A stretch of 63,011 nucleotides of DNA, counting the filler, from Porpidia crustulata (Eukaryota): NCBI GenBank assembly GCA_964255105.1. It is 10 parts of 10 records of this genome, joined end to end, with 100 filler letters (N's around TTAATTAATTAA, not from the genome) between each part and the next. Parts side by side here need not be neighbours in the genome. Positions count along the whole stretch, not along the records: positions 25,318 to 31,543 come from CAXUWE010001607.1; 9 more parts are not named here. The stretch is one strand, 5' to 3'. A program made the position numbers and the translations under genes. Shown here piece by piece: positions 1-63,011 of this stretch. The notes below the pieces were generated by a model that made no database searches, was not told the origin of the DNA, and was given only the letters and a program-made list of their open reading frames with translations. The first letter of the stretch is position 1; the number at the start of each line of letters is the position of its first letter.

Positions 1-619
1 CTCCCACCCATCACCCCCACACCACACCCCAACCCATCCGCCCATCCATCATCATCCTCCACCGCATACTCCCAAACCTCCTCAACCTCAAACCTCCCAA
101 TCTCCAGAAAACGAAACAAAACAAAAAAACACAAAGCATAAGCACACCACAGTAACCACCACACCCCTCAAAAAACAAGTTTCAGATATCTAAACCAGCG
201 ATAAAACTATTATAGAGATGATGTTACGTCAAAACCGAGTTATTTTTGCTGGGATGATGGTTCGATGGGGGAGTTTCCTGAGGGTGAGATTTGAGATAGA
301 TGTGGATGTGGATGTGGGATGGAGTCGGCAGAGGCGGAGCAATGGTGTGTATAACTACTGAGGCGCGAGATTGCGGAGGTCCGAATGTGATATTTGGTAG
401 ACTTGTTGAGGATTGGGATTGGACGTCGTTCGCTGGCTAGAAGGATCGCCCAAAGTCGTGGCGGGGAGAAGTGTTATGGGAGAAGGTGTTTCTCGAAGCT
501 CTTGGATGTTACTGTTAGGGTAGAAGATTTGCTTGCTATTGGTATTTGGATAGATGATCGAGTGGTTTTGGTGTTCTCGCGAGGTGTTTAGATGGTGGAA
601 CTTTTATGACAACATCATT

Positions 620-3263
620 TTAGTCTTGATAGTCGTTTCTTGTGCTCGTCACTAGATGTCGTCTGTCTGATTGTATCATCTTAGACATTATACCTGATCC
701 ATCCTCATTCCCATCACCGTCAACGTGTCGCTTGTTAGCCTCATGACGATTTAACAGCACTACCACATCCCAATGATTTTTTGCCTCTGCCCATTCCAGA
801 GCATTCCACCCCACCTCTTCATCGGCCGCTTCAGGGTCCGCGCCATACTCGAGCAATAATTTCACGACGTCAGTACGGCCTCTGAAGCTGGCAATATTGA
901 GCGGTGTAGCTCCGCCGCGACCACCGGGGGCTTCCATATCCGCGCCTGCTTCGAGAAGATATCGGACTACTGTTGTCAGCCCGAAAGAGGCGGCATAATA
1001 TAGTGGGCCGGTTCTGCTGATGTTCTTGGACCAAGGCGCAAGTAGCTGCGCCCATGCGAGAAAATTCCCACGGCCGTGTTCAGCGCTGAAGAGGAATGGT
1101 CGCAGAACCTGCCATAGCGGTTCGCCTAGCTCCTGCTGGCCTCCCTGTTCGAGGGCTCTCGAGTGCATGGTCCAACAATCCCCAGCATACTTGTATAATG
1201 GATATCGGCGTAATCGTTCACCCAATTTTGCAAAGGGTCCAGAGGAGAATTCATCAAGAGAGAGGTATGCCAGACATTTAATGGCAAGACTGCGATGCGC
1301 TTCTATCTTCGATATCCGGAAATACCTGACACTCGGTGGTAAGTCAGAGAGCAGATACGTCTTGACCGAGTGATGCGCCAACGCTACAACGTCCCTGTCT
1401 TCTTGGTAGTTGAGGAAGCTCCCACATATTCCAAGAACATCCGAAGGATCTGTGAGGCGCTTACTTTCATCGAGCATAGGTAAGCCTGGCGTAATCTGCA
1501 AGAATTCGCATAGCTCCTTTAGCTGAAGTGGCCGGAAACAAAAGCAAAGGATTTCAAGGATCTCTCGTGAAAGCCTCATGTCTTCTTCCCCATCAATCCG
1601 CATGAGCAAACGCTCGTAGGTTTGATCTAAAGTCGGAGGAAGTGACGTTAGAGCCTCCTTAACAGCACCAGGTGTCCGGAGTCTTGATAAAAGGTCCAGC
1701 TGGCAATAGACATATCGGAACATTCCCTCCGCCCTCCCTGTGAGGGTCCGCCTGATTTCAGCTTTCAATTGAGGGTCATAATGGCGTAGCCTGGGATGGG
1801 CTTCAAGATTCGCTTCGACGTAAAGATGAACGTCGTTCCATATTGCTCTGGGACTCAGTGTTTTGATAATGAGATGGGGCATTTGACGAAGAGAATTTTC
1901 TATACCTCTTTCGTTAATACAAGATAAAAATAGATGAAGCCTACTTGCGGTATTCAAGGATTTCAAGATGGTGTCAAAAGACGCAGCTATTTCATAGACG
2001 TCGCCACATTCATTAATGGCATCCACAAAGACGTAGACATTGCCAATACTCTGTATCTGTTCAGCGATGAGTTTGACGAGTACGTTCACATCGAGGGGAA
2101 TCGGCCTTTCCATTTTATCCCCTAGCCGATCATCATACAGCGACACGCTTTTGTGGTACACCGTATCGTCATCGTTACATAGCTGAGCCAAGATGGAACC
2201 CAAGATGTTACCAACTTCCAAAGTCTCGCTGTTTGCGAAGGAGCAGTAGAGATACGCAGTCCGGCATTGTTTACTGTCGACAGCTACTACATTCTCGATA
2301 GCAGTCGTCATCAACGTCGTCTTACCCGCTCCGGTGATGCCATTTAGCCAGAACACCGAATTGGTGGCAGATTCACGCCAAGTCAGGAAGTCTTTGCTGT
2401 CGGTGAGCCAAGCACCGCTACCTGGTGTTCGAGACTTGAGGATCCTTTCATAGGACTGACGTGGGTCAACCGGTGATAGCCATTCCATGACTTTTCTGTA
2501 CTTAGTCCCTGTGAACATCAGCTAGTGTTCGTCTAGCTCAACAGCAAGTAAACTCTCGCTTAGAAGCAGGGCAAATAGTCGCATAGACAACAACGCCGGT
2601 GTGAAAGCAGAAAAGCTGATTCAAGAGGAGTCAAGTGTGCAAGTTTGGAGGTTCAATGTTGTTGTTTAATGGATATGTTAAAAGCTCACATACGAGCCTC
2701 TTGATTCTGTCTTTCTTGATTGTCTGCTAGTACCAGCGACCTTAGATCTGAGATCTGCGAGGCGATTTGGCGTGTCGCATCACTAGGTCGGGAAATCAGT
2801 GGAAATGCAACAACGGCAGTTAAGTCAAGGCAGACAGATCGTCAGACATCAGTGCCAGCATGAAGTATGTTTTGACACGTTCCAGCCTTGCAAGATGCTG
2901 TCTCATTTCATTATCTTGAAAAGGCCACCTCATCTTTTGTATTTTGGCCTGCAAGCGATTCTTCGGGATCGCCAACTTCTGATGTATATCTTGCAGGAAT
3001 TCAATACATTCTTGTAGAACCTCCCGGACAATGGACCCGTTCGATTCTTCGATCAACGAGAGGTCAACCACATCCAGGCCTGGAGCTCTTTCTTGTTGAA
3101 TTTTCATGTGTTGCAACACACCAGTCAGAGCAAACAATTCATTGCTTAACCTTTGTATGTCTCCTCGTGCGTCTCTAACATCCTTTGCATAGGTGTAAAG
3201 CATTGAAGCCACGTTGAACGAAAGACCAAGTACAGTCAATATAAGGCCACTAACGTCGGCCAT
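620..3263 (-). CDS. Fungal NLR-like STAND protein: N-terminal HeLo-like helical domain, NACHT NTPase, winged helix, C-terminal ankyrin repeats (~801 aa, 3 exons)
   Basis: Exons 3263-2836, 2782-2694 and 2508-620 join in frame via GT-AG introns. Walker A GITGAGKT, Walker B VYVFVDAINEC, conserved AEGMFRYV and LPPTLDQTYER motifs, ankyrin repeats (PLYYAASFG, TPLNIASFRG, NALEWA). Confidence 0.9.
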
Positions 3264-3789
3264 TATTTCTGTAACGTAAACGTTCTAATGCTATGATATG
3301 ACAGATATTCGTGAACAGAGACGTTTTCTACTTAAGTAGTCTTGGAACTCGCTCTTGTTTCTTTGAGTGCCTCGAGATATCAAACATCTTCGTGAATTTG
3401 GATTCGTAACCTCCCTGAATGCAACATCGCCATGAATGGTAATATTAAATTATTGACGCAGCCTCAATCATACACCGAGAGCCTGAGAACGTAATCCAAC
3501 ACTCGACAGGAAGAAAATCGGTAAGGCTGAACGGGAGGACGATGTATGACACTAGTGTTAACCCTAAGCCCAATTGATGTTTAGCATGCAGCCCTATGGC
3601 CCTACAGCCTTGTAGGTCTGTCGCCTTGTGTTATCGATAAGCATCATCGCTAAGGTTTCTCACCCGTACAAATATTTGTTGCTCACTACACACACTGCCC
3701 CCACCACTTTCTGCTTGTGTTCTCCGCTCTTCCTGCTCGACCACTTGCTTGGCTGTGTCGCTCTTCTTTCAAAAGCAGTAGCAGCCAAG

Positions 3790-5519
3790 ATGAATCGTCC
3801 AGCTGGACTTCGCCTGAAGCGTCCTCGGAATAGCAAGCTAGATACGCCTCGCAAGAAGCAGAAGGTTACTCACGTAATTCAAGCCTTCTCCGTCAGGGAT
3901 ACTGCATACAGGCCGCCGTCGGTTAGATCGCAGCAGACTTCTGAAACACCTGTACGCCTACCAAGAACAATTCAGAACAAGGTTTTCCGAACTGCGAAAA
4001 AGAATCGACGGGATCCTTTTCATACTCTGGATGACGACGTGGTATATCAGATTATCAGCCTACTTCCTGCCAAGGATACAGAGACTCTACGCAGAGTATC
4101 AAAGCTGTGGAGATCCAGCTCCGAGTATCACTGCGGTAAGGTTGCCTTGCTGAAGCAATTTCCCTGGGCGAAGCCAGAGATCGACATGTCTGCCACGCAG
4201 GAGGATCTCAATCTTCTATACCGAAGACACTGTTCGTATGCTCCCGTGCAAAGAACTCAGCAGATACTGATTCAATGGTAGTATACCACCGAGAATGTAT
4301 GATTTCCGGCGAAGCTACAAGAGCTATCAAGTGCGAAAAGGTTCAAGACTGGCATATTGCAGACAATTCACTGATCTGGGTGGGCTCGCCGGAGACGAAC
4401 AGTCAGATCTCAATAGGAAGCCTCAAAAAACCAAACGGCGTGTCGACCAAATCTTTCGATACAATGGAGATTGAAATAGACTGGCTCAGCTCAAAACGGG
4501 GTGGAATAAAGTATGTACAGATGACTCACGACGGCGATTTACTGTTACGTATCAGTGCATTCCCATTCTTATATAAGTGCAGGAGATCTGGCGGTGAACC
4601 AGCAATATTTGAGGGACTGTTGAAGATGTCACTTGACAATGTCTGCGCTTGGAAGCTTAAGTTGAGAGCAAGTATCAACCGTCCAGCCATTGGCCGAGAT
4701 GCAATTTACTTCATTCGCGCCAAGGATACTCCCTCTACAGTACCTTCGAAAAGGATCAAAGCACGGAAGCGCGAAAAAACTTTCTATAAAGTCTCGCTCA
4801 AGGACGGCTCCATCGTTTACTCTGTGCCGTTTGCAACAGAAGACGGAAGCTCGGTGTCTGTGCCCTTCCTTGAGAACTCCATGAGCTTGACTTCAAACGA
4901 GGAGTTCGCAATCTGGGACAGCCTTGATGGCAAAGCCTATGTCTTCTCTACCGCCTCAGGCGCCGTCCTTCACACTTTCAAACGCTCAGGGAACGGGCCC
5001 CTCGTCTCTAGCGCCACTAAGAATAAAATATGGGATATCAATATAGACGCGGAGCCACCGCATTGGACCTCAAAGATTGTGACCCTGAATAAGGACGAAA
5101 AAACAATAGTCGAGGAGCCATTGCATCTTCCCTCACTCGCGTCTCAAGATTCATGGTGCTTCGATGGCGATAGACAACTGATGTGCGTTTTCGAACACCC
5201 GGAGGCCAAGGCGTTACTAGATTTCCCGGAGCAGCAGCTTTACGGTGTCCGCCTCGGGATCCGTGACTCCTTTTCCCTGATTGGCGTTCGCATTGTGGAA
5301 GAGTGCCCTCCTCCACGATCGATTCTACAGTATCGAGAGAGCGCCCACATCACTTTACCACCGCATGCGGGGAGGGGCCCGAATCGGAGACTGCTGGAGC
5401 TGGAATTACCGTGGGAGATCGGGATGTATGATTACTTTGGCATGTGCGAGGGTTACTTGGTTTTCCACAACCGAACCGAGCAGACATTGATTCTTGTGGA
5501 CTTTTGGCCTACTTGGTAA
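3790..5519 (+). CDS. F-box domain protein with putative beta-rich C-terminal substrate-binding region
   Basis: F-box motif DPFHTLDDDVVYQIISLLPAKDTETLRRVSKLWR; a GT-AG intron at 4232-4281 joins the two long ORFs in frame. Confidence 0.75.
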
Positions 5520-6232
5520 ACATCGAGCGGAACTGCCCGTCTTTGGATACGAAGTAGGCTTCTATATGGCAAGGTTTCATCATAGAGAGCCGGGAGTAAG
5601 ATGCGAGTGAGCGCTGAGGACGCAATGGGTGTATATATCGGAAAAAGGTGGTAACACGGTTTGTAGAAGGAATCAATTACATATAGGGGAAAAGGCAATG
5701 TAAATACCGATGATAGTCGCACACGATACTCCCTCAGAAAGACGAATCGACAAGATCTTAATTAAAAATAATCTTCCAAGCACAGATCCAGGCGACCATA
5801 TATCATAACATGAGAAGGCGTTGAAACTAGTTGATCTGTGGTGTCCGCGACTTCGTCGCTTCGCAATTATCTCGCTCCAGTCTTTCTCATCGACTAATCG
5901 GGGTTCAGATCAAACCCAGGTGGGAAGATCAAACAATCGAATTGAATTAGTCAACAAACGTCCAGCACTTTGATGTATTTTCGGGACGTAGATATCGTGC
6001 TCCCAGCTCGAATCCGCAAACCCCAAAATAACCCCTTCTAACAGACCATTATCATCCTTCTCTCCCTTATATATATATAAACCCGTAAGTTCATTCGTGG
6101 AAATTGGGGGAATTGAGTAAGAAAGCGCTTGATGGAAAGGAGAGAGAGGAATGTGAGGGGTTTTTAAGGAAGTGGTGTGGAAAGAAGGGAAGGGTGGGTC
6201 GGTGGGTGCGTGCGTGGGTGCGTGCGTGGAGT

Positions 6233-6332
6233 NNNNNNNNNNNNNNNNNNNNNNNNNNNNNNNNNNNNNNNNNNNNTTAATTAATTAANNNNNNNNNNNN
6301 NNNNNNNNNNNNNNNNNNNNNNNNNNNNNNNN
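6233..6332. other. Artificial contig linker (44N + TTAATTAATTAA + 44N)
   Basis: Stop codons in all six frames flanked by fixed N runs. Identical copies at 12563-12662, 18892-18991, 25218-25317, 31544-31643, 37865-37964, 44173-44272, 50463-50562 and 56741-56840. Confidence 0.99.
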
Positions 6333-6657
6333 GGGCCGGATTGGGAGTAGACGGGGTGGGGGTCTTGGGACTGGATGGTAGATGGGTGATGTTTGTGAGC
6401 GTTAACCGGGAAATTGGGATAAGGATCGAGAACATGGTTTCGAGGAAACAGCGGCTCCTGGCCTGGATGTATTGAAAAGCCTCTCTTATGGGCCAAGATT
6501 TAGACTCTGCACCACACATCGATCGTTATTTGTTCATGTGTAGATTGCGCCTTGCAGTTTCTAAACTATCTCACGTGGTGATACAGGCTTGATTATACAG
6601 CTGGGTCTTACTATGGCGATCTGAGGTCCCCTCCTACCCAACTCCGCATACTAGCCT

Positions 6658-7655
6658 CTATTGATCGATATCCATCTTCTCCACCACCACCACGTCGTCA
6701 TCCGACGACAGTTCGTGGACCGTGACATACTTGCTGATCTCGTCCCTGGTGATGATCTTCTCGTTCAACACCGCCGTCGTCCCGCGCTTGAACTTGTAGC
6801 TTCGCTGCTTCTGTTCCCGCTGATTCGGCTTGATGTAGTTCCGCATCAGCGTCGTCTTCTCCCCCGTGATGACGCAGACGTCGACGTTGGAGCCCGAGCC
6901 TAGGTCGTTGAAGATGCCGGCCTGGATGGCGTCCGAGGTCAGCTTGATCGCCTCTTCTCTGGTCATATTTTGCTTCCATTGTGTCTCGAAGACCGACATG
7001 GCAGCTAGCGATCCGCTGCCCATCGTGACGTATGGGAGCTTGTCGGTACTGCCGTGAGCGTGAACGGTGAAGAGGGCGACTCCTGTCGGGTCGACGCCCG
7101 CAACGACTAGATAGGCACCGATGTGTCCTTGATACCGGAAAAGATGTTGTTTGAGCATGGTCATGCAGGTCACGACTCTGGGCTTACGGCCGGTCGAGAG
7201 AGCGTGGAGTTCGAGGTTGGAAGAGATGATGGCGGTGGTGAATTCGGTATCTGCGGCTGTGGCGGCGCCGGGCCACCCAAAAAGGGGGGCGCGGTTTATG
7301 GGTTTATGGGAAATATGGCGGGTGGTGTTCGTGGTGGGAAGAGATGTGGGGGGTGTTTATTTCGGTCTCTGCGGCGGGGCCGGCGCCGGCACACCATATC
7401 TGGGGAGCGATGTAATGGAGTTTCTCGCAATTCTGGGGCGAGGTCAGCCTGAGACTATCGCAGGGTAAGCTCAGAAGAGACCTTGTCTGCCACTATCGGG
7501 CCACTGGTAGCTCTCGTGTCCGCGGCGATCACGACACCTCCATTGAAGATACATCCAACAATTGTTGTACCTGTGCTTGTGGCTTTGGGGAGTGGTACGC
7601 CTTGAGCATGTAGAGTCGCATTGCGGTTATAGTTGGAGAAGTCAAATCCAGGCAT
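6658..7655 (-). CDS. PUP1: 20S proteasome beta-2 subunit
   Basis: Propeptide followed by TTIVG catalytic Thr, [23 protein letters not shown] and DLGSGSNVD. Intron 7481-7433. A garbled 118-nt insertion at 7261-7378 is judged an assembly artefact. Confidence 0.95.
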
Positions 7656-8132
7656 GGCTAAGACAGCTTAGTTTGCACTGAAGGCCGCTGGTTCGTAAGA
7701 AGCTGAAGAAGATCTTGACGTAGTCATAGACAAACTTTGCTTTTACCGGAAGATTTTGAAAGACCCGGTGTGAACGGGGAAATATCTAGAATGAAGGTGC
7801 TGTCGATGAAGTGACGACAAACATAGATGCCTCATTTTTGAGAGCTTGCCGCAAACGCGACCCCCGAGCTTCTCGGCGGAACTTGCCGCTGTCAACCATC
7901 ATCACGTACGCGCTCAGTAGCAATGTGTCAGATGTCTCCCATGGACTCTAATTGATACCTTCATGATTCCATATTCTTTGCGCTGGAATTTTCTCTTCAA
8001 AAATTCAGGAGACCTTCACAGGTTCTTCAACGACACTCCTTTGAAATCCCATCAACACCGAATGTCAAGAGTAAATACCCTACCTTAGGACGTGAAGTGC
8101 GCACCGTATCGCCGGAATTCGAAAGAGCAAGG

Positions 8133-11100
8133 ATGGCTTTCAGGTTTGGAAGCGCAGGACTGACAGCCTCTGGGGCCAGTGCTGGAGGTTTCGACAGTGC
8201 TCAGAGTCAGACTGGGCCTGATCTGGAAGAGATCGAGACAGAAGCCCTTGGATTTCAAAGCCTTGGGGGGGAGGCCAAGCTTCGACTACTACCGTTGCCA
8301 TGGCCTAGCGATGCTCTCCCTCCCCCTACATCTTCGTTGCTCAGTGTTGCCTCAAAGAAAGGTCTGCTGGCTGCTGCTGGCCCGGACTCTGTTATAATTG
8401 CTAGTACCGAGTCTGTACGGCAATCCTTTACTGCGAGCAGTTCGTCGGAAAGCAACTTCAAGCCATTCACACCTCAACTAATACTGAATGTCGGCACGAG
8501 GATATCGCAACTGGCTTTCTCTACGGACGAGAAATACCTGGTAATATCTGCAGAGTCTGGCGGTGGCTTAGGAGTCTACAATGTTGGAGCTCTTATGCAA
8601 GGCAACACGACTCCGGCTTTTGAACTCCCAACCAACGGCACTTCATTGCGTGCACTCATTCCGAACCCTGCTCCTGAAAAAGCCGAGCTGTTTGCTGTGG
8701 TCACGACCAAAGGGGAGCTCATGATAGGAAATCTGACAACTAGACTGTTCCTGAATGGCGCTCAGGGGCAGGTCATGAAGGACGGGGTGAGCTGCGTTTC
8801 CTGGAGCACCAAGGGAAAGCAGCTGGTGGTTGGACTTGGCAATGGGACTTGTTTCCAATTGACGCCCGAAGGTGACGGAAAAGGAGAGCTTCCTCGGCCG
8901 CCAGACACACAAGGCGATGAGCATGGTATGTCATTTAATCACTGCCATCAGAGCTCGTCCACTAACACCTCTAGTCTCTTCAATCTCATGGCTTGAGAAC
9001 AACCTCTTCCTTACCGCCCATACTCCTACGACTTTCGATGCCGAGACCATACCGCTGACGGTCTTCCACCTCGTCACCCGCCAACCAACTCAACCTTATG
9101 CATGCACCTTTCAAAAAATCCCCGAACCATGTCTTCCATACGGGCTCAACCGATCACCTCCATTTCATTACGTACAGCGGCTCAAAGATTTCCCACCGAA
9201 CTTACAAGACCTTATTGTAGTTGCGAGCACAGCCTCCACCGACGTCGGCGTACTCACCAGATCGAAAGTGCCATTGACAAATGGAACTCCTGCAGAAAAG
9301 GTTACCGATGTTTTCACAACAACTACGATGGCAATCGACTCGCGCCGCGCCCAACTACCAATGACCGAAGATCTCTCGGACACATCTCCAATTGGCATGG
9401 CGCTTGATTTGTCTAATAAGGAGAAAGTTTCTCGGCCATTACCTAGCGAGGAGATGGAGGAATCCTCTACTCCTTTGCCTGCGATTATGATCTTGAATAA
9501 CGATGGTGTTCTGTCGTCATGGTGGCTAGTATACGCTGATTCGGTAAGACAAGCTACAACTTACCCAGGCCTTACTATCGCTGGCGTTAGCCAGCCCCAA
9601 GTGCAGAATACAATGAGCCGGCAGGCATCGCCATTTGGAGATACAACATCACAAGCTACGCTCACACCGAATGTAAACCCATTTGGGACAGCGACCACGT
9701 TTGGCAACCCTTCTACACCAGCATTTGGTACATCGAGCGCCCTTGGCACGGCTCCTAGCGTATTTGGTACTTCTGCAGCGCTTGGGAAGCCGCAGTCACC
9801 ATGGGCAACTAGCAATCCGAGGAATCCTATCCCTGGAGGTGGGACTTCCTCCTTTGGTCAGCCATCTTTTGGGGCCCCAAGTTCGCCTGGAAGTACCAGT
9901 GGAGCAGCATTCGGTGCGACTGGTGCAATCGGAAATCGAGCCTCACCATGGGGTGCGCCACAGTCTGGGTCATCTGCAGCCTCTGGGAGTATATTTGGCC
10001 AGCCTGGAGCCTTAGGCATGGGCACGTCATCTGCCAATCCGTTTGCACCAAAAGTTCAGTCTGGAATATCTGCGCCAACATCGACTGGCGGCTTCGCTCC
10101 ATTTGCGAACGGTACGGGCTTTATGGGAGCACCAGCTCAAAGTAGTGGCGATAATCTCTTTTCCAAAGTTAGTGGCGACAGTCCGTTCATAAAACCCTCC
10201 ACTGGCGCATCCTTTGGCTCTACCATGGAGACAGATTCTAGTTTTGGAGGAACCCCGAAGAAACCAGACGCACCTGGAAGCTTCTTTCCTGGGACCGGCT
10301 TTACATTAGGGTCGACCTTTAAAGGCGATGGTACAGCTGGAAATGATTCACTTAAACCTGCCATCGATGCATCAAATTCATTCTTCGGGAGCACCTTCGG
10401 CAATACACTCGGTGAAGCACAGAAAGTGGCTCCGGCTCCACTAATTGAGGAAGCTGACATGGCCGACAGCGCGGACGAGAACGACAAGAACAGCGAACCA
10501 CTATCCGTCGAACGGGAGTCTTCCCCCCCTGACGCGCGACCTGATATCTCAGTCCCCAAGACTACTCCCCCATTGACAGGAGGGTTTTTCGGGACGCAAT
10601 CTCAGACCGAGAAAACGCCTGCTGCTGTACAAAATAGCGCACCTGCTCCACCTTCATCATGGGACAAGCCCACACCAGTCTCGACGACACCTCAAGAGAC
10701 GCCAAGGAAGCCGCTTGAGATTCAGACATCTACAAAAACCCCATCATCACCGGTTATTAAACCCGAACCTCGGGATGATGGATCTTCTGGAATCGATGAT
10801 TCTATCCCAGAACCACCTCTACCACCGGAATCGACAAGTAAAGTGAGCTACGGAGCTGGTGACTCATCTAATTCTTCAGCTTCAACCTCAAAAGCTGGCG
10901 CCGAAGATGCTCCGCTACGACCCGAATTTACCCAATCAAAGAGCAAAGGAAGATTTCACGAAGCGTCACCCTTGGAACAATCATCTCTTCCATCGGATAA
11001 TGAAGATGGCGGTCTAGATGAAGGTCTGGATGACGAAGGCAGTGGTGTGGACGTAGCAAAAGAAATTAGCCCCACGACAGCTGAAAGCTCATTCAGTGGA

Positions 11101-12555
11101 GCTTTTGATAAGTCGTCCTTCGATAAGTCATCTTTCGATAAAGGCTCTCTTGGCGGCCTCTTCACCAAAGTCAAACCACCTCAGCCTCAAAAATCCAAAT
11201 CTCTATTTGGAGAGGTTTCTCTTACATCTGTACCGTATTTCCCACCACCAATAAGAGTTCAAGAAAGTCCAAGGTCACCCAGTCCAGTACGATCTTTTCT
11301 ACAAGGAGACTTGCTACGATCGGCAAATGCGAGATCAGTGAGTGCTCTAGGACATCCGGCCGCAGGAACCGGCCACAGCAAAGGTGTGCCGAGAAAAACA
11401 GTTGCTGCATCAAGCTTGCAAGTTTCAGTAGAAGATAATTACAAAGAGAAACAAAATCGCGCCGCTGGTGAGCACGCCAAGAGAGCTGCCGAGGAGCAGA
11501 GTCTTAGCGACCATGAGGATGAGGAAGTTCGCGAGTTTTTAGAAACCGAAGTTCAAAGCAAGACAACACTAGACCCTTTTCTTGCTCATCAAGATTACGT
11601 TGGCAAAGTAGACAAACCTGGCGTGCCTGGCCAAATTGAAAAGGTCTTCCGAGATATCAACTCCATGATCGATACGCTAGGCCTGAATGCGCGCTCACTG
11701 AAATCTTTCGTCAAAGGTCAGAGCGAGATGTACAACCATGGCGGCCGTTCAAGAGACAACCTGGAGAATGATGGCGATTGGTGTCTTATCGAGATCGGCG
11801 ATTTGGAGGGCATTGAGAGTACTCTTTCCGAAGGTCTTGATCAAGGTCGCGTCAACGATCTCCAAGAACGTCTCCATACCTGTCAGGAACTTCGCAAAGG
11901 GCTCAGGAAATTCAAAGCAAAGGCCAGAGAGGTGGATAGATACCTCGACGCGATGTCGGACCCGGAGAAAATCAAAGCCGCGCGCCTCATTCCCCTAGAT
12001 ATAGATCAATCCGCGCTTCAAAACCGTCTACGCAAAACTTTCACACGCACCCAGAAGTTGCTCGCGGACGTGGAAGGGGAAATCACAATGTTCAAAACGG
12101 CGCTCGCCGCGCAGGATACCCGCAACGGAAAAGGAGCAGTCAAAAAACCCACCGTCGAAGCCGTCACGAACACGATCATGAAAATGACCAGAATGGCAGA
12201 GCAGAAGAGCGGCGACATCGACGTCATCGAAACCCAAATGCGACGGCTCCGTCTCCTTTCAACAACCGCCACCACCTCCGACGACGACAACGCCCTCGCC
12301 AACACCCTATCCTCCATGCGCATCTCCCACGGTCCCCGAAACACGCGCAGGAGCCTCCTGCAAACCCCCAACAAACCCAACGCCTCGTTGCGGGACTCCA
12401 TCACCAGTAACGGAACGCCGAAGAAGGGCATCAGCGACGTCACGACGGACGAGGTACAGCGGTACCGCGACCGGATGCGGCGGAGGCAGGCGGTCAACAA
12501 GGTGCTGAAGGAGGCGTTTTTGGCAAAGGATGTGGTGGTTAGGGGGCTGGAGTAG
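8133..12555 (+). CDS. NUP159: Nucleoporin Nup159/Nup146 (NUP214 family)
   Basis: N-terminal beta-propeller (VSWSTKGKQL, DTSPIGMALD), long FG/PAFG/SSFG-rich region, C-terminal coiled coil. One intron at ~8927-8974. Confidence 0.9.
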
Positions 12556-12662
12556 AGTGTGGNNNNNNNNNNNNNNNNNNNNNNNNNNNNNNNNNNNNNN
12601 NNNNNNTTAATTAATTAANNNNNNNNNNNNNNNNNNNNNNNNNNNNNNNNNNNNNNNNNNNN

Positions 12663-13276
12663 TCGGTGATGCTTTGGAGGATGGAGCCGGGGATAGGGAC
12701 GAAGAGGGAAGTAAAGGATATACTACAGGGGACAAAGGAAGAGGGGGATGGATGCTGATGGAGTGGATCGAGGGAAGGACTGTCAAACAAGGTTTAGCGC
12801 AGGGAGGCAAGATAGTCAAGGCTGGGGGCGCAGACGGTGCGACGTGGGAAGCCGGCGTCAAACGACTCATGGCGGAGATTGGCAGAGTCGTCGGTGGGAT
12901 GCACAAAGCGGGCGTGGTGCATGGAGATCTCACGACCAGCAATCTCATGCTCCGTCCCAAGCCCCTTCCGACTCCTGGTTCCGCCTCTGAATACGATGGC
13001 GAAAGAGACAACCAGTGGCCGCCGGAAGACGAGCTCGACGCCGGCGAAATCATTCTCATCGATTTTGGGCTCTCAGCGCAAAGCACGCAGGATGAGGATC
13101 GCGCGGTGGATCTGTACGTGCTTGAAAGGGCGTTTGGGAGCACCCATCCGGAGTTGGAAGGACTGTTTGGAGAGGTGATACATGCGTTGGTGGGTATTTT
13201 CGGGGGGGCGTGCGTGTTGGTGAAGAAGTTGGGCGAGGTGAGGATGAGGGGGCGGAAGAGGAGTATGATTGGTTGA
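12663..13276 (+). CDS. BUD32: KEOPS/EKC complex atypical kinase Bud32 (5'-truncated by contig end)
   Basis: HGDLTTSN catalytic loop, IDFGL, EDRAVDLYVLERAFGSTHP and C-terminal VRMRGRKRSMIG. Confidence 0.95.
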
Positions 13277-13522
13277 TCAGGAAATGTTTCGAGGAGTTAG
13301 GAGAGCCTCGATAGGTCTTCACGACAAACTGATGGTCAAAGCAAGCAAGAGGTATGAGAGTTGGAAGTGGGTTCTCAAGAGAAGATATTGTGCTTCACTC
13401 GTTCACAATAGAAGTGGTACTAATTCCAACCTGGAGTGTACAACGTCCTTGGGTCCGAACTCCACGCTTACTGCTGGATAAACAGCCTCTCAAACGCCAT
13501 GGGGACCCAACGACCGGGTATT

Positions 13523-14525
13523 TCAGCTGCAGATTTCGGCCATCGCGAAATACCCCTTATTCTCAATCACCCCTCTGTCTCGCACAACGGCGGTATATTT
13601 GACGACCCATTGCGGCGCAACCTCGCCCTTCAGCCCTTTCGATGCATCTTCTGGCCCTGCTAGCACGCCAGCGCCGTTTTCACCCGCGCCCAGGAGATCT
13701 CTCACTGTCCCCCTGGGGAGGATATTGGTGCAATCGTTGTGTGTCAAAAGTTCAATTTTCTCGGTCTTGGCATACAATATCAGGCTCTTGGGTACAACAC
13801 AACAGTCTTTGACGTTGATCTGATCCACCGAAGGCCGCACCCTCGTTCTCGGCAGGAACTTTTGCAAACGCTCGCTCCCAAACTCTGCAAGTCCAATCTG
13901 TAATGCCACGTCCTTTGAATGGAGGTCTTCGAGTGCTCGCCAGGACTCCGTCATAGCGTCCAAATCTTCTGCTTCGCTGTTGTGGCTTCCGTCTGATGCC
14001 TCCTCTTCCTCTTCCTCGTCATCTGCGTCAAAGGATACGCCTGGGAAAGAGACGATTAGGAGATCAATTGAGGGGACACGGAGCTCTCTTAAGACCAGAT
14101 CTATTGCCTCGTTTGTATGCTGGCGCCTCTTTGCTGCGGAGGTATTTGGGAGAAAGAAGAGCTTCACCGTGATGTCGTATTGCGACCTTTCTTCGGCGAG
14201 TCCGGACTGGGAGAAGTCGATGGATGGTATGTATAGAAGCCCGTTCTCCCGAGATGTCCATATCGTATATGGTGTATCACGAGCCTTTGTCTTTGACTCT
14301 TTGTCTAAACTGAAATGATCAACACCATTTGTCACTGGAGCAAATGCTTGTTTCGAGGCAGTGAAATTCGAGCGCAGAGAATTGACGAGCTCGGTGTTGG
14401 ATTTTTCTGATGTGGGTCGCCGAATGATTGAGGGACCTCCATTCATGATATTACTATGTGACTTAATACCTATACATTGATATACAACATACAACTCACG
14501 AAGTGGACAGTATGAGCTTCGTCAT
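13523..14525 (-). CDS. Glutamate-cysteine ligase regulatory (modifier) subunit, aldo-keto reductase fold
   Basis: MTKLILSTS|NIMNGG start across a short intron; YDITVKLFFL, IGLAEFG, LLTHNDCTNILP and WVVKYTAVVRDRGVIENKGY motifs. Confidence 0.88.
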
Positions 14526-14966
14526 TTTGCGATTCTGGCCTGTATCATAGGTCTTCCCCCCAATGCTTAGTTCCAATGGTCAAGCTTAGCAGATGCACCT
14601 CTATTCTTCCTGATCTCACTAGGTCTATGGAAGTTATGCACCAAGCTGTCTGGCTGCTATAGGTAGCACAGAGCCTCCTAAGGGGACTTTCAACTATAGG
14701 GGAAGACAAATATTACCCTGAGGAAAATGATGTCCCAATCGAAGCTGTCTGTAGAATTTGATAAGCAAAAGGATGTCTACAAGCCAGCTATACCTTAGGT
14801 GCTTAGGAAATTGTGGAAAATGGGTAATTATGAGGTGTTCTGTGCATGAATGTTCATGTTGGCGGGGGCGAGGTGGGTTTTTTTCCGCCTTGCGAGGTCC
14901 GACTTCTTGCCTATCTCTTTGATTGCCCACACACATTTCTCCCCTCATGTGCCCATCCTACTCAGT

Positions 14967-15808
14967 ATGGCCATCAAGTAGGTCATACTACTTCCGTAAA
15001 TATTTCACCCGTACTGATATCATACAGCTATCTGATCCTTCTATCCAGACAGGGAAAAGTGGTATAGCTCACTCGTCACCCACCCTCCTGAAGTCCGCAC
15101 ACTGATCAAGAGACAAAAAAGCGCCTTGCAAAATGGTTCACCACTCTGTCACCCAAAGACAAAGCCAAGATCATCAAAGATGTTTCTCAGCTTGTATTAT
15201 CACGGAGAACTCGGATGTGTAACTTCCTTGAGTACAAAGGTTAAAAAGAATGTCCATAATTGATGGAGTTACATTGGCTGATGCTTGACCCACAGATACC
15301 AAGGTCGTTTACCGTCGCTATGCTTCACTCTTCTTCATTGCTGGCTGCTCCTCAATAGACAATGAACTTATCACTCTTGAGATCGTCCATCGTTACGTGG
15401 AACAGATGGATAAATACTATGGCAACGTCTGCGAGCTAGACATCATTTTCAACTTCCAGAAGGCATACTTCATACTCGACGAGCTATTATTAGCGGGGGA
15501 GATGCAGGAAAGTAGCAAGAAGAATGTGCTAAGGTGTATCAGCCAGCAAGATAGTCTAGAGGACATGGAGGTTAGTGCAGGAAATTTTCCTACTGCAGTT
15601 CGCTCAACAATGGACCTTTTTGATACGTGGGTTGAGAATCATTGATCGTATGCAAATGGTAAAAACAAGACGGAATCAACCTTTGGCTTCATGTGTTTGA
15701 TCGATATTAGCCATGCTTTTCGTTTGCTTGATCCTACTCTTATTTCAATAACTGACGTGCGTTCATCCGGATCAGGTCGACGATGAGGGCGTCACCAAGA
15801 TGATGTGA
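14967..15808 (+). CDS. APS1: AP-1 clathrin adaptor small (sigma-1) subunit
   Basis: Spliced product [21 protein letters not shown]...[12 protein letters not shown]...[33 protein letters not shown]; four introns. Confidence 0.93.
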
Positions 15809-16610
15809 TAGATATCCTTTCTGATGGAGTTACTTTATATCCATTGTTTCTTCCAATCATTATGCTAGATTTATATAAGGGAAGGAAAAACTCCCAAGCT
15901 GACAAGCTCCGATTCACGGAAACAGGATACAGGAGAGGTGATGGATGCACTACGCCAAGCGGGACTTACTTGACTTATCAAAGTTTTCCGGAAGGTGCTA
16001 TTAGCTTTCCAAGGTCGGATCAGGGTTTTCGCTTATCTGGCAGGAACATGATGACAGGCAGGCGTTTATTGAGAGACCCTTCCCGTCGATGTACGGTCGT
16101 GGTCGTGCTCGTGCCATAAGCTGGGAACGACTAACATTGACGCGCACAACAAGGTTCAGCTCGACTGCCTCTAGTCACTCCCTTGCACACACCCAGCGGG
16201 CGGATACAAGAGCGATCACTCAATGTTTTCGAGTATGATGGTTGAAATCGTCCAGATCTCATGGAGCGGATTGTAGAAGGGAATGGTGCACAAATCTGGA
16301 CCCTTACTAACATCATCTCTCGCAAACCTAATTCAGAAAGATCCTGTTCTCAAAGTCAAGTGCTAATCCAGAGGTGCTTTTGGCTTCCATTGTACTCTTG
16401 GACTGCATCGGGTTGGTTTAGGTTGCCGAGGACGCTGACTAATGAAGTAACCTCGCCGTCTGTCCCCGCAGCATCATCCAAGATCTTGTTCCTTTCTTTA
16501 TCTTCATAATTAACTGATCCATCCTCACAGCATATCATGTCGCATCATTGCGATACGCTCTATGCCTGCTAGACGCTATGCGTCCGGCAAGCATAAATAG
16601 AGCATTAAGA

Positions 16611-16709
16611 CATCCCGCCGAGCTTTGTTGTCGCGACATCTCCTTTAGAACCTGCAACCCGCCGAGCTTTGTTGTCGCGACATCTTCGTTAGAAGTCCGC
16701 ATCCCACCG
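16611..16709. repeat. ~44-45 bp tandem duplication (about 2.2 copies), each full copy containing the palindrome TGTCGCGACA, upstream of MAF1
   Basis: cccgccgagctttgttgtcgcgacatct occurs twice (starting ~16614 and ~16658), followed by a partial third unit catcccaccg. Confidence 0.85.
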
Positions 16710-16911
16710 GTAGCGTTAATCGTGCACTTTCTCACCTGACCTCATCTTATTTGTTATCATCACTTATCATCCCGCATCTATCGCTTTGGCTTGAGCCCGG
16801 GCTATCATAGTAACATCAATCCAGGGATCATTGAGTACCAATGTCATCTGTTTGATAGCGCCTTTAGAGCACTTATTGATTAATTTCAAGTGGCTCTGAC
16901 TGTGGCCCGTT

Positions 16912-18102
16912 ATGAAGGTGAGTGTCCTACGTCAGGTCATGACTATGCGCAGCTCGTCTCCATCATCGCAGAAGAAACTGATGTCAAGCGAGACTAAATG
17001 CTAACACTCCTGCCTACAGTATCTCCCACTACGTGATTTCGAAGAAGTCAGCAATGCGCTCAATTTCGACACCGCCGACTGTCACATTATCGGTGGATGT
17101 GATCTCTATACTACAAAAGCGGGTGGCGCGGACAAGAAGTTATACAAGAGCATTGACAAATCACTCGAAACGCAATACGCTACCACTTTAAGCATCATGG
17201 CAACCCTGTCGCCATCGCAAGCAAGCGCGGCCGCTTTGTCACTCAATTTATCTAGATCAAGTCCGTTCGGGCCCCTCAGTCAGACTTCCAGTAGACGGAC
17301 GTTCGCCTACCTTATAGCAATTCTCAATGCTAGCCATCCGGATTATGATTTCTCACATATCCTCCGACCCACGGATTTTCGTCGAGAGAATAGCTTAAAA
17401 CATGTGATGAATATGATAGATACCACACTCTACAATCTGCGCCCGAGGTCAGCCAGCTTCTTACCAGACGCTCCTCCACATTGGTCTTCCAGCGTCACTT
17501 GGTCCGGGTCAGCTGGTCTAAGCGGAAACGATGTGTGGAGCCCTCGAATGTGGAGAATAATTGATGGGGAATTGAGTCTCAAAGAATGCACCGTGTACTG
17601 TTATGCACCAGAAGAGGACCCCTACGACGGCGAAGAGGGGGCCATTTGGAGCTTCGATTACTTCTTCTTCAACAAAGTTCGCAAACGAGTCTGCCATGTA
17701 TACCTTCGTGGCTTGAGTATACTTAGCCATAGTCCCGCCCTGAGAACTCCGGTAAAATCTAAACGAAGTGCGGATGGTGAATGGGGTTTGGACGAGCCTT
17801 CAAGCTCGAAACGAGCGAGGTACTGGTTAGGTGACCGGGCTGTAGATGTCAATGATGAGACTGATGACGATAATGAGCTCCCAGAAGGTTGGAGTGTCGA
17901 GAATTCTGGTCCCACAACATCAAAATCCCAGGAGAAAACGAACGAAGCCAAGGGAGAGAAGGGGGAGAAGGGAGAGGAGATTGCCGATGAGATGCAAAGC
18001 GCGACCGATGACGGAAGCTTGAGTCCGAAGAGTAACAGAAGTCACAGCAAGAGCACGGTTCGCGGCATGAGTGAGGATATCGCCATGTCGATGGAGGTCT
18101 GA
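16912..18102 (+). CDS. MAF1: Repressor of RNA polymerase III transcription Maf1
   Basis: MK|YL start (intron 16918-17019), GGCDLYTTK...DKKLYK, PFGPLS...SRRTFAYLIAILNASHPDYDFS, WSFDYFFFNK, acidic tail. Confidence 0.95.
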
Positions 18103-19083
18103 GATCGATTTCGCTTTCGTTCCAATGTCCACCAACAACGAGATTCGGTCTTTTGAACCGAAAGACTTTTTCAGCGCAATGGTGTTGGAGGTGCCTTGAT
18201 ACGATGCTTCCTTGGCGTGTACGATAGCACGAGTTTCCTTTTCCCTTCTTACTCGATACCAGCTCATGGAGTGACGGGTGTTCTCGGCAATGTAAATTCG
18301 GTTTCGCGGTCTTCTGATTCTGCTGGGCGGACGGGATATTTGTAACGTACAAACAGCTGTCCACCAACTTCGAGGTTTTCTTCTTTGATACGTTAGTAAT
18401 CAACTGAACACTTTAATGATGTTACAGCTAAGTGTTTAGCTTGCAAGTGCCGTGATGCTTACCGACTGGCAGTCCTTCAATCGTATCAATGATGGTCAAT
18501 GCTTCCCATGTAGCGCCTTCCAACACTTGGATCCGTGTTGTCCATGAATGCTCCCCAATCCTAGTAGAAAACAATCCACAGCACCCGGTATATCCAACGT
18601 TCCAAAACCAGGACAAAGTTGTCCACTCAGATGGATTTACTCTATGATTTTGCATCCCATCCCCAATCGAACCAACCATACTCTAGCACCAGGTCGACGA
18701 CCTCGCCTGCATCAGATATGGTCTTCACATTTCCGTACTCCAGCAAACCCACCATCATATCTCCCTACCACCTATCCAGTAAAAACAAACCAACCATTTC
18801 TCTCTCCACACAAAACAACCACGACCATGATCGACCGCTCTCATTCTTCGCACTGAAAGGTCAATAGGATATGTCGTGTTATGTTATCATGNNNNNNNNN
18901 NNNNNNNNNNNNNNNNNNNNNNNNNNNNNNNNNNNTTAATTAATTAANNNNNNNNNNNNNNNNNNNNNNNNNNNNNNNNNNNNNNNNNNNNCTCTTAGCT
19001 GAGCCCTCAATACCTATTGAGTCTAGCCTAACCCGCTTCCACTCATCGTAGTACGCCTTCGCTACAAAAACCCGTATCCGGTT

Positions 19084-19153
19084 GCGAACAGATTGTGGGG
19101 TAGAGCCTTTCCGGGGGTCCGGAAGGTTGCGCGTTCGAATCCCTCTGTCGGCA
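19084..19153 (+). other. Degenerate tRNA-like / Pol III B-box element (possible SINE head or tRNA pseudogene)
   Basis: GTTCGAATCC B-box, central hairpin ttccgg/ccggaa, and partial pairing of gcgaacaga with tctgtcggc. The stems are imperfect. Confidence 0.25.
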
Positions 19154-20477
19154 TCTTCTTGGCCCTGTAATGGGTTAGGAGGGTGTTGGAATATAACCCA
19201 TTATAGTGCTGCAGTTACTGTGGCGGCCGCCCTTTTAGCTTAACACTCTTGAAATATATGATGGGCTGACTTAGGGTGAAAAGGGTTGTGGATTGAGTCG
19301 GTCTAGCTACGTGTCTATATATTGGAGGTCAGGTGATCTTACTAGCGTAAGCACCCCGAACACCTAGTCGTAGGACCTAGATGCTCTGTTTTCAACAGAT
19401 GGGAATATAGATCGCTTTATAGCGGTTCATACGTCTTCTAAAGATCTTTTCGGCTATTTTCGAGCTGAATGCGTTTCATAAGAAATCACACATTAGACAA
19501 GTCAATCTCGTAAACCTTTTGATGGTAATAAGGTGCTCGGGAAAGACATTAAGGTTTTGTAACGAGATGTATTACTTAATGAACCGTCGAATAACATTTT
19601 CTTCCTTATGCTTTGTTCCGTTTAAGAATATGCTGCTCAGGGATGACGTGCTCGACGATTCTAAAGACTGAAGCTATGGACTAGAAGATTCTCTTGCACT
19701 ATCTATTAAAGACATCAACTCTTTAATTAATGTATAAGATATAGGGAATGCTCGTTCTATGTGAATAAATCTGCGAGTGATTGCTAACTTCAGGATCGAT
19801 AAACAAAGTGCTTAGATTTAACATGATCATAGGCAGTGCGAATCTCTTCATCTTCAGACGTCTCTTTTTATCTAATAATCATCACTGAATCACTTAGAAT
19901 TGTAGATTAGGACTCATCCTCTTTCAAACTTTACACAGTGTAAATAGAAAGGTGTAAAAGTTTTTTAAGGGGCAGCTCAGCCGCGCTCCCCGCGGATAAC
20001 CTTGTCCGAACTGCGCCTAAAGACGATGCCTCTTGCTGCCTCTTCTTGCCATTAAATCAGCTAAAATGATTTGGGGAAGCTGCTGAATGGATTTATGAAT
20101 AACTAAATAGAACTTAGATTTGGCTACGTCAAGGCTCAAAGGATGGAATTCAAGTCCATGAGATTAAATCACTCTTGGTTTTCAGCGTTACCAAATCATC
20201 AACTTCTACAAGTTGATCATGAACAGCAGAAGAGAAAAGACAGGCTTGGAAGTTTACATAATCCTTGAATTCGAAGACCGGAATTACCTTGAAGTTCGTT
20301 GTCTCATAGCATACCCTTATGGTATGTCTGTAAAATGCCAAACATAACAATAACGCTCATTAGGGGGCAGATTACCATCAGACATAGCAGTAACGTCTCG
20401 TGCAATAAGAGGTGATTACTGACATCACCGGTTTTCGATACGTGACCGGTGCAAGGAACCAGAATGACGCTGATTCA

Positions 20478-21829
20478 CTAGACCACGTCGTGAGCCACTA
20501 CCATCCGTTCTCCTCCTTCATTGAATACTCCTCTTGTTTCGGGAGACATCTTGTCATTAAAGGCGTTTGAGTCGCCGGACTTCAATATATGGCCCGACTC
20601 TTGTTTAGCAGATGTAATCTGCGGTAGAGCGTCTTGACCGAAGTGCTGTCGGACCTGCCAGAAGTGGCTCCTGCTATTGGTACCTGGTCCAGAGCTATCC
20701 CTCGTGAGCCGGTGTCCATCGTTATTTGGACTTCTTGGTGGAGTTCCTAAGTCTGCAGGATTCGCTGACTCTGTGTATTGCTTGCTCCGTGAAAGTAAAA
20801 AAATTGATTTGATGGAGGATAAAAATCTGGTTTTGGCGAGCAAGTGTTGGAGGAAAGAGGCGCAAGCTGGCATGGAAGCTACCATGATGGCGACATTAGT
20901 TTCAATAATACTAGGATATTTCAGTCATACTTTCTCCTTGGGATTGAACTTATGATCGGTACTTACTTCAATATCTCCACAATGAATGAATTCCAGAGTC
21001 CATCAGAGCTTTGTAGCAGCTTAGTCTTATAAATCACACCCAGAATGCTAGACACGCAAGCGCTATAAACTCATTAGCTGGCTGGGTTATCGAGGAGGGC
21101 TCGGGGAAATTACATTAGACCTGTCGAGAAGATAGCCAGAACACCAAGCTTGCGTTTCAACCCCAATTGTAGCTTCCACACTATCAGGATAGGTAAACAA
21201 AAGACGTAACTGTCTAGTATGACACTCATTGCCCCTTGAACTACAGCCCATATTCCTTCATGTTGGCATCTTTGAGCCACCGATAAGCCGGCGAAGCTTT
21301 CTCCTTGTCGTGGTGCACACAAGGCTCCAGCAACAATCACGGTGGTGATGGAGTTGAGGGTGGCCCAGAGCATACCGACGTAGATCAAAGAGCGGAACCT
21401 TTGTTTCAGAGAGAACAACCTGAACAGCAGCATCAGGATAGAAAGCTTAGCAAACAATAATGCAATAGCCCCAACAATGTTAACTGCAAGTAGAATCTTG
21501 AAAAAGCTGGAATCGAAGCTAGTGATGGACATGTCCCACATATGTCTAGCGAACTTCCTTATATTTAGGATGAGGCCTATAAGGGACAAGGACGAGGCCA
21601 TGGCCACGATAGATGCATAGTCGTCATATCCCGCTGATCGAGTGATTTTGAACCTCGAATACAATCGCGCAGATAGAAAAGCGACTGCAAAAATTGACGT
21701 TGCTACGCTGATAGCAACAATGGGTTTCGCCAACGTCGTAGGATTGACAAAATTTGGCTGTACTCCGGGAGGCGGTTGCATGGATGGAAATTGTGATAAG
21801 TCAAGACCTTGGGGGAGAGCTGAATTCAT
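20478..21829 (-). CDS. Pth11/SAT4-like rhodopsin-domain integral membrane protein
   Basis: PPPGVQPNFVNP N-terminus, RLYSR...GYDDY, AKLSILMLLFRLF, D-YVFCLPI-VWKLQL, ETNVAIMVASMP. Two GT-AG introns near the 3' end join in frame. Confidence 0.88.
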
Positions 21830-22720
21830 CTTGAATTAGCAACGAAGTAATTGGTAGGAGACCAGGAATGAACAAGGCGAGATTGGAAATGCCCTCAAGA
21901 GAAAGTGGGTAGGTCTTTGTTTTTAACATGCAACGCCTTCGGTTATGCTCGCTCCAAGCTGAAATAACCCACGTCTACCTTGTCATATCGCCGGTTCATG
22001 AAGTGCGACTGCTGCACTGATGTTATGTGGAAACACATCAAAATCCATCTACGAGCCAGAATCCTACATGGGGCACGGTAAAGATAATTCTTCTGGTTCG
22101 CGTGCATGTATCTCATACATACGTATATATCCGTATGAGTGTTTGCCAATTCGCGTCGGCATTTGGACGACTCGACAGGGCGTGCATGAGGCACAACACA
22201 GCAGGCACGTTGATCAGGAATAAGAGCACCAGAGGACTCTGCTCTCGATAGAGATTGTCAGGTCAAAGACATGCCTCTGATGTGATACGGCTAGTGTGCA
22301 CAAGTCTTCGGCACACCTTAAATCTTTTGTTTAGATATCGAAAACAGTGTTTTTGATCCTTTTCTCCAATTCCAAAACGGCCATCTCTTATGCATGTGAC
22401 GATACTTAAGAGGATGTCCTAATGGGAAGGGTGAAAGGTCAGATAGGTGTGACTACGACGACGCTTCATTGGATGTGAATCAGGCTCAGCCTCTCTGTGC
22501 CCTTGGCTTGCCGTGCATTAAGTCGATTATGACATGCAGTAAGGCGAAAAGGCGTGAGAAGGTAGGTAGGTAAATAGGGCGTCGCATCTACCTACCTGCA
22601 AGAAAGGTATCATCGCAGGTACCCCGCACCGATGATAGATAGAAACTCGTCTGCTTCTGCATTAGCAAAAGAGCTTTACTTTTTTCTTGCGTTATACTCC
22701 AACAATTAGCCAATAATAGC

Positions 22721-24139
22721 ATGTTCTCTCCCCTCACTATTCTATTCTTTATCATTTTTTTGCAAGTATCTATCAATGCACTGGTCGTTGGCTTCACGCC
22801 GCCCTCTTCACTCCCGCGCCTCCTAGCCCTTCCTCCCGTGGTAGCATGTGTCTTTTATATTATTCCGATATGTTTACCCGCAACGAGGAGAGCGATATGG
22901 GCTGCTTTGCTCGGAGCGCATAGCCTCAGTTTTCTACTTCAGTACATTGATACTCCCCTCTTAAGCAAATGGAGCGTGGAAACCAATGGCCCCAGTATTC
23001 TGCTAGGGAGCACTCAGAGATCCACAGGAGCAAGTCAAGTTGTCACACCAAAGGCGCCCTCTCCTTGGAATCGTGTTTGCTTTGGATACCATGCTGCCGT
23101 ATCGACACGGAACGTAGGTACCACCTTCGAGGTCAAGGGAATCCCTTCGTTCTCGTATGAAGATCCTTACTACATGCCTTCCAAGCGCAAATTTCTAAGC
23201 CAAAAGATCATCCTACTGCTCTCTTGCTATCTAATCCTTGATCTTTTGACCTTTGCTTCTCAACCTGAGCAGAATCCAATCCTATATCAGGAAAGTAGGA
23301 TTTCTTGGAGACACTTCGAAAATTTATCAATTGAGCAATTGATTATTAGGTCGACAAGTACCCTAGGATTCTGGGTCAGTTTGTACTGCGTAATTCAATT
23401 CTACATGGGCACTGTAGCTTTTGCATGTGTGGCGTTGAATCTTAACGACGTGAAATCCTGGCCACCTGGCTTTGGAGCTGTCGGCGAAGCCTATAACCTG
23501 CGGCAGTTTTGGGGGTAAGTGATAACCTTTTCAGTGAATAGTATATCAAGACTCCCTATGGTTTGTAATAACTGCTCTTTTTCTATACTTCAAATAAGAC
23601 GACAATCATTAGCGTTGTTAAGGAGAGAGTGGATTGTTCAAGCCGGTTGATCATCAAGCTGACATAGTTCCTGCAGAGTTTTCTGGCACCAATATCAACA
23701 ACAAAAGCTGTCAAGCCCTGCCAACTTTGTCACCAATTCCCTTCTACGGTCTTCCAGGGGAACATTGGCTTCACGTTACACTCGCTTGTTCCTGACGTTC
23801 CTCTAGTCTGGCATCCAGCATGCTCTCAGTGATGTTGCACAGGGTCTCGAGTGGAATCGGTCCGGCGCTGTTCGATTCTTCTGCACACAGGCTGCAGGTA
23901 TTATCGTGGAAGATATCGCTCAAGCTTTATACCGTTCCCCAAGGCGTGGTACGAGAAAGCCATTACTAACTCAGTCAGCTGCTACCGTAGTGGGCTATAT
24001 TTGGGTCTGCGCATTCATGGTTTGGTCAACGCCAGTCTGGATATATCCATTACTATATACAAACCGAGGGGAGAAGAAAGACATTGTTGTGCCGCTTTCG
24101 CTTGTTGGACTATTCGTCCAATATGTAGAGATTTGGTGA
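22721..24139 (+). pseudogene. Membrane-bound O-acyltransferase (MBOAT-2 / Tri7-like) with in-frame TAG at 23804-23806
   Basis: RNVGT motif, then WPPGFG...AYNLRQFWG|VFWHQ across the intron at ~23516-23676, then RYTRLFLTFL*SGIQH and FFCTQAAGIIVED. Confidence 0.75.
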
Positions 24140-25038
24140 AGCCCTATAGATCTCACGAACTGAGGACTGAGGGTATTGGAAAATCTGACTTCTGCCACAT
24201 TCTTAATCAGGGCCTAAAGGAGGCTGTGAATTGTCAACGTCTAGAAGACACGCATTTTAGATATTCACGAAAGCTGTCACATAATTACAACTAAAGCCCC
24301 CCATACGCCCAGTCATGGATTACTAAAACCCATGAACAATGGAGTCTTTCAAAATGAAAAATTCATATGAAGTGTCTTCCAGGTATCAAATCCTTGTAAG
24401 TCCATTTACCATGAATCTGGATACTAAGTATACCGTCCAGTAACCTGAGGATCAGATATCCGCTTGGCTCCTAAGCCGATTCCAATCCACTGCTCGGTAC
24501 GACTTAAATACCTCGACGCCACTCCCTGCTGTTGGTCAGTCAAGTGCTGTTGCTCTTTATCTTTCAACTATCTCGGAGTCATCCTATGACGAGCCACTCA
24601 TCAACTGGATCCGAGATCTAATTCGAGAAGTAGCTTTTCGCACCCGCCGACTAAAGCAGAAAGTAATTCGACGGACACGGCTCAAATTATGGCTCAAATA
24701 TTCAATCAAGTCCCTTTTACCCAGGATATTGATGTTGGCAAATCGAAGGGAACGTACCGTCGTGGTTCGAAAAATTGCTCGGGTCGCCGTCGAAGTCACC
24801 AACGCTACCCGGCTCCCGCGTACAATGACGTCAATAATATGGGACCGCGGAACCCTGATGTGGATCCCAGACTTATCAACAACTTCCCTCGATCGTATCT
24901 TCACACAGCTCAAATTACAGCCCACGACGAATAATCTCAAGAAAAGAACCACAATTATCATTACAAGAGCCAGTCGTCCCGCACAGCTATATCATCGTCC
25001 ACCTTCGTCACCCTAACCAACAAAACCCCACCCCACCA

Positions 25039-25169
25039 ATGGCGCCAAACGACAACTTCATATCCCGCGGCATCCAATCCGGCGTCGCAGCGGCTGGCTC
25101 CCTCGCTGGCGGAATCGTCGATGGTGCCGGCAAAACCGTTCAATCCTCCGGCCGAGGCGTCGGAAATTC
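25039..25169 (+). CDS. First exon of a small Gly-rich fungal hypothetical protein (truncated by contig end)
   Basis: MAPNDNFISRGIQSGVAAAGSLAGGIVDGAGKTVQSSGRGVGNS, followed by a GTAATG donor and a pyrimidine-rich intron. Confidence 0.55.
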
Positions 25170-25724
25170 GTAATGCTCCCCTCTCATACCTCTTCTCCCC
25201 CTTTCCCAGTAACCCTTNNNNNNNNNNNNNNNNNNNNNNNNNNNNNNNNNNNNNNNNNNNNTTAATTAATTAANNNNNNNNNNNNNNNNNNNNNNNNNNN
25301 NNNNNNNNNNNNNNNNNGAGAAAGGGCGGGGAGTGGAGAAGGGTAAGCGGACTATGGCTGCATGGTGGTGGAGATGGTGGGCAGTGGTAGAGGTGTATTG
25401 GAAAAGGAAATGGGAGAGGGAGTGAGGAAGGGAGGATGTGTGGTTTCGGTTCTCGGCGCGATTGGGTATTATCGTCTTAGGCCGGTCTCGTTCTGCGTTC
25501 GTGATTTATAGCGAGATTTTAAGGCGCAGGGAACAGGTCAGATTGAGACCTCGGAGCGAAGGCTGGGCGGCTTTGTCCCACTTTCGAAGCGTATCAAATA
25601 TTGATGCTGCTGCTAGTATCCCCATCGAAGGTAAGCTGCCCGCTATAGCATATTCTCCGACGTACAGTCCATTGCAGTTGGTCCAGCGCAGTAGCACAGC
25701 CATCCCTCCCTGGCCATCCACCGT

Positions 25725-26532
25725 CTAGACCTTGAAACCCCTCGATCGTCTCCTCCCACGAGCGCGCTCGAATTTCCTCCCCTTGCTCTCCACATACGGT
25801 TTCTGCCATCCCATTAGCCCAAATCATCCCAAAAACCAGACTCCCCAAGGAAAACTCACCTTGTGGCTATGCGGCCCAAACCCGAAATGCTTAACGGCCT
25901 CCCTCGAGTTCTTTGGTCCCCGCAGCAACAGCGTATTCGCTCCGGTCGGCGCTCTCAGAGCAAGCTGATCCAATGTCAGGCACTCGCCTCCGGCCTTCTC
26001 GATTCTCGCGCGCGCGGTCGCGGTATACCTCAATGCGGCGACGGTCAGCTTCGGGACGGTGAGCAGGCGGGTGTCGTCGGTGATGGTGCCGATGACGACG
26101 AGAGTCTTTTCGGGTCGGGCGAGGGTGGCGAGACGCGAAAGGGATAGGGGAGGGCGGTTGACGCGGGACATGAACAGGCGACGGAGGACGACGCGGTTGA
26201 AGGGGGAGGTTGTACGGCCTGTAATTATCGGTTCGTTAGATTTGGGATTTGGATGGTTGGGAGAAGGGCATTCCAGTCGGGGAAAACGTACGAGCTAGGA
26301 AGCGATATAGCTTGACGAGGAGTTTGAGATAGACATTGTCGCTCTTTGGCGCCTTACGATGGCTGGAGCGGACGTGATGGTCATCAAGGTCGATACCTAC
26401 AGGATTTGAGTGTTAGCTAGTGATTTGTTCTGGCGCGCTGGTAATTCGTGCTACGTAGTCATTGGAACATCATTGAAACATTGTGGCAACAGAGAGTTGA
26501 GAGTAGGTGTGTGAGATGGTCGACTTACCCAT
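25725..26532 (-). CDS. RPL18: 60S ribosomal protein L18 (eL18)
   Basis: [37 protein letters not shown]...[12 protein letters not shown]...[16 protein letters not shown]...[16 protein letters not shown]; three introns. Confidence 0.96.
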
Positions 26533-26618
26533 GTTTGCGGCTGGGGGTGGGTAACTGGATGATAGAGGTTGTCATTGAGGTTTTGAAGGCTTGTAAGTTA
26601 TCGTGGGTCTCGCTTAAT

Positions 26619-26644
26619 CTAGGGCTGCTAGCGCATCGCCCTAG
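26619..26644. promoter_or_regulatory. Inverted CTAGGGC/GCCCTAG pair in the RPL18 promoter (Tbf1-like ribosomal protein gene element)
   Basis: ctagggc-N12-gccctag lies ~90-110 bp upstream of the RPL18 ATG and resembles the TAGGG-type motifs known from ascomycete ribosomal protein promoters. Confidence 0.5.
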
Positions 26645-26779
26645 CACACGACGACAGCGCGTCCGAAATATCAATCAGGACGCATTCATCACGCATAGTA
26701 AATGCTTTTTGTAACGTTCTTCGGGTAGTCCATACTGATGGAACTCCAAATTTTTATGTTTTAGCGTTACAAATTTTCT

Positions 26780-28410
26780 TCAAGTGTCCAAAGCCAGCCT
26801 CTGGTGCTTCCATGATTTTCTTCCAGTCCCATATTCCCCAGCGACCTGTCCATTGCCATTGATCAAATACTTGTATATCATCAGACCCTCTAATCCCACC
26901 GGACCCCGCGCATGGATCTTATTTGTACTAATTCCCACTTCTGTCCCAAACCCGAACCGCATTCCGTCAGCCATGCGCGTGCTAGTATTCCAAAAAACAC
27001 AAGCGCTATCAACTCCTGATTGAAATCGGTGCGCTGATTCTCTCGAAGTGGTGAGTATAGCATCGGTATGTTTTGATGAATGTGCGTTTATATGAGCAAT
27101 GGCCAGGTCAACAGCTTGCACTGGTGAAGGTGTAGAAGGAATGGTTTTGATGGCAAGGATAGGAGAGAGAAATTCGGTGGTATAGTCTTCTTCGGCAGAG
27201 GATTGGAGAATAGTAGATTGGTGCTTTGGGAGGGTGGTGGTCAAGGCAGCCTTGGACCGTGCGTCGCACCGGAGGGAAACACCTTGTTCCAAGAGCGCCG
27301 ATATTACACTTGTGCCTATGGATTCAAGTGCGGCTTCGTCAACAAGTAAGGTCTCAACAGCATTGCAGGCTGCAGGATAGCCGAGCTTAGCGTCTAATAT
27401 TACTTTTACACACATCGCAGTGTCGGCATCGGCTCGAATGTAGATGCTACATAGACCATCAGCATGGCCAAGGACAGGTATTCGAGTGCTATTTTTGATA
27501 TAGCGCACAAGCTCATTTGAGCCACGGGGAATGACAAGGTCGATGTATCTGTCCAGATCGAGTAGGGCAGGAACGACGTCACGTGTTGTGAGAAGTTGAA
27601 TGGAGGCATTAGGAACAGCAGTTTCTGTCAATGCCGAAGAGATGACGGTCGATATTGCTTTGAATGATTCTGTTGACTCTTTGCCGCCTGAGGATTGTAA
27701 GGATCATATTGGAGACTCCTCCGCAGTGTGTTTACATACCTTTGAGGATAGCAGCATTTCCTGATTTGATGGCCAGCGAAGCTATATTTGCAATGACCTC
27801 TGGACGTGCCTCAAATATTATAAGTAGAACTCCAATTGGGCAGCTGACTCTTTCTAGGTCAAGACCGTCATCTAATTTTGTTTTGAGGGTAATTTTTCCA
27901 ACTTGGTTTGTACAGGGTCTCTGGAAGTCATGCACCACAGTCATAAACGCTCTTCGTGATAGCACTTATCGAGCGATACAAGAGACTTGGAGAGGGTCTT
28001 AGCATCGAAGTCTCAGACTACCCCGAGGGACTGTGGTGCAGAGCTTCTCAATGACCCGGAGTACATCTAGTCAGCCTTCGCATGACCTGCCGCTTTCACA
28101 AGTCCTCACCAGGATCCTCAAGGTCCCGAACATCTAATATGCCTTGGAGCATGTCTTCCCACTTGCCCTTCCTTCCTAAATCTAATCTTTGGAGCACACT
28201 TTGACTTAGCTCCCCATTTTCGGCAGCTTTGATAGCTAGTTCTAGATCTCTTGTATTTGCAGCCAGAATATTCTCTTTCGATCTGGTCAGCGCATCATGT
28301 ATTACAGTAAGCGCACTATTTCGTGCTTCTTTTGGTAATATCGCAAGGCTTTTAGATGAAGCAGAGGCAGCTTTAGCAACCTCAAATGCGGAGGAATTTG
28401 AGAGAGACAT
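26780..28410 (-). CDS. PRO2: Gamma-glutamyl phosphate reductase (proline biosynthesis)
   Basis: [86 protein letters not shown]. Introns at 28109-27902 and ~27739-27690. Confidence 0.96.
27909..28065 (-). ncRNA. Structured intronic RNA element between branch point and 3' splice site of PRO2 intron 1
   Basis: Nested inverted repeats: tgtac/gtaca, gggtc/gaccc, gaag/cttc and a perfect 12-bp tgcaccacagtc/gactgtggtgca, with inner arms cgctc/gagcg, gata/tatc and gagactt/aagtctc. Confidence 0.6.
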
Positions 28411-28944
28411 TGCGTGCGTGGAAAATTGCCAGTAATGCAAAATGATTGTAGAAAAGTGATACGTGGAGTAAGGTACCTTAGCTTCACATGCAAGACGTAA
28501 AGGATCAGACCATTATGCCACCTACGTAGCCTACGCAGAATGATCTAGCATGCCACAAAGATCATACATTGTCTTCATGTGAGTGTATCCAGGCTTTTCT
28601 CCACCTCGATGTCACTTTCTAATAAGTCACTGCCTATCGAGTTCCTTTCTAACGAAACACACAGAGATAGTTTTCAGTTGTCTTAAGGATAATATGTTTG
28701 GCCTCCTACATTAGCGCCAACAAATTGAGACAATCTACATGGTATATTGGTCATGGACATATAATCGGACCACTACTCTATCACCAGATTGCCAAGCTGA
28801 TCGGCCGGGTAAGGCTCAGCGCACCAGCGAAGAAGCTAGTAGTCGAGCTGTCACATTAATAGATGTTTCTCAATAGATCATCGAGGTCTTGACAACCAGC
28901 AGGCTGGAGCTGCTTGGTTGGGCACAGTAAATTACAGCGCAATT

Positions 28945-30768
28945 ATGGATGCGATTTTGCCCCAGCTTCTCTCTTTCCCTCAGCACCCGCCGCCAATGAT
29001 ACCAATACCAAACGCTCAATACGACAAACAAATCAAGAACGTGGTACAATTGCTAAATAAAACTCCTGCAAGTCAGCTTACAGCTGACATTCCTGGCCGT
29101 GGTGATCTTCTAAACGTACGCCGCCAAGTAGACAACTTATATCATCATGAGTTGTTGAAGCCTTGTACTTACTGAGCTCGAAGCTAAGTAAGCTAACGTC
29201 TAGACTTTACCAGATCATAGATCCAAGCATCAATACGCTCCCGTTCCTCTATGCCCTTCTTGCTCATTTCAATGGCATTCAGAATGGGAAGCAGACTATC
29301 GAAAGTCAAGCTAAGCTGGCCGTGCCAGGCGGAGCGTTATGGGCAAAAATGGAACATTTCATGGAACACTTTGATCCAATACAAATCAGATATGCTGGAA
29401 ATTTGTTCACACGCCTAGTCAAGACTATAGCCAAAGCTGCAAGAAATACATCTCAGGTTGGTTCCTTTACTCGTATCCCGATACAGCTTTGTATCTAAAC
29501 AGCAGTCCTGCAGCCTTTGTCGGTAATAAACCCTATCCGGTCTGCAATCCTTCGCCTCGATCCAACAGGCTCAACCTTTACCTCCTCACATCATGTATTC
29601 GCCTATATTTGCATAAGCGCTTGTGCGTGGCATCCTGCATTACCAGTACTCGATAGAGACATATTTCATTACCCCGCCGTCTTAACAAAGGCAGCCTCCA
29701 TTCCGTCCACTCGGTTGGCATGTTCTGAGCATGACAATAGCTCAACGTTTATCACCATAATTTCAGGGTTGACAGAGAAGTCAGAATATCAGGCACACAT
29801 GGAATACTATCTTCATGGCGCGATGCTCTACATGCTGTCCAAGAATTGGGAGCGAGCGCAGCTCTTTTTGGAACACATCCTTGTCTGGCCTATCGCTAGC
29901 GTACCTAGTATGATACAAGTGACAGCGTACAAGAAGTGGGTGCTTGTGAATCTCTTATTGAGTGGCCAGGTGAGTACAAACGTACCTGACACGAGTGATC
30001 TATCCGCAAATATTTAACAGATCAATTTCTAGCCACAATCAATGCCAAAAACTGTGCACGGCCAAGCTGCCAAATTCTTCCGAAGTCTTGCCAAGGCGTA
30101 CGATAATCTCGCCGACGTCTTTAATGATGGGATATCCAACGAATTGACCGCGAAAAGATTAAGAGCCGAGGTTGACGCAGCTCAAGCCATTTTCAAAGAA
30201 GTATGTTTGCCTTTAGCGTGAACCACCTCGGTTTTTATATTTCTGGTTGTAGCCAATTGACTTATTGACATTTACCAAGGACGACAACATGGGACTCGTC
30301 AAGCAGGTTATGGGTGCTTTCCGCCGGTTCTCTATATCGAAAATGGGGCAAGCCTATGCGGCTCTAAGCATAGAGATCGTAGCCAATCGAACATCTGACA
30401 ATCCCAAGGATTATCATGGAACCGCACGTTATATCGCGTCAATGATTTCGGAAGGCCAGCTCAACGCTACCCTTGCACCCGCAGATGATATTCGACGTTC
30501 GGTCCTACGCTTCCCAATGGGGCCTCCAGCGCGCTCGGAAGGGCAGATGAATGAAGACCTTCAGAAGCAACTCACTCGAACCGAAGTACTGACGAGTCAC
30601 GTCAGAGAGATCGATCGGAAGCTAGGACTCCGCAAGGAGTACATTGAGTGGGCCAAGAAAGCGGAGAAGAATAAGGAGATGGGTCCTAACGGAGAGATCG
30701 ATCCAAATCCTTTCCCGGCTCCAGATATATTTGGCGTGGACGACGAAGACGTGATGGGAGGTATCTGA
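28945..30768 (+). CDS. COP9 signalosome subunit 3-like PCI-domain protein
   Basis: FDPIQIRYAG, AILRLDPTGSTFTSSH, YYLHGAMLY, AYKKWVLVNLL, DDNMGLVKQV and MISEGQLNATL motifs; four introns. Confidence 0.85.
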
Positions 30769-30947
30769 CTTGATCGATTGTGAACTGGCATGCAGGGCGT
30801 TGGCGATGATGAAGGGATGAGGAGCTCATAAGGCATGAACCATGATGTGCATAGCATTGGAGTTTTCGGATACAAGAGCTCATGTCTTGGGGGCATAGGT
30901 AGTTGTACATGAAAGTATTCAAAGTCGTAAGACTAAGATAAGATATA

Positions 30948-31131
30948 CACAGTATCCGGGGTATTAATTATTAATACCAACACTCGCTAGCATTAGTGAC
31001 GACGATCCTCTTACTTTGAACAGCTAGCTGATTACCTCTTGTGACGCTCCAGACCTTATTTCGGTTAGAGACTGTCTAGAATCTTCTTCTGTATAGGTTA
31101 TGTACTAACAATTAATACCCCGGATACTGTG
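30948..31131. mobile_element. 184-bp MITE (Tc1/mariner-pogo type non-autonomous element)
   Basis: 30-bp terminal inverted repeats (cacagtatccggggtattaattattaatac vs reverse complement of right end cacagtatccggggtattaattgttagtac), flanked on both sides by TA (30946-47 and 31132-33). No coding capacity. Confidence 0.85.
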
Positions 31132-31391
31132 TATTCCTCCGAGTAGCCATTCTACCGGGATTAACTCTCCAAGCGCTGAGCTGATTCTGATTGGTCAATT
31201 ATTGTCAGTCACGTGCTACTTCTTAGCCACTAATCTGTGCAGACGCATCATCGCTTCTCTTATACACTCTGGTTTCTTAACGACATAAATTGAACCTTCT
31301 GAAAACAAAACACCTCGGCTCGGAGGAATCACAAAGCGCATACAAACTCTCATAGTCCTATACAAAGCCTGATCCGATACGTTTCACCATC

Positions 31392-31530
31392 ATGCTCCGA
31401 AAGATTGCCGCCACCGCACCCCGCGCGGCCAGCAGAATCCTATCCACCACCGCCAGACCGGCCATCATCTCACCAATCCACATCACAGCACCTGTCACCG
31501 TCTCAGCAAGGAGGAGCTATCATGAAAAAG
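31392..31530 (+). CDS. ISU1: Mitochondrial Fe-S cluster scaffold Isu1, first exon only
   Basis: Arg/Ala/Ser-rich presequence MLRKIAATAPRAASRILSTTARP...RRSYHEK. YHEK is the conserved start of the mature IscU domain. Confidence 0.7.
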
Positions 31531-31643
31531 ATAAGTTTTAACCNNNNNNNNNNNNNNNNNNNNNNNNNNNNNNNNNNNNNNNNNNNNTTAATTAATTAAN
31601 NNNNNNNNNNNNNNNNNNNNNNNNNNNNNNNNNNNNNNNNNNN

Positions 31644-34232
31644 GCTATCGGACATGGCCCCGCTGTTTTCCTTTTCCTCGCTCGGACTGCCCATGTAGCT
31701 GCGGGCGCGCTGGTACCCGAGTTCGCGGCTGTCGGACATGGCGCTGCTGTATCTTTCCATGCCCGGGTGTTGGGGTTCGTGGCTGGCGGCGCTGCCGTTT
31801 AGGCTGCTGTCGCGGTAGATGCCGGCTCCGTCCGCGCCGACGTCCGTGGCGTGCGAAGGCGGTGGGCTGCCGCTGCTGTTCGCACGGACGGCTCTCGCTA
31901 ATTCCCGCTTTAATCGCTCAATCTCCCGTCCCTGCTTCGCGACCGTTTGCTCTGCGGCCTCGGCATCGCTTCGTGCACGCACTAGCTGCGTCTCTTTAGC
32001 TTTTATACTAAGCATGTCGCGAGTGTGGTCTTCTATAAGCTGGGCATTCTGATTTTGGAGCTCGGTAATCTGCGAGCTGAATTTGGTTTTATCGGAGCGG
32101 AGATCGTCGATTGTGCGATTGAGACGTTCTTTATCTGTACGGAGATCATCAAGCTCGGCGCGGTCAGAGGTGGAGATACCAGGGGCTGGAGCAGGGGGAA
32201 GGAGTTCGGAGGAGGCGGGAGCGGGTTTGCCAAGGGGTCGGCCGGCAAGGCCACGATTGAGTTTGGGAGCAGGAGTGACGTCATCGTCGTAGGTGGGTGA
32301 GGTAATGTTGCGTCGAGGAGACGGCGCTGCTCCGCCACCAGGGCCTGTGAGTTTCTTCTTTAGGCCGATAGGTGCATTCGAACCGGGTTTTGGTAGACTC
32401 CCGAGCTTCGAGGGTATACTCCGGCCTGCTGCCGGCTTCGATTGTGCTGGAAGTTCTTCGGATTGAGGAGTGGATGCTCGGGGAGGTACTTTTTTCAGAC
32501 CCGTTGCAGGTTTCTTAGTAGTCATTTTCTTCTGTGGGGGAAGTGCGACTTTAGGCGGCAGTGCGACGGGTTTTGGCTTGTCCTTTGCTTTTACCTCTGC
32601 TACATCAAAATGTTCTTTGATTTTGGTTTTTCGAATGTCGTCTAGACCCTCGAGATATGGTCCCATTGCCCGTTCACCCATAATCTTCATCAACGTGCCT
32701 AATATCTCAGCACCTCCTGATCTGGTACTTTCACTGGATTCCGTAAGAAGTTTAGTAGCTGCATCGGCCATGGATTTGGTTTCGGGCTTCGAAGGCGCTT
32801 CTCTCGTGGTCTTGAGACAACGAATCAAAAATTTCAAAGTTTCTTGTTTGACCTGTGGGTTCTTATGCTTCAAGAATTCAAGAATATCTTCCAGACACTC
32901 GGAAAGGCCTGTCGACATGAAAACGGCGTTCATAGCTGCTCCTAGTGCATCCGAAACCGATTGCTTCTTTTCCTTGAGCTTTTCCATCATGGGTCCCATA
33001 ACTCTCCCTCTGTATTTCCCAAATGACCGTCGTAAGCCTTTTGAAAGAACCTCCACGCAATTTGCAGCTACTGTCACTACAGCAACATTTGCGTCCTTCA
33101 TACTCTTTGCTAATGCCTGGACTACATCGTCAAAATGGCCGTCTTTGATACGATCCACGTTTGCAGCAGCAAACAAGACATCTAGCGCATCTTTTCGATC
33201 TTTCCATTTCGTCGACGCCATTTGATCGTTGAAGTTCTCCGGGACCTTGCTAATGACGTCCACAGGCTCAGCCAGATCAAACGTATCAACCTCAGCTGGT
33301 TCTGTTTCCGCTTCCTCCTCTTCGTCTCCGTCGTCATCGTTGACCCCCTGAGCCTCTGAAGCAGCTACCGCGGCTTGCTGTGACCGTAGTAATCTTTCCT
33401 GTTTTGGCGCAGGCTCTTGCTTTACTCCTTCAAATAGCTTCTCCAGGTCTTGCTGCTGCACTGGCTTGAGTTCGTTCCAGAATAATGTTTTCATCGCTTC
33501 CCGCAGCCATCGATAGAGCTCAACAGCAAGACTCGAGGATTCTGCGCGTACATTTTTATCGGCATGGCCAAAGACTTTGGGTAGAGCTTTCAGGACCGGC
33601 TTCGGGTCAATGACTTTTATTCCATACGCGTGTACCGAAGTCGTGAGTGCCGCCAGAGCTGCCGCAATGACTTTCGGCTGCTTATTGCCTAGTGATGATA
33701 AGAGATCCTCAATTATAGGGTCTGCTTTATCCAGTTCGATATACAGAAGTATGGCCTCGATAGCGCTCTGTTTAATAGCTGCTCTGGTAGATGTGAGGCC
33801 TTTCTCCACAATGGGCGTGATGGTTTGATTCCGTGATCTACAGAGACCTGTTAACTGCTTTCTCAGTGCCAAGAGCACTCAGTACCCGGTAGCATCATAC
33901 CTTTTGCATGCTTCAACACCACCGAATTTCAGGAATGCGCACAACGCGTTGATTCCATCCTGTAGCGCTGCTACGTTGGCGTCCGAAACTGCCCCTTTCC
34001 AGAGCCCAGCGTCCAGCATAAATGGTCTAAACACCGGATCAGACTCATCTGGTGTAGTCTCGAATGCTTTCGCGGAATCCTCGTAGGCTTGCTTCCTGAC
34101 TTTCCAATTCTATCTCGAACATTAGTAAAATCTCATTTGATTGAAATACCAGAAGCCTGCAGAATGGCACACCTTGTGCACAAAACGATCTGACAAAGGC
34201 AAAGAACTGAAGTCCTCTTCCTGCTCCGCCAT
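31644..34232 (-). CDS. STU2: XMAP215/Dis1 family TOG-domain microtubule polymerase (3'-truncated)
   Basis: MAEQEEDFSSLPLSDRFVHK|NWKVRK, two TOG domains (STKWKDRKDAL, KLKEKK, KHKNPQVK), basic linker and coiled coil. Confidence 0.93.
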
Positions 34233-34820
34233 ACTTTCAAATACCGTAGTATTCAAGTTCGGTCCTCACGTTGTGTAATGCGAGGCGCCGCCAATGGTGT
34301 TGATGGAAGGACCAGAGTACGGAAAGCCGCGTAATCTGAGAAAGAATTGGTATTCACTATACTTCCCGTTGGAAGGGTGCGCGTGACAAGATGGGTTCTT
34401 TCTCGAGATTGTTGCGACATGGATACCTGGCTCGAGTCGGTATTGAGACATAGAATTGAGGTTTGTGATTTTGTCAACATTGACGCAAGAAGTCTTGGCG
34501 TGCATCTGCAGCGCGACGGCGGCCGTTCCGCTCTTTGAGCACCATCCGCCCTTTGGCAGGAAAGATTCTAAGATATATAATTCTAAGAGCTTTTCTTTAC
34601 CCATTTACCTGCGAACCAAGAGCGCCCCTCACTCAACGATACAAAGAGCGGTAGAAACACGAGGTTTAATCTATCCAGGACCAGCGTTGGAGCTGTGAAT
34701 GTCGTTTTCGGGGCAAATTCAAGACAAAATATTCTGCTTATAAGATATCCGCCCTTCAAATCTGAGAGAGGAGCGAGGGTGTAAGACGGTAATAGCGCGG
34801 ATGCGGACTCTACTCCAACT

Positions 34821-36303
34821 ATGAGCCAGCTTCTTACGACACGGCAAGCCGAGGAGCTGTGAGTAAGCATGCCAAATATTATCATCCTTGTACGAAGGCT
34901 TACCATATTCGCAGCCACAAATCAATCATTGCTTATTTGAATTCGTCGAATCTTTCCGCAAGCGCTACAGCCATACGCCAAGAGCTTGGGATTGGAGATG
35001 AATTCGACGAAACTACAAGCAAAAAGTACGAAGGGGTGCTGGAAAAGAAATGGACGAGCGTGGTCAGATTACAAAAGAAGGTAGTCAAGATGTTTGTATC
35101 CAAGGCAAGCTCATCCTGACTCTTGCATAAATGTAGATAATGGAACTGGAATCTCGTAATACGGCTCTCCAGTCAGAGCTTGATTCAGCCACTCCCACTT
35201 CACTATCACGGCGAAATCAGGACCCTGCATCATGGCTTCCTCGCTCACCTGCCCGCCATACCTTACAGTCACATCGTGGGCCCGTCAATTGTATCGCCTT
35301 CCACCCCATATTCTCCTCCCTGGCTTCCGGGTCGGAAGATGCGACGCTCAAGATATGGGACTGGGAGTTGGCGGAGCTCGAAAGAACTCTCAAAGGCCAC
35401 ACTAAAGCTGTTCTCGATTGTGACTATGGCGGCCCTCGTGGCGGCACTTTGCTCGCCTCGTGCTCCTCCGATCTGACCATCAAACTGTGGGATCCCTCGG
35501 ATGACTACAAGAACATTCGCACACTTCCCGGTCATGACCATTCCGTTTCGGCAGTTCGCTTTGTTCCTTCCGGCGCAGCTGGCGCGCCAGCTTCTGGTAA
35601 TCTCCTGGTCTCTGCTTCTCGGGACAAATCGCTGCGCATTTGGGATGTGACTACAGGATACTGCGTCAAGACGCTACGTGGTCATGCAGATTGGGTGCGC
35701 GACGTAGCTCCTAGTTTCGACGGTCGATGGCTTGTTTCTGCCGGCACCGATCAAACGGCAAGATTATGGGACGCCAGCTCAGGGGAAGCGAAAGCAACAT
35801 TTCTAGGTCACGAGAATGCAATCGAATGCTGCACGTTTGCACCGGCTGCTTCCTATGTCCACTTAGCCGCAATGGCCGGGCTCAAGAAGCCGCCCGCTTC
35901 AAGCAGTTCTGGGGAATTTTTGGCGACTGGGTCGAGGGATAAACATATCAAGCTCTGGGACTCCAGAGGGACCTTGATAAAAACGCTAATTGGCCATGAC
36001 AATTGGATTCGCGGATTAGTATTTCATCCCGGTGGGAAATATCTTCTCAGTGTGAGCGATGACAAGTCGTTGCGTTGCTGGGATCTAGCCCAAGAAGGGA
36101 AATGTGTCAAGACGCTCGGCGATACCCATGAGCACTTTGTGAGCTGTATCAGGTGGGCTCCAAGCGTGATAAAAGTCCCTACAGTACCCAATGGCGATAC
36201 CAATGGTGGAAGTAAGGAAGATGGCTCCGCGGCTAAAGAGAGCATTAAGTGTGTAGTGGCAACGGGCAGCGTGGATCAAATGGTTAGGGTATTTGCTTCA
36301 TAG
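34821..36303 (+). CDS. nudF: Dynein regulator LIS1/NudF/Pac1
   Basis: LisH motif ([17 protein letters not shown]), [19 protein letters not shown] coiled coil, then WD40 repeats. Two introns. Confidence 0.96.
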
Positions 36304-36555
36304 ATTCCCACACAGCTTTGTATGCAAGCAGCAATGGCTAAATGCTTGTACGACCAGAACGAATTCATATGCAAAATCAAATATTCTCCCTGTCGTGGCT
36401 GTCTACTTGTCTACCTGTAGCGCACTCCTGAGGCGGAATTTTAGGTTGCTATCGATAAGACCATACTAGTGCGCGTCATTTGAGATGTATCTATATCATA
36501 ATGAACTTCATAATCATAGCGCGATATTGTAGAGCTCATTGTCTATCCATCCTAC

Positions 36556-37864
36556 ATGCCCTGGAACAGTTTCGTGACTTCAAATATTTGTGCGCACAGT
36601 CTTTACAAACAGTTCCGACTGTTCAGTCCTTCTCTTAAACGCTACGATGCCTCAAGAACCTACAGTTCCCCATCGGCTTTGCCACATCAGGCATGCCAGC
36701 CATCAACATTTCAAGATGAGGTAGAAGCCCAGATCGCGGAAGAAGATGTAGAGACAGCAGAAGAACAAAGAGCGATGTCTAGGCGACTGGCAGAGATGAC
36801 GGATGAGGTCATTGCACAAGGTGGACGAAGTGCCCAAAAAGCGGTTGAGGAGTCTGGTTTTTCTGAGACCTTGAAGGCACAATTGGAACAGAGGATCCTT
36901 GACAGTAAATTCAAGAGCGACAATCCTGCTGCTTTTTCGCAAATAAATATGCCAGTACGCTAGGGCTTCGCTCTGTAAAATCTCAATCTAACATTTACGC
37001 AGACAAGTGCAGGCGAAGGATCCCAAACAATTGCGAGGGCTCAGCCGTGGGCAGGCAATGAAAGCTTAGAAGATGCAACTCTAAGGATGTTAAATGATGC
37101 TCATAAGCCTCTCCGTGGTACTAGGCCCCCAAAGATCCCCACACCAAGAGGTCTTCCCATGTCCGTTGATATGCGGATGAAAAAAGCTGTACAAAAGTCT
37201 CAAGGTCACCAACTTGCGAACGCTCGTGATCGTACTTCAATATATGTTCTCAGCCAGGATCCGAATTTATCGGAGCGGGAGAAGGAACAAATGCGCAAGC
37301 AGCTTAAGGAGCGATTTACACCTGGTGCTCGTCCGATGCCGACCTCGGTACAGGGTCTGGCTGCTCTGGCCAACGAACGAATCGAAGATGCAATTGCTAG
37401 GGGGCAGTTCAAGAACATCCCACGAGGGAAAGGCACAAATATCGAGAGGGATTACACGGCCAGCAGTCCATTCCTAGATACAACAGAGTACTTCATGAAT
37501 AAAATTATCCAAAAACAGGAAATCGTGCCGCCGTGGATTGAAAAGCAGCAAGAGCTCGTTAAAGCCGCGCGAACTTTTCGAGCCAGGCTACGTAACGACT
37601 GGAAAAGACATGCTGCACGAATGATTGCGAGCAAAGGAGGGTCACTCGAAGCACAGGTCAAACGAGCGGAAGCCTACGCTGCAGCCGAGGCGGCCAACAA
37701 CCCAAGAACGCCAAAATTCGAAGCAGTGACTAAGATCGACGTCAATGGCAGAATCTCACAGCTTGCAGTAACGGAGACGCCCACCCCTCAAAGCTCCGCC
37801 GAAGATGCCCAAATCACCATCTCCGAAGCTCCCGCTTCTGCTCCTCCCCAAGTAGCCCCATCAC
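36556..37864 (+). CDS. DnaJC28-like conserved domain (DUF1992) protein, likely mitochondrial (3'-truncated)
   Basis: LANERIEDAIARGQFKNIPRGKG...DTTEYFMNKIIQKQEIVPPWIEKQQEL; intron at ~36955-37002. Confidence 0.8.
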
Positions 37865-38859
37865 NNNNNNNNNNNNNNNNNNNNNNNNNNNNNNNNNNNN
37901 NNNNNNNNTTAATTAATTAANNNNNNNNNNNNNNNNNNNNNNNNNNNNNNNNNNNNNNNNNNNNCCACCACTCCCTCCCGACACTCTTCAAGCCCGTCGC
38001 AACGATCCAACCGCGCCGAATGAAGCGCGATTTTCTTCTCCAGAAGATGCTGTTATTTGCATCCACATCCCCCCCTTCCCCAATTCCTCGCACATCCACG
38101 AACCCACTACACGCTCCTAAGATGTTTTTCGCCGCGAGCTGCGGTAGACCTCAAACACCGTAGAGAAATGATGAACGAAAGTACAGATGAGCGTGGGTAT
38201 CCAGAAAAAACCCAATGGTCGAAATTCGAAATCGAAATTGAGCAATGCCAAGATAGGTCAAAAGTAATCGAAATAAATCAGAATCCCAAACCTCAAGACC
38301 TCCAACATTTACACTGCTAGAAGCAAAGCTATCACACTCAACCGCACCACGCCCATCTCCCACCCCAACCACTCACATTACCTTTCTTCAATTTTTCAAT
38401 TTTTCTTCTTTTTGCACAAACACTCAATCTTCCACTCTATACCACATCTGGGAGCACTGCTTCAATGTCCAGCTTTCCTCATCACTTCAAGTTCCCGTTC
38501 AACTCTTCGTCACCACCATATCAGTGTCACGCTCGTCGATGAGGATATTTCGGCGAGTAAACGGGAAGAGGTTGAATCGATTAGATGGCTTTGGATGGTT
38601 TTTTACAAGTTTGATGGTTGGGAGGGAATAGTCAGACATGACGGGTTCATCTTCTTTTCACGGTTCGAAGATTTTTTACTGAAACTAGTTCATCTTGTTC
38701 TTGTACTTGTAGTGCTTTATATACGAGACTTATCATAGAACGATCAATATTTCCGCCATTATTACACATGTCGTCAACCACCCAAACCCACCTAAATCTC
38801 TCCTCAAACCCCCTTTTCCAAAATCCTCGTCACCCAGCTGCAATGCACACCCTCACACG

Positions 38860-41352
38860 CTACCCAACCGGACAATTCGGTACATTCGCCTGCCACGCCA
38901 GCTTGGCATACGCGGGCAAATAACTATTCGTCGTAAAGGTCTTTGGGAGGTAGTACAGAACATCCTTGACCGTGTACGTTGCACCCAGGCTCTTGAGCGC
39001 AGACAGGACGTCCGTGGCGATATAATCGAGGAATACCAAGTCGACGGTGGCCGGGAGGCCGGTGGTTGGGAACGAGGCGTTGGCTTGGATGTTATTGGGT
39101 TGAGGGTAGCTAGGGATCTTGGAGTGAGGGGTGTCATCGCCGTCGGTACCGAAGTCATCTGTACAGATGTTAACAATGTTGAAGATATCGGGGTCTGTAG
39201 AGGTGATCAACTTGCCGGTCGTGACGTAGCCGGGCGTCAAAGCCAAACTCTGGCGACGGTGGAGACCGCGGATTAGAGGGCTTGAGCGTGGCTTCAGTCC
39301 CTCATGGGTGTGGGCTAGGTCAGGTTCAACGCAAGCGTCACCAATCAAGGGGGTAAACCCAAAATCCGCAGAGTTGAGGTCACGACGCTTCTTGCCGTAC
39401 GCAGGGCCGTTGAGAATGGCGAGAAGTTGACTCGCAAGGCTATATGGAACGTTGGGAATGTACTGGAAGGCATCGGTGAAGGGACTGACAATAAAGCTGT
39501 CATCGCTGTGTTGTGTCAGTCGCCAGTCTTTGGAGAACTTTATAACAATGCCTTACTATGTGAAAGGTCCCTTGACCAGATCAAAGCGAACACTACCGCT
39601 GTTGATCAAGACCAACCGCGGAGTGGTAGCCCTGGCAGGGTTGATGACTGTTGCACTCAAAGCAGTCGTTAGTATTCCTAGGATGTTTCCTTTGGTTCCA
39701 AATGGTTTGCAGGCTAAGCAATATGTTGCAGGAGCACATCCGTAGAGAGCAGTCAGGTTGAGGTCTTTGCGATCCTTGGTAATCTCAGCAGTAACGCGCT
39801 CACCGCTGTGATAATCGAACGTGGTATCTTGGGAGCCAACCGCGTGGTAAGCAAACGTCAAACGATTCCAGTCAAGATAGCGCCTTGAGTAGACAGTGCT
39901 GGACATGACAGTCGAGGTACTATTAGATACTGGAGCCGCTTTCCTAGTAGGATTCGGCACCCCACGAGGTTTCATGTTACCGTTGAAGGTAGTCGAATTA
40001 ATGCCACTCATAGAAACCCATCCAAGAGTTTCGCAGTATCGACCTAAAGCCATCTCAGTCTCTGACCATGCTGCATTTTCCAAAACCAGGTCCTTACCAG
40101 ATTCGAGAGCAGTGGACGCTTCATCATAAATGGCGAAATCCCTATCCGGATATTAGACAACAAGAGATGTTTGGACACAAGACCACGCACCGGATATGGC
40201 TATGCCCGCCAAATAATTGAATGGGCGTATTCGGATGAACTCCTCGGATCGTTTTATGGACTGTCCCTAGAGTATTTTCGCTATCGTTCATTCGAGCTGG
40301 ATTGTGCCCAATCAGGAGGAAAAGATCAATGGGCTTTGGGTAATTGACTGCGTCCAAGAACGTCTTTTGTTTTACAAGATCTACAGCCTTGATGACCTTT
40401 GATACATTTGAATTACCTGTGAAATCGTAAAGCACACCAAAGGCCATGATCCGGAGACCTTTGTAAGGATTTAGTACAAGGGGATTTTTGACAAGTTTTG
40501 TAAAAGCTTACCATGCTCGGTGGTGAAATAACGGTACGGCTTCCCAATATATTCGAATTGACCATTTGCAGGATTAAGTATTTGAATGTTACTTGTGACA
40601 TATCTATCTCCGTAGACTTTACTGAATTGGTTGAATGTTTCATACGCAATGTCGGTGATGTAAAGCTCATGGTTGCCTACAACACGATTAGAATAATGTA
40701 GCTAGACTTTAGAGCGTTGACAGAACCAATAGTCAGCACATCGTAGTCCACATTCTCGAAGATAGGATTACTGATGCGACCGTTTGGCTTCGTAGCATCA
40801 CTTAGGCCATTTCCATCATGCAAATCGCCTAATTGAGGAACAGTTAGAAAGCATTCACAAAGTGATGAAGATATTCCACAGGGGATCCCGGAGCGTCCAA
40901 GGCATACCAGTGTCGATTAGCAGCAAGTCAACTCCAAGATTACCAGCTTTATGCTTCATATGCCTACACCCATGTTAGTACTCTTGGATCAGATTTCTTC
41001 TCTGACCTCCAGGGATTACCTCGTGAAGCTGACATAATCTCCCCAGTCAGCACCATAATTCTGTTCCTTGAGATGCCTGCTGAAGTGTTAGATATGGGAA
41101 GACTGCATTTGTTCGTGTCACCAGCATTGAATCTTACCCTTCAAGCCAGCCGTGAGTATCAGTTGTATGCAAAAAATTCAATTGACCCCATTCAAGAGGT
41201 GCTCGAGGCGGAACGGTAGCATTGGGAGCTCCGGGCTGCATCCGGCGCACATTTCGAACGTGTGCAGCATCATTGTGAGGTCCATAGCAGTCGTCGCAAG
41301 CGAGCAAAGGTGTCGCCGTTGCGAGTAGAGCAAGTAGCGAATACCAAACCAT
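38860..41352 (-). CDS. Secreted calcineurin-like metallophosphoesterase / 5'-nucleotidase-like protein
   Basis: Signal peptide, [42 protein letters not shown] and [11 protein letters not shown] motifs over multiple exons. Confidence 0.88.
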
Positions 41353-42161
41353 TTCGGTCAGTCAGTGCTGCGAAGCGAAACAGAAACAATATTTGCAAAT
41401 ATGAATCTCGACGTTCGGACAACTGTCCGTACAAGATTAATATTGATCGAGCGAGAACATAGTCTTATATAATCGAATGACGCCACAGTAGTGAAAGATA
41501 GTTGAAGAAAGGACACCAATCTAACATAATTGGCGTTGAGAATGCTGAGCGATCCAATCCCATCTCCCACGTGCCTGCATTGGGTATGCACGTTGTAGCC
41601 GATCGGAGAAAGCACCTTCCTCAGAGGGCACCGTGGGCACGTTCCTTCGGTGCTCCTAGCCACGATTGGCTGCTGTCGCCATCAACCGTATCTCCAAGGT
41701 ATCTTCATTCTGCTATGTACCATCATCCTGGTGATTGAATCTTCTCTGCCATCATGAGCGTCGGGTCTGGCTCAACCCAGCAGGTCCACGAACGCTAGGG
41801 CTGCTTCGAAGGACAGCGTTCCATCTAGATCAATTGATGTTGCTCCAACTCGGCCGATAAACAATCTTGAATCTCCCATCTGATCACCTCTCAAACGATG
41901 ACATGTAGTGTAAAGTAAGAAATAAAACTTGCGACTCTCTGGAATAAAATGAGATCAATGTGGATGAGTTGATTGGCAGCTTCTCGCTTCTTTCCCTGGA
42001 TTTTGACATGCGGGGCACAATCCTCGACTGTAATCGCCACCCTAGCGACAATAATCTAATCTGATGGCGCTAAGGCTTTTTCTGCGCTCCCCTCGCGAGG
42101 AATCGAAGCCATAAGGTAAATAGAAGCGAAATCGTACGTCGAGACCCTGGCTTTCACAAAT

Positions 42162-44172
42162 ATGGTGAAGCGAAAGATTGGAGCTCTGGAGAAGGTAGAT
42201 GCCGACCTGTGAGAGAGGAAGCCTAATCTATCCAACCCGCAGAACGCTAATTGAGTGCCTTCAGATCAAATTTGCAATATAAAATACGGCGAGACCCAGC
42301 GTGCGCCTCGACGCAATGTGACAGCTTGACGAGTACTGATTGCCAATCAGTTCGTACAAGGAGGAGTTTGGAAAGCAATACAGCCAATATGAGTCTCAAA
42401 GAGATATCTACCTGCAGGCACCGTCGTCAGCGACGAACGCTGGCATTGTCTCTTTCCGCGACCTGATCGATCTCGTCTCTCACGTTGCCGATTGCTACCC
42501 TACCGCCACCGCGCACTTTGCGAAAGAACTCATAGATATCCTGACCTTACACCACGAACACCTAGAGTCAGAGCTAAGGGAGAAGATAGTCGGAAGTCTC
42601 GTCCTACTGAAACGGAAAGACATTATCGATTCGTCCGAGTCTGTCAATCGTCTCCTATGCCTGGATGCTTCAATTCTCTGATTGTAATTAGATTATTGCA
42701 TACTCTATTCCCAATACTCATATCGACCCCAAGCAAATCCTTGCGGACACTCCTGTTTCAGAAGTTCCTTTCGGACCTGCGGACCTCCAACGCAAAAAGC
42801 ACCAACCATCGTCTTAATCGCACAATACAAACCGTTCTGTACACTCTGATTATATCTGATCGCACTTCGGCTAAAGGAATCTGGGCAGTAAAGATTACGC
42901 GAGAGCTGTGGAAACGTCAAATATGGACAGATTCCAAAGCGGTAGAAATAATGAAAGAAGCCAGCCTAGCAGACAACGAAAAAGTGGTGGGGGGAGGCGT
43001 TCGCTTTTTTTTGGGCGGTGATAAAGAAAGAGAGGAGATGGAAGACGAGAGCAGTGATGATGAAGCTGTGGACATGGGCAAATTGAAGCATCAGATGGGC
43101 ATCAACAAAAAGAAAAAGAAGAACGCTAGAGTGATGGACAATGCAGTGGATAAGCTCAAGAAGAAGGAACGCAGAAAGAAACAGCCCCATCCACTGAACT
43201 TTTCCGCTTTCCACCTCCTCCATGACCCACAAGCTTTCGCCGAGACTCTATTTACCAAACATTTACAGAGTCCCAAATTGAAGCTGAACCTCGAGCAAAA
43301 GTTACTTGTCTTACAACTGGTGTCTCGACTGATTGGCCTACATAAACTTACCATCATGAGCTTTTACTCTTATTTCCTCAAATACCTGACACCTCGTCAA
43401 CCATCAGTCACTTCGTTCCTAGCCTCACTCGCACAGGCCACGCATTCTTTGATTCCGCCAGACGTTCTCGAGCCCCTCGTGCAGAAGATTGCGAACGAAT
43501 TTATTTCGGAGGCGGCGGCAGCGGAAGTAGCTTCGGCCGGATTGAATGCAATTCGAGAGATTTGTGTCAGGCAGCCTCTGGCAATGAATGACACTCTCCT
43601 GCAGGATCTTGTACTATACAAAAAAAGCAAAGACAAAGGTGTCGTGATGGCTGCAAAAGGATTACTGAGCCTTTATCGTGAAGTAGGGGCAGATATGCTC
43701 AAGAAGCGCGACAGGGGCAAAAAAGCGGCCATGGGTCTGAGAAGCGGAGAGCGCAAAGAGCAGAGATTCGGCGAGGAGGCTATCGGGGAAATTGAGGGTA
43801 TAGAACTGCTTGAGAAGTGGAAGGAAGAAGAGCGACAGAGAAAGCGGTTTGAGATGGGACTTCCCGCAGAGATAGGGCCGAATGAGTCGTCAGAGGAAGA
43901 AGGAGAGAATGTTGGGGACTGGGAAGTCGATGATGACGACAGTGATTTCTCTGGCGGCTGGATCAACGTTGATAGCGACATTGAGATTAACATCAGCGAT
44001 TCAGACGATGACAGACCCTCGAGCAAGAAGCCCAAACCCAATGCCATCCCTACGGACAATGACCATAACAAAGAAAATTCCCTCGAGAAGACCGTCGAAC
44101 CTCTCCCCAAACCCTCCACCCTCGCCACAACCCGCATCCTCACCCCCGCCGACCTCGCCAAACTCCATGAAC
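42162..44172 (+). CDS. SDA1: 60S ribosome biogenesis protein Sda1 (3'-truncated)
   Basis: MVKRKIGALEKVDADL, NLQYKIRRDP, ELREKIVGSLVLL, LNFSAFHLLHDPQ, GLNAIREIC and TRILTPADLAKL motifs. Confidence 0.93.
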
Positions 44173-44272
44173 NNNNNNNNNNNNNNNNNNNNNNNNNNNN
44201 NNNNNNNNNNNNNNNNTTAATTAATTAANNNNNNNNNNNNNNNNNNNNNNNNNNNNNNNNNNNNNNNNNNNN

Positions 44273-46190
44273 CCACATACCCATCCGGTCTCACCAGCGC
44301 CATCGCGCCAACCTCCGGATCAACACCATGACTCCTATGTTCCTTCCACTGCTGATCAGCATAGACGTGATACTTCCAACTCGGCAAGGGCGCCGGTACT
44401 TGATCCAGATCATGTTCGTGATGGTTATCGGTGTGAACGAAGAAGAGATCGACGACGCGGGTGGCGTTCTTCGGGTTGGCGGCGCGGATAGTTTCGTAGG
44501 CCCTGGGTGGGGAGGTGGGGGTTGAGTAGCGGGTCAGCACGGATGCGGGGGAGGAGAGGTAGGTGAAGAGTGCGTTGAGGGTGGACTTGGAAAGGAGGGA
44601 GCCGGCGAAGACGAAGAGGTGGAAGCGGCCGTTGGAAGGCATTTCGTCGAGGATATCGATGGTGGTGCCGTCGATGTGCCGGATGGCTGTGAAGGGGTAG
44701 AGGCGTTTGCCCGGGGTTAGGGGTTCGAGNNNNNNNNNNGGGCTGACGAGGGGGTTGGGGATGTAGGTGATGCCGAGGCCGGTGGTGAAGCCCTGGGCTT
44801 TGTCGTAGGCGCCGTGAAATTGCACGTTGTTGTCGAGGAATTCCTTTTTGGCGAATAGAGGCGCAAATTTGTGGTCGAAGTCGATGAGTTCTTGCGCGAT
44901 GTTTCGACGTTCGGTGTTGTACGTGTCGAGGATGAGGGGTTTGGCCCTACCCTTTAGGACGAGGGCAAGCTTCCATGTCAGATTGTAGGCGTCCATCATG
45001 CTGATGTTGAGACCCTGGGCCATTTTTGGACTGTGGGTGTGACAAGCATCGCCTGTGATGAAGACACGAGCACCGTCCGAGAATCGCTCGACGAGTCGCT
45101 GCCTCACTTGATACTTGCTGATCCAATGCAACTTCTCAATGGTTGCCGTGTATGGTGCAAGACCTTGCATGAGCCGGGTACGTAAGATGTCGAGCAAATC
45201 TGCATCTTTCTGTACCTCGGATTTGGGTTGCTCTTTTGAATCTGGCTCTCCAAGGGAGGCAAGTTCCTTGTTAGATAGATGTGCGTAAATTCTGTTACCC
45301 TCATTAGTATCTGGAATCCACATGGTAGCCCCTGTAGGAGCCCGTATCATAGCTCTTCGACGATGATCAGGGAAATTGGTCTTGAGCTGCATGATGGCAA
45401 CAATCCAGACATCATCCTGCTCAGTGCTCTCCGATTGAATGCCTAAGATCTGCCGAGTGGCACTGCTTCCGCCATCACTTCCTATCAAATACTTGCATCG
45501 ATACACAGAAGTGACGTTAGAGAATTGGTTCTTGACAAGAGCATGGACAGGATACTCTTTGTCATCGACATAGTCAAACTGAAGCAGCTTGGCCGGTCTG
45601 TCGACAAAGTGACCCAGTGAGTTAAGCTCAAGGTCAAACACCTTCTCCGTTTCGCGTTGCGGAACCGTAAGAATGTATTGGTACGGTGTTGCGTGAACGA
45701 CCTCACGGCCAACATGAGTTCGTTCTAGTGTTTGAGCAGGGTTCGGGGCCCAAAAAGCACATTCGCTGACACGACCACCCTTAGAGTCTAGCGTATGCCG
45801 CAAGTTGAGAGTCTGAAATACTTCTTGGGTACGAGCTTGAACGCCTATGCCGGTGAAAGTTAGTTTGTTACAGGACAGGCATATGAGGACAGACTATGGA
45901 GGAATCATGTAATGGTAAACGATCAAAACGGTGCTCTTGATTGGGGCATCGCAGAAAATATTCGCCAGTTCTCATCTCAAAAATAGAGGGCTACTAGACA
46001 CCCAAGAGTAATATAGGAATTGTTCACCTCCAGCATGACCGGCTTGGACGCGCTGTGGGCGCTGGTCGATAATCCGAAAGCTGACTCCGTACCTTGCCAG
46101 CGTTACTGCAGCCATGAAGCCTGCTGGGCCAGCTCCAACGATAAGCACGTTCACCGTGACTTCGCTCAGGGGATCTTGTTGAAGTGCCAT
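44273..46190 (-). CDS. FAD-dependent phenol 2-monooxygenase-like aromatic hydroxylase (3'-truncated; 10-N gap at 44730-44739)
   Basis: GAGPAG FAD motif, YLIGSDGGSSATR, VFITGDACHTHSPKMAQGLNISMMDAYNLTWKL and a C-terminal thioredoxin-like LVRPDGYV. Confidence 0.92.
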
Positions 46191-47174
46191 ACTTCAAGCT
46201 TGAGACGTTTGCAAAAAGGCTTGTTACTGGTGTAAACTGTCCGACTGTAGAATTTAGGAACCAATTCTGAAGACCAAAGAAGCAAAATAGATGGCCAATG
46301 ATGGTGTATCGGATTCACGGCTGCGGAAGAGCCGATCGTGCCACCTTGTACCACTTTCTCTTTTCAATGATGCCGTTACAAATCTCATTATCTAGGGAGT
46401 CTTTGACAGATCAATTTAAGAGTCTAGGGGAAAAGAAAAGAATGATCTATCTAGGCTTTGCGCTCATTGCGCTCTTCCATTGGCAGTGTAGGTAAGGCGT
46501 CAAACATCCTTATCGCACTAATCTCAAAAGTTGCTCCGATCAAGCCGATTCCCTTTGATTCGCCTGTTACAGTTGAGAGATCACTACAGCTTGCCTATTC
46601 TGCTGTGAAGCCTCTGACTTTTTCTCGAAGATCGTATGCTGACAATGTTGCAGACTATCCGGGAGGGATCGAATGTAATTCTAAGAGAGGTCGCGGCCTT
46701 ACTTGACCAGACACCGCAGTGAAATACAATCTATATCCAAACTTATTCGATATACACGCGGAGGGCAGAATGTAATAATATCTGTATATAATTTTTCAGA
46801 ACTTGGGATAGAATTAAAACCAAATATAGAAGGAAATCCAAGCCGGAGAATGTAGAACGTGTTTAGAGACATGCTAAGGTATCCGCCAGAGGTCGCAGCG
46901 AAGGATATGCTGTAGGTCTTACTGAAAGGCAGAAACAATGCGATTGAGTAACATTGCGATATTATAACTGACTGAAGATAGGGAAGATTGGGGGTTCTAC
47001 ACAAGAAGGTGGATCCGCAAAGAAGATGAGAGGTACTACAACATAGTCAACGCTCAGTCTCGACTGCAGTTTTGATTATTGCGCTGCATATTAAGATTCC
47101 TCCCGATTCGGTCAGTGGAACCTAGTATCTTTTGAATGAGCTAGAAATTTTTGATCAGATTTCCATCCAAGGCT

Positions 47175-48728
47175 TTACCCCTTCTCTATCGACTCCCTAC
47201 TAAGCCATGGATCGTTGAGTAGATCTTTCGCCGATTTTCTGTCCTCGGGAAGCCATTGAAGCAGCTGGCGTACGAAGTCAAGAAACTCCTGTTTGGCTAC
47301 CCCGTCAATTGAGAGCACCGAATTCGACAAATTCAAGGCGTGGGGGACGAGTTTGGGATACAAAAATTTACCTAGAATGAGGATTAGCGAGCATTTCCTT
47401 CGGCTGGTGTGAACTATTTATAGGGTTCACCCTTGGAATTAAAGAAGGGGCCTCCATAGATTCGCTGGCCGTTCCACAAGATTTGCCCTCGGGATTGTCG
47501 ACCTCAGGCTTGAATCTCCATCCGAGGCCTTCCTGTTCCCGATTGATCAATTCTTTCCGAGCCGGCCCCAGGAGCGCAATCATCTCAGCAATATGCGCCC
47601 GAGAATTGTACTTTCCATTATCTGAGTGGGCCTGTGTGAACAAGTCCCTTTTCTCCAGCATGTTCCAGATCTTTCTCCCAAATTATTAAAACTGTTCAAC
47701 TATCATAGAGATACGACGTACCAGGACTCCGAGATTCCAGATATCTGCGCTATACGTCCACCCTGCCCCTAGTATTACCTCGGGAGCGCGGTAGTGATCT
47801 GGCTGGGTTGGGTGTCTGTTCAGGCCGTTGTTGCCATACTGAGCCAGGCCATAATCCCCTAGTTTTGGTATAATGCTGAGAGATCTAAGAGGTCCAAAGT
47901 CGTTGTGCGATAGGTAGACCGTTCGTCCGTCTTGCACCTTTCGAGGCATCGGATTCTGGACCTGTGCTCTGGCAAAGTCGTTGATCACGTTTGGGTCTTC
48001 AAGGCTAATCATGATATTATCTAGCTTGATGTCTGTTTTTGCTAGTAAGCTTCGTTCTTGTCCAGCGTGCATGTGGTTTCAAGATACCGGTATGGATAAT
48101 ATGACACTCTGAATGGAGATAATCAAGACCCATCAGAATATATCGCAGAAATAATTTGATAACAGCTAATGGCATCCTCCTATTTTTAAGGCGTCTTTCC
48201 AACCAGCCAGAGCGGTTCCCTCATCAATTCGTACACCAGACATATATGCTTGCCAAGTAGCCCGCTGACGCTGAAACTATTAAGAAGCGTTCTGACGTAG
48301 GAAACCCATCATGCGCGGGGTTTGCTTGAGTGATACGCTGAGAAATTGCGAGCTCATGATTTGCTTGGCCCTCGTCGATAAAGTCGCAACTATTAACCTT
48401 CACGGCGACATAACGAGCGGGTTGCCACAAATATCTGCATGAGGGTTAGATAATCTCATTAAGGTTGACTATCAACATACCAGCGCGTGTCTCTGCCGAG
48501 CCATACTGTCGAGCAAGCACCATATCCAAGCTTCGCGCTTATCTCATATCTGTCCTTGAGGAGGTCGCCTGGGTTGACTGGGTAGAAATTTCCCACATGA
48601 TAGCCAGCAAGTAGCTCTTCCTCGATCGGAACGTCAAATGGGAGGAGTTTAGGCTGGACTGTTGTTGTGATCTTTGGACCACGTTCAAGCAACGCTAGGG
48701 CGCGCCCTGCACGCAAAATAGTCCTCAT
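47175..48728 (-). pseudogene. SRPK/Sky1-like CMGC protein kinase, frameshifted
   Basis: KLGYGACSTVWL, YVAVKV, HT|DIKLDN, DYG, YRAPEVILG and ADIWNLG motifs. Frameshifts near 48300, 48203 and 47460, with a stop at 48224 in the shifted frame. Confidence 0.8.
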
Positions 48729-49377
48729 TCAAACGAGAAGTCAAGTCGCTGGTAGTCGTCGAAGATGCTCGACACTATTACTGCCCAGGTAATACCATGC
48801 CTTCATGTTGGGTCGATGTGGCTGAGGACATACGGCAATCCGAATGGGTAATACGACGACTGCGTAGACCCGGAGAAGGGTTTCTCCGTCCGCATCAGGT
48901 ACTAGTATACGGCAATTGAATCATGAGCCTATCAAATCTCTCGCACACAGCCAAAAGTATCGGTAAATTATCATCTGATTGAAGATGATCGTCTTCGTGG
49001 AGTACAGTCAATGCGCGTCGCAAACTCTGCCGTGTGAGTGCCTTCAAATCCAGTCATTCGTATCTTCCAACGATAGTAACAGATAGCTGGAAGAGCGGAG
49101 CATTCGGATAATAATAGCGTGGATTGAATGAGCCGATAGCGAACTGTTGCATTCGTTAGCAAGATTGGCCTGATAGTCGTAGGTAACTGACGATCATCAT
49201 TAATTATTATCCGCCCGACAGCCTTAGCACCCGCATGTGACCTGAAACAGTCCAGCCGTAGAATCCGGGGAAGATTAACCTTATTCTGTTTAGGCCCGTG
49301 GTACCCGCTTCAACGTTATTGGCTGGCCATTCCCGCATCATAATCTGCTCTCCCCTGATCACCTTTCCCCGGCTTCA

Positions 49378-49419
49378 GCTCTTGGCTCTTGGCTCTTGGC
49401 TCTTGGCTCTTGGCTCTTG
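49378..49419. repeat. Heptanucleotide tandem repeat (GCTCTTG)6
   Basis: Six perfect copies read directly, ~460 bp upstream of the NlpC/P60 gene. Confidence 0.95.
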
Positions 49420-49881
49420 GCCTCCGCAATTTACTATTGAGAGCTCATCAGCCATCAGCCATCAACTTTACGCCGCACTAAAAGCTTACTGCGCTCTTGG
49501 CTTTGCTGTTGTTGTGAAGAGATCTGCGCACAACGACAGTTCTGCCGTGGGCCATGTGCTCAACATCATGATTTGGTGACAGGAATACGGGGAGGCAGGG
49601 AGCTTTATCAACGCCATCTCCAGCCATGCGTCTATTCGCCCCCAATGCCAATGCTACGCCTACTATTCAGAGATGAGATGAGCGTCGTCGCCCCCATCGT
49701 CCATTTTTCATATTCAGCTTTGTATCTTGGCAGAGGTTATCAGATGGATTCGACGTTGAGAGCTACTACAAATATGGCCTCATGCACCGTTCCTTTTACC
49801 TCCACAGTCACTGAACGCTTCTTCGGCGGTTGAATTACATCTGATCAAGCTATCTGAAAATCCCCCATACTTCCATCCACC

Positions 49882-50397
49882 ATGAACCTCTCCACCCTCC
49901 TCACTCTGGCCTTAGCCACCATGACCACCGCCATGGTCTCCTCCCCTCTCGAAAACCGAGCAGTTGGCTCCGCCTGCTCCACTCCCGACGGAGACGGAAC
50001 CTGCGTGTCGACGTCCAGCTGCACTTCCCAAGGCTTCAACCTTGCGGGCTACTGCCCCAACACCCCGGCCGACGTGCAATGCTGCGTCAAGAAGTCCTGC
50101 AGCACGTCGTCTGGCTCCGGCACTTGCATCAACACGAGCAACTCCTGCAGTGGGACGTTTGTAGCTGGTGCTTGTCCTGGAGACAGTACGATCAAGGTAA
50201 TTGTTTAGTTGAAGTTTATTGTAATTCCATGGCTAAGTTGCCATAGTGCTGTGTGCATAGTACCTCTGGTGGTGGCGGTAGTCCCTCGGGCGGAGGTGCT
50301 GGAATTGTCAGCGCCGCTATCCACGAAGAAGGTCTTCCCTATGTCTGGGGGGGCGGAGGTTGTAGTGGTCCGTCGAAGGGTGGATTCGATTGCTCCG
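49882..50397 (+). CDS. Secreted NlpC/P60 cell-wall peptidase with two N-terminal Cys-rich repeats (3'-truncated)
   Basis: Signal peptide, then repeats of C-x6-GTC...C...G-x-CP...CC. After intron 50197-50246 a Gly linker leads to AAIHEEGLPYVWGGGGCSGPSKGGFDCSG, the NlpC/P60 catalytic Cys motif. Confidence 0.88.
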
Positions 50398-50775
50398 GTA
50401 TGTCCCCTTCTGCTTCCTAACCTTCTCCCCTCACTTCAAACCCCACAACCTCCACCCCATACNNNNNNNNNNNNNNNNNNNNNNNNNNNNNNNNNNNNNN
50501 NNNNNNTTAATTAATTAANNNNNNNNNNNNNNNNNNNNNNNNNNNNNNNNNNNNNNNNNNNNATTTATTTCTTCGTTGATTTACCCCCATAGCTAGGTAG
50601 TTAGGAGGCCCCTAACGTTAACGTATTATATAGATATATAGATATGCCATTTCTACATAGGATCTCTCGAGATATGGTATAGTGCCCACAGATATTTACC
50701 TAGGATTTAAATCTGTGCGCAAGGATAATGAGTCGGACTTTGTTCAGCTATTTGTAGCTTTGGGTTTGATGCTCT

Positions 50776-51341
50776 TTGTTCATACTCACATCGCTCTGCT
50801 TGGATTGTGTGTCTATGTGTTGTATAACTGACACCTGTCTCAAAGTGATCAGGTTCAGCTGCCCCAGAACTCTTACGATAGTCCAGTGTGCAAGTGTTGA
50901 GAATCTGTTCGCAAACTTAACCAAGCCCAACATACGCCCGGGCCAGCTCAAAAGCCCTATGTGGACCCAGACGTTGGAGTCAAAGGACAACGGACCAACG
51001 AGACTGCATGTTCTAAGGGCCTTTGAAGGACTGCTCGAGCATCTGCTAGACTTTAAGATTTTGTGCGTCGAGCTTGACGGTGTCAAAATTCTATCTAAAA
51101 TGAAGGCCATAACGAATCACGCCAAGATATTGAAATCCCTGATGTGCTCGACCTGCCTTGGAAGTCTGACGGCACAACTCTCATCTATGAGCTATTAGAT
51201 TTCATGGAGATACTTATTGCCTACACAGAACTTGTCCAGTTGGCGGTTGTGTTCCCACCTACGTTCCCTGAGGATTTTGTCATAGGGGACCAGAGTTTCG
51301 CTTACACTTCTTATGTCGTGAGTCACTTGATACTTTCCTAG
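50776..51341 (+). pseudogene. Possible degraded remnant of a fungal hypothetical protein gene
   Basis: Two overlapping ORF fragments with protein-like, leucine-rich composition in an AT-rich, TA-enriched contig start. No clear motif. Confidence 0.25.
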
Positions 51342-52248
51342 ACTCTCATACTCAAGTTCAGAGGCAAATCTAAAGAACCTTCATATTTTCACCATACTGG
51401 TTGTCGGCTGTTGGCCTGGAAGCTCTACTACTATCCTCAATACCTCTGTTAAAATAAGTACACGTAGGCTTAGATGATGTAAATATCGAATCCAGCGCCT
51501 GGCCCAGGAAATCTTTATGATGAGCGGCAAGAGTGCTATCGAGACGAAGAGCGGTCTTGGTACTCGGTCACTGTTGTCTGTGGTTGTTGTTGGCTCGATT
51601 CGGGCTCACAACGGGGGTGGCGGTTGAAGGTGAGGCGACTTCATTCCGTTCTTAGGCAACAGATGCTTTTGGCAGTCCGTCAATGACGGCAGTCAGGATT
51701 GGAAGTCAGCTTGGGTACGTCAAGCCAAAGTCGGATATTATTGATGAGAACGCATGCTATTTCCCCTGAGATGCAGGATGGAACTCACAAGCCGTTTCAT
51801 CCGTGCGTTCTGATTGATTCGTAGAGCGTTAGGGACGTTAACGTAGGCAATGCAGACCTACTCTTCAAGATTGACAGTCAAAACATCATTGACCATCACA
51901 GTGATCGTAAGAAGGATATTGCAGAATTGATAAGTTGAGAGCCTGGTTTGCAGGGTGCATTAAGGTGGCGCGTCACGTCGACGGTACCTGAATCCTTGAC
52001 CGCCTTCACCACCGCGTGATTCTGCCGCGGTTGAAACTGACCTCAATTTTCCGACCAAACCCTTAGCTTTACCAACTGACAAGATACCTTCGTTTGTGCC
52101 CTAACACTCCTGGCTCTCAGCTTTTTTGCAATAACTATGCAAATACACTTGCAATCTTGCTTTCCTACGCCACCTAGTCTTAGGGGGAAACAACGCCTTT
52201 CATAATGCAAGGATTTGAGCGCTCAAGGGAACCACCTTCTTTTTGACG

Positions 52249-55200
52249 ATGAAGCTGACAGATGTGCTTATTGATGATGACAACGATTATCTCGACCTCT
52301 GGGCACGGTAAGTTTAGATTTGTTTGGGCACTGCCGACATTCGTTAGACTAGATTTTTAAATTGACGATTGAGGACAGGCCACACAATACCCGCCTCCTC
52401 TCTGATGACCTTGATGCTAATGGCAATGCTGTGGTTGCTCTATGTAGCATCTGTAAATCCAAGGCCAGTAATGTGAAGTGCGTGCATGGCCAAAGTACTT
52501 TGGCACCCGCCAAAAGATCAAGGAAGAGAAAACGTACAATACCTTACGTACAAAACGATGATGACAGTGATGCCGTGGATATCGATATGGAGGCTCGGGG
52601 GATTAATCTGGCCGAAAAATCTAGCAAGATGCAAGCGCCAACGCGATTCGGTGGTCTCAGAGTACCTGACTTTATTTATCCAAAGTCGGCTTACGAGGGT
52701 CACACCACCAGTCTGCCCACCACCTCGGAAAGGGACGTGCTGCGTAGCTTTCTAGTGAGCTGCCCGTACAGCCTGTGCCACAGCACTGGAAGGCTGATTT
52801 CATGTTTAGGCTTCCATTGAGCTTGATGATCCAGCTACCCATATTGAAGAAGACTTCATATCATTCGACTTAGAAAATTTCTGCGTCTACAGGCCATCTA
52901 TGAGCAGAAACTTTTACGGAACCAATAAGACCCCCGAAGAAAGATCCAACTCTGGAGAGATGGTTCAACTTCACGAAATCGCGAACCGTAATAGTAGTGG
53001 CATCTTCTATTTTGATGGAGTGTTATGCTGTCGTGAGAGTAAACGATATGTGCAGAGAGTACCTTTTACAATATTGTCTATCGGAGGCTATGAAGATGCC
53101 AGCATTCATACAGTCAACCAGAGCATCTGGATTCAATCCACGCTCGGAGAGAAATGTGGTGTATGGTACTGTCCGAAAACTCCCGCTGTTGAATATCGAA
53201 GATTTTATGAGCCCTTCTTATGGATTGCCGATTTCGCCAAGCATCTTGTTGATTATATGCACGATCATCGTCGCACGTCTCTCATACATCTCAGACAGCG
53301 ATTATGTCAATGGTTATTGAGCAAACATGGAAACGATGCGTCGTTCCAGAAGTGGTTCGATCAGAAGAAGAATGAAGATTTCCGTGGCATTGCAACAGCA
53401 CACGTTTCATTTCTGATGAATCAGGCGGTTCAACTCGACCCTCTGTACTCAATACATCCTTTGTGGAACGAAATACATCCAGGGCAATTGAATGCCGTCC
53501 CTCGACAAATAGAATTCTGTCAAGAAGTACGTGGGCTGCCTCAACAAAAGACCGTCGTTACCCCCTACGCGTATAAGATGTTTAAACATCTACCTATAGC
53601 CAGATGCTTCGACGTTGTTCATCCTCAAGTACACGTGACCGCTCGAGATTTCAACGATGGCAATACTCGTATAACCGGTTTCAGGGAAATTGGTGAAGAG
53701 CACGATGTATGTATCGGAGATGTAGTCGCTGTGAAAAGTGACATATTCACCGCGTGGCGAGAAAAGAACGAGCTGTGGTATGGCTACGTACAGAGCATCA
53801 AGCATACCAAAGCGGGTCAGAAGCTAGATCTGATCTGGCTCTATCGTTCAACTGATACTCCCTGTCAAGACATGAAGTATCCGCACAAAAGAGAGCTTTT
53901 TTTGAGCGATCATTGCAATTGTGGAGACAGTCCTATTTACACACATGAAGTTGTGTCAAATCCTCAAGTGGCATTCTTCGCCGGTCCCGATTTTGATAAA
54001 GCAGATTTCTTTGTTCGTCAGAAGTACTCGGGAAGCAACTCGACCTGGGAGACTTTGAAAGAATCGGACTTCAGCTGTGATTGCGGTGTCAAAAATCTGG
54101 GCCGTGATTATCGGATCGGAGACACTTTGCTTGTAGCTCGACCACTTCAGTCGTCCAAACGAGCTTTGGAACCTGTTGTACTAGTAGAAAAAGCTCCACG
54201 CGGTTTAACGAAGCTGATTAGAGTTAGACTGCTTAAACGCTTGGGCAGGGACGTTCAAAATAGTGGAGATATTCTGATAGAACCTAATGAGTTGCTGTTC
54301 ACGAGCATACTAGAAGAAATCCCAGTCACCGACATTCACCGTCCCTGCCATATTCGGTTTTACAGTAAGGAAGAGAAGGATCAAGGACGCATACCAGCTC
54401 CATACTGCAGGCAGGGCACAGCAGACTGTTTTTTTATCACACATCAGCTTTCTTCGGATCAGGAACATCCAGAGCCGCTTACGAGACCCTGGCCCTTACA
54501 ATTCAATGAAGGGTGGGATCCATTGAGAGCGGAATGCCAGCCAAAGCTGCGTGGGCTGGACATTTTCTGTGGTGGCGGAAATCTGGGACGTGGTTTGGAG
54601 GAAGGTGGCGCAGTTGAATTCGAACATGCTGTCGATAATTCTAAAGAAGCTATACACACGTACAACGCCAATCTCAAAGAAGATAGTAAAACGAAGCTCA
54701 TTTACGGATCAGTCAACGATTTCCTACGTCGAGCGATGGCAGGGCAAGGAGGGAAGCTAGTAGCGCAAGCAGGCGAGGTAGAAGTCATCTCTGCGGGAAG
54801 CCCCTGCCAAGGCTTTTCACTCGCGAATCAAAGAAGAGGCAGCGATCAAAGCCTTGTGAACATATCGATGGTAGCTTCTGTCGTGTCTTATCTTGACTTT
54901 TATCGTCCCAAATACGCTTTCCTGGAGAACGTTCTTGGTATGGCCAAGTGCGGAGTCAATAAGAAAGAAAATATTTTTGCACAGGTACTTTGTGCTCTCG
55001 TGGGGATGGGATATCAGGTTCGAGCTAGTGTTCTTGATGCCTGGAACTTTGGAAGCCCTCAAAGCCGGACAAGGCTCTTTATTAGTATTACAGCCCCAGG
55101 CCTCACACCACTATCAGATCCACCTCAATCACACTCTCATCCGGAAGGTATACCCGCTCGCTCTTTAGGCAAGACAGCAAATGGGCTGCCCCTGGGTTCA

Positions 55201-56169
55201 AGATATTGGGATATCACTCCGTTTGAGTATGTGACTATTGGAGAGGCTACGAAAGATCTACCAGCCTATGATGGCAAAACGGACTCTATTTTGTTTCCCG
55301 ATCATCGTCCAGTAAGACAAGTCTCGAGCCTGAATCATGTAAGGATCTCCTGTATCCCACGCTTTCCGAGAGAAATGAGCTTCGTGAAGGCTGCGAGGCG
55401 AGGTTTAATGCCACCTCCGCAATTGAAAGCTCTTCTCTCGGTAAACAAGATCAGGACTAGCATGACATCAAGGGCATGGCAACGTGTCAATCCTGACGCG
55501 TTACTACCGACAGTAAAGACAGGCGTTTCGCCTGAAGACGGTATTGCCGGGTCCTGTGTGCACTGGAATAACGACCGACTTATCACCCTAATGGAAGTTC
55601 GTCGGGCTCAAAACTTCCCGGATGAAGAAGTCATCGTTGGTACTCTGGCTAAGCAATGGAAGATAGTTGGCAACAGCGTTGCTCGCCCAGTCGCTGTTGT
55701 CCTTGGCATGTCTTTGAGAGCTGCGTGGTTGGCAAACGGCCTCCCTTCCGCCATCAGTCAAAAGCATGATCAAGATCGGTTTGCAAGATCTCCTTCACCA
55801 TCACTAAACATCTCGGGCGAACGCTCCACTTTGACTCTTTCCGAATCAGCTCAGGACAAGCGGATCTTTGAGAGCGCAACTCCTTCGTGTTCTACCGACT
55901 TCAATGAAATCGTCAAGTTATCATCCGACAGTGAACGCCCCGTTTGTGTACGTTCAGACATGTTCCAGACACAGCGAAAGCTTCAAACCCCCATCACCAG
56001 ATCGCCAACGGCCCCACATGAGACAATTGTGATTTCCTCTGACTCTGAGTCCGATGCGTCAAAGTACCTGAGTACGACTATCCGCACAAGTACCACCACC
56101 ACCGGCCAGACGACGTCGTCGGAGACACTTATTACCAAGACCACAGCTTCTCGCAAATTCAAGCCTTGA
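52249..56169 (+). CDS. dim-2: DIM-2-type DNA (cytosine-5) methyltransferase with BAH domains
   Basis: Exons 52249-52307, 52379-52754 and 52810-56169 join in frame. ELFLSDHCNC and EPNELLFT BAH regions; C5-MTase motifs DIFCGGG, AGSPCQGFS, FLENV, QSRTR, RRAQNFPD and VGNSV. Confidence 0.92.
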
Positions 56170-57453
56170 GACCTAATACTCGCGAGAACACATTGATGGA
56201 TAAACCTAACCCACATCGTCACATGATGACGGAACGATACCCATGACATTACGTACACGAATCAACTAATTCCTACGATTTTCACGAGAATACAAATCCG
56301 CCGTTCCCACCTAAACGAAACATCATACCGCCGTTCACACCTTACGCATAAATGACTAGAAAGAATAAACGCATTGGAGTGCGCCGAGAAAGTCCGATCA
56401 TTAGATGTATTATTGGAAAGCCAGTAGACGTTCAGACGTTCGGTTGGATTAAGGACTAGCGGTGTACAATATCTCACGAGGCATTGTGTTATCTTGAGGG
56501 AAAATTTAAGATGTAAAACAGATTTCATCGGTTATTGTTACAGATAGATCGAATGGGAGTTTGGGCAAGGAATTATCTTCGCCCTTGTTGGCGTGTCGTG
56601 GAGATGATATTTCGGATTACGTTAAAACGGCTTGACGCTGAAGTGATAGGTGCCGTTCGAGTGTACTTCCCAACTCGAGTGAGCCAAGAATGAGATTTCG
56701 GTACTTGGATGTCATACACCTATATACACCAATATACACCNNNNNNNNNNNNNNNNNNNNNNNNNNNNNNNNNNNNNNNNNNNNTTAATTAATTAANNNN
56801 NNNNNNNNNNNNNNNNNNNNNNNNNNNNNNNNNNNNNNNNCCCTTATATGTGTCGCCCCCCTTCGGACGCATTATTTCCCCTCTACAGTCAACGCGAACG
56901 CGCAGTCTGTGAAATCTTGCGGACACGAATCAGAGCTTAACGGCGTCTTGAACTGCTTGAATAAGCTCAAATCACGGAGCCTATGCAGCTCTGACATAGG
57001 AGACATGTCTGGCATAGAAGACTCGCTCGTGTACATTCTCTGGCATTAGAGTCAGCTTCTCATCATGGCTTGATCGATCCGCCCGTATTTGGGCTGCGAA
57101 GCTGTGATTGGCCTATTATTTCCTGCCGGGAGCGTGCCCCATCGCTATGGGATCAACTGCTATTCCTTCATGCATCCTGCGTGCGTTCTCCTGCCCTCTA
57201 AACTCAACCTCTCATTCTAATAAGGTGTGATCTAAGGTACAGCGCGATTCTTCCACAGGGTCTCTCAGCCCCGTCACAGGTCTGTTTTGTAGGCGTCGAA
57301 GGAGATAGGGCTGACGATTGCCACTTATTTACAGAGGCGTAAAGTGGATGAAGGAGTCTCGATGACTTCGGCTGACTTCCATGTTGTCCACTTATACACA
57401 TTGAATGCTTTACTATCTTCGTTCCTCCTGTATATACAGCAACCAAGTCTATC

Positions 57454-58692
57454 ATGGCGCAACAGGGTGCCCCCACGCCGAGACATACCCTCAGCGATGG
57501 CGGAATGACTGCCATCATTAATTCAACCGTCTTCTCATTCCTCGCAACAATCCTGATGGGCCTACGCTTCTACGTGCGACGAGTCAAAACAAGGGGAATT
57601 CTCGTGGATGACTGGTTAATTCTTGCCGCGCTGGTATGTCCGTCGTGAACGGTCGGGAACCCTGATTGGTGCTGGAGATTTTGGATTGACTTGCCGCTAG
57701 ATGCTGCAATGGAGTTATGTGGTTGTCGTCTTTCTATGTAGGGAGTCCAAGGAATGCTCAAGGTCGCGCACGGCAGGCTGACTTGGTGCGCAGTGGCATT
57801 TGACGGCGGCCTTGGCTGGCCGTCCGATCAGCTCACCCCCGACACCCTGGTGCGATCGAGCAAGGTACGTGCACAAGGGCCACAGGTGTTCAACAGGAGA
57901 AAAGCGCAACGGACTGATATACGTTTCCACCAGTACTCGCTTGCTGGTCAGACGAATTGGCCAATTGCGAACGCCCTTGTCAAGGTCAGCATATGTTTGA
58001 CCTTCATACGAATATTCATCACCAAACCCTTTCGTATTGCAACGACGACCGTGTACATCCTTTCCATCGCCTGGTCCATAGCGACCATCTTGGTCGGCTG
58101 GGTCATCTGCACCCCACTTTCCGAATTGTGGACAAAGGCGCCTGGGGGACATTGCGGGAACACAACAGCAGCATATATATCACTCGGGGTGTTCGACGTG
58201 TTGCTCGACATAGCGGTATTTTCGCTGCCCCTACCGATGCTCTACAAGCTACAAGTTGCGAAACACGCCAAGGTCGCATTGACGGCCACATTCGGTTTGG
58301 GACTCTTCACGATTATCGCGGGAGTCATGAGACTAGTAGCCGTCGTTCAGATAAACTATCTAATTAATTTCAACGAAGCTGAAGTGGGCGACGCATATTG
58401 GTGCGCCATTGAGTCGTCCGTGGGGATCATTGTGGCCTGTGCGTTGACACTACGCCCTTTGCTGGACCAACTGCTCGTCCTCCTGAAACGCTCCTTCGGC
58501 CAGCTTCACATCACCAACACTAGCCGTCGGACAGGAGGCCGTAAGCTTCCGAGCACGGACTTAGAGACGAATGACAATGCGTCGTTCGTAAGGCTACACG
58601 ATGATCATCAGGATCTACCTCTCGAGGGACTACATATTCCACAGAAGGCTTTTGGAGACCACACCAAAAGAGCCTCTTTTGAACATGTATGA
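57454..58692 (+). CDS. Pth11/SAT4-like rhodopsin-domain integral membrane protein
   Basis: LRFYVRR...DDWLILAAL, KVSICLTFIRIF, CTPLSELW...CG, DIAVFSLPLPML, WCAIESSVGIIVAC; three introns. Confidence 0.88.
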
Positions 58693-58905
58693 TATGCGAA
58701 CGCTTGAAACGCGGGGTGAGGTAGTGGATGGGAACCTCAAGTCTATAGCCTTGATCATGATTGACGAGGTACAATAGAAATAGCAACAGTACCGCGCAGA
58801 GAAATCAAATCTTGTTGGCGAGCTAGCTGGGTAGTAGTCCGTGATCTAAAGTCCATCTGGCCATCTTCAACTCCTCGCGAAGCCACAATCAAAGGCCGCT
58901 TGCAA

Positions 58906-60603
58906 TCATCCCAACCAAATCTGGAGACCACAGCTCATATCTTCGCAGCCTATGCCATAACGCTGTGTCTTTAGACTAGAGGGCGCAGAATTAGCACGCA
59001 TACATGAATATGCGAGATTGGAAAGAGCCAATTGTCCCCTCGGCAAAGGTCATCCATACCTCCAGACCAAGTTTCCCGAACAGTAGAACCTGCACCCTAT
59101 CACAAAATCTTGTAGCTGTTGATTTTCATCGAGTTCGGAGGTACCCGGGTTGGCCAGCAGATGCTCGGCAACCTCGTCGAATCTCGCAACATGTTGGATC
59201 AAGACATCCGTTGTCTGATCGACCGCTGCTTGAGCACTACCGAGTCGAGTGTACAATAAAGGCACCAGGCTTTGAATGTTGCTTCGAAGCTTGAAGAAGA
59301 TTGCGCAAAAGTCTTAGCACCGGAGATTCTACGTGGAGATCTGCCAAGGGCGATCGACAGCTAGCTTACGATTTCTTTCTTCAGGGACAGTATGTCGTTG
59401 ACGCTATCCAGAAACAGCCGCATTAGCATCTGTTCTCTGTAGAAACGTTTTTGCGGACCCTATCCAACACTCACACTGAGATGATGGTGTTTGTGTGGTT
59501 CCAAAGTAATTTCATGTTCGGATCCTCCATGATCGAAAGTGGGAGCCGCATATCACCCCACGCAAACCTATGCGACCCGTCAGCTGCAACTTTCAGGTTC
59601 CATTCAATGCGGAGCGTCGACTTCGAGGGGCAACGGACTCATTGACGGCCAAGGTTACGGTCACGGCGCTGCTCCCCAGGCGATAATCCCAATACTCCTC
59701 CACCGAGGGAATAGCTCCGTTCATACGCCAACGCTGCTCCCGCTCGGTCATGTCCATGAACGTTCCCATTTCGTATGATATTCGTTCTCGCTGCTCTGAG
59801 AACGCAACATCAACAGATTGTTCGGCTTTTCCAAATTTTGAAAAGCAGATTGCTGGTTTCGCCTCTGAGCTTCACTCACCTATATGGTATACATCGCGTA
59901 TAGCCTTCCCAATCATGTCGAAGTTACGGATGATTATGGACGAAGGCTTTGTACCTTTCCAATGTTCCCCACTCGGAAGCCCAAGGCAAAGACGTACGTA
60001 CAGAAAAGTTTCGGCACGATATGCTTGTGCGCGCTCGAAATCATCCCAGAGCGACCCGTCATCCATGTCAAGCTCTTTATGACGGATAAGCTTCCATGGC
60101 AGCAATGCACAGAACAGACCTCCTCTAGACGAGTGGACTTACCATCATCCCAAGTAAATAACTGAAATACGGTTCGAATCTCAGCTTCTTCACTCACTCC
60201 AAAAGTTACAAGATACGGACCCAAATCACAAGAAAAGTAACGATCCTCAAGCGTTCAAGACTCGCACGTGGCCACCATGTCGCGCCAAAGAATCCAAAAT
60301 CGGCTGCCTTGAATGACTTCAGCAATCGGCTATGGGCCATGGAACTGAGAATACGAGTCACAGTCTATAAGGCATCGTCCTCTTCCATGTGTAGAGTGGG
60401 CCGCACCTTTCAAGCCAAACGTCCACATCCCGGCGTAGTTGATCGAGGTTAGGGTTAATTTCTTTGGGCCAGTTGTCGAATATCCTATTCAAATCACCTA
60501 GGACAACCTTCTCGCCCCGTAAAGAGTCTAAAACGACGCTTGGTTCTTGCAGAGTTGTCTCTACAGTCATCCGGACATAGGGGCCGGAATCACCGTCTGC
60601 CAT
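58906..60603 (-). CDS. Class I terpene synthase (sesquiterpene-cyclase-like), multi-exon
   Basis: WLFTWDD|ELD aspartate-rich motif, EEYWDYRLGSGAV effector Arg, NDILSLKKE NSE/DTE motif, and GNLVWS|LKTQRY with the RY dyad. Confidence 0.9.
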
Positions 60604-61080
60604 TGTCGTGCTGCAACTTTGGCAACTTTTGCGAATCGGGAAACTCACCCTTCCTCTAAAGAATAATAAGCTGTCTTTGAATCTAGTATTATCGCGCCCT
60701 TATACAAGGACTCCGTACTCGGTATCAAGGCAGCTGTTTATGCCTTACAATTATTGGTCGTAAAACCCAGGCGCCAATGAAAGGACCTACTGGACGCATA
60801 AGCTCCCTTGGACTCCATGAAGCGGTGTATGAGAGTTCGGAGCTGTGTCCCGATCTGTCTGTCTGTGCTCATCCCACCCCTCCAGGGAGTTTTTGCGAGC
60901 AACAGAAGACGTTCTTATTAAGCGTAGTACATCACCTGGACCCCTCTGCGCATGACCTGCATCGTGGTGTCATCGCACAGAAACTCCAGACGAAGAGTTG
61001 GAAAACGGGGATGAAAACCCCTCAATAAACCTCGACAAGCCAAATTTTAGACTCCTTCGAGAAAGCAATTCGTGGTCAAC

Positions 61081-62806
61081 ATGTGGATCGTTCTGCTCTA
61101 CTTTTCTAGAGCGGCCCTCGTCTACGGGATTGGGCTTGTGATTTATCGTTTAACAGTCCACCCATTGGCCCGTTTCCCGGGCCCCAAACTTACCGCAGCG
61201 ACGAAATGGTGGGAATTCTATTTAGACGTAGTTAAAGGCGAGGGGGGTGGCTTTATGCACGAGGTTGATCGAATGCATGAGGAATATGGTATTGATCACT
61301 TTCCCAGTTCATCATCCTTCCCAAAGTACTGATACCTCGAACTAAATACTTGCAGGTCCAATTGTCCGTATTAATCCACACGAGATACACATCTCAGACC
61401 CAGCATGGCTGAACAGTCTATACCCAGGTCCAGGGCCTGTTTGCAATCCCGGAAGATCTCCCTTACGTAGCGTTCTCACTGACGAAACAGGAAGATGCGA
61501 GACAAGTACGCCCCTACTGCCCACATGTCCGGAGTTCCAGAAGGAAGTACGCTCATCAATCTGCGACCCAATCTGAGAAACTCACCCTCCTGTATACTGA
61601 CCTACACGTCTGTACACAGCCTTCGGCACGATAGATCATTACATCCACCGCCAACGCCGCTCCGCCGTCAAAGCCTTCGTTTCCAAACGCTCCGTTCGCA
61701 CCGTCCAATCCAACATCCAGCATATCGTCGAGGATCTGTGCACTCGCATGTCCCAGTACGCCAGCACCCAAGAAATCTTTGATGCTAGCCTCCCCTACAT
61801 CGCGTGGTCTACCGACTCTGTGTCGAATTTTCTAGAGGACAAGCCGTACGGATTGCTCAAAAACGAGCAGAAAGCCAAAGATTGGAAGGCGACTATCAAG
61901 ACGGTCGTTGAGCTAACGCCGGTTGTGAAGCAGATCCCGTTGGTGATGCCGTTGATGTTGAGAGTACCGGGGTTGGTGATGTGGTGGGTGAGCCCGGAAC
62001 TGAACCGGGTGCTTACAATGCACAAGGTACGCCCTTCTCTTCCCTCTCCCCCATTCTCACAAAAGCACGACCTTGATTTCCAATCCTCTTCAGAATTGTG
62101 TAAATAAATCAACCGCAGGCGAAGGCCGCAATAACGAAAGCTATGGCTCTACAAATAATTTTGGAAACTGACTGTACGCAACCGAATTGCAGGGCATGAA
62201 ATCCTCCGCCACCCACGCATACATTGCCTACCGAAAGGCCCAAAAGCCAGAGCAACAAGTAAAAACAACAACAACAGCCCCACACCAGACCAACGCCTAC
62301 CAGGCCATCTTGAACAGCTCTCTTCCCGAGCCAGAGAAAGAGCCAGCTCGTCTCGCGCAGGAAATTTTGACATTGCTTGTCGGTGGGTCGGCGACGAGCT
62401 CGAGGGTCATGACTAGAATCACGTATCACCTCACTTCGGAACCGGCCATGCTTGCCCGATTACGTGATGAATTGATTACGGTCATGCCGGACTCAAATAC
62501 GACGCCGCCGTTGGAACAACTGGAGAAAATGCCCTATTTGGTAGGTTTTTTTTTTTTTAAAAATCGTTTCTACCTTTTCCTCTTGCTCTTCCAGCAGCTT
62601 TGAGTAGATAGGCAGATTTGTAATTTCGTTTCATTTCCCTTCCCTTTATCCGAGCTGTGCGCTTTTTACTGAAGGCTAAATCGTGGGGGATACAGACTGC
62701 CATTATCAAGGAAGCGCTGCGGATCTCGACGGCGGTGCGATCGAGGATGCCACTGATTTCGCCGGATAAGCCGCTAGTGTACAAAGACTGGGTCATTCCC
62801 GCCGGT
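61081..62806 (+). CDS. Cytochrome P450 monooxygenase (trichodiene-oxygenase-like), 3'-truncated before the heme Cys
   Basis: TM anchor, [25 protein letters not shown]-helix [25 protein letters not shown] (ExxR) and WVIPAG. Divergent from the terpene synthase. Confidence 0.92.
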
Positions 62807-63011
62807 GTAAGCAAGCGGTCTTTCCTTCACCTCCTCCTTTTCCCTACCCAGATTCCCAATATACCTCTCCTACCCACCACTAGCAAAGCAAGAAGAGGAA
62901 GAAAAAACGATAAACCACCCTCAACCCCGGCCCCCGCCAAACCTCCGTCCTCGAAAAGTAAAAAACAAAACCCCAAGCCAACCGCAACTAATGACGCAGA
63001 TCCCCATATCC

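Follow-up and report, generated by a model that had tools for sequence, protein, structure and literature searches.

A conserved RNA rod between a distant branch-point motif and the 3' splice site may bridge the two in intron 1 of a lichen PRO2 gene

The first intron of the gene described here raises the question of how a correct 3' splice site could be selected when the only good branch-point motif lies far upstream of it. The gene was found on the minus strand of the window, i.e. the whole stretch of 63,011 nucleotides of Porpidia crustulata DNA that was analysed, and it encodes a Lecanoromycete gamma-glutamyl phosphate reductase (PRO2-type), as indicated by PF00171 and by homologues named glutamate-5-semialdehyde dehydrogenase. 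According to translation and ungapped alignment with homologues, the coding part of exon 1 (28110..28410) runs from the ATG to ...LEDP and the first base of a Val codon. It is followed by intron 1 (27902..28109; 208 nt, phase 1), with the donor GTGAGG at 28104-28109 (G|GTGAGG at 28109) and the acceptor AG at 27902-27903 (CCAAG|TT at 27902). Translation and homologue alignment also define exon 2 (27740..27901, 162 nt), which starts with this valine. Intron 2 (27688..27739), as read from the sequence, is a conventional short intron of 52 nt (GTATGT...CTCAG), after which the reading frame continues into exon 3 in agreement with the homologue consensus; the open reading frame of exon 3 (26780..27687) extends to the stop codon and has homologues of 69-88% identity. 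Joining of exons 1 and 2 gives ...DLEDP-V-GKITLK..., and full-length homologues align to this product at 154 of 154 residues with 0 gaps (three alignments); it is protein homology that places the predicted splice junction of intron 1. Every coordinate given for this intron in the initial annotation, including its limits, the donor, the acceptor and the motif GCTGAC at 28075-28070, was confirmed.

GCTGAC (28070..28075, minus strand, candidate branch A at 28071) is the sole CTRAY match in intron 1, a search for [CT]T[AG]A[CT] returning 1 match; thus, it was correctly singled out before as the only good branch motif. Its distance to the donor is 34 nt, compared with 169 nt to the intron end. The usual branch point spacing in such fungi is 7-20 nt from the acceptor, and if GCTGAC is used, as the motif and its invariance suggest, the linear branch-to-acceptor distance of 169 nt would be well above the usual range (>45-60 nt in yeast).

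Thermodynamic prediction fills this spacer with an imperfect rod of 31 bp, which can also be recognized as an imperfect inverted repeat (~80% over 37 nt). Both strands of the rod were defined by minimum-free-energy (MFE) folds and by the inverted repeat. The 5' strand (28029..28065, minus strand, intron nt 45-81) consists of P1 UGUAC, P2 GGGUC, UUG, P3 GAAG and P4 UC-UGCACCACAGUC, and is 87% identical to its counterpart in the orthologous locus L001. The 3' strand (27909..27942, intron nt 168-201) includes the partner of the 12-bp helix (27931-27942) and the masked TTCCAG. Between them lies an interior of 86 nt (27943..28028), and downstream of the rod there is an unpaired tail of 7 nt, AACCAAG (27902..27908), which ends in the acceptor and has an unpaired probability of 0.98. 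The whole intron folds with -74.9 kcal/mol (z -2.98; 1 of 200 shuffles as stable). For the branch-to-acceptor segment alone the value is -65.1 kcal/mol, with z of -5.16 against 300 dinucleotide shuffles and -5.85 in a second run, so both the intron and its spacer are more stable than shuffled controls. The exact 12-bp helix (27931-27942 with 28029-28040) described in the initial annotation is present, and the outer helices TGTAC/GTACA, GGGTC/GACCC and GAAG/CTTC are all found in the MFE fold. The proposed fold stood in its rod and outer stem and needs correction in its inner arms: gagactt/aagtctc and cgctc/gagcg are suboptimal, with -70.7 kcal/mol when enforced versus -74.9 kcal/mol.

The rod encloses 12 AGs, and 11 of these have a base with an unpaired probability of 0.14 or less, in comparison with 0.98 unpaired for the acceptor. 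Among them is the out-of-frame TTCCAG at 27921, which is base-paired, and the previous suggestion that competing AGs are hidden is borne out for 11 of the 12. One further AG, at +4, is outside the rod and too near the branch point. Along the MFE structure the path from the branch point to the acceptor AG is 13 nt (ensemble interquartile range 13-13), and a path no longer than this is predicted for 192 of 300 shuffled spacers. For the five rod-bearing introns considered below, the numbers of shuffles with equally short end-to-end distance are 192, 5, 232, 102 and 185 of 300, and the ends are also closed in about one third of shuffles (54-71 of 200). Because native spacers are not separated from shuffles in this respect, we dropped effective distance as evidence.

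Comparison with orthologues is more informative about the spacer. The position of intron 1 is common to 17 related fungal loci, of which 4 have the rod and 13 do not. The rod-bearing set consists of the window intron and the orthologues L001, L002, L003 and L006, retrieved from lichen metagenomes and measuring 212 and 183 nt in the two long ones and 100 nt each in L002 and L003. These five sequences represent approximately three lineages, since window/L001 and L002/L003 are close pairs; the window, L001 and L006 introns are long forms (n = 3), and those of L002 and L003 are the 100-nt forms. When each intron was folded alone, the position of the structure proved to be conserved, all five showing the same layout of GCTGA, 4-7 nt, the rod, 5-7 nt and AG. 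The rods contain 31, 45, 35, 19 and 18 pairs, and z values of the branch-to-acceptor segments are -5.16, -4.76, -3.64, -5.31 and -4.02 (300 dinucleotide shuffles each); even 18-19 bp of the short forms provide -22 to -24 kcal/mol. Ensembles as well defined as the native one were obtained from 11, 26, 6, 1 and 15 of 200 shuffles. In every one of the five introns, the AG met first downstream of the rod is the in-frame acceptor.

The branch motif follows the same division. GCTGA is invariant in the five rod-bearing introns (alignment columns G35 C36 T37 G38 A39) and its flanks are variable; motif-to-acceptor distances in the four orthologues are 171, 146, 59 and 59 nt, and no CTRAY occurs within 58 nt of the 3' end in any of the five. 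In all 13 rod-less orthologous introns a CTRAY is located 7-20 nt from the acceptor, and when the rod is collapsed the spacers of the five rod-bearing introns become 9-14 nt, which is inside that range. From the motif and its conservation we infer that GCTGAC is the branch point in use.

Selection on the rod arms is visible in their identities of 68-94%, compared with 32-65% at fourfold sites. For the window and L001, identities are 87% and 77% in the two arms, against 52% for the interior, 56% for the 5' segment and 41% for fourfold exon sites. L002 and L003 share 94% and 92% of their arms and 65% of fourfold sites, and the window and L006 have nearly identical P3-P4 strands with fourfold sites only 32% identical. 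Standard pairs occupy 90.1% of 111 cells on the 31 rod pairs, versus 30-46% when the partners are slid. Changes on both sides were found at 5 pairs, a number reached by 5 of 500 shuffles in controls which ignore relatedness; as many, 5, were obtained with the partners slid by +3. The covariation score of 0.165 was reached by 0 of 500 shuffles, for five sequences and with relatedness ignored. With all five sequences RNAalifold recovered P1 and P2 (10 pairs, 5 of them compensatory); with the three long forms it recovered the entire rod.

No such conservation is seen in the part enclosed by the rod, which corresponds to the multibranch junction of the initial annotation. Identity of the interior between the window and L001 (52%) is that of shuffles (49.8 +/- 3.0%), RNAalifold yielded no consistent inner structure, the interior architecture differs between lineages, and in L002 and L003 the interior is replaced by a 5-nt loop with only P1-P3 kept and P4 missing. 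The length enclosed at the tip thus varies naturally from the 5-nt loop to 49, 51 and 86 nt. Of the structure initially proposed, the arms are conserved and the multibranch interior is not; the latter appears, by these comparisons, to be dispensable, lineage-specific filler.

The explanation that we consider probable is that intron 1 is a distant-branch-point intron with a constitutive 'downstream stem' which folds the spacer away. The 157 nt between the branch motif and the acceptor would pair with themselves into the 31-bp imperfect rod, beginning 5 nt after the branch A and stopping 7 nt before the acceptor AG. The extra RNA would thereby be folded aside, leaving a path of approximately 13 nt from the branch point to the AG, and all 12 competing AGs between the +4 AG and the acceptor would be enclosed. 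Both the folding and the enclosure would make the correct in-frame acceptor the first free AG for the second splicing step. That the stem loops out the spacer and brings the distant branch point to the acceptor had been suggested already, and agrees with the layout kept in four orthologues, the conserved arms and the paired changes. We further infer that splicing depends on the rod. The rod would most likely have arisen when a self-complementary stretch was inserted, or expanded, between branch point and acceptor in an ancestor of several Lecanoromycete lineages, its tip having later been lengthened or shortened between them.

Branch motifs of filamentous fungi are degenerate, and the true branch point could lie close to the acceptor at a site that departs from the consensus, such as the weak motif CATGAC, whose TGAC is 26 nt upstream of the acceptor AG in the window; in that case the rod would have no bearing on which 3' splice site is chosen. 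We find this very unlikely, as CATGAC is not conserved (L001 and L006 have CATGGC there, and L002 and L003 lack the position) and sits inside the rod, in the P3/P4 internal loop, while it is the upstream GCTGA that is invariant in 5 of 5 introns. Moreover, none of the five rod-bearing introns has a CTRAY less than 58 nt from the acceptor, in contrast to all 13 rod-less ones, which have it at 20 nt or less. The rod might instead have been left behind by a palindromic or MITE-like insertion, or be what remains of an introner-like symmetrical intron, in either case a neutral relic with no role in splicing. It is indeed a long imperfect inverted repeat, and PMC8469720 describes proliferating symmetrical introns with 45-55-nt terminal inverted repeats in Hypoxylaceae. 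However, neutral decay would be even, and what we observe are arms far above fourfold sites next to an interior and a 5' segment at random level, which disfavours a relic; in addition, searches of the 63-kb window and of 370 kb of related loci brought up no other copy, a target-site duplication is not visible, and the ancient intron position is common to 13 conventional orthologous introns. Like the symmetrical (stw)introns of Hypoxylaceae, the PRO2 intron is a spliceosomal intron with long inverted repeats that could form dsRNA; yet the repeats of the former, as presented in PMC8469720, extend from donor to acceptor, exist in multiple copies that proliferated recently, and occupy new intron positions, unlike the PRO2 repeat, which is confined to the branch-to-acceptor spacer rather than extending over the whole intron, at an ancient position and with no other copy in the sequence searched. 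A neutral relic without a role in splicing is, in our opinion, very improbable.

The initial annotation went further and suggested that the intron might sense a metabolite, osmotic conditions or temperature, or host a small RNA. A ligand-, osmotic- or temperature-dependent splicing switch gating proline synthesis would suit a stress-relevant metabolic gene like PRO2, and structured introns may be riboswitches, given that TPP riboswitches of fungi can reside in introns. In fungal TPP-riboswitch introns (Rfam RF00059) a structured RNA in the intron of a metabolic gene affects splice-site access. The PRO2 intron resembles them in being a structured RNA inside a metabolic-gene intron, but it is unlike them in that no Rfam family matches it and neither a junction, an aptamer core nor alternative splice sites are conserved. 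Precedents for thermosensors are UBC13 in PMC3239191 and heat-sensitive S. pombe introns in PMC9508853. Against such a switch, the interior junction is conserved neither in sequence nor in architecture, having only shuffle-level identity, and is absent from two orthologues. Rfam gave no match in intron 1 at E up to 10, nor in the four orthologous loci L001, L002, L003 and L006 at E up to 1. A thermosensor of the kind proposed for the branch-to-acceptor region of some yeast introns should be marginally stable, and the predicted -65 kcal/mol of the window rod appears too stable to melt at physiological temperatures; melting seems unlikely even at -22 to -24 kcal/mol of the short forms. As to a snoRNA host, snoRNA families matched neither intron 1 nor the orthologous loci, C/D or H/ACA boxes were not seen by eye, and the ACA close to the 3' end takes part in P1 pairing. 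Neither an Rfam match nor a conserved aptamer was found; the readings as a sensor or as host of a small RNA are thus not supported, and a switch or snoRNA host is extremely unlikely. A weak match to the CD-box RNA ceN65 was noted outside intron 1, on the other strand at 27637-27680, with 19.4 bits versus a gathering score of 48.

One feature is less readily accommodated by bridging. The 10-bp core of P4 does not vary in 3 of 3 long forms, TGCACCACAG/CTGTGGTGCA being invariant and the flanking strands nearly identical between lineages with fourfold sites of 28-32%. Since one mismatch in so stable a rod should be near-neutral, bridging does not explain this invariance, which seems to exceed the need of a purely structural role in a rod of -65 kcal/mol. 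The conserved P3-P4 helix could thus be a sequence-specific element, either a protein site or a substrate for small-RNA production of Dicer/RNase III type, which would regulate PRO2 splicing or act in trans, bridging being secondary. We consider this unlikely, because P4 is absent in L002 and L003, where P1-P3 carry only the 5-nt loop, and must be dispensable in at least one lineage; furthermore, Rfam has no match, and no second copy or target-like match occurs in the 433,203 bases searched. With three sequences, moreover, selection on the sequence itself cannot be told apart from compensatory changes accumulating slowly in a perfect GC-rich helix. In its particular form, in which the helix TGCACCACAG/CTGTGGTGCA together with the internal loop is a sequence-specific dsRNA signal, a protein-binding or small-RNA processing site, the idea is quite improbable. 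If true, it would couple PRO2 splicing to a lichen-specific regulatory input, with the rod as the presenting scaffold.

Taking the rod as a constitutive downstream stem, its closest counterparts are in yeasts. Stems between branch point and acceptor were shown experimentally in COF1 and UBC13 of S. cerevisiae (Gahura et al. 2011, PMC3239191), and 'downstream stems' were found in 21 of 88 S. cerevisiae introns (Rangan et al. 2025, PMC12350175). The PRO2 rod is similar to them in its long linear distance (169 nt, compared with up to 166 nt for Saccharomyces branch-to-acceptor distances in PMC3239191), in a predicted stable stem-loop that occupies the spacer, conceals intervening AGs and would reduce the structural distance, and in pairing regions that are conserved with compensatory or wobble changes among relatives. 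It differs in occurring in intron-rich Pezizomycotina (lichen-forming Lecanoromycetes) and not in an intron-poor budding yeast, in being conserved beyond saturation of synonymous sites and not within one genus, and in its 86-nt variable interior, the tip varying from a 5-nt loop to 49-86 nt enclosed. Moreover, unlike in COF1 and UBC13, the role ascribed to the PRO2 stem is read from the sequence and predicted fold. In S. pombe, structural bridging in rap1 intron 2 was supported by compensatory mutants, and about 40 of ~5250 introns have a branch-to-acceptor spacing of at least 30 nt, according to PMC9508853. The PRO2 intron is like rap1 intron 2, cam1, ste4 and whi5 of that study in belonging to an intron-rich fungus with rare long spacings. 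The bridged S. pombe introns described there have far shorter spacers (39 nt in rap1 intron 2) and weak structures, and some of them are heat-sensitive or dependent on Sde2/Cactin/Tls1; the PRO2 rod is 4-5 times longer and predicted to be very stable.

If the proposed mechanism operates, filamentous lichen-forming ascomycetes would join the budding and fission yeasts as fungi in which RNA structure assists selection of the 3' splice site. The PRO2 rod would not constitute a new class of regulatory RNA; it would represent a folding trick already known in yeasts, not a metabolite sensor. Among the papers listed by a literature search on distant branch points in Pezizomycotina or lichens, limited to Creative Commons papers in PMC and to bioRxiv, none contained that phrase, a result which does not imply absence from print. 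The rod may also serve as a natural case of selection that outlasts any synonymous-site signal, and its natural variants (5-nt loop; 49, 51 and 86 nt enclosed) as a ready deletion series for a bulky helix placed between the two splicing steps. Gene prediction programs adjusted to short fungal introns could pick the wrong acceptor in such an intron; the masked TTCCAG would shift the frame.

Whether comparable elements occur elsewhere was assessed at two levels. No further copies of the rod were found in the 433,203 bases searched, comprising the window and 80 loci. A stretch of 22 nt at 14622-14643 (91% identity; blast E 0.02, nhmmer E 0.3) was considered as a second copy and rejected as a chance match because it is unstructured (z +0.73) and located upstream of a minus-strand ORF. 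An arrangement of nested introns (stwintron) was also rejected, the window intron containing no internal CTRAY and, as judged by eye, no good donor inside it. When the window was scanned crudely for CTRAY followed by a closed stable segment and AG, 12 places were returned, and this outcome gives no evidence for such introns being common in the window. Among the places inspected were 57781-57896, as well as 12295-12494, which was discarded as GC-rich coding antisense (z -0.69), and 49386-49462, discarded as a tandem repeat. The place at 50905-51083 corresponds to a weaker model, with 52/65 codons and a 320-nt intron. A donor combined with clear open reading frames to either side is seen only at the PRO2 intron, whose z of -5.85 is the most negative among the scan places.

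The window encodes, at 26780-28410 on the minus strand, a gamma-glutamyl phosphate reductase (glutamate-5-semialdehyde dehydrogenase, the equivalent of yeast PRO2). Homologues of exon 3 number in the thousands, with identities reaching 88%, and carry Pfam PF00171 and, where named, the name glutamate-5-semialdehyde dehydrogenase; the best named matches are all lichen-forming Lecanoromycetes, with Umbilicaria vellea at the top (80%). Exon 1 ends in ...DLEDP plus one base, followed by the donor GTGAGG at 28109, and exon 2 begins after CCAAG at 27902. The spliced translation aligns without gaps across the junction to full-length homologues (LEDPVGK against LEDPVNK or LEDPIGK), which argues for the 208-nt phase-1 intron and the boundaries proposed in the initial annotation. 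Directly downstream of the gene lies a GC-rich ORF (25824-26294, minus strand), which, judged by eye, resembles an L18e-type ribosomal protein.

As had been claimed, GCTGAC (28070-28075) is the sole match to the branch-point motif [CT]T[AG]A[CT] (CTRAY) in this intron, and it is the putative branch point. Scanning metagenome contigs with an exon-3 profile yielded 80 loci, 23 of them fungal-type (L001-L023), onto which exons 1 and 2 were mapped and from which the sequence between exons was extracted; L013, whose exon 1-2 region is not covered, stands outside the intron comparison. In four orthologues (L001, 212 nt; L006, 183 nt; L002 and L003, 100 nt each) an upstream GCTGAC or GCTGAT is followed by a hairpin, the self-paired branch-to-acceptor spacer that we call the rod. 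Conventional introns of 51-182 nt occupy the same position in L004, L007-L012, L014, L015, L018, L021, L022 and L023, and L005, L016, L017, L019 and L020 have no intron there, so that it was lost in some lineages. GCTGA is invariant in the five rod-bearing introns, none of which has CTRAY in its last 58 nt; all 13 conventional introns, those of L022 (715-896, 182 nt) and L023 (2203-2339, 137 nt) included, have a match 7-20 nt before their 3' end. The latter two place CCTAAC or ACTAAC some 10 nt before the acceptor and are lengthened on the 5' side of the branch point, an arrangement opposite to that of the rod. A weak CATGAC stands 26 nt from the AG of the window intron; the same site reads CATGGC in L001 and L006.

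The intron had been proposed to be structured, and it is indeed more stable than shuffled controls (RNAfold, -74.9 kcal/mol, z -2.98; one shuffle in 200 reached this stability). The stability resides in the stretch from branch point to acceptor (-65.1 kcal/mol; z -5.16 over 300 shuffles, -5.85 in a second run). In the predicted fold, the rod comprises 31 pairs, made by UGUAC (P1), GGGUC (P2), UUG, GAAG (P3) and UC-UGCACCACAGUC with their partners; it begins 5 nt past the branch A, stops 7 nt short of the AG and closes around 86 nt. Of the multibranch structure initially described, the rod stands, including the exact 12-bp helix (27931-27942 with 28029-28040), but the inner arms belong to a slightly worse alternative (-70.7 versus -74.9 kcal/mol). 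Fourteen AGs lie 3' of the branch A: one at +4, 12 within the closed structure and, last, the acceptor. By prediction, at least one base is paired nearly all the time in 11 of the 12 enclosed AGs, and the acceptor AG is 0.98 unpaired.

Each orthologue, folded alone, gives the same order of branch motif, 4-7 nt, rod (45, 35, 19 and 18 pairs), 5-7 nt and AG. Their spacers are far more stable than shuffles (z -4.76, -3.64, -5.31 and -4.02), and the folds of all rod-bearing spacers are better defined than most shuffles. Identity in the two arms is 87% and 77% for the window versus L001, 71% and 68% for the window versus L006, and 94% and 92% for L002 versus L003; it is 56-62% in the intron 5' segment and 45-52% in the interior. 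In the five-sequence alignment, which samples about three lineages, standard pairs fill 90.1% of the 111 cells of the 31 rod pairs. Sliding the partners, a control biased toward the rod by taking the pairs from the window's own fold, lowers this to 30-46%; cells of the P3 3' strand of L002 and L003, misaligned by MAFFT, were counted as gaps. Covariation among these orthologous introns agrees with the proposed structure: both sides changed at five rod pairs (for example, the first P1 pair from U-A to C-G; in P2, U-A, U-G or C-G), and the covariation score is above all 500 shuffles. With RNAalifold, all five sequences yield P1 and P2, and the three long forms yield the whole rod. In L001, an additional predicted CUGA/UCAG pairing (2112-2123 and 2284-2287) closes over the acceptor AG; its CUGA directly follows the branch A, and the pairing is specific to this locus.

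In L002 and L003 the rod stops after P3 with a 5-nt loop. P4 (TGCACCACAG/CTGTGGTGCA) continues it in the window, L001 and L006 and is invariant in all three, which exceeds what bridging alone predicts. The enclosed interiors (86, 51 and 49 nt, respectively) have no common sequence or architecture; the 52% identity between window and L001 is that of the shuffle baseline (49.8 +/- 3.0%), and a search for consistent inner structure in the long forms with RNAalifold gave only weak, inconsistent pairs. The multibranch junction is therefore lineage-specific filler, and what is conserved is the rod and where it sits, 3' of the branch motif and 5' of the acceptor. A short GATAAG/GATACG is aligned within the interiors of the three long forms (window 27965-27970, minus strand; alignment columns 143-148); we take it to resemble a GATA-factor site, and the match may be an alignment accident.

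In a maximum-likelihood tree of exon-3 proteins, the window, L001 and three unnamed proteins form one group (support 100/99), and L002 and L003 fall within Lecanorales, adjoining Stereocaulon and Parmeliaceae. L006 lies on a long branch whose placement is poor; its best named matches (71-73%) are all Lecanoromycetes. At least three separated Lecanoromycete lineages thus carry the element. At fourfold-degenerate sites of exons 1-2, the window is 41% identical to L001, 32% to L006 and 36% to L002 (L002 versus L003, 65%); between the rod-bearing lineages, neutral sites are thus at saturation.

In the simplest account, PRO2 intron 1 would be a distant-branch-point intron with a downstream stem that folds up the spacer. 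Folding of the rod would collapse the branch-to-acceptor spacer to 9-14 nt in the five rod-bearing introns, inside the 7-20 nt range of conventional orthologues. This mechanism is reported as experimentally shown in two yeasts, Saccharomyces cerevisiae and Schizosaccharomyces pombe (PMC3239191, PMC9508853), and PRO2 intron 1 would be of the same kind, in a different fungal class. In S. cerevisiae COF1 and UBC13, stems are described as needed for 3' site recognition, shortening the distance and masking AGs; both sequence and pairing are conserved in distant-branch-point introns, and splicing was abolished when the spacer of ACT1 was artificially extended to about 120 nt (PMC3239191). Under DMS probing, downstream stems are reported for 21 introns of S. 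cerevisiae among 88 (PMC12350175). According to the S. pombe account, rap1 intron 2 was tested by compensatory mutants, and spacings of at least 30 nt are confined to about 40 introns among some 5250 (PMC9508853). Among downstream-stem introns, conservation of the PRO2 rod seems unusually deep. Predicted end-to-end shortening is not special to native spacers: 192, 5, 232, 102 and 185 of 300 shuffles were equally short (window and four orthologues), and the ends were closed in about a third of shuffled spacers too. What carries the argument is that the spacers are more stable than shuffles, that the rod keeps its position and that its arms are under selection.

A sensor or a hosted small RNA, as envisaged initially, is not supported, whether as a riboswitch or as a snoRNA, since Rfam matched neither the intron nor any of the four orthologous loci and the interior is not conserved; for the temperature sensor also envisaged, the rod is probably too stable. 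An origin as a mobile element was considered as well. The symmetrical proliferating introns described from Hypoxylaceae (PMC8469720) span the whole intron and occupy new positions, and the PRO2 rod is unlike them in both respects. A search of 433,203 bases (window and 80 loci) turned up no second copy of the element. The one weak hit, a 22-nt stretch at 14622-14643, 91% identical to the rod 3' arm and upstream of a minus-strand ORF, is unstructured (z +0.73) and was judged a chance match.

A crude scan for CTRAY, a stable closed segment and AG fitted 12 places in the window; the PRO2 intron alone has clear coding support, and the most negative z, so the 63-kb window gives no sign that such introns are common in the genome. 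Other minus-strand segments are also far more stable than shuffles: 55330-55468 (z -4.5; nested segment, -4.0), where no donor was found, and 50905-51083 (z -4.0), with weak coding support. At 49386-49462 (minus strand), GAGCCAA repeat units pair with adjacent GGCTGAT units (z -4.1) in apparently intergenic tandem repeats.
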